A DNA stretch of 64,000 nucleotides from Microthyrium microscopicum (taxonomy: Eukaryota): positions 1,832,627 to 1,896,626 of the forward strand of contig MU004230.1 of the NCBI GenBank assembly GCA_010405405.1. Direction: 5' to 3'. Below the pieces are notes generated by a model that was not told the origin of the DNA, searched no databases, and saw only the letters and a program-made list of their open reading frames with translations. Below, one piece after another: positions 1 to 64,000 of the stretch. The translations under genes were made by a program, and so were the position numbers. How positions within the stretch are numbered: the stretch's first letter is position 1; each line of letters opens with the position of its first letter.

Positions 1-3000
1 TCCTTGTGAGCTGCGTAGAAGTCTTCTTCCGTCACAGTCACCGAAGTATCCTCCTCGGTTGCGAAATGATCGAAGAATTGAGCAATGGTAAGTGGGCTTT
101 GGCCAGGTCGAAGGTTGGCATTACGTTGTGCAACTTTGCCATCAACTTGCTCAGCGGCGCGCGTTATGGCCTTGAGCATAGCATCAGAGCAAAGAGCATA
201 TAGATCGGCACCTGTGAATGTGAACGGTAAAGTAGCAGAAACTCTTTGTAGAGAACAGCTTGGATGGATGGAGAATCTAGACAAGTTAGTGTTTCATAAC
301 GTCAGGCGGAAATTGGGTACATACTTTCGAGTCAGAGCCTCCATAATCTTGAGCTGCTTGTCGTGAGTGTCACTGATACCCAGGTATAGCATCTTGTCGA
401 ATCGCCCAGGACGTAGCAATGCCTGATCAAGCAAATCTGGTCGGTTGGTAGCTCCAATCACAAACACTCCTCCACCGCCCTCTTCGCCATTACTCATTCC
501 GTCCAATTCAGCGAGCAACTGACTGACAATTCGATCCATGACACCACCACTATCGCCTTGATTACCACGTTTGGGCGCAACAGAGTCCAGTTCATCAAAG
601 AATACCACACAGGGTCGAGCATCTCTAGCACGCTGGAAGACTCTTCGAACATTGGCTTCTGATTCACCAATGTACATGTTGAGTAGTTCTGGCCCTTTGA
701 CGGAAAAGAAATTGAGTGAGAATTCTGTAGCAATAGCCTTTGCGAGCAGGGTCTTTCCAGTTCCGGGAGGTCCGTAGAAGAGAATACCACTTCGTTTCTT
801 CATGCCCTTGGCGAAAAGTTCTGGACGAGCCAAAGGAAGCTGAATGGTCTCTATGACTGCTTCTTTGACGTGTGAAAGACCACCAACATCGTCCCATCCA
901 ACATTTGGAATCTTCGGAGCTCCAATGGCGTCTGCAAAGTTCTTTCGAGCGGCATCGACAGCACTTTCCAAGTCTCCTTTCGTTACGCAAAGACTAGATG
1001 AGCCACCTGCAATCTCCAAGTCACGAATAGACAATTGCATGTCAGGTGCGGACGAGTTCGCGCCTTTGATAATTTTCTCCAGGCGAGTCTGTTTGGCAGC
1101 CGATGCACGGCTCACAACATCAAGCAAGTCGCCAGCTACAAGTGCTGCAGTCTTCAGCGCGACGGATGATAATTCGGCATCAGGAGCAAGTTTGACGCCA
1201 AGGCTGTCCACAATGTCCTTAAGAATACCTTCTCTTTCACCCTCATCTGGGGCTCCAAGTTCCAATTCATTGTTGAAGAATGCTCGAATATTATCCGGTA
1301 TTTTCTCAACGTCCGTAGTCGTTGCGATGACAACTCGAGATTCTGCCAAAATATCTTTGAACACTGCGAGCATGCGATCTCCAGAAAGGGCATCCATGTG
1401 CTTGAACAGTAAGACTGTGTTCTGAGATCCACAAGTCAGAGCACGCTGAGCTCGTTGCTTAACAAACTCTTCAGTCTCGCTTGTTCCAGCTGAGTTGTTC
1501 GTAGTTGCGTCGTAGGCATCGATTACACAGCAATGCAGGCCTAGATCTTCACATGCCATCTGCGCTGTGTATGCCTTTCCAATCTGTCGTTGCGTGGAAG
1601 TCAGCAGTATAGTGACAGGCGGGAGGCCTACGTGAATAGCCTGTGGGCTTGTTGCCGCCAGCATCAAACTCCGTAGTCTTCGTCGCATTGGAGAAATGAA
1701 CGATTCCGGAAGAGGTGCAATGGCAGCCATGCGTGAAACATTGGACGATGGTATTCGCTTGACGCCTTGGTAATATGGCCATGAGCTGTCTTGCGCAGGT
1801 GGTAGTCGAGCCATCTCGTTCCCGTTCTGCATTAATTTGGTTGAGGAAGAGCTAGAAGAAACGTCGACAAAAGCAACACCTCCCCACACATCGTCTGCCT
1901 GCTCATCAGCTGGGCTGTCTGGAGATACACTAGCAACTTTGAACCAGACAACGCTCGTGCTGTTACTGCTCTGTGAGCTATGATTGGCTTGACCACGCTT
2001 CGATTTGAACAAAAGGTCGCTGTGAGTTGCGTCCGAGCCACTTTGAAACATTGAGCGCCCAAGAATCTCATCGAATGATATAGCCACCAGATCACCAGTC
2101 TTTAAAATCCTCTTTTTACCCTCAAAGTAGTCTTTCAGCTCAGCGTAGAGGATAGGTTGGAGTTGTAGATCTTGAGACAACGGAGTCAAAACTTTAAGAA
2201 TCTTGACCTCATTCGCAATCGGAGGCATAGAAGAGCTAGTCACGCGCCCTTTGTGGGATGATGTTGGGAGTTTGGATGTGTTCTGGGTTTGTGATGATGG
2301 TGGTGATATGCGTAGATGCGATGTATTTTCAAGATTCGCCAATAGAACCGGAGGCACGTAAGCTGTAGGAGTTGGGCCTGATCGATCAAAATGCCAATGC
2401 GCTTTTCGGCCTCCAGACTTTTGAGTCACAACGCGATTGGCTTTCTTGACCTCGGGAAGTCCAAAGATCTTGGCTGGGCGCCATTCGCTTTGTTCTTCTG
2501 CGCCGTCTTCGAAAGAGTGGTTAGCCCAGGGAATGAGTCCAATGCTATGATCTTGCGGCGGCGGAGAAACCTCGATCTTGACCCAGTCACCAGAAAAGCA
2601 ACCGATTTTGACGAGGGCTGACGTATCTACGAAAATCCTCGCTTCTTCGTCATCTTCTGCTGCCGGTTTAGGATGAAGCATATCATCAGGAATTTGTTGT
2701 AGTAGCCCTTGTGCTTTGAACACTTTTCCTTTACCAGAACTGGCCCGGACAGTACTTGAAGAGAAGCCAGAATGAATCGAACCAGGAGTTCCAATGTTAT
2801 TAGTATAAAATCCGCCAGGACGTGGAGTTGCTGCATTATATGATGACAAAATTCCAGAAGTTTGTGGAGGCAGGAGTGGTGCGGAGAGCGAGATCATCTC
2901 TTCAGAGTCATCTGACAAATCGTCATTGTCAGTGTTGATAGACTGAGCGTCCGAAAAGTCCGTAGACGAAGGCTCATCTTCCTGCGCAGATGACATAGTG

Positions 3001-3979
3001 GAGTGTCGTTCTTCTGCTGCAGAATAGAATTGCTCGTTCGAGGTGTCTTCATCCTCCTCAGGGATACCATTGGCAATTGGTGGCCCTGCTTGCCTAGGGC
3101 CATTATGTCGGTTATGATGAGATCTTATTATGACTATTTTGGTCGATGGTGATAACAAGCCTTGAGAAACCGGTTCGCAACTCGAAATCCTTGCGGGTGG
3201 AGGAGGTGTATGACTTATAGGATGTGCGGCTAAAGGAAGTGGTATTTGGTCGCCGGACCGGATGATCTTTGGAGACTTGAGAGATTCTTTCACAGCCTGT
3301 CTCCACGCTGCTTCTAGTGCTCGTTCGTCTAGCTTTATCTTCGGTTTCGATTGTCCAGTGACGCCATTCAGCGCCTTGTGCTTCAATGGGGCATCTTTCC
3401 CTGGTTCAGACACAAAACCGCCGCCGAATCTGACATGGCTTTCCTGAAGCTTAAGTAGAGCTTCCGCGTCTAAATTGACATATATGGTATCTAGGTGCAA
3501 AGGTACTATATCTAGCACTCTGATCTCGATTGGGGTATCTTTCCGCAACAATGCCTTTCCCGGTGACACGTGTTGTAATGTTTTGTAAAAGGATTGGAGG
3601 GCAAGAGAGAAGGTAGGTAACCGCACGGAAGAATGCGCCGGTTTATTGGTATTATCAGGAGGCGAAACGACTCGGACTGGGATGATTGTCCATGTAGAGT
3701 TCGATACGGACAGCACTTGGGAATTCGGTACCCAGGGAGTGATGGCAATGTGTTGTATCGAGTCTTTTGGTATGGGTGCTAAGTACACGTCAGATACTAC
3801 CCACTTGCGCTCCAGAAAAGCTCACATTTGGATTTTGTGGCCTTGAAGAGATCATTGTAAAGATCTTCAGAAATTAAGCCAACGTCCTCTCGGATGCGCT
3901 CATCAAGAAGAAGGTTCGCAGAGATCGGTATCTTGTCCAGTCGCCTTCGCCGCCTCCGTCTCGACTGCACCGGATCCAT
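1..3979 (-). CDS. PEX6: Peroxisomal AAA+ ATPase Pex6 (3' end beyond window)
   Basis: 1164-aa ORF with the D2 AAA motifs GPPGTGKT, VFFDELDS and IGATNRPDLLD, plus IGAPKIPNVGWDDVGG. Proposed ATG at 3979 (MDPVQSRRRR). Introns 3779-3825 and 277-324 restore the frame into ...FTGADLYALCSDAMLKAI, which continues past base 1. Confidence 0.95.
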
Positions 3980-4713
3980 GACACTCTCTGGCAAGGTAAG
4001 GTACTAGTGATTCAGAGCATGTCACTATCCGAGTCTTAAAAGAAGGTTCGCTAGCAGTACAGGTTCATAATGGGTCGTGAATGAATGGAGAAGGCGTTTT
4101 GGCGCAAGATGCCAAGTAACGAAGATCAATTACTTGCACGACTAACAGCAGCTAACACAGGGACCTGGAAAAATTGAGACCTGGACCCGATGCCCTCTAC
4201 CCAAGTGCAAAAACTGAAGTCGCTAAGCGCAATAATAATATCAAATACTTAGAGCAGAGGACTTGACAAGGCACGTGAAGGATCCGACTCCAGCACAGTC
4301 CCATGCCCGAAGAGCACAGCCGAGGAAGCGACATCCGACTGGAATTGGCCTTGTTGCCTGAGCGCCTTCATGCCTCAGCCTTATTGACTGTCAATACCAA
4401 GAAAACCACGAAGTAATCGCTGTTTAGAATGGACGGCTCGCTGCGTAGCAGCTACATTTTTCGTCGAGATGCAAACATGTTACGCCAGCTCCCAAGCAGG
4501 CTATTTTAGGTACCCAGTGTGGGACACCATGGACCGTGCTGTGTTCGAGGTGAACCATCCTTATTCGTTTGGAACTTAATTGCATACATTTGACGAAAGC
4601 GGTTTATCTGACCATACTCCTTACAGCAAATCAAAAAGTCAACAGTATTAATCAAAACGCCGACTCCTCCTTCCATGCCAAGCTTACTGATGCCTAAAGC
4701 TTGAAGCCGCTCT

Positions 4714-6439
4714 CTAAGCTCCAAGACCTTGACCTTCCTCGAGCTTTTGAGCTCCATACTTCTTGAGTCGGATAGCATTGATGTTGATGAATCCACCTGT
4801 CAAATATTAGCAAGTATGGTCAAATCAATGCATTGAGACATACTGGTATCAGTGGGGCTGAAATCAATCAAGCTGTCCATGGAGGACTCCTCCTCAGAGT
4901 ACAGCTTCTCGGTTTCGGAAGATCGTCCAGTAATGAAGGTATTCCCCTTGTACAGTCGTAGGCGGACTTCACCGTTCTAGAAATTGTTAGTAAAGCCACA
5001 ACGGTACAGCAGTTGGTAAATAGTACGTACCACTCGCTTTTGAGAGAAGATGACGGAATTCTCAACGAATTCGCGCTCGGGAGAGAAGTACCTGATTCAA
5101 TCAGTATCAGATGTTGAGAGATGTCCTTTGACAAAAAACTCACAATCCATTGTAGAGAATCTCCGACCAGGCGTGGGTCACAAACTGATCACGGAGAGAA
5201 CGGACTTTGCCGTCAAGAACCAGACCTTCTAGATCCAAGTGGGCTGCTCGAAGCTAAGAAATGTTAGCCGAAATTATGAAAAATAAGGAACGCAAAGTAA
5301 AACCCACAATTGTCATAGCAGGAGAGTCATAGCATCCTCGTGACTTGATACCGATGAATCGATTCTCGACAATATCAATTCGGCCAACACCATGTTTTTT
5401 GCCGATGGCATTCAAGGCAATGAAAAGGTCGAGGCTGTCGGTGATGTCTTTGCCATCAGCAGTCAGCTTGACTGGGATTCCCTTCTCGAATTGAATAGCG
5501 ATATCCTGTGGGGTGTTTGGAGCAGTAATGGGATCGTCAGTACTGTTTCTCGGATTAGTACATACATTCCAGGTACCACAAGTTGACAAATGGGGTTGTA
5601 TACCGAGTCCACATATCTGTTGGTGGTGGTTGAGAAGGATCCTCGAGCTGTCCGCTCTCATAGCTGCAATGAGCAATGTTGTCATCCATAGAATAAGGTT
5701 TAGCCTTGGTGGATGTGACTGGAATGCCAGATTTTGCAGCGTAGTCGAGCAAGTCGTTACGGCCCTGGAATCTCTCGAAGAACTCCTTCATTCGCCATGG
5801 AGCAATGACCTTGATCTTTGGGTCGATGGTGAGGAATGCCAATTCAAAACGAACTTGATCTGTAATTCGTTAGGCTTCTTTTCATTTCGCTGGCGAGCTT
5901 TAATTTTTACCGTTTCCTTTGCCAGTGCAACCGTGGCTAACGTATTGGCCTATATTATCATTAGCGACTGTTTCCCCAGCGAAGTATGATTCGACTTACA
6001 GCCTTCTTCAGCAGCAACTTTCATTTGTGCTCGAGCAATGACTGGACGAGCGAGACTTGTTCCGAGCAAGTATGTACCCTCATATTGAGCATTACATTGC
6101 ACCGCACGGAAACAAAGCTCCTCGACAAATTCCTTGCGGAGATCTGTGATGACCATCTTCAAAGCTCCTAATAAAGAGTTAATACAATAACAAACATACA
6201 GAGCGGTGAGTCATGTACGCACCAATCTTGGCCGCTTTGGAACGAACTTGGTCCCAGTCTTCTTCCTATGTTTTTGTTAGCTGAAGACTTCGGCAAAATT
6301 GGCTGAGATCAAAATCTACCTGACCAACGTCAGCTAAGAAGCATACGACCTCATAGCCACTGTCAATCAACCATCGGAGGATGGTTGAAGTGTCGAGACC
6401 TCCAGAATATGCGAGACAAACTTTTCCTTTCGATGACAT
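4714..6439 (-). CDS. ARG1: Argininosuccinate synthase, 10 exons
   Basis: The spliced product begins [18 protein letters not shown] and contains [18 protein letters not shown] and [19 protein letters not shown]. It ends [14 protein letters not shown]...GLGA*. Nine GT-AG introns: 6266-6319, 6168-6222, 5950-5999, 5860-5910, 5543-5603, 5254-5307, 5092-5143, 4977-5030, 4797-4843. Confidence 0.96.
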
Positions 6440-8491
6440 ATTTGAGGATGAGAATGTGGTTGTAGGTGCAATTGACTAGGAAATCGGAAGCAGTACTTGT
6501 TATATACGACTTCAGTGCCTGGTGATGATGAAGAATATTTTTTAATTTTTGAAGTCGGCCTGGCAAGGCTGGTGGCGGCTGAAGAGGATCAAAGCCTTCT
6601 GATTGGCTGGCCGCAGAACCCCCCTCCACTCCCTTTCAGGGCTTGTAAAACCGCGAACATCAGATCCCAAGAATTTTTTTGCACGCTAGCAGGTAAAATT
6701 GACGTTCTGCAAGCTCGCCATTGTACAGCCAACGTGCGGTTGTCAATGGACTACACAACTACTTCTAGGCTTTGGTTGAGGCAGTGTGCCTACTGCTTCA
6801 CTCCTGACTCCTTCTCTCGCTTCAGAGCAGCAGGAACTACATGGATCCCACACGGGCACGGAGGAAGAATCTCCGTTCACTTCGCGAATTTGTTGGAATG
6901 ATTGAATCGTCATTTGAAGAAAAGATACGAAACAACTTGGTAAACGATGTTATATGAGCTAAGATGTACGCGCTATATCTCCTGCTCTCACATCGAGTCT
7001 GCCCGAGAGCCATGACAACAGCTTTACAGCGGGTCTGTATCATCAAAAAGTGAAGGTTTTCGGTGCGCATAACAGCATACGCATAACAATCTCTTTTCCA
7101 AGGGTATTAGGCCTCATTTGGCATTGGCACTCAGAAGTAACGAACACTATCGGTGCTGTCATAACTGTTATGCAGTACGGTATATCTGTCGTAAGCAGCA
7201 CACACGGCAACTATCGTCGTCCATTCGAATGTTGAATGAAGAGAGAACAAAAGTATTTATTCAGACTCGATACTTGGGAACACGAACCATTGCATAACCT
7301 TTGGTACTCAACCAATTGACCATTTGAGCATAGTCAAGAACATATGTCTTGCGGCAAACGTATCGAGGGATTGGATGTGTAGAAAGATAGGGACCCCGAA
7401 AACATCATCCTTATACGTCACTTGGGCTCTCGCAGATGAGTTCATGTAGCTTGAGTTTGATACACTACTTTGGAGAGAAGAGAGTAATTCATGTCAAAGA
7501 CGTGATACTGAATAATGTTGTGACATATAGGGCCGTGATTGCAAGAGAGTCCAACCCCAGCCATATTAAAAGCAATAATATTGCAGCTTTGCTGACTCGT
7601 CCGCAATCTTTATGGAGCTTTTCAAGGTGGACCAGAATTCAGTTCTCTCTTCCCCAGTGTGTCCATAGGATCTGTCTAACCGAAATTTACCGTTACGGCC
7701 TCAGTCAAATGGGGCATTTGATCACTTCATCATCAGTCTTCCCAAGCCGTCTTCCATTATCTAGATTTCAGCTTCAGCACTATATCATAAAAGCTTACAT
7801 CACTGCGACTTTTTAGATCCAAATCGTTCTATTCCGATTACTTAGTTATTGGAAAAGAATATTTTTACCAGTATTCCTCCGTAACTCACAAGTGTTGCAA
7901 GTGACTAAGGACGTTTCGGCCGTTCAGAAGATGGGCAAGGACTGAGCACGAATTGCCTGCCATATTGTGCTAGGCTTTGATCCGAACTACATGGCATACG
8001 ATGAATAGCATACCTATTCCCAGTCTATTTTATTGATAGCCCTAGCCGTTGCCGAGCGCACGTTCAGGTGCGGACAAGACTACGCGATTCTGACTTTATT
8101 CCAGCTAATGGCTTTTCTACTTATAGTAATGTACCCAATATTTGAGATTTAATTACAATCACGATGGCGATATAATACCTTCCTATACGACGAGTACATT
8201 GTATAGCACTAACAGGATCTGTTAGCCAATATTGGTACTAAGCTAGGTTTGGAGGATTGGAAACTCCAGCCTCATAGGTGCGTTCATCTCTGTCCGATGA
8301 CTGCATATGATTTTACCCGTGTTTCTGGCCAATTAAGGCCGTTGGCCTATAAATCATTGATAACGTCTGGGTCATATGTAAATATGTCGGTTCATACTTG
8401 GATTGCATTGGAGGGAAGGTGAAATGTAATAAATTCCCCAACAGCGAATGAGGCATGCGTTTGTAGCAGTGTCGGTCCTCACTTCATAGCA

Positions 8492-10760
8492 ATGTTTGAC
8501 ATGTCCATCCGCTCGCTAGTGTTCTCGTTGCTACTTTTATCTCAAGTTTCTTCGATCTGGTGCGCACCCTGGGCGAGTGAAGGGATCCCAAGACCACGAC
8601 ATGAGAAGCGACAGTTTTTCGACGCCATAGGCAGCTTGGCAACAACTTTCAATCGCGATGCGACCTACGATTATGTCGTAGTCGGAGCCGGCACGGCTGG
8701 CCTGACCATTGCAGCTCGTCTTGCAGAGCAGAAAAATATAACGGTAGCTGTCATTGAAGCTGGTACATTCTATCAAGTTTCCAACATTCTGATTGACAGC
8801 ACACCTGGAGGCGATGTACTGTTTGTCGGTGCTTATTGGGGGTAAGAGTGTTTTTCGGAATTGTCTTCAATCCCTACAACTTTGGTATCTCAAAAAGCTA
8901 CAGTCGAAAATTTGACGTATCGAAAAGCTGGTCTTTTGTCGAGCTTCAAAGTCGTCTCAAGTCATGACTAACACTTTTTCCAGTGATAATCCCATCAAGA
9001 ACAATGCCTTTGTTGACTGGAAGTTCATAACCACACCACAAAAAGGTGCGAATAATCGCTTGATCCACTATGCCAGAGGAAAGTGTTTAGGTGGATCGTA
9101 AGTACAGTTCAATTCTCAAGTGTTTTGATACTAACATAGTAGATCTGCCCGTAACTTCATGATTTGGCAAAGGTGAGTAAAATATGTCCATCAATGAGAG
9201 TAGACTGACGATATAGGCCTACCAAGCAATCACTTGATGAATGGGTGAAATTGACCGGAGATGATAGTTACTCATGGGACAAGTTTCTACCGTACTATCA
9301 GAAGAGCACCACATATACAGGCCCAAACATGAAGAAACGAGCAAAGAATTCAACTACTACAGCTCAAGTTGGGGATTACGGTGCAAACAATGGGCCACTG
9401 CCAGTTAGTCATGCCAACTATGCTGCCCCCTTCTCATCCTGGATGGAAGCGGCTTTACGTGAGATGGGTATGCCACAAGCTGATAGCTTTACTGCTGGAA
9501 AACTGGAAGGCTCTACCTACTGTGCTTCTACCATTGACCCAAACAACATGAGCCGGACAACGTCACAGACATCCTTCTACAACTACGCATCGAATAAATC
9601 ACTGCCCATGACGGTTTACAGTCTGTCGCAAGCAAAGAAGATTATTTTTGATGCTGATAAAAAGGCTACTGGTGTCATTGTTGAAGGACGCGGAAATACT
9701 TATACACTCAAGGCAAGAAAAGAAGTTATCGTATCCGGTGGAGCTTTCCATACTCCTCAGTTATTGATGGTGTCTGGAATTGGTCCGGCGGAGACACTGA
9801 AGAAGTATAACATTCCAGTAATCAAAGAGGCTCCAGGAGTAGGCCAGAACATGCAAGATCATGTCTTCTTTGGGCCTTCATATCGAGTGAAAGTCGACAC
9901 CTTGACCAAGCTTGCCAATGTAAGTTTGTGGAGTTCGCTATGGTTCGTTATATTTACCATGAAACAGAGTGTTCCGTCTGTTATCGCAAGCTACTTGACC
10001 GAGTACACCTTCCGTGCAGAAGGTGTCCTAACAAACCCCGTGGCCGATTACCTTGGGTGGGAAAAGGTCCCTGAAAAGCTACGTAGCAAAATGCCCCAAG
10101 CAGTTCAGAAGGAACTTAAGGAAAGATTTCCACCAGATTGGCCTGAGCTTGAAGTCAGTTCCCTGGTACCAGACGATGTATAAATGACAACTCACTAACG
10201 TGAAGTAGTATCTTTCTGCTCCTGGTTACATTGGAGACTTCCAAGACTTGTTCCAAGGGCAGCCAGGCGACGGGTTCCAATATGCGACAATTCTCGCAGC
10301 GCTTGTAGCTCCAACTTCTCGCGGCACTGTCACAATCTCCTCCAACAATACCAACGATCTTCCCGTCATCGATCCAAACTGGATTACAACCCAGACTGAC
10401 GAGCAAGTTGCCATCGCAGCTTTCAAGCGCGCTCGTGAAGCTTTCCAGACCAAAGTCATGGGCGGAGTCCTCGTCGATACGAAAGAGTATTATCCTGGCG
10501 ATGACACCCAAACGGATGAGCAAATTCTTCAGAACATCAGGAAAAGCGTTATGACTGTTTGGCATGCATCCTGCACCGCAAAGATGGGCAAGGATGATGA
10601 CCCCATGGCAGTTATAGATTCCAACGCAAGAGTATACGGAGTAAAGGGCCTAAGAGTGGTAGATGCAAGTTCATTTGCGATCTTACCTCCAGGACATCCA
10701 CAAAGCACTGTATACGCATTAGCAGAAAAGATTGCTGACGACATCAAAAAGGGGAACTAG
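8492..10760 (+). CDS. Secreted GMC oxidoreductase (CAZy AA3_2-type)
   Basis: Signal peptide followed by a Kex2-like KR site. FAD-binding motif DYVVVGAGTAG, plus ARGKCLGGS and EVIVSGGAFHTPQLLMVSGIG. C-terminal catalytic His/His pair in VWHASCT and PPGHPQSTVY. Five introns. Confidence 0.92.
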
Positions 10761-11327
10761 AATAAAGATCTTTAGCCTGTTGGAAAATGTCAATAAAGCA
10801 CTTTTTCTGTCCAAGTCACCGTCTCTCTGATATTACTCAAAATTTTGAAAACGTCTTCCGTTACGACCCAACTTATTTGTAGCACGTAAAGCAGGTATCA
10901 ACGCTTTGGTGGCTATCATTTTCTTGAGTAGAGGTCCGTAAGCTTCTGCCCTGGAAATAATGAGAATGATTTAAGCCACTGCCCCGACCGCCTTGGTTCC
11001 CATAAGGTACCTCTCAGGGGCTTGAATAGGTAGGTACTGAAGCTAGTCTGTTAGAGTACCACAAGTTGAGCCGACATCTGACAATGCGATTGCACACACG
11101 ATATCTCAAGCTAGCAGTAGCGACTACACGCGATGTGAAGTTCAAAAGCGTGGTCTACGTGGAGAACTACTCTATAGCTTTCTGATCGGCCCCACAAGAA
11201 CTTTGCAGATCTAGAATAACTTTCTCAAATAGCCGTCGGCGCCAGCTTCCAAAGAGAGAGAAAGTTGTCACAGCTTCATCAAGTCCTTCGTACGCATGTC
11301 TTGTATCAATTGTATCCCTCTCATAAG

Positions 11328-12892
11328 ATGTCGACAGCTTCGCTAGGCAGCTCCTTTTTAACACCTTCAAATTTGAGCCCTTTGGATATTACTGCAAACA
11401 AAATTATACTGGCCCTGTTATTCCCAGCTTGGTTCTGTGTTCTTTTGCGCCTTTACATCAGATGGAAATATGCGAAATTTGGGCTCGATGTAAGCTATCT
11501 ATATCCAATATGCTCCAGTTCAACAGTGTTCATTCTCGGCACGTTGACCAGTAATACGTTGATTAAACTCGTCGTCTAAGATGCTCTCACTAACCAGGTC
11601 AAAGGATTACCTTATGGTGGCAGCAGTAGTAATTTACCTGACCGATGGGATTTTCCCAGGATATCACTGATCCTCTTTCAGTGCGCTTATACAGCGACCA
11701 CAGGTTGTATGATACAACTCGTGTACCTCATATTGAGCGGGAGGGCATTAACGAAATTCCAATCGCTCTCCGACGTGAGTGTACTCCAATGCCCATTTAC
11801 AAGCAGTATGGACTGCTCACGTTGAAAGTTCTACTGCGTAGGATCTATTCTAGTTTTCCTCACTGTTTTGCTAGTGAAGCTCGCTCTAGGGGTGTTCTTT
11901 CTCCGAGTAAGTCAAATTCTCTAGACGTTCCCCAGCCTTCCACCTGCTACTACAGAGGTGCCCTCGCAGACATCATAATTGATATTCAAAGCTCTTGATC
12001 CAAAAATGGTCGCGTGCGGTGGTATACATGACCATGATACTCTCGACAGTTGTGTGCCTCACCGCTGTACTTGTGTCGTTCATAACATGTGGCAGTCCGC
12101 GCCACGCAGTCTACTTTACTTTTACTGGAATCTGTAAAGGCCGACCACACATTTCCAGAATAGCCTTCTCATGGTTCATAATTTTCTTGCCTTCTTACGT
12201 CAACTTGGCTGTAGACGTTGTGTTATCAATACTCCCGATTCCGATGTTACTGCAAACCACGCTTGATCGCAGGCAAAAAATCACTGTCAGCCTGTTTCTC
12301 GGATTTTCAACCATGTAAGTTGTCTTTATGCGCATGTCTGTGTTTTCTCGATGATTAACTGTTTGAATTAGAGGCTGCGTGTCCTCGGTTCTGAAAGTAA
12401 TCAATGTGGAGAAGCGAAATTTTACGTCAACGTCTATCGGTATGCTTTCTCAATCGTTGTATGGTATGATGGTGGCTCCTCTAACACTAAACAGGTGACT
12501 TGTCAAAAACACTGACCCTATTCATTGTGTATACTAGCCTCGAGATATTTGCATACATCGTCGGAGGATGTTTGGCCACTTATAGACCACTCCTCAACAT
12601 TTGGGCTCGAAAGATTGGCCGGCACTATGGTACAGCAAGATCTCACTACAGGACCGACTCCTCGAATCTACATTCAACAATTGGTAGTCCAAAATCCCGT
12701 AGCACCTGCAACACAGACAAACCGGGTCCAGACAGCCCTGGACGATGGCGTGCAAATTCATTGCAGACTGATGAGCCAAAGCCGCCTCAAGAAGGAAATG
12801 ATGAAGAATTCGATAGGTTTATCAATGCGAATCAGCATACGAGGCGTCTGACACTAGAGAGGCTAGATCAAAATGAAGATGATATGGTGTAA
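11328..12892 (+). CDS. PTH11-like (non-CFEM) fungal integral membrane protein
   Basis: The spliced product shows the family motifs LRLYIR...FGLDDYLM, VKLALGVFFLR, NLAVDVVLSILPIP and SLEIFAYIVGGCLATYRPL. About 7 hydrophobic helices and 6 introns. Confidence 0.8.
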
Positions 12893-15499
12893 CATACATG
12901 GAATATCTGGATGAAGAGAATGTGGAAGCATTGGAGATAATGTTGATGGAGATCACTTGGAGCTCTTAACGAAGCTTATGAAAAGATCATACACTCTTAG
13001 ATATGAACCTCGCTTTTTTCCATCTATTGGGTATCACGTCGCAGTTTGGTCATCGGAAGTAAGGTGATACACCGCTCTTGTTCCGAATTGCCTAGCGATA
13101 GGAAGCCATGTTCCATTAGCAAGGAAATGTGAAACAGTAATGACGACTTGTTGACAGGTACATGGGCGGCTATTAAAACATGAAGCATTCTTCTAGCAGA
13201 GAAACGCGCCTTGAGACCACATTCTTCCCTCTGAACGAGATGTTTTGTTCTCAGGATTCGCGTTCTCTGAGCACCGGGATCCTGGACTCCATGTCTGGTG
13301 GCTTTGGGGTTGAGCCCAAGATGAAATTCATCAAATCAAAAACTTGTGTGACTGAAATTTCAAGGCATCACCTCGATCCAAATATTGAGGCGTATATTTT
13401 GATATCATGCACAACATCTGATGTTAGAAAAGTGGTAGCCAAATCGGATAGAAAAGGCGCAACCACGTACGGAAGCGGGTACGCCACTGCCGCGCGTCAC
13501 CTCACCCCACATGGCATCCACATGCAACTCCATCGTGGCTGAAGTTAAAGCATGGATTTGGAAACTACCGGTACCGTCCTAGCGGCCCAGGGATTCTCGA
13601 GAACACGAACACGACAGAAAAGTAAGCTCGTTGTAACAGTATTACAAAAGTATCACCGAAACGCTCCTCGAGTCGTTACTCCTCTGGCTTCTCTAGACTG
13701 CTATATGGGGTGCCACTGCATAGCCAGAATATTTGATCCACCCCCACTATGCAGTGCGCATTCTGGGAGTGGTTCGTACCGGCGGAGGCAAAGCAAGCAG
13801 AAGTTAACAAGGAGTCCACTTTTGAATGCGCTTGACTGCGATAGCTGGGCCTGGGCCAATTACGAAAGGGGATGGGGGAAGAGGATGTGCCGTTTGCGTG
13901 GTGATCCAATTGGACTGACAAAATGAAACATGCACTCATGCGGTTTCGAAGAGATGGAAGGAACGATAAATGAGGCTAGGTTGAACACTTGACTAACGAG
14001 TTGAAAGCTAAAGAGCTATTATGATCATCCAACTCTAAACTCTATTGTCAGATCGTATATTGAGGCACTTTCTAGGTTCCCAATGGCGTGGATTCGACGG
14101 TTCATTTAAGTCTCATGGCATGACTGTTCCAGGAAGGTGTATGATCGGAGTCTTCGGAGGTGACAATACGACGGGCATGGATCGGTTCTAACATATTAAT
14201 CCTAGACGTGGATTATTGGGAGGATCTTTCAGGGTCTTGGCTAGTCAGGTTCAAAACCAGTTTAGTTCCTGGTCGCAAACAGGAGGGATCGGTCGCAAGA
14301 GACTTCAAGAAATGAGTGTGATTGGATGAGTGGTAACAAGATTGTGGAAGCCTAAGATAATGAAAAGGATATAAAATAGTAGTCAGGCATGGGAACGAGG
14401 GGCAGGATTTGTTGGAGGATTGATGGAATATATAGATTAGGGGCACAGGGGCAAGAATAGTTATTATAGGGTTTGTTCACTAAAAGAGCATTGTAAATGG
14501 TGGCGGTGCAGATATTCTAGGTAATAGAGTAATCTGAGGCATTTCATGATACCTGCCTATGGAATTGAGTAGGCTGAGAGAATGCAGAAAAAAGAGGTTG
14601 GTGTTTTACAAATCGTCTAGCCACGACTGCTGAGGACTGATCTGGGCCAGATGCGTAGATTTGTCCAACAATAAAGGGCCAGCATCATCGATATCGCGAT
14701 TAAAGCAGCTAGCAGTGAACAGAGTCTAAGCCATATCGGTTGTATATCCAGCTTAACAACCAACGACAATTGGGGATTACCACACCATCGAGAAGCTAGT
14801 GGGAGCTCGCATGGCATCCGCAGAAATGCTGCAGCACACCAGCCAGCCCGGCCTTTTCTTGTGGGTTGGTGGTGGAAATCCCCAGTATTTTTGGATTTGG
14901 ATTTGGATTTTGTCCATCCAAGCCATCTTGGACTTCACCAAGATGATTGATCTGCGAAAGTAGCTTTGTAGAATCGTGGCTGCTCCTGCCCCGCCTTGGA
15001 TTGCCCTTGCCATTGTTAGCCCTTTGCTTCTGCCAAAGATCAGTGCTCACGGGTTGCTCTTGCCAGTAATAATCAGTGACAGTCTCCTTTCGCCCTCAGC
15101 CTTCACAACATAAAGAGTGGCCGCAGCAAGAATCGTCATCTACCAGCCAGGTCAAACATCAACACCATTCTCTGAAACTTTCTCTCTCCCCTTCCCATTA
15201 AACTCTCCCCTATCTTCATCCTTCCACAGTCCACGCTGCTTGCCCCTCTGCCTTTATTCTTCGCTTCTTCCCGCTGCCGTTCAGCCTCCCCCAGTTTTAA
15301 TCAAAAGTCCGTGCCGACGCCTGCTCGATCGGCACCTAGCAATATCCTGCTTTTCAACCTTGGACCCACGCCAGTCCGTGCTATCTAACGCCCGCTCAGG
15401 CGTCCCCGGAGCCTTTTCGGGCCCTGCATCAGAGCATCCAAGCTCGAAACGGTTGTCTTAGCTGATCGACCCATAAATATAAGCCATTCGCTACCCGCC

Positions 15500-16756
15500 A
15501 TGGATCCACGCTTGCAGAACCAGCAACGTCCCAATACCCGTCCACGAACAAAGTCTGGATTCAGTTTTCGCAGAAGTTTAAGCAACAAGAGCAGCGAAAC
15601 TTCATCTCATAAGCGCAAGGAGTCTCACGAAGAATCTCCTTCTGACAAGCGCAAGACCCACATGTCGCAAACCACGAAAGCCAATCCAAATGCCGCTATC
15701 AGCGAAGCACAACCAAGTACGTCAACTATCCATGGCGAAATGGCCATTTGTGCTAACATCGTTCAGTTGCGCAAGCTTTGGAGAAGACAACCATTACCAG
15801 TCTCGCCAATATTAGATGTAACGACATTCATGGTAATCCAATAAGTGAGATCGGTTTTCTCAAAGCTCATAACAATGTCTAATTATCCTCTCCAGGTGAT
15901 CCTGACAAAAGCAATCCTACACGATGGCGAATGGAGCGTCCCCTCGATACTATTAAATCTTTCGAAATGTCTATTGAACGGGCTCATGCTTCACGTCAAT
16001 CCTCTTATTATCGTACGTCGACCTACAACCCTCAGTATACGTTTTCATACACCCCACTAACTTTTCGGCGTAGCAAACGGTCCCAATGGTCCCCAGAGCC
16101 GGAGAACCAGCTACATGGGCGCTAGCCAAGGCCACGCTGGCTACGACCAGAGTCAACGACAGTCCAATGGTCCCGGAGCAGGATACGGAGCTTCTCGAGA
16201 TAGCTATGGAGAAAGCGGACAGAATGGATACAATGGTTACAACGGCTACAACGGCAGTAACAAGGAATATGGTCAAGGACCAATGCGTGGCCAACAAGGC
16301 TATGGTCCACAAGGTGCCCCCATATACCCAGCTGTAGGCAATTCAAGGTCAAAGGATACTCTTAATACTGGAGGCTCTGGAGGAAGCGACCAGTGGAACA
16401 ATTCGACAAATCCAACCAGTGACGAAGGCTCACTGGAGCGGGCGAATGGTGTTTCCAGGCCGGTGCCTGTCCAATCACACTCTGGATACCAGCAAAACTA
16501 TGGATCTTACGATGAACAAGCGTATGGAAACAATGGCGGACCCCCAAGACCGCCGCAGCACATGGCTGGAAACAATGGATATAATGGAGGCAATTATAAT
16601 CAAAATCAAGGAATAGGCGAAAATCCTCCACCACCGCCTCCGAAACAGGCAGCTACCAAAAACATTATTCGTCTAAGTCAAACTGCTGTTCAGTCGGAAG
16701 CAGCACCAGCGGAGAGATCAAGCTGGTTCAAAAAACGATTCAGCAAGGGAAAGTAA
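15500..16756 (+). CDS. DUF2406-family fungal protein with a G/N/Q/Y/P-rich low-complexity C-terminus
   Basis: KANPNAAISEAQP...DPDKSNPTRWRMERPLDTIKSFE matches my recollection of the DUF2406 core. Ends SWFKKRFSKGK. Three introns. Confidence 0.75.
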
Positions 16757-17249
16757 ATATCGATTATCACGAACGAGAGCTTGCGAATTGGAAAGGAAAT
16801 GAGCTTTTCATGTCGGGAGACGGCCAATTCATTTTATGCTCCGCCCACTCAGCTTGACATGATTTTACAGTTGATGACGGACCTCGGGGACCAAGGACCA
16901 AAACTGGACAGCTGCACTGGATGGCCAGAGATACAGAGACAGTCGCGGAGATGTTGTTGAAACCAGGATACACTCCGCTTGTACATATGCAACACCTGGT
17001 TTATTTTGTGGGACGTGTTTATGATATGATATCAATGGCGTATGATGTTGGGTATGCGCAAAATGGCGCGGTATTCTTTTTTATGTATGGCGTAGCAAAC
17101 AATTCCCCCAAATCAGACTTTATGAAGGGACATCTGATCAATACCATTCTCAAATTCGTTATGGCATTTACTCTGAACTTAATCCGGTACCTGGGTATCT
17201 GTGACAATATAAACTACTAAGTGTAACAAACAAAGCTCTCATAACAAGC

Positions 17250-17618
17250 TTATTGGGCTTTCTTCTGATGCACAGGCTGAGCAAACTCTGCTTGATCCTC
17301 TCGCCAAGCTAGATAAACGTAGCCTACCAGCACGAGATTGGCAACAGCAGCGGCAGAAGCACCAGCTAGTGTTGCGTTTCCTTTGACGCAAAATTAGCAA
17401 GGCTGGGGAATGTGTTGTGTGGAATGCTACGTACCGTTGAACAGTGAGTTGATTGTGACAAAGTATGTGCCGAGTGGAAGAACAATCATGCCTACTGTAA
17501 AACCTAGAAGGGTGACAACAATTGAGGAGGGAATTCCGGCTGCTGGTGCTGATGATGGACTTGCATCTCTTGATATCTGTTCTTGTGCGGAGGGATGTCG
17601 TTGCCTTGGAGTTGTCAT
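17250..17618 (-). CDS. VMA21: V-ATPase assembly integral membrane protein Vma21
   Basis: Two TM helices (LLGFTVGMIVLPLGTYF; GNATLAGASAAVANLVLVGYVYLAWRED) and a C-terminal KKAQ ER-retrieval motif. Intron 17381-17434. Confidence 0.9.
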
Positions 17619-18213
17619 ATTGCGTTTATATATGATTTTGTCTGGTTGGGATCCTGGCTCTTTCGTTTGCAACTAGACTTGTGTGGGGTATTTGATATCA
17701 AGCTGGTGGGAATAGGTGGTTGAACAAAGCAATAGCAAAAGGCTCAGGAGAGTTTGGACATGATGATGTTGATGGTTTGGTTGATGCTTCCGGAAAGGGC
17801 AGTCTGATTGAACGCCATCGACTGGAACAGCAGGAACGGGTTGACAGGGGTTGCAGACGCGACTGCCAAACTGACAGACCGCGTTCAACGTTCCTTCCTC
17901 TCAGTCACTTTCCACACTTGCATCTTCAATGTTCTTGGTGCCTTCCACTTTCAACCTCAACTATTGCCAAATCTCACTATCAGCTATTGTCTTTGATCTC
18001 TCTATAAAAGAATCTACCTTGAATCCTCACTACCCGCTTGATCTATAGCCACTCCATTTTATTGTCTCGAGACTTACTCTATCTCTTGATCCCGGCACCT
18101 CGCCGCTTTTTCGAGTCAAAATCCTTCTCCATGTTCCGGTCACCTTGAAGCAATTCCACCCGCCTCTTTCTCGCGAGTTCTACACTTTCGACCTCCACTC
18201 CAGCCCTTTTACC

Positions 18214-21200
18214 ATGTCGCCCACATTTGATCCAATTCTGTCCTCTTCGCCGCCGGCGGCCAAGAGGATCACAACACCTGAACGTTCAAGCCCAGCCTTG
18301 ATTCCCGACCCGGTTACATCACCACGCGAAAATACCTTCATGACCCAACCAACCCAATTACTACCACCACGCGAGAGTTCTCCTCCACAAGTCCTAGTTC
18401 CTGCGACGTCTCCTACGCGTCCTTCGCCGGCAGCCGCGCGAAACAATCAATCTTTGGCACAAAACGGAGTTTTTAATCGCATGGCCCCACCAGGCACTTA
18501 TCTAAACGTTGCCACGCAAAATTCTCAACGCAATCCCGTTATTCTCGACAGCGACGACGAAGACGAGCGGGTTATGATTTCTGACCCAGAGGATGAACTC
18601 AGTCGTTCTAATATTCCGGCTGCGAAAATGACATCCTTGTCTCAATATACTTATAGCCCAACCGTTTCGTCTATCCCTCGAAAACGTCCTTCTGATGATG
18701 GTTCGTCTCAGGAAGAGCCATTCACTTTCAAACACCAGAAGCGGACACCCAATGTGCCGCCTCCCACTTCTGGTGTGCAACAAGTTGACAAGGCGCGCAA
18801 AATTGAAAGTATAAAAAATGTCTTCCCTCATTTGACTAACCTCCAAATCATCGATTACCTACAAAAGCGCCATTGGAATGTTTCCGATGCTGTCAGCTAT
18901 ATCGCGTCCTTGGATGATCCGAATGCGCCACAGCCATCTTCTCGGGTCGTTGACCTCACCCAATCAAGCGATGATAAGGCCATCGTGAAGGGTGTGGCCC
19001 GAACCAAAACTAACATGCCTCCATCCAAGTTCCATCAGCAAGACAACAAAGCTTCCATTGCTCAGAAATATGGACAGGTTGGAAAGCAGGTTCAGAATAA
19101 GCGCAGGCTTATCAAAAAACCACAACGCCAAGAGACTGCTTATTCTTCTGATACCGAGGTTGCAGCTCCACAGCAGCTGCAGCAGAAACAGAAGATTGTT
19201 CTGCCAAGAGATATCTCTGACGCGTCACCCGAGGAAGATGAAGCTGAGGAGACTGAGGCGGAGGAGTCAGAGGTACAGCAATCTGATAATGGCAGCCTGC
19301 TGAATTTCTTCAATACTTGCAATGCCAAAGATCTTGCCGATTTGGCGATCAGCACGGAGGAAATCGCTGAGTTGATCATCACTGCACGCCCCTTCCGAAA
19401 TTTGGATCAGGTCGCTCTCGTCAAGGAAGCGGCTGTCCCAGGCAATGGCAAAGGACGTCGTGGAAAAGGGCCCAAAGCTGTAGGAGAGAAGGTACTCAAC
19501 GTGTGCGAGCAAATGTGGGACGGACTGAATGCCATTGACGCCTTGGTCAAGCATTGTAATGAGCTGGGAAAGAGAGTCAAGGATCGTATGGACCGCGTTG
19601 GACTCCACTCCAATGAGAAGGAAATCAATGCTACCGAGTTCGGTACAGACTCTGGAATTGGTACTCCCAACGCCTCTCCAGTCAAGCCAAAGCATATGTT
19701 GCAGCCAGCCAACATGTCGAAAGAAATGAAAATGAAGGCTCATCAGATCGTTGGACTGAACTGGTTGAACATCATGCACTCTCTAAACATCTCGGGAATT
19801 CTTGCTGATGATATGGGTCTCGGAAAGACCTGTCAAGTCATTTCTTTCCTGTCACATCTTCTCCAGAAAGCCGAAGAGAATGATGAAGATATGGGCAATC
19901 ATTTGATCATTGTCCCAGGTTCAACGCTTGAAAATTGGCTTCGTGAATTTGAGCGATTCTCGCCTGAGATCAAAACCTTCCCATATCACGGCTCGCAAGC
20001 AGAGCGGTCCGATATGCAAGAGCAGGTTGAAAAGGGAGAGGTCGAGTTCGACGTCGTCATCACAACTTATGACATGGCCCAGAATAAGCATGATCAACCA
20101 TTCTTGCGCAAGTTAAAACCACGCACTGTCATCTTTGACGAGGGCCACATGCTCAAGAACAAGAATTCGCAACGCTACCAACAACTGCTGAGAATCAACA
20201 CTCCATGGCGACTTCTTCTGACCGGCACTCCCCTTCAAAACAACTTGCAGGAACTGGTCTCTATTCTTGGCTTCATCATGCCAGATGTGTTCCGCCAGCA
20301 CGAAGAAGATTTGGAATATATATTCAAACACAAGGCCAAAACAACCGACAATGACAAGAACTCTGTCCTTCTGTCCGCCCAGCGCATTGACCGTGCCCGC
20401 GAAATGATGGCGCCCTTCATCCTTCGCCGCAAAAAGGATCAAGTGCTCAAGGATTTGCCTAAAAAGATCAGCCGCGTCGAGTATTGCGGCATGACAGATA
20501 ATCAAGCACTGGTCCACAAAGATTTTGTGGAGATTCACGAAGAGGCTATCCGCAAGCGCAAGGCGGGTGAAGTTGGGAGCATGCGCAACTATCTCATGGA
20601 TCGTCGCAAGGCTGCAATTCATCCTCTTCTCTTTCGCTATCATTATACCAATGATTGGATCGCGAAGGTCCACAAGAAGATTCCAGCCAAAGGCAAATAT
20701 CGTGGATGGTCGGCCCTGAAGTTCGAGGAGGAGATGTCATGGTGGTCTGACTTTCAAATTCATCAAGTTTGTCAGGAAGTACCTGCTTTGGAAAAACATG
20801 TACTCACCAATGAGTGGATGGACTCTGGCAAAGTGGACAAGTTGCTTGAACTCCTTACAAAATACGATAAAGAAGGCGGCCGCACTCTGGTCTTTTCACA
20901 GTTCACCAAAGTTCTTGACATCCTCGAATCCGTCTTCTGGACTAAAGACATCAAGTTCTGTCGTATCGATGGCGATACTCCAATTGCCGCACGTCAAGAT
21001 TGGGTTGACACCTTCACAAATGACGAATCCTATAAGGTGTTCCTACTCTCCACACGCTCCGCTGGCCATGGAATCAACTTGCCTTGTGCCAACAAGGTCG
21101 TCATCTTTGATTCGTCTTTCAATCCCCAAGATGATGTCCAGGCTGAGAATCGCGCCCATCGTATCGGCCAGACTCGTGAGGTTGAAGTTGTTCGCTTGAT

Positions 21201-21594
21201 CACTAAGGGCTCGATCGAGGAGCAGATTCATGCACTTGGCCAGAGTAAGTTGGCAATGGAAGACGCTGTCACTGCCGATCAGGGCAAGGCGAACAAGTTG
21301 GAGGATGAGGGCATTGAGTTGGTCGAGAAGATGTTGGAAGGGGAGCAAGATTCCAAGCTTGCTCTGAAGTCTGAGGAAATGAAGAGTGATGAGAAACAGG
21401 AAGATGTCAAGGATGAGGACGTCAAGAAGGAAGACGTCAAGAAGGAGGATGTCAAGGATGAGGATGTCAAGAAGGAAGATGTAAAGAAGGAGAAGAGCAA
21501 AAAGAAGGACGTCAAGAAGGAAGTTAAGAATGAAGATGTAAAGGACATGTTCATGAAAGGCATGAAGAAAGCCGGGATCAAAATGAAGGCTTAA
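18214..21594 (+). CDS. FUN30: SNF2-family chromatin remodeller Fun30/Fft/SMARCAD1, intronless
   Basis: Contains GILADDMGLGKT, DEGH, LLTGTPLQNNL, FNPQDDVQAENRAHRIGQ and a CUE-like helix region (IKNVFPHL...DAVSYI). STLENWLREF is typical of the Fun30 subfamily. First ATG at 18214. Confidence 0.88.
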   Translation: MSPTFDPILSSSPPAAKRITTPERSSPALIPDPVTSPRENTFMTQPTQLLPPRESSPPQVLVPATSPTRPSPAAARNNQSLAQNGVFNRMAPPGTYLNVATQNSQRNPVILDSDDEDERVMISDPEDELSRSNIPAAKMTSLSQYTYSPTVSSIPRKRPSDDGSSQEEPFTFKHQKRTPNVPPPTSGVQQVDKARKIESIKNVFPHLTNLQIIDYLQKRHWNVSDAVSYIASLDDPNAPQPSSRVVDLTQSSDDKAIVKGVARTKTNMPPSKFHQQDNKASIAQKYGQVGKQVQNKRRLIKKPQRQETAYSSDTEVAAPQQLQQKQKIVLPRDISDASPEEDEAEETEAEESEVQQSDNGSLLNFFNTCNAKDLADLAISTEEIAELIITARPFRNLDQVALVKEAAVPGNGKGRRGKGPKAVGEKVLNVCEQMWDGLNAIDALVKHCNELGKRVKDRMDRVGLHSNEKEINATEFGTDSGIGTPNASPVKPKHMLQPANMSKEMKMKAHQIVGLNWLNIMHSLNISGILADDMGLGKTCQVISFLSHLLQKAEENDEDMGNHLIIVPGSTLENWLREFERFSPEIKTFPYHGSQAERSDMQEQVEKGEVEFDVVITTYDMAQNKHDQPFLRKLKPRTVIFDEGHMLKNKNSQRYQQLLRINTPWRLLLTGTPLQNNLQELVSILGFIMPDVFRQHEEDLEYIFKHKAKTTDNDKNSVLLSAQRIDRAREMMAPFILRRKKDQVLKDLPKKISRVEYCGMTDNQALVHKDFVEIHEEAIRKRKAGEVGSMRNYLMDRRKAAIHPLLFRYHYTNDWIAKVHKKIPAKGKYRGWSALKFEEEMSWWSDFQIHQVCQEVPALEKHVLTNEWMDSGKVDKLLELLTKYDKEGGRTLVFSQFTKVLDILESVFWTKDIKFCRIDGDTPIAARQDWVDTFTNDESYKVFLLSTRSAGHGINLPCANKVVIFDSSFNPQDDVQAENRAHRIGQTREVEVVRLITKGSIEEQIHALGQSKLAMEDAVTADQGKANKLEDEGIELVEKMLEGEQDSKLALKSEEMKSDEKQEDVKDEDVKKEDVKKEDVKDEDVKKEDVKKEKSKKKDVKKEVKNEDVKDMFMKGMKKAGIKMKA
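21403..21546 (+). repeat. Coding 15-bp minisatellite encoding DVK(K/D)E repeats
   Basis: Six tandem GAYGTMAAGRAKGAR units at 21403-21492, followed by degenerate copies up to 21546. Confidence 0.9.
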
Positions 21595-22058
21595 GCATGA
21601 GAGGCTTGCCTAAATCGAGAGCACTTCCCTTCTACATTCAACGAATTGTTTGGATCTGAGTTCAATCGCTCAGTGCTAATGTGTCTTTGCATAGCGTAGC
21701 GTTATTTTAGACTTGCATTTCACATAAATGCAGACTGGTTGACTGATATTAAAGCGACTTCTAGGTCTGCTACGGTCCCGTCGCCATGGTGTTTCGATAG
21801 ATGCTACTAGACATACCATAATTCATATTGTGAATTCCACACATCTATCTCTTCTTCTCGTGATAATCCTGTATCTAAAACATACCCCAAAAATATTTTC
21901 CTCTGTTTCCAAAATCGCCCCTTTTCGAATGTCAATCTTGTCAAACCAACGCCAAGCCCCCCAACACCTCTCACCACTTCCCAACGCCCATCCAACAAAC
22001 CTCCAATCCAACACAACCCACCCAAATAAATCAAGAGCAAGGAAAATATAGATTCAAA

Positions 22059-24204
22059 ATGGAGACAGAAAAAGCATACATCTACCAACCAACCGGCACC
22101 AAACGCCGCCGTCTAACCACAAACCCCCTCAACGCGTCCACCCGCCCTGCCCGCTCTGCCATCCACACGCGCCTCTGGACATCCCAACACGCCCGTCTAT
22201 CCACCGTCCTTTCACGCGCCAACGACGCATTTGTAGAGCGCGTTAATGCGTTTTTGAAGGATGGGCCGGCTGTGCTGACGGCGGGCGTTAGGAGCTTGAA
22301 GGCGGGGTATGTGCTTGCTGGACCGGAGGGGGCTGGGCATGCGGAGTTATTTGCGCGTCTAGGCGGGGATGTGGAGGGGATGGTAAGGGTGGTGTGTTTG
22401 GTGCCGGCGGAGGGGGCGTCGTTGAGGGGATTGGTGAGGGCGTTTGTGAGGAAGGTTATGGGTGGTGAGGGCGTGGATTTGGCGAGTGTGTTGGAGTGGG
22501 TTTGGGAGGAGAAGGTGGGTGTTTTGGCGGTGGGGGTTGTTGATAGTGAGGCGTTTGGGTCGGGGGTTTTGGTGGAGTTTTTGGATCTGTTGTGGTATGT
22601 TTTTCATTTCTATCGTCTTGTGTTTTTTGAGGGTGTACGTATGCTGATTTGCTGGTAGTTCGTGGTCTGATCGCATTCCGTTGGTGGTGTTGTTTGGGGT
22701 TGCGACGTCGATTGAGATTTTCCAGGATCGGTTGCCTAGGACGACGTTGAGAGCGCTCAGTTCGACGCAATTTGATGTCGTGCAAAGTAAGGTGTTGCTT
22801 GAGCAGTTGTTTGAGTCGACTGTGGCGGAGAGTGAGTTTTGGGTTGGACCGACGTTGGCGGGCGTGCTGTTGGAGAGACAGCAGAAGCATATTCAAAGTC
22901 CTGATGATTTTGTCAACGCGGTGCAGGTAAGCTTTGAGATTCAGAGGAGAAGACTAAGCTAATGCTGCTATAGTATGCGTATATGTGCCATTTCTTCAGC
23001 AACCCGTTGAGTATCTTCTTGGGGACAGAGGAGGAGATCAAAAAGGTCAAGTCCAACAGTCTGTTCGAAGCACTGCGTTGTACAGAGTCATTTCAGCAGT
23101 GAGTTGTTTTGTGTGTGTCCAGGCTGAGTACTGCTAATCAGTGTACAGAAAGATATCCGAATTAGCCGATGACCCACTAACTTTGAACGAAGCCAAGCAA
23201 TTGCTAAAATCGGACGACGACTTGGTTGACCACGTAGTCGACGAAATTGCGCGCAGCAGAGCATCGTTGGTACAACTTACTACGTCGATAAAACTCCTAC
23301 GAGCTGCACGAAAGCAGTTTACGAATATAGCAGACATTTCTTTCTCAACTCTGTATCTCCAAGGATTCGGTGGCGACTTGAAAGACTCTGCGCTATTGAG
23401 AGAGTTCTTTCTAAACCTTAAGAAGGCACCGTCCAACATGCTCAGCCGAATCATGTCAATTATTACACCTTTTGTGCCCGCTGCTGATCTGGACCAGCTG
23501 GCCGAAATACAAATGCAGCTGGCAGAGTTGATTCAGAGAGTCGGTGCTAAGGATCCGCTCAAGAGTCAGTACGATGTGAAGAACGATACATTACGAACAA
23601 CAGTCGTTGCGCAAAAGGTGGAGCTCAGTCGAAACAAGGCCAGAATATCAGAAGATGATGCTGCTTACTCCAAAATTCTGGATACGTTCCATGATTGGTT
23701 GACAGATCTCTTTAACGACACGTTGGTTTGCATGGAGGACATCCCCTATCGAGAAATCCTCATATATGACGGCCGTGGGCCCGACAAAGCGGTGTTTACA
23801 CCTCGACATCGTTACGTGATCGAAAGAGCTCTATCATCTCCACATGACTATTTGAATTGCGAGTGTTGCAAGTCAACGGCACGAGATGAGAAAGGCGACG
23901 TCGGGCTTTCAAAGACACAACCTTCTACAGCGCTGTTGTATCAGCTGTATCTCGAATCTGGCGCATCAATCAATGTTGCCGATCTCTGGACAGCCTTCAA
24001 CGCTATTATGAGCGAGGACGAAGAAGAGGAGGCTGAAAAGAGAAACATGTAAGTCGATCGGCCTTTTCTATTTGTCCGTATGCTTATACCAGTCCCAGGT
24101 ACCTATTTCAAACAGCATTAGCCGAGCTGAAATATCTCGGCCTTGTACGAAGCACCAAGAAGAAAGCCGACCACATCCTCAAAGTATCCTGGAAAGGCCT
24201 ATAG
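22059..24204 (+). CDS. ORC3: Origin recognition complex subunit 3
   Basis: Contains DSEAF...SSWSDRIPLVVLFGVATS, YAYMCHFFSNPLS and ALSSPHDYLNCECC. The winged-helix C-terminus runs LYLESGASINVADLW...ALAELKYLGLV...WKGL*. Four introns. Confidence 0.9.
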
Positions 24205-24261
24205 AATTGAGTGGATATACATTGCATTAGCATACGTTTACAGCATTATATCAAACATCAT

Positions 24262-24878
24262 TCATGTTTTCTTCGATGGCGCCGTATCACATATTGTGCC
24301 ACAATTCTTGCACGTCCGCGCCTCCTTATCTTCTTTGAAGGAGTTGACGGCTTCTTTCAGCTGTGTCCCAAGATCCACACAATGGAATGCCGCCTCATGC
24401 ACCAGCTCCTTACAATTCTGGCAATACCACCGCAACCGATCAATGCTCTCTGCCGGCCGAATCTGCTCTATCACTACGCCCACCGTGTTGGCGAATCGCA
24501 CAGGGTTGTGCGGTACATTTGGTGGTAGGAGAAACATATCGCCTTCTCGAATTGGTACATCACGGAAAGCTGAGGTGTCTGGATCGACTATTTTGAGCAG
24601 CATGTCGCCTTGGAATTGGTAGAACCATTCCGGTGTTTCGTTGACATGGTAGTCGGTGCGCTCATTGGGACCACCGACTATCTACGAGACGTTAGTGGCG
24701 ACCAGAAATGACACATGGTTCATAAATACCATAACTGTCATATCTTTGTTGGTGACCAAGTGGTTGTTGATGGGCGGTTTTAGGAGGTGGCGGTTTTCTT
24801 GCAGCCTGAAGACATTAGAACATTAGAAAGAGTACAATCATGCTAGAAATACCATTTTGGGATATTCAGAGGTGGCAT
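24262..24878 (-). CDS. BNA1: 3-hydroxyanthranilate 3,4-dioxygenase (kynurenine NAD+ pathway)
   Basis: Spliced [23 protein letters not shown]...[21 protein letters not shown]...[12 protein letters not shown], with rubredoxin-like CxxC pairs (WYCQNC, TCKNCG). Two introns. Confidence 0.95.
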
Positions 24879-25312
24879 TATTCCAGGTGAAGCGGACTGT
24901 CGCCGCGATGTTGAACTATATGACCTCAATATGGGGGTGGCATTCTTTGGTAGTATGGACGGCAGCCGGAGAGCCGCTCGTCTTGTAATCATCTTGGTTC
25001 GAGGTTATATAAGAAACTCCCTCAGCAAAATAAAAGGTATCCGGTCTAACTTTTTCCTCTGCCTAAGAATCCGAAATCCTTACCATGAAAGACTAAAGCT
25101 AACGATATTCTGATGGAAGCAAGATCAATGCTCATTTTAGGCGCGCTCTTAAAATTCGCCATACCTTACATATGCAGGTCTCAGATGCAGCAGCTGTCAA
25201 CCCCAGAAACTAACTCAAACACACGCATCCCATCACACCATCCACATCTCCTCGTTCCTCCTATCTAATCCTACCCTTTTCACACTCATTCAAACTTTCC
25301 AACACCAGAAAT

Positions 25313-26085
25313 ATGGATCACCCCGCTCACCACATGGATATGGACCACGGCAAAATGCCAATGCCAGGCGGCCACAAGTGCAGCATGAGCGTTCAAAATC
25401 CCCCCTTCCTGCAACTTCATGCGCCATAGTAACAGCTAGCTAGATGCTTTTCACCTGGTCTACGCAAGACCTCTGTATCGTCTTCCGCTCCTGGCACGTC
25501 AGCAACACCTTCACACTTATTCTCTCGTTGCTGCTCATCGTCGCGTTATGCGCTGGATACGAGGCAGTGCGCGAAGTGACTCGGCGGTACGAAGCGTCAT
25601 GCGCGGTCAAGAATGAGAGACTTCCTAGTAAGTTTCCCAGTTCTCAGCTCATATCCACGATACGATACAATACGGCGGTTACAATAATGCGTGTGGAGAG
25701 TGGTGGCTGTGATGGGGTTGATGTGTTTGCTTTTCTCCCTTTGCAATTGGTTTGGGACATATAACTAAGCCTGGTCAAGGCGACGATGATCAATTCAACG
25801 AATCGAGCTCATTGTTGGCGGTAGGAAGTGCGCGGCCACAAGCGGAGCGGACGAGCGAGATTGTCAAGGCGGCGCTGTATGCTGTGCAGGTGTTTTACTC
25901 CTTTTTCATCATGTGAGTACCTCCTACTATCTGCTATTCGTGACGGAGACTGATAGGAGAGATTCAGGCTATTGTTCATGACGTATAATGGCTATATCAT
26001 GTTGGCAGTGGCCGTTGGTGCGTTTATAGGTCACTTAGCGTTTGGTGCCAAAACGCCGGCCACCAAGAGTGCTGCATGTCATTAG
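25313..26085 (+). CDS. Ctr-family copper transporter (Ctr2-like)
   Basis: His/Met-rich N-terminus, CSMS|MLFTW, the MxxxM motif in FFIMLLFMTYNG, GxxxG, and a C-terminal CH. Three introns. Confidence 0.9.
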
Positions 26086-26278
26086 CGTATTAGGGAATGG
26101 CGTTGAACGATATATGTGATGGAGTATTCATGAAAGGGCAGACAGGCTTTGACATGGTGGGAATGGACTGGATGCCCGTGTGAAGTGATACGAATTGCGC
26201 TTCATTTCTAAATACAGCTTCTGGGACAATCAAATATAGTACAACCTCTCAATCTTTTCGCCATATAGCGCTTTGCTC

Positions 26279-29200
26279 CTAATCTTCCATCTCAACGTCG
26301 CCATCCTCATCTTCCTCTTCCTCTTCTTCGTCGTCGTCATCCTCCCCTTCGGCAACGTTGACCTTGAACGTCTGAACCTGATCCACACCCACGTAGCTAT
26401 CACTCATCAAATACAGAGTGAGCTCTTGCTCGCCAGCCGTGGGTACCACATATTCGAGCTTTGTTTGCAGCTTGCGTCCAATCATGACCCGCTTGAGCGC
26501 ACACAGAGCTTTAGTCGTCTCATTGCCAACCACCAGCCACCAATTCTCCGACTTTTCTAGAGGGTAGAACGGCGCATGTACGGTCGTGTTGAGCTCCTCA
26601 TCTTCTTCAAGCTGGCGCTCGATCGTCACATTGAGGTAAGACGGAGCATTAGCCACCACATCATCCGGATCCACGACCTTGAAATCAATTTCAATATTGG
26701 GATAGCGGTTGTTGGTGAATTCGGCTGCGTCTGTAAGTTGGCGATTCGACAGACCAAGGGATTTGACAAGCTTGGCATAATCTTTGTTCTCGTCAGGGTC
26801 CATGGATTCCATGAACTGCATAATGTCCTCAATGCCAGCGTCAGTGGCTGCTTTGACAACGCGTTCGTCAAAGTGTGGAATCTGCTTGAGCGGGCTGTCA
26901 CGATCCCACATAGCCTGGACTACCATTTGCAGCACCTCCATGGGGAGTGTGGCATTCAAGTATCCTTCAGACGATAGCACGTCGACACAGGCAGAAAGCA
27001 GCGGAAGCATCTTGCGTAATAGTGTCTCTTGGTCTTTGGCCAGATCGATGGGCAGAGCGAGACGTGAGAAATGTGCTTGGAGCAGTACAAAGGCTTTGAA
27101 ATGCGGCGAGTCCCATTGTGGAGAGGCCATTTTAGCCGGCACGCGCTCGTAGATACGTCGAAGAACAGCATCTTCATGTCGGCGAATTTGGATGCTTTCA
27201 AACTCTGTAGCAGATGTGACAATCTCAAGTAGACCTTTTTGCCGTGTCTTGGCAGTTAGAGACATGAGGAAGGTTTGCATGGTGATAAATGAGATATCGT
27301 AGTAGGCGGCAATCATGCAAGGGTTGAGTGGTGTGATGCTGTCGTCTTCTTCGTCAAGTTCAATGATCTTGGCCTCGACAAGTTCTTTGAGCGTCGACTC
27401 TACAAGGTCTGACAAGAAACCGCTCAGTCCCTCGTGAGAAGTATCGACCAAACCATAGAAACTAGGGTTGGCGAGAAGACGGCGGTAGAAGTATGTGTAG
27501 GTGACCCAATCCATGGCTTCTTGCGTTGACTCGATGACCTTGGTGCTTATTTCTGCCACAAATGCATCGTGGAGATAAGACTGAAGCTGACTCTCCATTG
27601 GCAGCGCCTCGTTCAAGAACTTTTTGTAGTAGTCGCGCTTCACAGCTGGCACCATGAGAACACCACGACTAGTCTTGTCTTTTCCTATTCGCCCGGCTTT
27701 GCCAAACATTTGCAACACTTCGCTAATGGGATAATCAACGTAGCGGTGTTCGCGACCTTCAAAGAATTGAGTGCCCATTACAATAACCAAGTGGGCAGTA
27801 GACTCAATCTGCCAGCAAGAGTCTCGTGATACGAGCAGAACTTGAATAGCGCCAATGTTGAACAAGTGCTGGACGGCTCGTTTGTCAAAAACATCGAGTG
27901 CTTCGTGGAAGAACCCAATACCATGCTGCAAAGACTCCACGAGAGCACGCTCGTTGATCTTTTCTAGAATTGGCTGAAGTTGATCTAGAGAAGCATTTAG
28001 GAATCTGTCCTCATTATCATCTGCAACACATGCAGACAAAAGATCAAGTGCTGTCTGTCGAACTTGTTTGCGGCTGGGTACGAAAACCATTGCAGGCTTG
28101 TCTGAGGACATTTGTAGAATAGCTTGATAAGTCGGTCGAGCCATGGCAAGCATTAGAGACGGATAGTGAGGTATGGTAAAAGATTGGAGGTGGAGTTCGA
28201 GAGGGATAGCGCGAATGTGTGGGCTGAAATTGTATATGGTATGCTTCGTAGCACCTATCCACTCTCCGATATCACGAGCATTGGATAGAGAAACACTCAA
28301 TCCTACGATACGCATGCCGGATTCCAATTGGATCGACATTGCATGCATTCGCGAGACGCCGATTTCGTAAGTGTGTCCTGCTTGGCCCCCGACAAGATGG
28401 ACATCGTCACAAATAAGCAAGCCAACTTTTTGGACGCTTTCTCGCTTCTGCCATCGTCGAGAAATAATATCCCATTGCTGCGGTGTGGCTAACACAAGAT
28501 CTGCTTGATCTAGACGACGAAGGTCGGCTGTTGTCTCGCCACTAAGCTTGACTATCTCTTTGCCGCCTCGAACCTTGCTGAGTCGTGTCTGCCAATCCTT
28601 TAAACGTGTGTCGACTTGTTCTTGCTGTGGCGCCAAATAGACTACCTTGGAGTCACCCTCCGCTTTCCAGTGCCGGAGCAACGCAAACTCGGCGCAGACA
28701 GTCTTTCCATTGCCAGTAGAAGCACCAATGAAGACGCTGTCATCCGAAGAGTATAGTGACTGAAACACTTGAGTCTGTATCTTATTGAACTTCTCCAAGT
28801 CGGGATAGAGATTGATGTATTCTTTGACCTTCAGAGCTGCCACTGGAAGCGGCTGTAGATCCAAAAGTGGAGTATGTGGAGGGAATTTCTCCGGGAGGAT
28901 GAGCTTCTGAAATGATACTGCCAATTTCGTCTCTGAATGCATCCAGCGATCAGACACAACTGTGACAAAGTAGTTTGGTGGCATGGGCTCAGTGATCGGT
29001 ACTGTGAACTCCAGGATATGCTCATTCATCTCGTTTTCAGCATAGTTCCGCCGTAAGAGAAATTGATCGTGAAACAGGATATCCTCGCCATCACAGTCTT
29101 CTACCAGTATCCAGAAGCTCTCAGCAGTGCCATGTATCTCCACATCCCACTCGAAATTTGGTGTAATGGTGAGTTCGACGCGTAGCATAGACCGTGTGAT

Positions 29201-32200
29201 GGGTTGGATCTGGGCCTGGACCTCAAGTCGCGGAAACTTAGCCACAAGACTACAAGCGGTTTTTCCTGCTTTTGGCATGCCGAGCAGTTCGCCCATTCTC
29301 GGTGGATCCAGATCAAAATAGCTTGACCAGGGCACATCAATGCGCTCAGCCTTTTGAATAATGTCCCGTGGGCAGCTGGGAAATTGTCGCAATGGACTCA
29401 TGGTAGGCCACATTCGCTTCTCAGCCATCTTGCACAGATCAAGCGTTGTCTTTGCCACCGTAGCCCATCCTTTGCGTAGTGCAATTTCGAACATTGCTCT
29501 AAGGATACGGCCAGCAGACTGAGTGACATAGACGAGATCAGCCATCAAAGCGAGGCCTTCGAGCTTGAGTCGGGAGATGTACGCTTGAAGAAGCACGTTG
29601 ATTTTGGCGTGAGGCTCTTCGATGGTTTCCTTGACAGGAACCGGAACCTTTCCAAGTAGCTTGGCGAGTTCCAGCTTTTCATCCTGTCGAACTGGGATGT
29701 ATTTGAACTCCTCGCTGAGTGCAAAAATGCGGAAAAGCTCAATGGTGGTAACGGAGGGCTGAATGTGTTGATTGTATGTGAGCATGGAAGTGTGACTGAT
29801 ATAGTAATGTGAAGCAACTCGACCCAATTCTGTAGACTGAAAGCGGCCTGATTGGAGGTCGTATTTGACCAAGCTACACTTTTCAAGGACAGTTGCAGCA
29901 GAATGAATGAGGTCGACTCGCTTTTGAACCAATGCGTCGTCATCCTCATACTCGGCGCCAACGCTGTATAAACCGGGTGATCGAATCATTCTAACGTAAA
30001 GATAAGTGTATCCAAGCCACTCAACTGCTTCATCTCTAGTTCGAACATTGCCAAGGACAATCTCAGCATTAAGATTGTCCGCCAGCTTGCTCATAAATTG
30101 ACTTTCGATTGGTAGTTGCTGATTGAGGAGGGAGAGGTAGTACTGAATCTCGGCTTGGGTTGTTATTATAATGCCCTCTCCGTAAGTGTCGTATTGCGGA
30201 CGACCGGCACGACCAAGCATTTGGAGGACATCTTGTGGACTGAGTTCAACCCAGCTACCTTTTTCGGGTGAGTAAATCTGAGTTCCCTTGATGATGACGG
30301 TATGGGCCGGGAGATTGACACCCCAGGCTAGGGTCGCTGTACAGACTAGAACTTGAAGAAAGCCATCGGCGAACAAGTCTTCAACAGACGTTCTATCAGC
30401 TCGAGTCATACCTGCATGATGAATGCCAAAGCCATAAGGAATGAGATCTTTCAGGTCAGCGTTTGCAACTTGATCAGCTTCTGAACGTAAGATTTCTCGA
30501 CGTCCAGCATCGCTCTTCATGATCTGTCCAATAGTATCTTCTTCAAGCATCTTGTCTCGAATGTATTTCGCAGTCTTGGCTGTTTCTTTTCGAGAGTGAA
30601 CAAAGATAAGCATTTGGTTCCCTTGACCGCCAACTTGTTCGAGTACTTTGGTATAGCACACGTCGTTCATGATCTTTAACTGTTTGATAGCTTTCTTGTC
30701 TGTCACGCCAATGTATTCTTGCTTGAGCGGACAAGGTCTGAAAGAGCCATCGAAATGGAACAATCCCTTGACTGGATCAACTCGAAGGAAGCTGGCGACA
30801 TCGCGATAGTTGGGAAGTGTAGCACTGAGGCCAATGAGCCGCACTGGATCACCCGTCTGTTCGGTTCTTCGGATTGTTCTGCTGACGATACTTTCTAGAA
30901 CCGGGCCACGGTCGTCGTGGAGCAGATGAATTTCGTCAATACAGATCAGGCGCACCAGGTTCGTATAACTTGTATCGGTAGCTTTGCGTGTGATGACATC
31001 CCATTTTTCGGGCGTCGTAACAATCACCTGAGTTTCTGCGATCTGTGCCTTGGTGAGTTGTCTATCACCAGTCAACTCCGAAACCGTGATACCATACGGC
31101 TTGAGGCGAGCTCCAAAATTGCCGACTTGTTCTTGAACCAAAGCCTTGAGTGGTGCGATATAAACGATTTTGAACTCATCGAGGTTGATCTCACCCGTTT
31201 CTGGATTTCGATGTTTGCCAATTTCTCTTAATATCGTCAGCATGGCGACGTTTGTTTTACCGGAGCCAGTTGGGGCACATATGAGCATATTTCCGTCATC
31301 TTTAAATGCAGATGGGTAGCACTTGGTCTGAATTCTGTTCAGCTTGGCTGATTTGCCAAATCCTATCCGCGCCCAGTCAGGGAGCTCTGACGTCGGCATG
31401 TCGCGTTCGTTGGGATCTCGTTTAGCCTTTGGAGCTGGGACATGAATTTCTTCATAGCCTTTGAAAGCTCGTTTTGTTGATCCTTGTGGTAATTTGACAT
31501 TAGGATTCGTCATGAGATGGTTGCCTTGCTCGAAAACAAGATTGTTTAGGTTGATCAGCCGCTTTGGTTGCAGAACGCCTTCCTTCATTCCGGCCTTTGC
31601 TCCATCAGTCGTATCTTCGTCTTTGGCATCTGGAATTTCGAGGTTTTTAAGGTCGAGCTTCATCTTGTTACCGCCATCTGTGTCATTCCCAGTTGCAGCT
31701 TCTCGAGTCTTCAGCTCTACAAGAATATTACGATGGCCGGCGGCGATCATTTCTCGTTCGACTGCAGTTCGCGCCGCAGTATCTTCAGCAGCACGCCGCC
31801 ACTTAGTCACCCATATGATCTTGTCGCGGTTCACGACTAGCTTGGACACAAGCTCTGGCTGTTCGTAATCGAAAACCTCCATGAGATCATTTTCAATCTC
31901 ACGAAGAGACTTCTCCTCGCCATCCTCACCAAGACCAGATAGAATCTCTTCCACGTCTTGCGTCTTCTCTTGCTGAGTGTGAGGATCGTCGTAGACTCGT
32001 CCAATTTGCCGTTGTAGCCAATATGTATCTATTTCATGAACTGGAATGTGTTTTGGATCAGATTTGGTTGACTCCGTGCCATTCGAGGTAGCACCTATTA
32101 TCAAACCTCCGTCCTCGTCGGTCTGCATCGCTTCTGCACCCTGATTGGCGTCATCATCATCGTCCTCCTCGTCCGGATTGGCGTCAGAGTCGTCATCATC

Positions 32201-32962
32201 CTCACGAACTTCGAACGTTTGGTTTGCATCTTCTTCGTCCTCATCTTCGTCGAAAACAACAGCCACACCTTGGCGATCATCCATCTCTTCCTCGTCCTCG
32301 CCATCACCGTCACCCATGGCCTCATCTTCATCCTGGGCATCATAATCTGTAATCTTCTTGCCCAAATTTACCATCTCATTAAACTCCTTGGCGCCCATCG
32401 TCACGCCTAGTATATCATCCACCTCTTTCTTGCGATCAAAGTCTTTCAACTCTTCATCTTTCAAGTACTCCAGTACAGCATCAGCAGCACTCCGTACCAC
32501 CGAGCTGGGCACATCGCCTAGATGTCGCGCCACAATTATCGTAATCAGACTATATGTCTCGCGCGTCTGTGCTGTGCGTGGGCGATATTTCAGCCCCTCG
32601 ACTAACAGATCTTGCTGGCTCAGTACGCCCGACTCCTTGACCTCGATGCCACGAGCCTTGGGCCGCATTGCACCATCGCCCATGCTTCCGCGCTCAATGT
32701 CGGCACCCTGCAGGCGCGCGCGCTTCTGCACTGGTGCAGCATCGCGCAGTGTCCGCCCGCCCATATCGCGAATGCTTATGCGGCCTGCGAGTGACTCGGG
32801 ATCTCCAGTGTTTTCATCGGTCCGGCGCGTTACGAATCTTCGATCTGCTTGGAGGACCAAGTTGGACATGGCAGTATATTTGAACTGGGCGAGGTTGCTG
32901 TTATTCGCCGCATTGCCGGTCGATTGGCCGCTGGCGCCGCCTGCTCCTTTGCGGTCGGCCAT
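26279..32962 (-). CDS. BRR2: U5 snRNP DExD/H helicase Brr2 (2227 aa, intronless)
   Basis: N-terminal FKYTAMSNLVLQADRR, followed by two Ski2-like helicase/Sec63 cassettes (APTGSGKT, DEIH, QMLGRAGRPQYD; the second cassette is degenerate). Confidence 0.98.
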   Translation of the reverse strand: MADRKGAGGASGQSTGNAANNSNLAQFKYTAMSNLVLQADRRFVTRRTDENTGDPESLAGRISIRDMGGRTLRDAAPVQKRARLQGADIERGSMGDGAMRPKARGIEVKESGVLSQQDLLVEGLKYRPRTAQTRETYSLITIIVARHLGDVPSSVVRSAADAVLEYLKDEELKDFDRKKEVDDILGVTMGAKEFNEMVNLGKKITDYDAQDEDEAMGDGDGEDEEEMDDRQGVAVVFDEDEDEEDANQTFEVREDDDDSDANPDEEDDDDDANQGAEAMQTDEDGGLIIGATSNGTESTKSDPKHIPVHEIDTYWLQRQIGRVYDDPHTQQEKTQDVEEILSGLGEDGEEKSLREIENDLMEVFDYEQPELVSKLVVNRDKIIWVTKWRRAAEDTAARTAVEREMIAAGHRNILVELKTREAATGNDTDGGNKMKLDLKNLEIPDAKDEDTTDGAKAGMKEGVLQPKRLINLNNLVFEQGNHLMTNPNVKLPQGSTKRAFKGYEEIHVPAPKAKRDPNERDMPTSELPDWARIGFGKSAKLNRIQTKCYPSAFKDDGNMLICAPTGSGKTNVAMLTILREIGKHRNPETGEINLDEFKIVYIAPLKALVQEQVGNFGARLKPYGITVSELTGDRQLTKAQIAETQVIVTTPEKWDVITRKATDTSYTNLVRLICIDEIHLLHDDRGPVLESIVSRTIRRTEQTGDPVRLIGLSATLPNYRDVASFLRVDPVKGLFHFDGSFRPCPLKQEYIGVTDKKAIKQLKIMNDVCYTKVLEQVGGQGNQMLIFVHSRKETAKTAKYIRDKMLEEDTIGQIMKSDAGRREILRSEADQVANADLKDLIPYGFGIHHAGMTRADRTSVEDLFADGFLQVLVCTATLAWGVNLPAHTVIIKGTQIYSPEKGSWVELSPQDVLQMLGRAGRPQYDTYGEGIIITTQAEIQYYLSLLNQQLPIESQFMSKLADNLNAEIVLGNVRTRDEAVEWLGYTYLYVRMIRSPGLYSVGAEYEDDDALVQKRVDLIHSAATVLEKCSLVKYDLQSGRFQSTELGRVASHYYISHTSMLTYNQHIQPSVTTIELFRIFALSEEFKYIPVRQDEKLELAKLLGKVPVPVKETIEEPHAKINVLLQAYISRLKLEGLALMADLVYVTQSAGRILRAMFEIALRKGWATVAKTTLDLCKMAEKRMWPTMSPLRQFPSCPRDIIQKAERIDVPWSSYFDLDPPRMGELLGMPKAGKTACSLVAKFPRLEVQAQIQPITRSMLRVELTITPNFEWDVEIHGTAESFWILVEDCDGEDILFHDQFLLRRNYAENEMNEHILEFTVPITEPMPPNYFVTVVSDRWMHSETKLAVSFQKLILPEKFPPHTPLLDLQPLPVAALKVKEYINLYPDLEKFNKIQTQVFQSLYSSDDSVFIGASTGNGKTVCAEFALLRHWKAEGDSKVVYLAPQQEQVDTRLKDWQTRLSKVRGGKEIVKLSGETTADLRRLDQADLVLATPQQWDIISRRWQKRESVQKVGLLICDDVHLVGGQAGHTYEIGVSRMHAMSIQLESGMRIVGLSVSLSNARDIGEWIGATKHTIYNFSPHIRAIPLELHLQSFTIPHYPSLMLAMARPTYQAILQMSSDKPAMVFVPSRKQVRQTALDLLSACVADDNEDRFLNASLDQLQPILEKINERALVESLQHGIGFFHEALDVFDKRAVQHLFNIGAIQVLLVSRDSCWQIESTAHLVIVMGTQFFEGREHRYVDYPISEVLQMFGKAGRIGKDKTSRGVLMVPAVKRDYYKKFLNEALPMESQLQSYLHDAFVAEISTKVIESTQEAMDWVTYTYFYRRLLANPSFYGLVDTSHEGLSGFLSDLVESTLKELVEAKIIELDEEDDSITPLNPCMIAAYYDISFITMQTFLMSLTAKTRQKGLLEIVTSATEFESIQIRRHEDAVLRRIYERVPAKMASPQWDSPHFKAFVLLQAHFSRLALPIDLAKDQETLLRKMLPLLSACVDVLSSEGYLNATLPMEVLQMVVQAMWDRDSPLKQIPHFDERVVKAATDAGIEDIMQFMESMDPDENKDYAKLVKSLGLSNRQLTDAAEFTNNRYPNIEIDFKVVDPDDVVANAPSYLNVTIERQLEEDEELNTTVHAPFYPLEKSENWWLVVGNETTKALCALKRVMIGRKLQTKLEYVVPTAGEQELTLYLMSDSYVGVDQVQTFKVNVAEGEDDDDEEEEEEDEDGDVEMED

Positions 32963-33500
32963 GTTGTGTTATGTGAAGAAAGAGCGTATTGTGGGTGAGG
33001 AGTGGCGATTTGTGACGGTTTAAATGGAGTGAGGGCGTGAGAGGAGTGGTGTAAAAGAGATGGCGGGATGGGTTATATTTTATTTTGGTGGAGGAGAAAA
33101 GTTCAGGCTGCATAGCATTGCCCGTGATTTTAGGCAGTCTGTGCACGGGTAGCTTGATCATCATCCAACCAATCAGCGGCTTCAGCCTCCAGTGCCATAA
33201 GGCTGACCCAATACACAGTTCAGTGGCTCTTTCTCTAGAATTGCTAAGGTAACACATTTATGCATGCAGAACAAATGCCATTTGCTTAGCATAGGACAGC
33301 AGATATTCTTGAAATGGCAGTCGACATTTCAAGGGAGCTAGTAATAGTAAAAAAGAAGAACTATAAAGTTCATACCGATACAACATGGAATCGTAACATC
33401 ATCATCAAACACTTTGCGCCATACAAAACCGTCTTACAAGGGTATCATTACCAGCATCCAGCCAGCGTACTCCGGCGTCCCGCGCCCGTCCTAATCCATA

Positions 33501-35056
33501 TCAATCTTCCCAGGGCCATTCGCCATCCGCGACTCTTGTACAGGTCAGATAGTTCACGCCAGTCGAAGCATCAAGCTCCAAAAAGTTGCGTGTCAGTGGC
33601 TGGACAGCGTCGCGAGCCACGTTCTTTAGCTCTTCTAACCTGCGTTCCGCACGCTTGAGGTTGTCTCGTGAGTACAGTTCTGGTGAGCATTTGAGGAAGC
33701 GTTTGATTTCATCATGCGGAAGGTAGGCTTGACCACCAAGTCCAACAAGACGGAAGATGCGCGCTATCGCAAGTTGCGGATTTAGCGGTGGTGCACTGGC
33801 CCGACTGGTGCTCGGTCTGGCCCGTGAGGTACTAGACGATCGACTGCCGGAATCTTTGAGAATGCCAACGGGACCGGGGGTTGTGTTTTCTGCAAACCAT
33901 TGCCGCCAGAGACTAACCACTAGCCAGTCTAGCCATGATACACTAGGTCCGACACGCTCCCCGCGAGACGTGGTGAGGTTGAGGCGCCAAAGCTTTGCTT
34001 CAATGCGGCGTCGTTGTTCGTCCAACTCGTCTACTTTATCCTCCACGAGGTCAAGAACATGTGGTGGCACTTGACCTCGAAGGGCGTTTTCCGATGTTGG
34101 CCAAGTACCAACAACGTGGATGAGGGCTTCTCCGAAAATGGCTCGACTACGCGCGAGGTAGCCTAGCTTTAGGTATGATGGCGGGTATTTGGCAATTTGC
34201 TTCCAAAGACGAGAACCGAAGCGCAGCAGATGGTGATCCACCCGTGGTCCAATGACTTGGAGCGCCTCGTACGCTGCCGCAAGCTGAAGCAGAGATTTAC
34301 ATTCGGTATACGCGACTGCGATATTAGTCTTGTCGAGGATAGGTTCGTGGTTGTAAAATATTCGAAAGAGGTTGGAATAAGTACGGAGGACGTCATCACC
34401 AGGCTCTGGTGCAGGTTGATTTATGTGCAAGGCTGAGAAATTGGTCATACTGCGAAAGAACCCATTCGATGGTGCTGGGGGCTTGGGACGTAGAGGCGGA
34501 GGATGTGACTGATCGGTGGATATTGGTGATGAAGAAGGCTTCTCATGGTCAGTACGTTTCTGCGTTCCCATCGCGATGTGTTACATACCTTTAATATCAG
34601 CATGGGCATTGGGTCGTCTACGCCTTTGGTCCAGTCCAATTCGAATCTTATCTTCCGCTTGCCTACAGGAGCCCGACTACTGGAAGATCCCGGCGAATCT
34701 GCACCATCTCCTATTCCAAGTACGTCTTCGAACCAGCCGGAACATTGCGCAAGGTATAATCTGTGTAGAGTAAATCTCTGCTCCTTCCTTCCATTCTTTA
34801 GTATAATATCGACATCACCGGTCCTGTCGAAAGTTGGAAATTCGTTGAGTGTACCGTGGCCCGAAGAACTACTTGATGCTGTGGTAACACCAGCGTGTGA
34901 TTTGGAGTAGCCGTGTCTCTCGTGTCGTTGCGAGTGCCGACTAGGACGGAGTGTGACTGAACTCCGACCGGATGCAACTGATGGAGCGCGGGAGGGCCGA
35001 TATCCACCAGGAAGAGTTGATGATGACATGCTATGATCATCAGGATAAGATACCAT
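33501..35056 (-). CDS. Conserved fungal protein with an N-terminal BTB/POZ-like segment
   Basis: GDVDIIL...FTLHRLYLAQCSGWF resembles a BTB start. One intron (donor 34588, acceptor 34539 or 34542) joins the 203-aa and 356-aa ORFs in frame. Confidence 0.7.
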
Positions 35057-37587
35057 GGTTGCGATTGAAGTTGTTCCGTGTTCTGCTCGAAAACTTCAGA
35101 GGCTATTCTAGACCAGGCTGAGCAAAATGCATTGTTTTGGGGCCAGTCGCGGATGATGACAGGCGGGACACGCAGAACTCGCGGGTGTCGTGGTATCGTT
35201 CTTGATGTATGAGCGAGCAGTACCAGAATCAATATCAGGATGATTGTAATGTTTTGGTGATAATCGTGGATTGCGGAGTGGCGAGTGGTGCGATTGAAGG
35301 AAAGGGTCCCAGCCTCGTGGTTACTTGATATGGCAACGACTGTACGAGGGTCGCTCCTGCTGCCCCGCGTGCAAGAGTCGAGTTGGGACAAAGGCGAATT
35401 AAATGAACAGGGATGACTCGAGTGCTCCCTCCAGGCTAGGCGACTTTGAAACGTGCTGGTCAACAACACCACTTCTTTCCAAGAATATGTCCAGTTGGTA
35501 GTCGCAGCAAGAAATTCCGGATCGCAAAGAAGATGGAGCAAAACGGCTGTGGAGAAATGGGACTTTGCCAACTTCAAATGGAAGCGAGTCACACTCAAAG
35601 AGTGTGGCAATCTCGAGGCGGGCACAGCCTCACGCCCCAAGCCTTTTGGCGAATCAACGGCCAAAGCCGGCCATTAACGGGCACTGCGACTCTTGACCTG
35701 CATATCGAAACAAGGAATATATCCTTTAAACAAGAGCTTGGGCCGGTGGTTGGTCCTGCGACTTCAGCAACGTGAGCGTGGAGATCCTCTTGTGCTTAAG
35801 CTGCCGTGGCTACTTTTCATTTCAGAGGGCCAAATCTACAAGCCCATGACCCTACACTAGACGAGCCAGATCATTCAGGATTCAGGAGTACAGGTCAGAA
35901 AGAGTATTGAAGAAAAGCTATCACAATGGCCTCATGCGGCTTGATGCCTCGTGCCGAAGCTCCCGTAGACTATGTACCTGCTTCTCGTTGCAGGAAGCTA
36001 CATCTCACGATCCGCCCTCTTGAGAAGCTTCACTCTCCTCCATCATTCCACCGCAGGGCTGATTTACTGATATCCAGCTTCCACATCATTCCGAACTGCT
36101 TTGCGCGCCGCAATGAGTCAGTTCATGGGCACTGCTGGTCTCTTGCGAAGCAATGTCCTGAGAAGAGGGGTGTCTTTGGTCCAAAAGTAATAACTACTAA
36201 TAACTAACAGGTAACCATACAACAAAGTAAAATATGCGGCACTTCAAACCTCGGTATGCCCCAGCTATTCTTCGATAACCCGAACGTTCTGGTCCTGTCA
36301 AAATAAGGTATCAGCCATGTTCCCATGTTCAAGTTGCCCATAAATTCAAGCGTCAGTGTCGCGGCCCTACAAAGGATGTTGCTTTGGCCAGCAAGTCAGT
36401 CTAGATTAGGTAAAGTTCTGACTTGAAGGTAGAACTCAGGAGCTGCGGAGTTAGGAACGCGCATTCTGGTACAGTCACAGATACTTTCCGTGAAGAGCCC
36501 GAAGCTTCTGGTACTATTGTCTTTAGGGAAAGTGTTGAGATTGCGCATAACTGAGTTCACAAGTGTACATCAAAGGGAGTGCTGCTCCAAGGATGTTTTC
36601 ATTGAAGAACTTCTCGGCAATTACTACGCTTCCAGCTCTATAGTTGTCCATTTCACTGATAACAACGCTCAATGTCCTTTGCTCGGCAAATCATGGAGTT
36701 TCAGTGTCTGAGTTATGCCATTGAATAAGCAGTATCTGTGACTCCACCACGAGCCAACAATACTTGTCATCAATATGAGCAGTCTTGCAGTCTCTCTGAG
36801 CTAGGCGCTTGCCATTATAGGTCCAGAATAATGCTACATCTGTAGGAATAGATGGTTTTGTAGGAATAGCAGCCGTTCTTTGATAAAGGCAAAAGTCGAG
36901 GTTTAAGATTCTATGGAGTGATAGCTCACCTCCAGTCGGCTACCATTCTGCTTTGACAAGGATCGAGATGGCTCTCTGATAAAGCAAGCAGGGGCTAGTG
37001 GTGCTCAATCTGGAAAGTTCATCTTGTAATGTTTGTTCGATCATATGCTGGCGATAATAGCAAGTAGTATTCTGGAGGAAACAAACAGCCTATACTGGCT
37101 GACGATTGGCTCTTTTGGTCTACATCCGATTGCCAACTAATGCTTGTGTTTGTCGCTCTTACATCGTCGTATCTTCGATGGACACTGGGGTCTTCAACGC
37201 TTTCCTCGACGGTAGTTTTCAGCACACCACTGTTTACACGATGTCTGGAACATACATCAACATCACCATTCAAAAGCATGGAGTCACAAGTTCAGAATGT
37301 CTTACAATCTGAGACTACCTTGTACCTCACCGCACTCTCTATCCGATAAACCCGGCTATGTCTCTGATCTACCTGGAGAACCACATGGATTATCCGAACC
37401 CTGAGATCTTGGGCTAGGTATAGTGACTTGGGCTGGACCGCACTTCAATTCAGGTTTAACATATTCTCGGATACATCGTACTAACCAACAAGTATAGAGG
37501 CCCCAACTCCATTATGAGCTTCGAAAAAAGTTGCCATATGCCCCATATACTCCACTATTTCTCATTGCGCTGCAATCAGATGCGTTG

Positions 37588-38345
37588 TCAACTGCTCAAC
37601 CTTGCTCTTGCGATAAAACCAGGGAGGGTCATCAATGCCAATGAAAACATTAAGAAGGCGATAAAAGTTCCAGCACTCGGCCTCAAGGCTCCAGCTGCAT
37701 TTGGCGGGAGTATAAGTATAGTCCCGCAAGCTGCTGCTGCGAAAGTTGGTAGCGGCGCTCCTGCCATGACTTGAGTCGAACAATACGGGCCGCCATTCAC
37801 GACAGCCTTTGGTGTACTGACTGTCGTAACATATACGCCGTTAGCTGGAGCTCCAGGTACTGTTGTTGTTATCACACCGCCTGGCACCTGCACAACAGTC
37901 TGTGGAGCTGTTGCCGTGACTGTTACGGTCTGTATCTGTGCCGCATTCACTGTTCCGCCGCATGTTGAGCCTTGCGCGCAACATCCAACTACGCCATTCG
38001 ACATCATTTGGCAGCTATTTCCTGATGGGCAGCACCTAGATACTATAAGTAAACATGACGATTGCGAGTTTGAAGTACAAACCAGTTCCAGACATTGATG
38101 TTTCCGCAATTCTGAGGCGCATTCGCTGGACATTGCGCAGCAGCGGCGTTCGTCAACGTTGAGCCTTGAGGGCCAACAATATAAATTGCGCCGGAGAATG
38201 GAGCGTAGATGTTGCTTTGCGCTTCTCGTTCGATAAGTTTATCCAGTGCTGGTTCCGATTCTGCATTAGGTTCTGCAGTGACATGACGTAGAAACAACTG
38301 AATCCAGAAGGCTGAAAACAGCGTCGAGCGCCATATTGATAACAT
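37588..38345 (-). CDS. Small secreted Cys-rich protein with a T/V-rich stalk and probable GPI signal
   Basis: Signal peptide and KLIERE pro-region. Cys motif CPANAPQNC...WCCPSGNSC...GCCAQGSTC, and a hydrophobic C-terminus after NAAGALRPS. One intron near 38036-38082. Confidence 0.75.
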
Positions 38346-41289
38346 ATTGTCTGAAGATATGTAGCTCTAGACCACAGCTGACTTGCGAGAACACAGCGAC
38401 ACAGAGGCTATCTCATCGCCTTTTCCAGGAAAGATATTTGCAGAGGTGGGGAGCTCTGACTACAAGTAGGCTGATACTTGGGCAAAGATATCTCTGCCAG
38501 CCTGCCAGGTTCCGACAGCAAGACTTGAGCCAAATCAGGTCTATGAGCCGTTGGGCATTCGTTGGCTTTACCTAGGACGTCGGCTGTCATGAATGACAGG
38601 AATGACAGTTGACAATTGAAGCAGAACACAAGGAAAAACCTGGAAACATGATGAAGTGGAGTGCACCACCACAGACAGAAATCCTTCAAACGCCCTCCAT
38701 TGTCCTACCTATCCCAGTCGGAAGAGATGCAGAAAAGGTGGTGTAAAGATTGCGGCACATGGACATGCTCTCCTCCATGCAAGACATCCGCCAATTGGAG
38801 ATCGATTGCAGCGATGGGTCTAGAATCAAGCTTGATAACCCTGGGGGTTTGCCTGCAGCTATCGAACCAGATGCGGCATGGAATCACCACGCTTTCCTGG
38901 GATGAAATTCCAGCCTTGATTTGGGCATTATTTTGTACTCTTTTTTTGGGTTTGATGCATATCTTACTAGGTAGCTTGATGATGTGAAAATGTTTGTTCT
39001 TGATTGCTGGAAACAAACAGTCTTCCATTGGCATGGGCATGATCAATGACTGACTTGCCCGTCACAGCTCTACATTGTCTTTGTCAAGCCAAATTGGCGA
39101 TTGCTATATATTGCTTTTCAATCGCCTAGGTTGTATTTAAAGTGATACCAAGACAAGGCCCGGGCCGAAAATTGGGGAGGCTGGTCAAACTCATTTGCCT
39201 ATGATCCCGTCAGGGTGTTTCCCTATTCTTTTATGAAATACGTATGTACTACTGACAATACGGAGAAATCTGAATGTCGCTCGAACCATCATCTACACAA
39301 GCACGACCGGGAAGACTTGGAGGGTGGTCTTGCCGCCTTTCGTAGAGTATGTGTTATATCGTACAGCTTTCAAACGATCTGGCGCAAACATCAAGCACTT
39401 CGACAACCTCTAAATTAGTCTGCGCTCAAGATTATCGAGCTCAGGAAATCTCATTTAGTCAATACAATTCCACGTTAAGGCCTTTTATATGTCGCCGTAG
39501 GAGTCAGTCAGTCAGAAGAGAAGAACTATTGAAGCTACCGGTAACACCTTAGCGTCATAAATATCTATGAACAGCTGGAGGCCGACACATATTGGTTGCA
39601 GTTCTACAGAGGTAAAATAGGGGTACGGAGTAAGAAGAATAGCTTGTATAAGATCAGTCAACGATCCTACAACTTCGATCCAAGATCACAGGAATCATTC
39701 ACGCATGGTGCGTTTCATGGAACAATAAATGCGGATCGTATGCCTGAGCATTGATGGTATTCCAATGTGCCTGTCTCATGCTCATTAAGAAGTGGGCTGG
39801 GATAGCTCATCTTACTGTCAGCTCCTCGAACTATGTATTCAACTACGAGGACAGGATTCTCACGTTATTTAATCTGCCTCGGAACAACCATTTGCGACGC
39901 CAAAACGACTTCAGTCCAATAACATTTGAATAGTACAACCGCCAAATCAACCTTGATGTATTTTAGCCTTGTTGCTCTCATTTAGAGGATGGCAATCACA
40001 AATTACTCTCCCACATGTGTCAATTCACCTAAGAGCACCGCTACTTGATGGGACTGACTGCCGACCGCTACGCGGTCCTTAAGGTGGACTGAGCCCGTTC
40101 GTTGAGCCAGGAAATTGGAATCGGAATATCTTTAAATAGCAGGACAGCTGTCAATTGTGATTTGTGGTTCCAATCGGGGCAAGATAATGCAGCATAATGG
40201 AGAAAATTCATGGCCGATCCCAATTCACCACAATACGGCCACTTTGTAGACCTTGCCTCACTACAACGACTTGAATTAAACGAGTAACGAGCAGACAATA
40301 CTTAATGAGGAGTTTAAACGACGGTGGTCCGGCATAGGAACAATTAACTCCTCTTACAAGTTGGTCTGGATAAAGTGTCCAAAGCGACTGAACCTTGTTC
40401 GGTAGCGCTATGATCGGAAAAAGTATGGACAGCTTGGGCGATTCGAGGGCGATTCGTCTATTTATACTCTTCACCAATGGGCTGATTACTGACAGAACAT
40501 TAGGTGATGCTCTGATTAGATGAGGAGATGTATGACAGGTCTGATTATGCCAGGTCACACAAGTTACGGGAAGTATTTATAAGAAAAGGAGATCTCCATT
40601 CTTTCGGGCCTATACCCGTATTTCAGTCCAGTGACTACCTTCTAAGATAGCCGAGCTTTGAGAGTTTAATATTGCCATCTATAGCAGTGGAATAGACATT
40701 ACGTGATAAATTGGCTATATGAGCCCCTTCAACAGAGAACTCCGGCTTGGAAGGCATCTCATTTCATGCATGGTGTGTTGTCTAAATTAATGCATGGTAT
40801 TCTATTACAGTTAGATTTTTGGAATACAGTCAGGATCGGTGTTCTCGGGCATTGCTCCCAGGGTATGGAAGAGCTTTCTAAAACCCTATATGATCGCGAA
40901 ATTACGTTCTATTGAATATCATCACTTCTTATAGCATGCCCTCTAGAGTTGTAACGTATTCTACTCGTTGAAGGCAAACTTTAAATGAGAGCCAGAACAC
41001 ACTTCCTCTCCACCCAATTAGCAGTTCCCTAGCCTTGTTGAATGAGGCCATTTAAGTCTTTATTGCCTAAATATAGCAGTCCTGTGGTTCACCCAGCATA
41101 TAAGAGTGATCTGCCTCGTGTTTATAATTGGTCCTGAATAACGAGGGAATATGGGGTAAGTCTTGATTCACTGATTGATACCATTATATAGTGATAGTGC
41201 TAGCCAGTTTCTTGGTCCACCAGCTGTTCTTTACCTCACTCCTTTATTTTGTAAATTATACTTATCTTCAATCGTTTTTTCTTGCCAAA

Positions 41290-42172
41290 ATGCTCAGCCT
41301 TTCGACGTACCTCGCTATTTTGGGAAGCGTTTCCCACGTCCTGGGACAACAGGGTGCTGCACCCAGTGGCCCTCCTCCTCTTCCAGCCGATGCTCAGAGC
41401 CTACCTGCCGACTGCAAAGCCATCCTCTCCCATGCCGGCACCAAATCGAGCGGCGAAGAACACTTTGTTTCCTTCAAACTCTCAGCTACGGCAGCAGATG
41501 TCAGCTCTGTGCTCGGTTTGCCTGCATTGAGCGGTGTCAAGGCCATCCAGTCATACACACAAGACTTCGATCGAGGATTCACTGCCAAGTTGACCTACCA
41601 ACAAATCTGCGCAGTTGACAAGGACCCAAAGGTGAGCTCTTGGAAATAGTTTAGATACCGAGGGAAACAGCTTGCTGACTGATTGATAATAGGTAGCAAT
41701 TGTCCTAGCATGCGACGCCCAGCTCTGCGCACCCGCAAAGACACCCGATAAGCCCGTTCCTGGTCCCGGAAGTGCTGGAATCAAGGGTGCTCCCGATACC
41801 ACTGGACTAAACGCACAATGCGCCAAGGTCGTCTGGTATACCGTGACAGAATACGACCCAGCTACCATTGACCCAGGCAAGTATGTTGCCGAGACCAAGA
41901 TCTGGGTTCTACAAAAGGAAGCCGATGCCTTTTTCCTCGGTCTCCCAGGTATCATCCGAAACCAAGCTGCTGAGGCAGATGGATTCTATGCTGGAAAGTG
42001 GACCAATCAACAACTCTGCGATATTGAGAAGAGTGGACTTGTGAGTAGTCTGGGAATTGACAGTACAATTTTCCGCTTGCTAATCATATACCAGGTTTCA
42101 CGAGTAGAGACAATGGAACTTCCAGGCGCAGCCCCTAATACTCCCAAGGCAAAAGGTGGTTCAAAGTTTTAG
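41290..42172 (+). CDS. Secreted protein with two tandem peptidase-inhibitor I9 (subtilisin propeptide)-like domains
   Basis: Signal peptide MLSLSTYLAILGSVSHVLG. Domain 1: HFVSFK...SYTQDFDRGFTAKLTYQQICAVDKDPKVAIV. Domain 2: GKYVAETK...GFYAGKWTNQQLCDIEKSGLVSRVE. Introns 41632-41692 and 42041-42094. Confidence 0.72.
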
Positions 42173-42707
42173 ATTTGGGCTCTCAAAAGTCGGATATGCA
42201 GATAATGTCAGAATGAACCGGTGAATAGTAGTCAAAAGTTCTGCCACCTGTTTATCCTTCCTATTCAGGTGCAATTTGACTTTAAGCACCGCGAACATAT
42301 AAAGGATTTAAGAGAAGAAATAATGATTTGCTTGAATAAGGTAATTAAGAGTGTGTTTATCGAAGCATGCGTTAACATATGGACGGCTAAAAAGTGCAGA
42401 GCAAGGCTGAAGACAAGGCTGAAATAAGGCTGACAGGGGTACTGCGACAAGCCATAACGCGAGATTTTGCAAATGTGGCGTTGATTTGCCGCGTCTTATC
42501 GTGACACCTTTTGAGTATTAAACTCTTGTGCTATCATCAAATGCAGTATGAAGTAACTGTTGGCAAACTTGTCGGGTTGCCGATAGCTTTGTATAACAAT
42601 ATGTTACGACATTGACATGTTGGCTGGTTGAACGTGTAACGTGTTACAAACAAACCCCTGAGATCTGAGGCTCTCTGGGACTTTCATCAGACATTAGCGG
42701 AGATCTA

Positions 42708-43381
42708 TGGGCGGCGATAACCATTCCATAACAATTACTAAAATGCAAGCGTTTCCAGAGCGTTTACTACTAGAAAACGCTTTGCATAATAAGCGTTATT
42801 TTATATAAATGTTTCGAGCCAATAATCGTTACTAGAGCGCTTTGAAGAATAAGCGTTTCGAAAGAATAAGCGTTTCGAGAGAGGAAGCGTTATTCACGTG
42901 ATAAGAAAATCTTTCTGACTCACCTTTTGGAAGTAGGGATTTCACTATATATGCTTATTTAGCCCAATCATAGTTAGTTTTCTTAGATGTCATGCATATG
43001 CCGATCCTTAGTGTAAAATAAATCTTTCTTTGTAATTAAGCCTAGCTCGTTTTAGCTTGTAAATTTCTCCTCGTAAATTAGTCAATTCATGTAATCTCCT
43101 TGGGTCAATTCTCACAGCCGTAGCAAAAAAAGTTTTCTTAAAAATTAATAAGAGTCCTTTGCCAAGTACGAGGAACTAGCTAGAAACAGTAAGGTTCTTT
43201 TTTTGGCTTTACTTGAGAGTAATTGCTTACTAACTTTGGCTCAGAAACGTTTATTCGACCGAAACGCTTATTTTTGGGAACGGTTAAAATGAAATTATGG
43301 TTTCAGAACTATTGTTACGCAGAAAGCGCTTCCCCATTATAACCGTTCCATAACAGCTCTACAATGGTTATTTACCCCCTG
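42708..43381. mobile_element. Degenerate AT-rich non-autonomous DNA transposon (MITE-like)
   Basis: Imperfect terminal inverted repeats: TA|TGGGCGGCGATAACCATT and AATGGTTATTTACCCCCTG|TA. Many AAGCGTTT/AAACGCTT subterminal repeats and a TpA-rich core. Confidence 0.6.
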
Positions 43382-43496
43382 TAACACCCGCTAATGGACT
43401 GTGGGTCGGTACAACTTAAAATCGCATGCCAAGTGCGGCTTGGTGGTCTTGGAAGTTGATGTGAATCAGGGATACAGAGATAGTGTTTCAATGATA

Positions 43497-43972
43497 CAGT
43501 GTCATCAGGGTTCTCTTACCCCCCCCCTGAATTTATGAAATGGCGCTTCGGGGCCTGATTGGAGGGCGGCAGGATCTGAAGAGTGTGTTAGTATGCAAAT
43601 TTGTTGGCGCAGCCCCTTAGATCAATCTTACCAACTCCATCATCTTCCCAAATCATAATATTATCCGCCCTGAAGCCAAATCTTCATCGAATTTCTTGAT
43701 TTTTAGTGCTTTGATGCATCTTCAGGTTAGTAGTGAGTATTTATTCAATATCAGGATTTGGATTCTACGTTGTTAATATGGCTTCAAAAGCGACCCAAGA
43801 TGTGGTATTTAGGAAGGATGGTTTTCAAGGGGCTGCTAATGGGCCGCGACCGGGAGGCGCCCTACAAATTTGCACTGTAACGCCCATCCCGCCCCGAAGA
43901 TCCACCCAATTACGGCCTGAAGCCCCATTTTACGTTTTCAAGGGGGAGGGTAAGAGAACCCTGATGACACTG
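43497..43972. mobile_element. Tc1/mariner-type MITE, 476 bp
   Basis: Perfect 25-bp terminal inverted repeat CAGTGTCATCAGGGTTCTCTTACCC. TA on both sides (43495-43496 and 43973-43974). Imperfect inverted symmetry extends far inward. No transposase ORF. Confidence 0.9.
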
Positions 43973-44979
43973 TAAGGAGTGGTGAAATATCAATCCTGTT
44001 GTTGCCAGTTGGTCTGAGCCTTGATGTGCCGAGGAGCTTTGACGAGAGCTTTGAGGTACCTGTCGATCCTGACTTAATTTTAGCCCAAGTAGCATTTTGA
44101 TAGTGGCGTTGTATGTCTAGCTTAAAGTTCCACTCGTGTTCGTCAACCATACGCGTGTTGTTGGTGTTTGCGAGAGGATAAAATCGGGGAGCATAGGAAA
44201 GGGGCGTGCAGGCGGTACCGCCGATGACGTTGTGGCAAAAAAACACAATCTGAAAACTTAACAGACGGTTGAAGACTTTTTGCGCGGCTATCCACTTAAT
44301 TGCAAGAGTAATCCTAGATGTAGCAAAAGCGGCTCCTTGATAGTCGTGTCAAAATTTGGAGCTATATCGGCTATATGCCCAATAGCCACCTCCATGTGAA
44401 ACTCTTCTCAGCCTCCTTTTGCGCTTTGGGTCGTCGCTGGGATAATCTTTGCTGTTTCGAAGATTATACCGGCTTCTATCTAGCCTTGGAAGCAGTTGTG
44501 GATTTCTCCCACGCTGGCCAAGCTCGATTAGGATCCTCGTCGCGGAATGCTTTCCAGAGCTCTGGAAATATGTGTGGAACCGATGCTTTCCGAAGCATTC
44601 CTTAACCACCAAACAGCTCGTTGATACAGCTAAAGGTAAGATCCCTGATGAACAACGCAACCTCTCTTACCTTCTCATAACTACCAGGCACTTCTGCTAG
44701 ATGTATGATATTTTCGATTCCTCCGTTTGCTCTTTGCCTTTGCTTGTCACTTTCTCACCTCACCTCAACTCTTTCACTTGACGCTTTTTTTATCAGCCTT
44801 GCCACAAGCCGGAATGCGTCAGCCAAGTAATTGAATCTCCGCACGGCTATCAACATACCACTTTTCAGACTTCAGGCAAGAGGTCCATTTGCTTTCTATC
44901 AAATTCAGCGTCCCAGTCTTTAATCCTCTCACGTCGTAAATTTTCAGTCCTCACCACAATCGTTACATCGGAAATCGTC

Positions 44980-47817
44980 ATGTCCACACCAGTCCATGAA
45001 AGAGAGTCGGTAGAACTCCATGATCCGCAACATGAATTTTCGCCAAAACGCTCTGGTGACGATGACGGAACTGTTGTAGGTGAAGGCTCAGTCCGCCATC
45101 ATTCACCTCCCCGGAAAGAACGCGCTCACCTGGCAGTTCATATCGAGGACAATCACTCCAGCCATCTACGCTCGTTACCATCGCCCAGTAGGGCCAGAGA
45201 AGCAGGGAAACGGCTGGATGATGATTTAACCATGTTACAAGTGGAGCGACAAGTGTCTGCGGAAGAAGATCAGCAAGATCCATCAAGAGATCTATCACAT
45301 ACTCGGTCGATTCGCCGTAGCAAATCCAGAAGAGAAGAACCACCAGATGATTTTGATATCGTGACAAGTCCCACTCACGACAAATCCAATATTTACAAGC
45401 CTCCGGAGAACCCGAATACTAGTGCTGGCAAAATCTTCAAGAAAATCCACGGTTCCTCTTTCCTAGTTCGGTACTTTCTGTACATCACACCACTCGCAGC
45501 GTTGATTCTGATTCCACTACTCCTTGCCGCGTTCCTCTTCAAGAGTGCTTCTGTCGGTGGAGTCCGCTTGATGTGGTTCTGCATCTGGCTTGAGATTGTA
45601 TGGCTTTCATTATGGGCTGGAAGAATCGTTGCAAAGTGCCTACCATGGCCTATGGGTCTAATTTCGAGCCTTTTCACCAACAACAGCAAGAAATGGCGCG
45701 ATCTTGGCAAGCAGCTTGAGATTCCAGCAACTCTATTCTTCTGGGGACTGGCTTTTGAGATATCATTCCTACCAACCATGGTCAATCATCACGTCAATGG
45801 TAATACAGCTACCAGGCACTGGGAAGGCGTCATGAACAAAGTCATCATCGCCATGTTCGTTGGATTGATCTTGAACTTCATTGAAAAAATCATCATGCAG
45901 CTTATAGCCATCAGCTTTCACCTGCGCACATATGCTGATCGCATCGAAGTCAACAAATTTCAAATTGCGAGTCTGGTCAAGTTGTACGAATTCTCCAAGC
46001 AAAAGATCGATCTTCCTGATCGGGAATTTGAGGAAAAGTCAGGAGCAGCATCTGGAACCCGTACACCTGGCCAACTCGTCAAAGAAGCTCAAAAGAATAC
46101 TGTCGAGGGATTCAAAAAGGTTGCGGATGTTGCCGGAAAGATTGCCGGTGACTTTACCGGTCGCGATATTGCCATGATGTCTAATCACCCTCATCAAGTC
46201 ATCCTTACGCTCCTCGCAACAACTGAAGCAAGTCAGGTTCTCGCTCGTCGTCTTTATCGGACATTTTGTCAAGATGACACTGAAACTGTGCATGCTGATG
46301 ATTTGCGTCCGGCTTTTATCAATGACGACGAAGCAGATGCAGCATTTACCATGTTCGACAAGGACATGAATGGAGATATCTCTATGGAAGAGCTTGAATC
46401 TGTCTGTGTCGAAATTGGTCGAGAGCGAAAGTCGATAACTGCCTCTCTCAAAGACCTTGACAGTGTGGTTGGCAAGCTTAATGACGTATTTGTCTTCGTG
46501 GTGATTGTTATCACAGTGCTGGTTTTCATTTCCTTGATCTCAACCTCTGCCGCTGGAGTCTTGACTTCTGCTGGATCCACCGTACTCGCTTTATCTTGGC
46601 TTTTCTCTGCTACCGCTCAGGAATTCCTCCAGTCCATTATCTTTGTCTTCGTTAAGCATCCATTTGACGTAGGTGACCGAGTTAGCATTTACGGCAACAC
46701 AGGCTCTACTCTTAAAGGCGATGACTACTTCGTCAAAGAAATATCTCTTCTCTACACCGAGTTCAAGAAAATGGAAGGCCACGTGGTGCAGGCACCTAAC
46801 AGCTATCTCAATACACTCTTCATTCTTAATCAGCGCCGCTCTGGTGGCTTAGCCGAAGCGCTCCCGGTTATCATCAAATTCGGCACCACTCTGGAACAAA
46901 TTGAAACTCTCAGAGAACAACTTCTCGAATTCGTAACATCCGAAAAGCGAGAGTATCAAGACAAAATTCTAACCGAACTTCGGGACGTGACTGAAGCACA
47001 CTCGATCACATTGAACATTGTCTTCTTCTATAAATCAAACTGGCAAAACGAGCTACTGCGTCTCCAACGACGTAACAAATTCATCTGCGCTCTCATGGTC
47101 TCCATGCAAGAACTTGGCATTGAGGGTCCTCGCATGCGCTACCCAGGCCAGAAAGAGTCCTTCCCAGTCTATCTACAACACGCGGGTGGCAATGGCGGCA
47201 TGGCTAACTCTGGATCAGCTCCTGGCCCATTCGGCTCACCAAACCCCGATTCTCACCCAGCAGAGCAGCCCTTCGTTGAACCTGTAAACGATGGCAATTC
47301 CGGCCGCCGCAGCAGTATAGTCCGACGACCACGAGGCGAATCACTCGCCCAAATGGGTCGACGTGTAGATTTCTCCTTAGGCATGCGCGATGTTGCTAGT
47401 GGAGATCTTACCGGCGACGTGTATGAAGACCGTAAACGCCTTCGAGTCCCACCGTTGCCATCACCAGGTCGGGGTCCTACATCCCCTGACCGCCGTGGTG
47501 TCAGCTCTGAGATTGGTCGTTCCAGCAGCGTTAGAGTTTCGTCCAATCTCCCACGGAACCGATTGACCCGTGTGGGCACCGATAGCTCGGCAGCAGGCGA
47601 GCGAGAAAACCATAGAAATCGTTTCTTTTCAAGATATCGATCGCGCGACGATACCGATGTAGAGGCTGGCATAACAAGTATTCCTGAACATGAGAGAGAA
47701 AGATTGGATCCGCGTAGTGGAACAGTCACTCCACGGGCGTGGAAAAGTAACGAAAGTGTTGGACCAGAAGTTGGAGGACCCTCCGAATTGAGACCAAAAC
47801 CTGGGTCTAGGGGATGA
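44980..47817 (+). CDS. MscS-like mechanosensitive ion channel with EF-hand (Msy1/Msy2 type), intronless
   Basis: Multiple TM helices, EF-hand FDKDMNGDISMEE, and the MscS core FVKHPFDVGDRV...VQAPNSYLNTLFILNQRRS. Confidence 0.92.
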   Translation: MSTPVHERESVELHDPQHEFSPKRSGDDDGTVVGEGSVRHHSPPRKERAHLAVHIEDNHSSHLRSLPSPSRAREAGKRLDDDLTMLQVERQVSAEEDQQDPSRDLSHTRSIRRSKSRREEPPDDFDIVTSPTHDKSNIYKPPENPNTSAGKIFKKIHGSSFLVRYFLYITPLAALILIPLLLAAFLFKSASVGGVRLMWFCIWLEIVWLSLWAGRIVAKCLPWPMGLISSLFTNNSKKWRDLGKQLEIPATLFFWGLAFEISFLPTMVNHHVNGNTATRHWEGVMNKVIIAMFVGLILNFIEKIIMQLIAISFHLRTYADRIEVNKFQIASLVKLYEFSKQKIDLPDREFEEKSGAASGTRTPGQLVKEAQKNTVEGFKKVADVAGKIAGDFTGRDIAMMSNHPHQVILTLLATTEASQVLARRLYRTFCQDDTETVHADDLRPAFINDDEADAAFTMFDKDMNGDISMEELESVCVEIGRERKSITASLKDLDSVVGKLNDVFVFVVIVITVLVFISLISTSAAGVLTSAGSTVLALSWLFSATAQEFLQSIIFVFVKHPFDVGDRVSIYGNTGSTLKGDDYFVKEISLLYTEFKKMEGHVVQAPNSYLNTLFILNQRRSGGLAEALPVIIKFGTTLEQIETLREQLLEFVTSEKREYQDKILTELRDVTEAHSITLNIVFFYKSNWQNELLRLQRRNKFICALMVSMQELGIEGPRMRYPGQKESFPVYLQHAGGNGGMANSGSAPGPFGSPNPDSHPAEQPFVEPVNDGNSGRRSSIVRRPRGESLAQMGRRVDFSLGMRDVASGDLTGDVYEDRKRLRVPPLPSPGRGPTSPDRRGVSSEIGRSSSVRVSSNLPRNRLTRVGTDSSAAGERENHRNRFFSRYRSRDDTDVEAGITSIPEHERERLDPRSGTVTPRAWKSNESVGPEVGGPSELRPKPGSRG

Positions 47818-49611
47818 TTTAGCAACGCATTACTTACGGCTGATTGAAAAGTGCATTTCTAGGCGTTTATTTATACCAGATAGAACTTACCAAAACCAAA
47901 TGGTGGTAAAAGATAGAAATAGTTACGCTCAGCTATTGCTCGAGTTTAGTGGCTCTAATTTGATGTTTTGTAATGCATTCTTCTCCAAATCAGTCTACTA
48001 GCCCAAGGGCCCTTGGGCACCTCGTGTGCAACTTGATGAGTAGCGCTTCCTGACGATAATGTACAAGTGATTTATGTACAGTCCCAAAACTCCTTTCAAA
48101 TGCTGCATTTCGAGACATTATGTTATACCCATTCTTCCTGCTGTCGACACATCTTTGAATTCGATTGTAGCTTTTAAGCGCTCAGAGCCGTCGAGCAGGC
48201 CCTCCTCAACCCTCTCTCCGTTGTGCCGGTACCACATCCTCGAACTCGTCCGTTCCAATTGCCTTCAGCGTGTATACATCTATCCAGTCACTGCATTAGC
48301 ACAATTCCCTTGCGCTCCGCCACCAGCGACTTACAAGCAGCCATCGTGAAGCCCACTATCGATACACCGACGAGTGCATTTTTAAACAGATATGGCCGAC
48401 GTGCGCGGATGAGCGAAGCGCCTTGTCGGAATGTTCGATCGTAGTAACTTGAGGGGCGGATTCTGAAGGCTATGTTAGTCGCTGCGGTTTCGATCTGGCT
48501 CGGAGGGTACGCACGATCCGTAAGGCATGTCGATTGAGTTATATGTGCATTTGATAGTGGAGTGGAAACAAGCTGATTTGTTTACTGGAAGCTGGGAGTG
48601 TCTGGGTGATCTTGCTCATTGATGCCAGGACGTTAAAATTGAGTCGCAAGATGTTGGCCTGGTTGCCTTAGCGCCTTGGCTTGCCACGTTTTCTACCTCG
48701 TGCCATCGAGCTCGTGGTCTGCAGGAACAACACTTCATTGAATAATCGGATATTTATTGGTCTAGGCACTGTTGCATCAACTCAGACCCCATTGTTGATA
48801 TACAAATACACGTTCCGTAAACCTCGTGCCGTGCCTATGGGCCGAGAAGTGCAACAGCTACTATCCATTTCTGTCATGGCGAACCTAATTGATGGGCAAC
48901 AGAGGTATCAACTAGCAATGCTACGAGCATTGAATTCCAGCACAAATGGCATCCCAGCTGGATTCGTTCAAGCACAGTTGGGCACCAGTGAGCTGGGACA
49001 CGATAATTGGCCCGAGTACAAGCAACCACTTTCTACTAGCGACCTTCGCCTTTGAGCGCCTCGTAGTATTACGGCATTGATGAACTACTGGACTAACTTG
49101 AGAGGTAGCCAACCGACTGACAGACTATCAACGGAAATGGCGTTGCGACGTTACTATAGAAGGGAAGTGACGCCCTAATGCGGCACCGCGAGCACATCTT
49201 CGTGCAGGAAGTATGCTGCCAGCCAGCCATACGTAGATGTCCCTTCAGGATATAATAGTTCTGACGATATATGCAGTATCCCGATATTGTGGGGTACAAT
49301 TGCGGCTCCGAATTCAAAAGGATCAATGGAAAGGTGCACGAAGAACGCTCTTACCAGATAGGGCAATGTGAGATATAGACCACGAGAGCAATTGCCCAAA
49401 CGAAACACTGGACGTTTGAGCCCTCGAGATAGCGATGTTGCTGCTGTCACAGTGCTGACCAGATGGCTCATGCGTACTAACCCGTGGTAATGAGCCTCCA
49501 ATGTTTATATGCTCTTGGCTCCTTTGCTACTTCATCTCCTATTCTCCAAACTCCTACTTTCCAATGTATTAACAGATCCAACACCAAACCCGATCAAGAA
49601 CAACGCCTACG

Positions 49612-52255
49612 ATGGGAAGAAATGAAGCTGATACTGGCTTGGCAGTCAGCCACGAGAAGGTGTCAACAGCTACCAAATTGGGCATATCAGCAGAGTCTTT
49701 CCAGCGTCGAGTGGTTGTGGAAGGGGACGATCAACTGAACCATACTATCAAGAAGCGACATTTACAGATGATAGCGATTGGTGGCTCAATTGGATCTGGG
49801 TTATTTGTTGGATCAGGTGGCGCTTTATCCAAGGGTGGACCTGCTTCCCTTGTACTTGGCTTCGCCATCATTGGTGTTTTGCTCTTCAACGTTGGTCCGT
49901 TCAATGTCTACCAAAGCTGGCATCTTCCCATTGAGTATGATGTTTGCCATCTAGTAACGTTTTACATCGACTGTTCACCTTCCCATCGAGTGCGCAAAAG
50001 ATCGAGCATCTTATCACACTGGACGCGAAAGAAAACACTTGATGATGAATCGTTATAGATAGTAGACATCGCATTTAATGGAAGGGCAAGTTCTAATATA
50101 GATATGGGACTGTGCTAAACCCCATTCTAGTCTACGCTCTGGGCGAGATGGCGGTCTTGTTTCCCGTTGCCGGCAGTTTTTATACATATTCAGTACGATT
50201 CATTGACCCAGCTTGGGGCTTTGCTATGGGCTGGAACTATGTTTTTCAATGGTAAGATATCCCAAAGAACTCGATGGCTCCCATAGGATGTGATGGGATC
50301 TCATCACGAAATACTGACAAAGATCTAGGGCGATCGTACTTCCCTTAGAACTGACCGTGGCTGCTCTAACTGTCGGCTTCTGGGGTACCAACGTCAACGT
50401 TGGAGTCTGGATCACAGTGTTCTTGGTGATTATAGTCGCTCTCAACGTGTTCGGTGTCCTTGGCTACGCTGAAGGAGAATTTTGGGCCTCAATTCTCAAA
50501 CTCAGTGCAGTGGTCATCTTCTTGGTTATCGCAACCGTTCTTGTATCTGGAGGAGCACCGCCTAACAATATGGGGAGATTCTGTTCTACGAATCCTAATA
50601 TCACAAGCTGTTACCGAGAATACTGGGGCACCAGGAATTGGGTCAATCCAGGGCCATTCCGGAACGGCTTCCAAGGATTCTGCTCGGTCTTTGTCACTGC
50701 AGCTTTCGCCTACTCTGGAACAGAACTGGTAAGTTTTCCCCCAAATAATTATCTCATCTTCTTGGCGGAAAACCAATCCTGGAGTTCAGAGCTGAATGCT
50801 ACGATATGTTATGGTAGCCATCGAATGCTATTGGAGCATCGAATACGTGACATTGTCGAACTAAACCGCGAAAAGTAAGACTGTTATGGTTTTTCCTCAA
50901 CAGACCGCAACAAGATGTAATCTGATAAACTCGTTGGCTACCATGACACTCGATGGCTATCACATGATGCTAATCAAGAATGCTAATCAACATATTCCAG
51001 GTTGGACTCGCGGCGTCGGAATCAAAAAATCCAGCAAAATATCTGCCTGGCGCAGTCAAGCAAGTATTTTGGCGCATCATCCTATTCTATGTTCTTGCTC
51101 TTTTCTTTATCGGTTTGCTGGTTCGATCAGATGACGATCGGCTACTTGGTAGCGGAGGACTTATCGACGTCAATTCTTCTCCATTCGTCATCGTCGCGGT
51201 CAACGCAGGTCTGAAGGGCTTTGATTCGTTTATCAACGTGATCATATTGATCTCTGTTGTTTCGATAGGCATGTCAGGTGTATACGGCGGGTAATACTCC
51301 CTTGTGTTGAACCACATATCTGGAAGACACCTGATGGAAACGAAAATTACCATATTTCCCATCGCACTCCATGGCTACCATAGAATGCATTCTTAATCGA
51401 GTGCTATGGTTCCCACCGAATGCGATGGGTACTTACGGTTCGGGTCTATTCAGGCATGTAGGCTCTAATCGTGATCTTTATACTGACAAATTCCAGATCT
51501 CGTTGTCTGACTGCTCTTGCTGATCAGGGTTTCGCTCCAAAGCTATTTTCCTATGTCGACAAAGCAGGTCGACCTCTTCCTGCAACGGCTTTAATTCTAG
51601 CATTTGGCCTGTTAGCCTATGTCAACATAGCAGCTGCAGGTTCAGTCATCTTCGACTGGCTTTTGGCACTTAGTGGCCTCGCCACCCTCTTCACCTGGGG
51701 ATCGATCTGCTGGGCTCACATCCGTTTCCGAAAGGCTTGGAAGCTACAAGGTCATACTCTTGATGAGATTCCCTTCAGAGCTGCCTGGGGTGTCTACGGA
51801 TCGTGGCTTGGCCTCATCGTGATATTTTTCGTCCTCCTTGCTCAGGTATGTCAATCCCACAGTATACCCCTGATAAAGCAGAGTCGATGGCGGGCATCGG
51901 CATTGATGTGGCCAGGGCATTTATTTTGCTACTTGTTGAATTTGTCTGGATCTTTCGCCCTGAGACTAACTGATCGTAGTTCTACGTCGCTATTTCTCCA
52001 ATCGTACTGCCAGGAAAACCATCTCTGGCACCTCAAGAGCGAGCTCAAAGCTTCTTCAAGGCTTACTTAGCGCTTCCAGTAGTATTGCTATTCTACGTCT
52101 GTGGTTCGCTATGGAAAGGATCTCGCATAATGCGTGCTTCAGACATTGACATAGACACTGGTCGGAGAGTGGTTGACTGGGAAGTCATTAACAAAGAACG
52201 GCAACGTATAGCCAGTATGGGCTTTGGGAAAAGACTATATCACAAGCTCTTCTAA
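49612..52255 (+). CDS. Yeast amino acid transporter (YAT/Gap1-like) permease, 6 exons
   Basis: Contains KRHLQMIAIGGSIGSGLFVGSG, YALGEMAVLFP, FVTAAFAYSGTELVGLAASE, KQVFWRI, YVDKAGRP and DIDIDTGRR. Introns 49895-50130, 50252-50328, 50729-51000, 51291-51496, 51846-51979. Confidence 0.95.
49911..51909. repeat. Intronic arrays of a degenerate 19-bp palindromic unit CCATCG-N4-CGATGG-N3
   Basis: Units start at 49928, 49947, 49964, 49983, 50047, 50066, 50262, 50281, 50818, 50941, 51359, 51378, 51394, 51413 and 51894. All lie inside introns of the permease. Confidence 0.75.
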
Positions 52256-52434
52256 AGCGGCTAGAAAAAGCGGCTAGAAGATAATCAAACCAATACTATT
52301 ATAGGTCTCAAGCTAAAACTGTCAAGATTTTGTCTCTAGTATCTTGAATCCAAGAAAATATTAGATGTGAAACAAGCAGTTTCTTATAATTAAGGTAAGT
52401 TGATCCAGTAAACTTCCAAAAGCTTTCTAATCAA

Positions 52435-53386
52435 CTATTTCCATGCGAGAATCTCAGATTGCAGTGACTGGAAGTGTTAGTGTATGAATGCGATGGAGAA
52501 TTGTCTATCTTGTGGCTGCTAGCACAGATCGTAACGCACAGGGGAATCTTACCGCATACCAAGCATCTTCCGTTGCCGCCCATTGCTCTGCAGCACGCAT
52601 TGCCTGTCCAATTTCCTCCTCAGAGATTCCAGCATCCAGCCAGCTCTGGCGCACAGGGTCTCCCTCCTTCAATTGCCCAGTGACTCGCCAAGCGAGGAAC
52701 TGTCGAGTTTGCTTCCCAGCAAACACCCTCGCTCCGGCGCCAATTTCGACTTTACCTCCATCAACATCGTAGCCAACACTGCGAAGAAGTGCCGGCATGA
52801 TCGTTCCCGTAGGATCTGCTGGAGGAGCGCCTTTAGCCAGCGCTTTGCGCGCATTCAGTGCCCATAAGCGATCAAGGTCGAAACTTTGTGGGTAAAAGTG
52901 ATGGGCCACTCCATCCCGCGAAGCAAAGACTCCTCCTGTCTTCAGTACTCGTCGTAGTTCCTTCAAAGCTTGGCGTGGGAGGTCTGGTGGTGGGATATGT
53001 CCAAATAGCTGGGAGCAAAACACAACGTCAAAAGTGTCGTCAGGAAAGGAGAGCCCTTCCAGGACATTGCCTAGCTCGAAAGTGACAGAACCAGGTCCTT
53101 CAGTAGGGATTTCCGCATCAGCAGCTAACGTCTTTGCCTTCTGGAGAACATCCTCTGAGATGTCAATGCCGATTATTGTGCCAGCGCTAGCGTGTTTGAC
53201 CAGTCCTATGGTGATGGAGCCCGGCCCACAACCAACATCGAGAATATGGTCCGTCTTTTTGATATGTGGTAAGAGAAAGGCGGCATCTTGTTCCGCCTTA
53301 CGAACTTCGTGAGTTGCAGTAGTGTATTTTGAGTGGCCTTGTGTATAACTGTGCTGCCCACCATCTGCACTATTCATGGTTGCCAT
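52435..53386 (-). CDS. Class I SAM-dependent methyltransferase (UbiE/Methyltransf_11-like)
   Basis: Motif I ILDVGCGPGSIT, plus GIDIS, FPDDTFDVVF and LRRVLKTGG. Intron 52468-52552 gives the end WYA|SLQSEILAWK*. Confidence 0.9.
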
Positions 53387-53508
53387 GATATCTTGAAACT
53401 CAGTGTGTTGCTTTTCCTTTGTCTAAATCTCTGAAGAGTACAAGATGTACCAAGGATATACTTTGAGTTGCTGCCTAGAAAGACCAAGCGCAGCGGTTTA
53501 CCTGCTAC

Positions 53509-53557
53509 TATATATAAATTGCCTATCCTCGTCAGCCTCGTCAGCCTTGTCAGCCTT
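53509..53557 (-). promoter_or_regulatory. TATA-like element plus a triple 9-bp direct repeat upstream of the methyltransferase
   Basis: TATATATAAA near 53509-53518. CCTCGTCAG-CCTCGTCAG-CCTTGTCAG at 53527-53553, about 140-170 bp upstream of the ATG. Confidence 0.4.
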
Positions 53558-53768
53558 ATAGATCTCCCAGCTCTTCAACATGTGAATTGGCGCAAATTAC
53601 TCAGGTAGCCAGATTCCACTCCTTTATATTGCGTGAAATAGAATGATCACCTTTTCTAAGATCACATATGACTGCTAGCTTTGTACATGCTGAATTATAT
53701 TTATACTTGATGCGGATGTTTCTGGCCCAATTCCTTTGTTGAACGGCAAAGGCAGTACGGCTAGCAAC

Positions 53769-55992
53769 CTAGCTTGTCTCAGCAATAGGTTCAAAGATGC
53801 CCCAACTATTGTTCATATCTAAGTCAAGATCCCCCCAGAATCCTTCTATTGGAAATGCATTGGTGTCAGCACTAAATGTACCATCCGCCAGAGCACTAGC
53901 ACTGGAGGCAGTGTCATCAAATGTGAAAGATGTAGTAGAATCTTGCAGTAACGCTTTATTTTGAAGTAAATTAGCCAGTTTTCCAATACGGGATTGAATA
54001 GCACGTATGGCTGATTGCTTACCTGTGCTCCTGCTAGAAGCAACCACGGTTGCTGCTTCTGTCTCCTCTCCACGAAGAACTAAATCGGCCATGGGACTAG
54101 ATGCAAATTTGTTGCGTACACGTAAAGCAATATCAATTGAGCCATCGGCATCTCTGAAAATCCTGTCGTTTTGCCAAAGCTTTTCTGCCAAAGTACCTCC
54201 TCTATCTCCAGAATCCCCCTTCTGGACAGAGCAGGATTTGAGAAACTCTACCAATTTGAGATAGAGTCCAGCGCCATATTCTTGGTCTTCAAGAGTCAAA
54301 AGCGAGCCTCTGACAAGTCGCAAGATATGTGAGCCACCCATCAAGATCGCGAGGGTGACGAAGCAGGGACAAGCATCGCTAGGAGCACATGGAGTTTCCT
54401 GATCCAGAACGAGTTCAAGTAGCCTGGTAGCGGAGCTAAAGATAGACTGACATGACTTGACGTTCGAAGTTTCCGGTGATTTGAAGAAATGCATGGCAGT
54501 GACTTCGTGTCGAGCCACGGCGATATATATTAAGTCGCTTGCTGTTGCAAACGTAAGCATTCCAGATAGCTCTGTATGATAGACATGCACCTACATGATA
54601 TTAATCCAGACTCGATACGGTCGATCTGACTATTTAGTCTTTCTAGAACCAGGTCCAAGGCGTGTTCGTCCTGCAAGGTCATTGTCTGTAAATTAAGAGC
54701 GACAAATGCTTTCTGAGCTCTTATGATGATGCTAGAAAGCTTGAATTGCAACTGTAATGTCGGTGCTAGCTCTGCTAGAGCATCCTTGAATCTGGGCTGC
54801 TCATTATATGCTTCAAGAGACATGAGAGCTGGCTGGCCAGAGTTTGTACATATGCTAAAGGACAAGAGGTTAGTACAATTCTCGTCTCTGAAAGATAAGA
54901 AAATTCGTACCGTTGGTAAACAATGACAGCGTAAGCCCATAGTTTCGTGCCCTCTAGACCTAGTCCGGAGGTTCCATCAAGGTGTGCCGTATGTAATCCA
55001 CATTGCATCGCCATGTGAATAATGGTCCCACCGAGAGCGAACTGGGAAGTCCGATGAAACGTATTGGATGGAAAAGGCCACGTGAGGAACAGAATCAAGG
55101 CTTTGACCAAGTCTATAGGGATTACCTTTGGATTCATTGACACCATGACTTGGCTGGTGACTAGAGGGGAGAGCGATTGTACTAGAGTTGGGTGCTTTTC
55201 GTAGCCACGGGATCCTAGAGACAATACGACCCAGAAGAGGAGTGTTGAACGCTCATATAATTTGTCTGCTGACATTGAAGAGTCGAGCACGGGGAGTTGA
55301 GGATGGAATTTCTGATGATATCTGTTATAAGAATTAACATATTCCATCTCGGGAACTGTTTGATGCAATCACAAAACGAGTGGCGTCAAAGAGTCTTCAT
55401 CGAAGAATGCCAGAATAAGGAATAGCTCCATACCGTATGAAGCAATCATCGATAATTGTTGCAGTGACTTCAATGCCATTTATTGTTCTGGATTGAGTGG
55501 TTCGCTTGGTAGCTGCGGGATCGATGCATGGAACTGTTTATCCGGATATTCTAATTATTCAATGACCATTGGAGAGAGACAGCAAGATGTTCGCAGCCGC
55601 ACAAGCACTAAATGGTACTTACGTGGCTGGCTGGGTGTGATAGATTGTAGTTCGCGCTGTAGAGCGACGGTCTGCTTCTCAAGTTCCTCAATTCTTCTAG
55701 AGTACAGTCACAAATGTTAGAAAGTGGTCTCAATCACCAGATCCGAAGCACCGACTTTCGTTTGTGTACTCGTTCAAATGGTGTCGAGAACATGCAGGAG
55801 ATATTCAAACGAGCGCAGCGAGTACACGGAGCTGAGCCATCATTGGATTCCACCACGCATCGCATCTAGCAATTGGATTTGAGGTAAGTGGAAGTTCTGC
55901 AGGTTTTCCTTATGATGGCCAACCTTTTGCTGTCTACATTCTACACACGCCTTCTTTCTACGGCCACCCCCTTTCTCTGCCAAAGTGTCCAT
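53769..55992 (-). CDS. Zn(II)2Cys6 transcription factor (Leu3/Sef1-like) with fungal middle-homology region
   Basis: Spliced KKACVECRQQK|MRCVVESNDGSAPCTRCARLNISC, then IDDCFIRYHQKFHPQLPVL and LILFLTWPFP...MAMQCGLH. Seven introns inferred. Confidence 0.88.
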
Positions 55993-56841
55993 CAGTCACG
56001 ACTTCTGGGAGAGGTGTAGTGCGAATTGGAGTAAAAGACTGTAGAAATCGCTTCAGAGGCAAGCTATCTCATCTCTTTAAGAAGATTATGAGGTTGCTGC
56101 CTAGAAGTCTAACAGAATATTCGACATTGCATTCAATTGATGTCGTATATTGAATCACGTGGAAGCCGATCTATTTATAGAAAGTGCCAGTACTCCGCAG
56201 CATGTTTCGTCTTGGACCGGTAGGATAATTTCAATCGACATATTTTACTGACGAACAGGTACATCGAAATGTACTGCATAACCTTCGATAGATGAGACGT
56301 TATCCTGATTCCTGCACGAGGATCTGGCTGTTGACGCACAGCGGGGCCATCGGAATTATAGGATTCTGATCCACTGTACTGTACGGTAAGAGCGGCAAAG
56401 ACAAGGTGCAGTGCTGCGCCTCCCAATAATGTCGCACGGAGCGCTCAGAATGCGCCTCTCGTATTGTGTAAGCCAGTGATGGAGCAGTATTTCACTTAGT
56501 AAGTCTTTGTTTCGTGCGGCGATCTGTTGCACTGTGCGGCGAGGCTAGATTTAGGTGAGAGGCACGGTAGAATCCCAAACGGCTGACGACACTTTTTGGC
56601 CTATCGAACTGTCTTGTTGGTGGTGTTGGTGGTGGTGGAGCCTGGCGTTTGGGCTGTCTGGTAACCTCCTTTATCTGAGTACGTCTGCCTACCACCACCT
56701 TCATCCTTCATCCCACTTCCTTCAAACTTCCTCTTTCACGGGGATTTTATACTATCTTCTTCTTCTTTTAAGCCCTGTAGTACCTTTCAATACTTGCACT
56801 CTCTTTTCGTAGCATTTCCTTACTATCATACAACCACCATC

Positions 56842-58062
56842 ATGCAGGGCGCCATCGCAAGCCATCTCGTCAAGAGAGGCGTCAGCTTTGCCTCCAAGTG
56901 CTTGAAGCACAAGCAGGATGGACACAACCAAGCTGCCAATGTAGACAAATGGATCCAAATTCAGAACACACCATCTCCAGCACAGGATATGGCCCAACGC
57001 TTCAAGACTCCCGGTGCTGTCATCACTCTTGGACTTACGGCCCTTGTCTTCATCATCCTTGGTGCTGCTCTCGAGTACTCCATTCGATTCGTCGCTACCA
57101 ACTTAGCCATTGTCGAAAACACCGAAGACTCTGGCCGCATTGCTCTCACTAGCAACGAACCCGATGCCCCTCTGAGCAAGACTGCTCTGCTCGACGATTT
57201 CGATGGCGAAGAGCAAAAGCTACCAATTGGTGAATTCGTCCCCAGCAAGCCCATTACAAGCAAGCTTCGAACAACTTTCAAGCACCTTCACTCTGTTGGT
57301 GGTTTCCGATCTCGATTCCGTGGACTAGGAATGGCTATATTTTACCAGCTTGCCCTCATTGTCTTCACTGCCCTCTTCAACGTATTCTTCGCCGCCCTGG
57401 GCCCAGTTGGTATGTGGATGGCTTCTACCGCGGCCGCTGTTGTATCTTGCAACATCCACGCTGCCTGGACGCACGCCACTATTGCTGCACCATCTAGCAA
57501 GTCATTCTTCCAACGCTTCCTTGCCCGCAAAGTTGCCTGCCAAATGATCATGCCAACTCTCCGCCTTCAGACCACTATTGGTTTGATGCATGCTTCAGTT
57601 GTTGGATCTGGCTATCTAGCCGTTGCCGCTTTCAACGCAAGCAAGGCACCACATTGGGTTTCCGCCAACCTTGCCTTCCTTCCCGTAGCCACTGGCATTC
57701 TCACTGGACTCCTCCTTGTTATTCCATCATACATTGCGCTTATCCGCACTGAGGCTTCCCTCATGCCAGAAGACATGACTGCCATCGTACCATTTGACCG
57801 CACCTTTGGCGGCCGTATGCTCGTTCAGTCCGATACTTGCGGACGCCGTTATTTCCAAACCTGCACCGTTCGTGGTGCTTGGACCTTGTTCAGCCGTGAC
57901 ACCTATAAGCGTGTCCTCAAGATGCAAGTTCGCTTCGTCGCCATTATCTTTGCCTTGACCGTGGTCTTTACCGGTATCTTCATGACCGAGGCTTACGTCA
58001 TTTCTGGTGGCAAGGAGGAGTTGAACAAGCTTTGGGTGCAATTCCAGGCTACTCGTCAGTAA
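56842..58062 (+). CDS. Conserved fungal multi-pass membrane protein of unknown function
   Basis: Long intronless ORF with codon-biased sequence and about 6 TM helices. Contains YSIRFVATNLAIVE, PITSKLRTTFKHL, RFRGLG and RTEASLMPEDMTAIVPFDRTFGG. Confidence 0.8.
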   Translation: MQGAIASHLVKRGVSFASKCLKHKQDGHNQAANVDKWIQIQNTPSPAQDMAQRFKTPGAVITLGLTALVFIILGAALEYSIRFVATNLAIVENTEDSGRIALTSNEPDAPLSKTALLDDFDGEEQKLPIGEFVPSKPITSKLRTTFKHLHSVGGFRSRFRGLGMAIFYQLALIVFTALFNVFFAALGPVGMWMASTAAAVVSCNIHAAWTHATIAAPSSKSFFQRFLARKVACQMIMPTLRLQTTIGLMHASVVGSGYLAVAAFNASKAPHWVSANLAFLPVATGILTGLLLVIPSYIALIRTEASLMPEDMTAIVPFDRTFGGRMLVQSDTCGRRYFQTCTVRGAWTLFSRDTYKRVLKMQVRFVAIIFALTVVFTGIFMTEAYVISGGKEELNKLWVQFQATRQ

Positions 58063-58515
58063 GCCATTCACGAATGAATTGTTGAATAGTTGTCAAGGAA
58101 CAAATGGATAGAGCAGGCTCCAGCTACGAATGCTGCTGATAAAACCTTGTCATATATAACGGTGTTTTGGAGGATGGATTGTGATGGATGTTTTCTTTGA
58201 GTTATGAGCATTGTATTTCTTATAGTCAGACTGAAATAATGGATCCTTCTTCGCCCCATTATGTGTTCTCCAGGATTTAAGAGTCCTCACGATCAGAGTG
58301 TTTGACAAAACTTATACCATTTACCTAATGAGCCATCCTGATCAAGTACTGTGAAATTACCTACCGGTACGCAACTTCTAGCATCTGAAATGATTACTTA
58401 CGGTCAAGTCAAAATAAGTTAGTACAATACTTCTCTGGGAAGCTACTATTTAGATCGACGCGGCCCGTAACTGGTGCACGGCCCGACATAACTTTGGGAT
58501 TTTAAGTTTCTATAA

Positions 58516-59983
<1,468 letters not shown>

Positions 59984-60259
59984 GTTGAGCTCGACAACTG
60001 TATCCTTGCTTTGAATTATTTGCATTGCGAAAGGTTGGGATTCCATAGATAGAAAATCCCAATACCAGATATTATATGAACATTACCGCATCTCATCTCT
60101 TTTTAGTAGCACTTTTGGAAGGTAGAAAAGGGAAGCAAACCTTCCAAGAGATCATCGACCATCTTATTCCTAGAGGTACTATAAACATCACTAGAGTACG
60201 CCAGCGCAGACACATTGACATGGTAACAGTTAATCCTCCATCCGCCATTGAATAGGAGA

Positions 60260-61573
60260 TCAATCTCCCGTGATATCATCCGGTAGCTGTTCTATAGCAT
60301 CCTCAAGCAGGCCCATAAGTTCATCCACGTCAGGTCTTTCCGAAGGTTCCACGCTCAAACATTTTCTTACAATATCCTTGACTGGAGCGCTAACACCATC
60401 TTCTTTGGGTGCCTCTTCCGCTGCGACTTTTTGCTGTCTGCCATGACTTTGCGCTTGCAGTTGCTCGTCTGGAAATCTCCAATCTCCGCCGAGCACGCAC
60501 AGACTTAGACTGCCACCTGTCTCATCGCTGCGTGCTTCAAAGGGCGATTTACCCACAAGGCACGCATATAGCGTACAGCCGACGGACCAAATGTCGACCT
60601 TTGTGTCGATCGTGGTGTCGGATTTGACATCAAATAGCTCAGGTGCACGGTATGGCATGGTGCTGTGCTCAGCAGCTTCATCCTGAACGGCGATAGCTTG
60701 CGAGCGGGATGTTATGGGTGTTGGCGAGGGCGCGATAGATCCAAGATCCATAAGAATGGGAGTTAGCCCATCATCATCGATCATAATGTTCCCTGTAAGC
60801 ATGATTAGCCAAAAGCTTTGCATTAGAAATGTGTGGGTATTACCAGGCTTGATATCCCGATGCGCATACGCCCTCTGCTGCCCAACTCTCATGCCCTCCT
60901 GCGACCTCGTAACTTCCGAATCCATAAGCGGCTGCTCTACATCCTCATCCTCATGTCTCTCCTCGGCCGCGCTCCTATCCGCCCTGGCCGCTTGCTCTCT
61001 GACTTGCCTGGCACTCTGCGCACTCTGCGGGGCGCCACCCACTTTGTACTGATGCATCGCCTTGAGCGCGCGACACACGCCCACCATCAACTTCATCAGT
61101 CTTTTCTCTGGGAACTTTGTATGGTTCACGAGATTCGCATTGATGACATCTTGCAGGTTGCCGCGCCGGTAGTATGGCAGCAGCACATAGACTGTTTTCG
61201 CGCCGGGGTCATTCTTGTCGCTGGCAACACTGTGGTCGATGCTGGGTATTATGTTTGGATTGGGGGTGAACAGCTTGTAAGCTTCGACTTCTTTGAGGGC
61301 GTGGGAGACGGATTCTTGGCCGAAGGGGCAGCGGATCTTTTTGAGGGCGTAGAGGGCGTGCGTGGATGTGTCTTCAACGAGGTAGACGTAGGAGAAGCCG
61401 CCCTGGGTGGATCGTTAGTGAAGAGGGAGTGGATGGTGGGTGGTGGTACTGACTTCGCCGAGTAGGCGGAGGATCTTGAAGCTCCGGCTGTTGATGCGGA
61501 GCTGGGGGGAGCTTGGGAAGCAGACGAGACAGCTGGATATGGAGTAGAATACGTCTAGTAGTACCGACGCCAT
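60260..61573 (-). CDS. ENV7: NAK-family Ser/Thr kinase Env7/STK16
   Basis: N-terminal Cys motif SCLVCFP. Contains LLGE|GGFSYVYLV, ALKKIRCPFG, HRDIKPGNIM, MDLGS and EHSTMPYRAPELF. Introns 61403-61453 and 60793-60843. Confidence 0.9.
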
Positions 61574-62070
61574 CGCGAGATTTGGTTTGGCAGAGCGTAA
61601 TAGAGGAATCGAGGAAAGTAAGCAGACACTTGTTCGGAGCTTCAATGAAAACGAGCGATTCCGCTCTAAGTGGTCACAGCTGGTGTTGAGTTGGACTTGA
61701 GGTTTTGGCTAGCCGAGCAAGCAGTGTTCCTGGATGTAGAGCGTCGGAGGCGATGACAATCCTATAAGCCCATGCGAATGAAGTCAAGAGGATATAATAA
61801 GAGGCGGTAGGTCAAACTCCAAGTTGGTGAAGCAATTCAGCATCAGCATGGCTGGGGGCCAAGGAACGATTGGGATGCACTGCCTGCACTCAATGTTGCC
61901 CCTTGGCCTTCGTTGACCATCAACCTCATTTCGTAGCATATATCCGGATTGTAGGAGTGTCGCAACGGATATAATCGATAAACAGCAGATTTATAAGATT
62001 GACTATTCAGTAAGCGGATTGGACGCTGGAAAAGACTGCTATAGTCACGGACTTGAGCCATTGACACGAG

Positions 62071-63065
62071 ATGCCGTCCAAGCTATCATCACTGAACAAG
62101 CAGAACCTCCTGCTTGAATTGTACGTCTTGGCTACTTGTATAATGGTGATCTATTTCTTGCTAAACTACTGTTAGTGCCAGTCTTCAGCACGCGTGTCCA
62201 GAAGGCGTCTTTGTAACCATAACGCCAGGCAACCCAACATTATGGGCAGGAGTTCTTTTTGCTCGCAAAGGTAATGTGAAAGCAAGGCGTCTACATAGTA
62301 TTCATGGATTGATCATTATCAGGTCCATACATGCCGTCTATTCTGCGATTTCAAATCTCATTTCCCGCCCAATTTCCATCTCAGCCTCCACTGGTCACCT
62401 TCTCCTCAGAGATCTTCCACCCCTTACTCACACCTCTAAGCACTTATACATACACTACCAGTGCCACTGATACGGAGACCGTGAGCGCATCTGACCAGGA
62501 AAGGCTTCCCCCAGGCGGCTTTAGTCTTCGGCATGGATTCCCTCAATGGTTCAAACAGGCACGTGAATCATCTGGAGCCAAATCTCCTACTGGCCTTATC
62601 ACTGGAAGCTCAGCCGCATCTACTGTAACAGTCTACGAAATTCTTGAATACCTTAAGCTCGCTTTCAACGAGGAGTCCTTCTTGGACTCAATTCCTCTTG
62701 AAGCGGCGGCCAACCCCGGCGCATATCACGCATGGAACGCCCATCAGGCCCGCAAATCTAGTCGAGCCGTCTCGCCCCAGTCCGGTCCATCTAGCAAACG
62801 AAGTAGCGGTATTGAGAATATGTCAGGGACCTTGAGTGGTGACAATGAATCTGCTGCTGCTACCAACAGAGGACGTAAGCCGGGCCAATGGAACTGGGAG
62901 GGTGTATGGGAGGATCGCGTAAAAAGAGGAATACAGTCCACCGTCGCAGAACAGGTTCTATTCGGAAGCTCGAGCGCGGCGGATGAACTCATCAGATTCT
63001 CCAGTCTGGATCCGGATCAGCTTGGTGCTATTCTACAGGAGATGGGGAAGGACCGGGCAATATGA
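62071..63065 (+). CDS. AKTIP/FTS-like ubiquitin-conjugating enzyme variant
   Basis: Spliced QNLLLEF|ASLQHACPEGVFV...WAGVLFARK|GPYMPSILRFQISFP...FHPL...GGFSLRHGFPQW. There is no Cys at the E2 catalytic position. Confidence 0.72.
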
Positions 63066-63423
63066 TCACGAGCTTCAAGACCATCAAATTCTACTTAGAA
63101 AGCGCTCGGCTCAGTCGACTGAATTTGTGCAAGGTGTAGTGTATGCTTCAGCCCATCGCACTTGACAAGGTGGCCATCTGAGGCGATGGAGGAAAGCATG
63201 CTCCAAGTGCATCTTGTTAACGTGGCGATCCTGCCTACCTGAGTAGAAACCCATCAACAATCACTACTCCAAAGATGAACAACATGGCATCCTCAAACTA
63301 TCAGATATCCATCAACGTCCCGGAGACCAGTTTGTTTATCGGATCTTTGCATTTTAGAGTAACTCGCCCGATATGTTTATGTCTTGGGGCAGTATATCAT
63401 CCGGACAATTGGCGGCTCCCACC

Positions 63424-64000
63424 ATGTCGCGCTCCAAGAAGCCATCTGCTTCCCCTTTGAGAATCCGCAAAACTAGGGAGAATCTCAACGCTCCCAACCA
63501 AGTGGGGCCTTCCAAAAGCAGAAAGACTTTCACCAAAAAAGAAAATGAATCGTCACACTCAATATTCTCCATCCCGCCTCTTTATTCTGCACCTCTTCCA
63601 CCACTCTATACACCAAGCGAAAACTCATCCTCTGTGACCATCACCAAAGCCAAGAGCACAATGTGAGATCGCCTCTATTCCTTATGAGCTGAGCTAACTA
63701 GTTATCCAGGGACGGATTTGCCGTTGGATTCATGACCGCCGCCAGCCGCGATGCTGCTGAGAAAAGAGCTCGCTACAAACCTGCGGCCGAGCCTGCTGCT
63801 CGACCACAATCAGAACCCGCTGTTCAGCGCTCGATGTCGGATGGCCAACAGAAGGATGAAAGCCTCCGTCGTCGAGTAGTCACACAAGTCAAAGCTAAAT
63901 TGCGCAAGCCGAGCAAGAAGGTATGTCAAGTCTTCGCTCACCCTAACCTGGTTACCAAGGAGACGCTGCTACTGTCCCTCTCGGCTCTAGCAATGCTTAC
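63424..64000 (+). CDS. Hypothetical protein, probably truncated by the window end
   Basis: ATG in an ACCATG context. A clean GT-AG intron with a CTAAC branch point (about 63663-63709) keeps the frame open to another GTATGT donor near 63921. Confidence 0.5.

Follow-up and report, generated by a model that had tools for sequence, protein, structure and literature searches.

All five introns of an amino-acid permease gene of the fungus Microthyrium microscopicum carry copies of a palindromic unit, and we consider it probable that these are transposon-derived DNA, which entered the gene by two routes, the birth of new introns and the invasion of existing ones. In the window analysed here (64,000 nt of contig MU004230.1) and across the genome we observed three element families, A, B and C, and established their anatomy, the ages of the permease introns, their accurate splicing, the clustering of the elements and a cassette common to the families. 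The palindrome would be the arm repeat of old non-autonomous mobile elements of M. microscopicum. Family A would have inserted into exons at three new positions, now introns 2, 3 and 4, leaving the protein unchanged, and then have decayed to differing degrees, and a family-C MITE would have inserted into each of the pre-existing introns 1 and 5 and likewise decayed. The repeats would now be passengers that are spliced out.

The permease gene and its palindromic unit

Removal of the five introns leaves a 572-aa open frame (Table 1), the best relatives of which are INDA1-type permeases (56–68% identity); exon 3 is identical to a database protein assigned to Microthyrium microscopicum. The same five introns were recovered by a custom spliced aligner, and contigs of an RNA-like run, taken as RNA by guess and from its splice joints, skip all of them with GT..AG joints, while none of the five is skipped in two DNA runs. 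The introns and sizes of the original prediction (236, 77, 272, 206 and 134 nt) are thereby confirmed; most other introns in paralogous permease genes measure 44–64 nt. Low-depth unspliced contigs of introns 1 and 4, possibly pre-mRNA or DNA, also occur in the RNA-like run. Upstream of the gene, at 49160-49275, the same run, and only this run, contains a joint that skips 114 nt and whose ends, as read, are not GT..AG.

Table 1 Features of the permease gene, with positions in the window
Feature	Position	Strand	Description
Amino-acid permease gene (YAT/INDA1-like)	49612..52256	+	6 exons, 572 aa, intact; PF00324 E 3.6e-142
Intron 1	49895..50130 (236 nt)	+	apparently ancient position, CDS nt 283, phase 1
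Putative fold-back MITE relic (family C-like) in intron 1, decayed and almost full-length	49899..50110	.	units 49928, 50066; half-units 49983, 50047
Intron 2	50252..50328 (77 nt)	+	position apparently new (CDS 404, phase 2); family-A copy, much shortened; units at 50262 and 50281
Intron 3	50729..51000 (272 nt)	+	position apparently new (CDS 804, phase 0); family-A copy with rearrangement; units at 50818 and 50941, also half-units
Intron 4	51291..51496 (206 nt)	+	position apparently new (CDS 1094, phase 2); introner-like family-A copy of full length; units of the cassette at 51359, 51378, 51394 and 51413
Intron 5	51846..51979 (134 nt)	+	apparently ancient position, CDS 1443, phase 0
Putative family-C MITE arm in intron 5	51866..51938	.	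half-unit, unit 51894, terminal inverted repeat ending ~51938

The palindrome is enriched in each of the five introns, as had been predicted, most weakly in intron 5. Six of the ten unit matches in the window (≤2 mismatches) lie within the 925 nt of the permease introns, where 0.06 would be expected, and with a weight matrix the enrichment over dinucleotide-shuffled introns is significant for introns 1–4 (p=0.0005, 2000 shuffles). The matrix was trained on 252 units from other loci that had been chosen with the consensus of the original prediction, so that this test is only partly independent. The single unit of intron 5 is weak by the matrix (p=0.04); scored as a 19-nt junction, it gives p=0.001 and 14.8 bits, against at most 2.7 bits in 71 control introns. 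The further claim of arrays mostly at 19-bp spacing needs qualifying: there are 1.5–4 units per intron, and the spacings in intron 1 are 55, 64 and 19 and not a regular 19-nt series; Tandem Repeats Finder reported none of the five introns. A lone upstream copy proposed at 48703 scores below 9 bits and is unsupported, and the sole site above 9 bits outside the permease gene in the window, two decayed units at a distance of 21 nt at 63153-63189, had been missed.

Genome-wide, the perfect palindrome occurs 179 times, against 2 for a reversed control, and the unit with at most one mismatch 854 times, against 59; none of the perfect copies lies in the permease gene. A common genome-wide repeat, also found outside introns, had been named beforehand as an outcome that would speak against a special role in this gene, and this is largely what these counts and the presence of units in dispersed elements amount to. 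None of 71 introns from orthologs and relatives contains the unit, and its core pattern has no exact match in the viral contigs and prokaryote genomes searched; it may resemble bacterial REP feet. Rfam gave no meaningful match in 48000-53000, and thus no known snoRNA or riboswitch.

Elsewhere in the genome (G000), one intron of a minus-strand gene at L176 (~6000-6350, C1:3.65 Mb) holds ~14 tandem 19-nt copies of the unit and a second intron of this gene ~5, so the unit can expand into a 19-nt minisatellite. Tandem blocks with a period of 110–150 nt and paired units in each (L037:4500-5450, L038:1730-2080, L039:970-1650) fall outside the assignments to A, B and C, and a cluster of five strong units at C5:1081433-1081790 (L254), matched by none of the three profiles, is probably a further family.

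Proposed intron birth and intron invasion, and a common cassette

Family A is a family of ~223-nt introns with their own donor, branch point and acceptor. Intron 4 matches at least 39 other genomic places with 72–91% identity (40 scored of 61 candidates), and the set analysed contains 35 distinct full-length copies, intron 4 included. We fetched 29 copies, and 23 of them can be aligned over the whole length between donor and acceptor, as ~180–245-nt GT..AG introns in unrelated genes; the six others, which were shortened, internally duplicated or irregular, were excluded. In a loose test that covers 120 nt, the reading frame is open after removal of the intron in 21 of the 23 copies, compared with 2 of 23 unspliced, and in both failures a second intron directly follows. 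The splice signals of all 23 lie in one orientation, their flanks have only G|G in common (16/23) and no longer duplication, and their ends show no terminal inverted repeat, no target-site duplication and no 5-bp duplication. Pairwise identity averages 65% and reaches at most 83%, and near-identical copies were not seen, which fits a decayed and inactive family. At the centre lies a ~70-nt cassette of four units, which forms a hairpin; 4 of 18 pairs show any two-sided change, and the covariation term is -0.02, hardly any signal. This cassette is the best-kept part of the family (85% versus 71–74%), which could be due to ascertainment or to function.

When introns 1 and 3 were compared directly with the genome, they retrieved only themselves, so that profiles were needed. 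A family-A profile built without the permease gene matched intron 4 over model positions 1–222 with 152 bits, and also intron 2 (E 2.4e-5) and intron 3 (E 1e-4); introns 1 and 5 were unmatched. With the cassette and splice signals masked, the likeness to family A remained strong for intron 4 (z=16) and intron 3 (z=4.5), was weak for intron 2 (z=2.3, p=0.03) and was not significant for introns 1 (p=0.91) and 5 (p=0.07); a replacement of these two old introns by family A, which we also considered, is unsupported by the masked values. Marks of introner-like elements (ILEs) are found in family A, namely whole-intron similarity, high copy number, canonical splicing, apparently gained positions and ends free of inverted repeats and target duplications. 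Introns 3 and 4 also exceed ordinary introns in length (272 and 206 nt) and in the stability of their fold (both z -4.3), unlike intron 2 (77 nt, z 0.2), which is unstructured, as is intron 5. Introns 1 and 5 have neither a gained position nor family-A ends.

Some family-A copies deserve mention in their own right. At L185:6128-6561 (C4) and L184:5871-6227 (C13) copies stand back to back, acceptor immediately before donor, with no exon between them, and are candidates for two-step splicing. Among the permease paralogs, the one at L077 (C7) holds a 145-nt copy that has lost most of its cassette and the one at L065 (C5) a compact group of long introns whose units have decayed. In the consensus, the donor region (1-8) can pair with ~201-208, just before the branch point, and positions 152-185 form a second short hairpin 3' of the cassette that is weakly like two joined B ends (p=0.02).

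The ages of the permease introns were read from 80 metagenome loci in which introns were mapped by the custom spliced aligner. The 24 orthologs used are intron-bearing members of the ortholog clade (SH-aLRT 99) with at least 60% identity (60–69%); the other mapped loci, left out here, either lack introns (many are probably transcripts) or are more remote or incomplete. An intron is present at position 283 (intron 1) in 10 of the 22 orthologs that cover it and at position 1443 (intron 5) in 18 of 24, and these are ordinary introns of 48–85 nt. None of the 24 has an intron at 404, 804 or 1094 (introns 2–4), and one has an intron at 405, 1 nt from the position of intron 2; all five positions are absent in 10 paralogs. 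Introns 2–4 thus appear to occupy new positions and introns 1 and 5 ancient ones, with "new" judged from orthologs as distant as 60–69% identity. Since the family-A likeness of intron 2 outside the cassette is weak and an ortholog intron lies 1 nt away, we keep the alternative that intron 2 may be an old Microthyriales gain that was later invaded.

Other perfect units sit in two dispersed elements, B (236 nt) and C (213 nt), with ~40 scored places each, inverted ends (CTCT.. and CAACC..) and a common 11-nt core, and the unit is the arm repeat of both. The pattern of these ends occurs at 171 sites, compared with 3 in the control. Among the copies whose ends are readable, 10 of 16 in B and 7 of 17 in C are bordered by perfect 5-bp target duplications (8 and 7 of 24 copies each were left out because their ends had decayed), and three more C copies have 6-bp duplications. 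Terminal inverted repeats and target-site duplications thus mark B and C as MITE-type elements. The B and C copies that were read fell outside A-type introns. A 1.33-kb element (L266:205-1560, C3:2831404-2832759) is bounded by inverted ends of the B type and a 5-bp duplication, and its interior is AT-rich and RIP-like; it has no Pfam match in six frames and no second copy, its only other match being AT-rich DNA, and may be a dead longer relative. No transposase was recognised by eye among the long ORFs in C3:670-770 kb. MITEs are described as non-autonomous TIR DNA transposons in PMC11282704, and B and C resemble them in being short and non-coding, in their inverted ends, target duplications and arm repeats, and in their relics in introns 1 and 5; they stand apart in the sequence of their ends, in duplications of 5 bp (some 4 or 6 bp) and in having no partner transposase among the sequences searched. 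On a superfamily with 5-bp duplications and on insertion hotspots, nothing specific was found in literature listings.

Intron 1 consists almost wholly of one element, which aligns to C positions 16-198 and folds as one 212-nt hairpin (z -4.6). Its C-profile score of 53.3 compares with background maxima of 27.6 (61 kb of the window) and 23.1 (66 control introns); it also matches B, with 46.0, and its family assignment is therefore approximate. Intron 5 scores 36.1 against C, above the background maximum of 27.6, and its terminal 28 nt alone about equal the background (19.9, maximum 19.7). The ends of both relics have decayed so far that, by eye, no target duplication is readable. These scores and the intron ages support the reading that introns 1 and 5 would be pre-existing introns invaded by a MITE-type element.

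The three families have a cassette in common: the first and the last unit lie 54 nt apart in A, in both B arms and in the left C arm. The A–C alignment scores 55.3, against a maximum of 40.4 in 1000 shuffles, and the A–B alignment is marginal (47.4 against 44.2). The A–C similarity is mostly cassette and could reflect convergent, putative binding sites. The elements also cluster. The 45 loci with perfect units on contigs C1–C3 form 7 close pairs, compared with 0.69 expected, and in five cases an A copy has a B or C element at a distance of at most 3 kb, compared with 0.52 expected, a tenfold excess (40 x 80 places, uniform null). Several such introns occur in each of the genes at L176, L181, L183 and L185, which were selected because they had hits; most introns of the MFS gene (L181:3500-7000, C3) and the OPT gene (L183:4900-7800, C14) carry the unit or family-A sequence, and the loaded positions of the OPT gene are common to none of six paralogs. 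An unselected 200 kb of C5 contained no family-A match and about five B/C relics. Because clustering is a property of these element families, the original prediction was right that five loaded introns in one gene are not drift.

Origin of the repeats and competing explanations

By analogy with DNA transposons in general, the 16-nt palindromes at 19- and 54-nt spacing would be putative transposase-binding sites of the MITE arms. The simplest origin of family A would be an intron that captured one MITE arm, and hence its long hairpin. The family may then have spread like other fungal ILEs, on the sense strand, at G|G sites and without target duplication. We propose a most likely RNA-based route, reverse splicing or R-loop insertion, because the single orientation, the G|G sites, the seamless insertion and the back-to-back copies fit spliceosome-linked movement; such a route would favour the same or a nearby transcription unit and therefore re-entry into the same gene. 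It leaves unexplained why MITEs landed in the same genes, for which either permissive loci or cassettes that attract the transposase may be responsible.

The latter thought leads to a different reading, in which the transposase of the MITEs moved family A at the DNA level by binding the common cassette and delivered new copies beside existing cassettes by local hopping or homing. The common 54-nt cassette, the best-conserved part of A, the co-location of A with B and C (5 versus 0.52), the similar decay of the three families (identity to consensus 0.78 in A, 0.85 in B and 0.83 in C) and the weak likeness of the 3' hairpin of A to a B terminus all point this way. However, the ends of A bear neither a terminal inverted repeat nor a 5-bp duplication, all 23 aligned copies lie in one splice orientation, the co-location could equally stem from a shared preference for permissive loci, and neither the long ORFs of C3:670-770 kb nor the 1.33-kb element yielded a transposase; we regard DNA-level movement as rather unlikely. 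Intron birth can also be denied altogether, by taking all five introns as old, or old within the lineage, with MITE-like DNA inserted. What we propose for introns 1 and 5 is exactly this, but in 23 unrelated genes the likeness to family A extends as far as the donor and the acceptor, which PMC12130899 gives as a criterion that excludes secondary insertion, and none of the 24 orthologs or 10 paralogs has an intron at the positions of introns 2–4, so that this reading is improbable for the gene as a whole.

The original prediction had offered, besides a locally spreading, introner-like element, an array of regulator-binding sites and an RNA structure controlling splicing. A function of the units in this transporter, possibly by co-option, would agree with their presence in every permease intron, with the stable folds of introns 1, 3 and 4 (z -4.3 to -4.6) and with the unspliced contigs of introns 1 and 4. 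Yet all perfect copies lie elsewhere, unrelated MFS, OPT and other genes carry the same load, introns 2 and 5 are unstructured, the covariation term is -0.02, and the unspliced contigs may be pre-mRNA or DNA. We consider these two options unsupported and a function very improbable, since the unit is genome-wide, lies in dispersed elements with target duplications and is absent from the 71 introns of orthologs and relatives. The introner-like option gains support for introns 2–4. The five introns would not be the product of one system or one type of event, because introns 1 and 5 are ancient and invaded by a MITE-type element.

Relation to known introners and meaning of the finding

The closest counterparts are the ILEs of Dothideomycetes (Collemare et al. 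2013, PMC3609843; Collemare et al. 2015, PMC4457414; van der Burgt et al. 2012 as cited there). Family A works like them in most of the marks tested, recent activity excepted: as in those accounts, its copies are whole introns in unrelated genes, over-long, with a stable hairpin, at new positions and decaying by shortening. PMC3609843 and PMC4457414 also describe repeats inserted into ordinary introns, and several ILEs per gene, namely two in one gene and four across orthologs of three species; decayed, inactive ILE families are described in PMC4457414. In contrast, family A comes from an order not covered in these accounts, its copies are far more diverged (mean 65%, maximum 83%) with little compensatory change, its cassette is common to MITEs, some genes hold at least six related introns, and the unit expands to 19-nt minisatellites. 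The MITE-derived introners of algae (Huff et al. 2016, via PMC11282704 and bioRxiv 10.1101/2022.06.06.494994) likewise tie an intron-forming element to DNA transposons, but as described there the introner is the MITE and a splice site comes from the duplication, whereas A brings a donor and an acceptor of its own, and its one MITE part is an internal arm. The symmetrical sister (stw)introns of Hypoxylaceae (PMC8469720) have internal symmetry, palindromes, seamless insertion, cropped derivatives and no flank duplication in common with A; they differ in having another palindrome and a terminal rather than central symmetry, and MITE relatives are not part of that description.

Fungal introners are characterised in 10.1101/2022.06.06.494994 as lacking TSDs and TIRs and probably RNA-based, with ascomycetes an outlier, and a later survey leaves ~72% of introners unclassified (PMC12130899); its supplementary table gives 0 introner families for M. 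microscopicum. Intergenic homologs of introns are reported from Zymoseptoria in PMC5647799. In a literature search that was not exhaustive, we came across no study that connects a fungal ILE with MITEs through a common internal cassette and none on introners in the genus Microthyrium, and a search for the species together with transposable elements gave unrelated papers only.

Behind one motif present in all introns of a gene there can thus be two histories, those of intron birth and of intron invasion. A published screen can also score a genome with a decayed introner family as zero. Our data hint at a possible descent of fungal intron-spawning elements from transposons of the cut-and-paste type, and the cassette common to A and the MITE-type elements, together with the clustering, offers a concrete candidate cis-element and target rule. 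It is conceivable, though we would not expect it, that family A is an ascomycete introner that arose from the arm of such a transposon and is still handled by its transposase, with binding to the cassette bringing MITEs as well as new introns to the same genes until these were saturated. If this were true, fungal ILEs would gain a DNA-transposon pedigree and a targeting rule.
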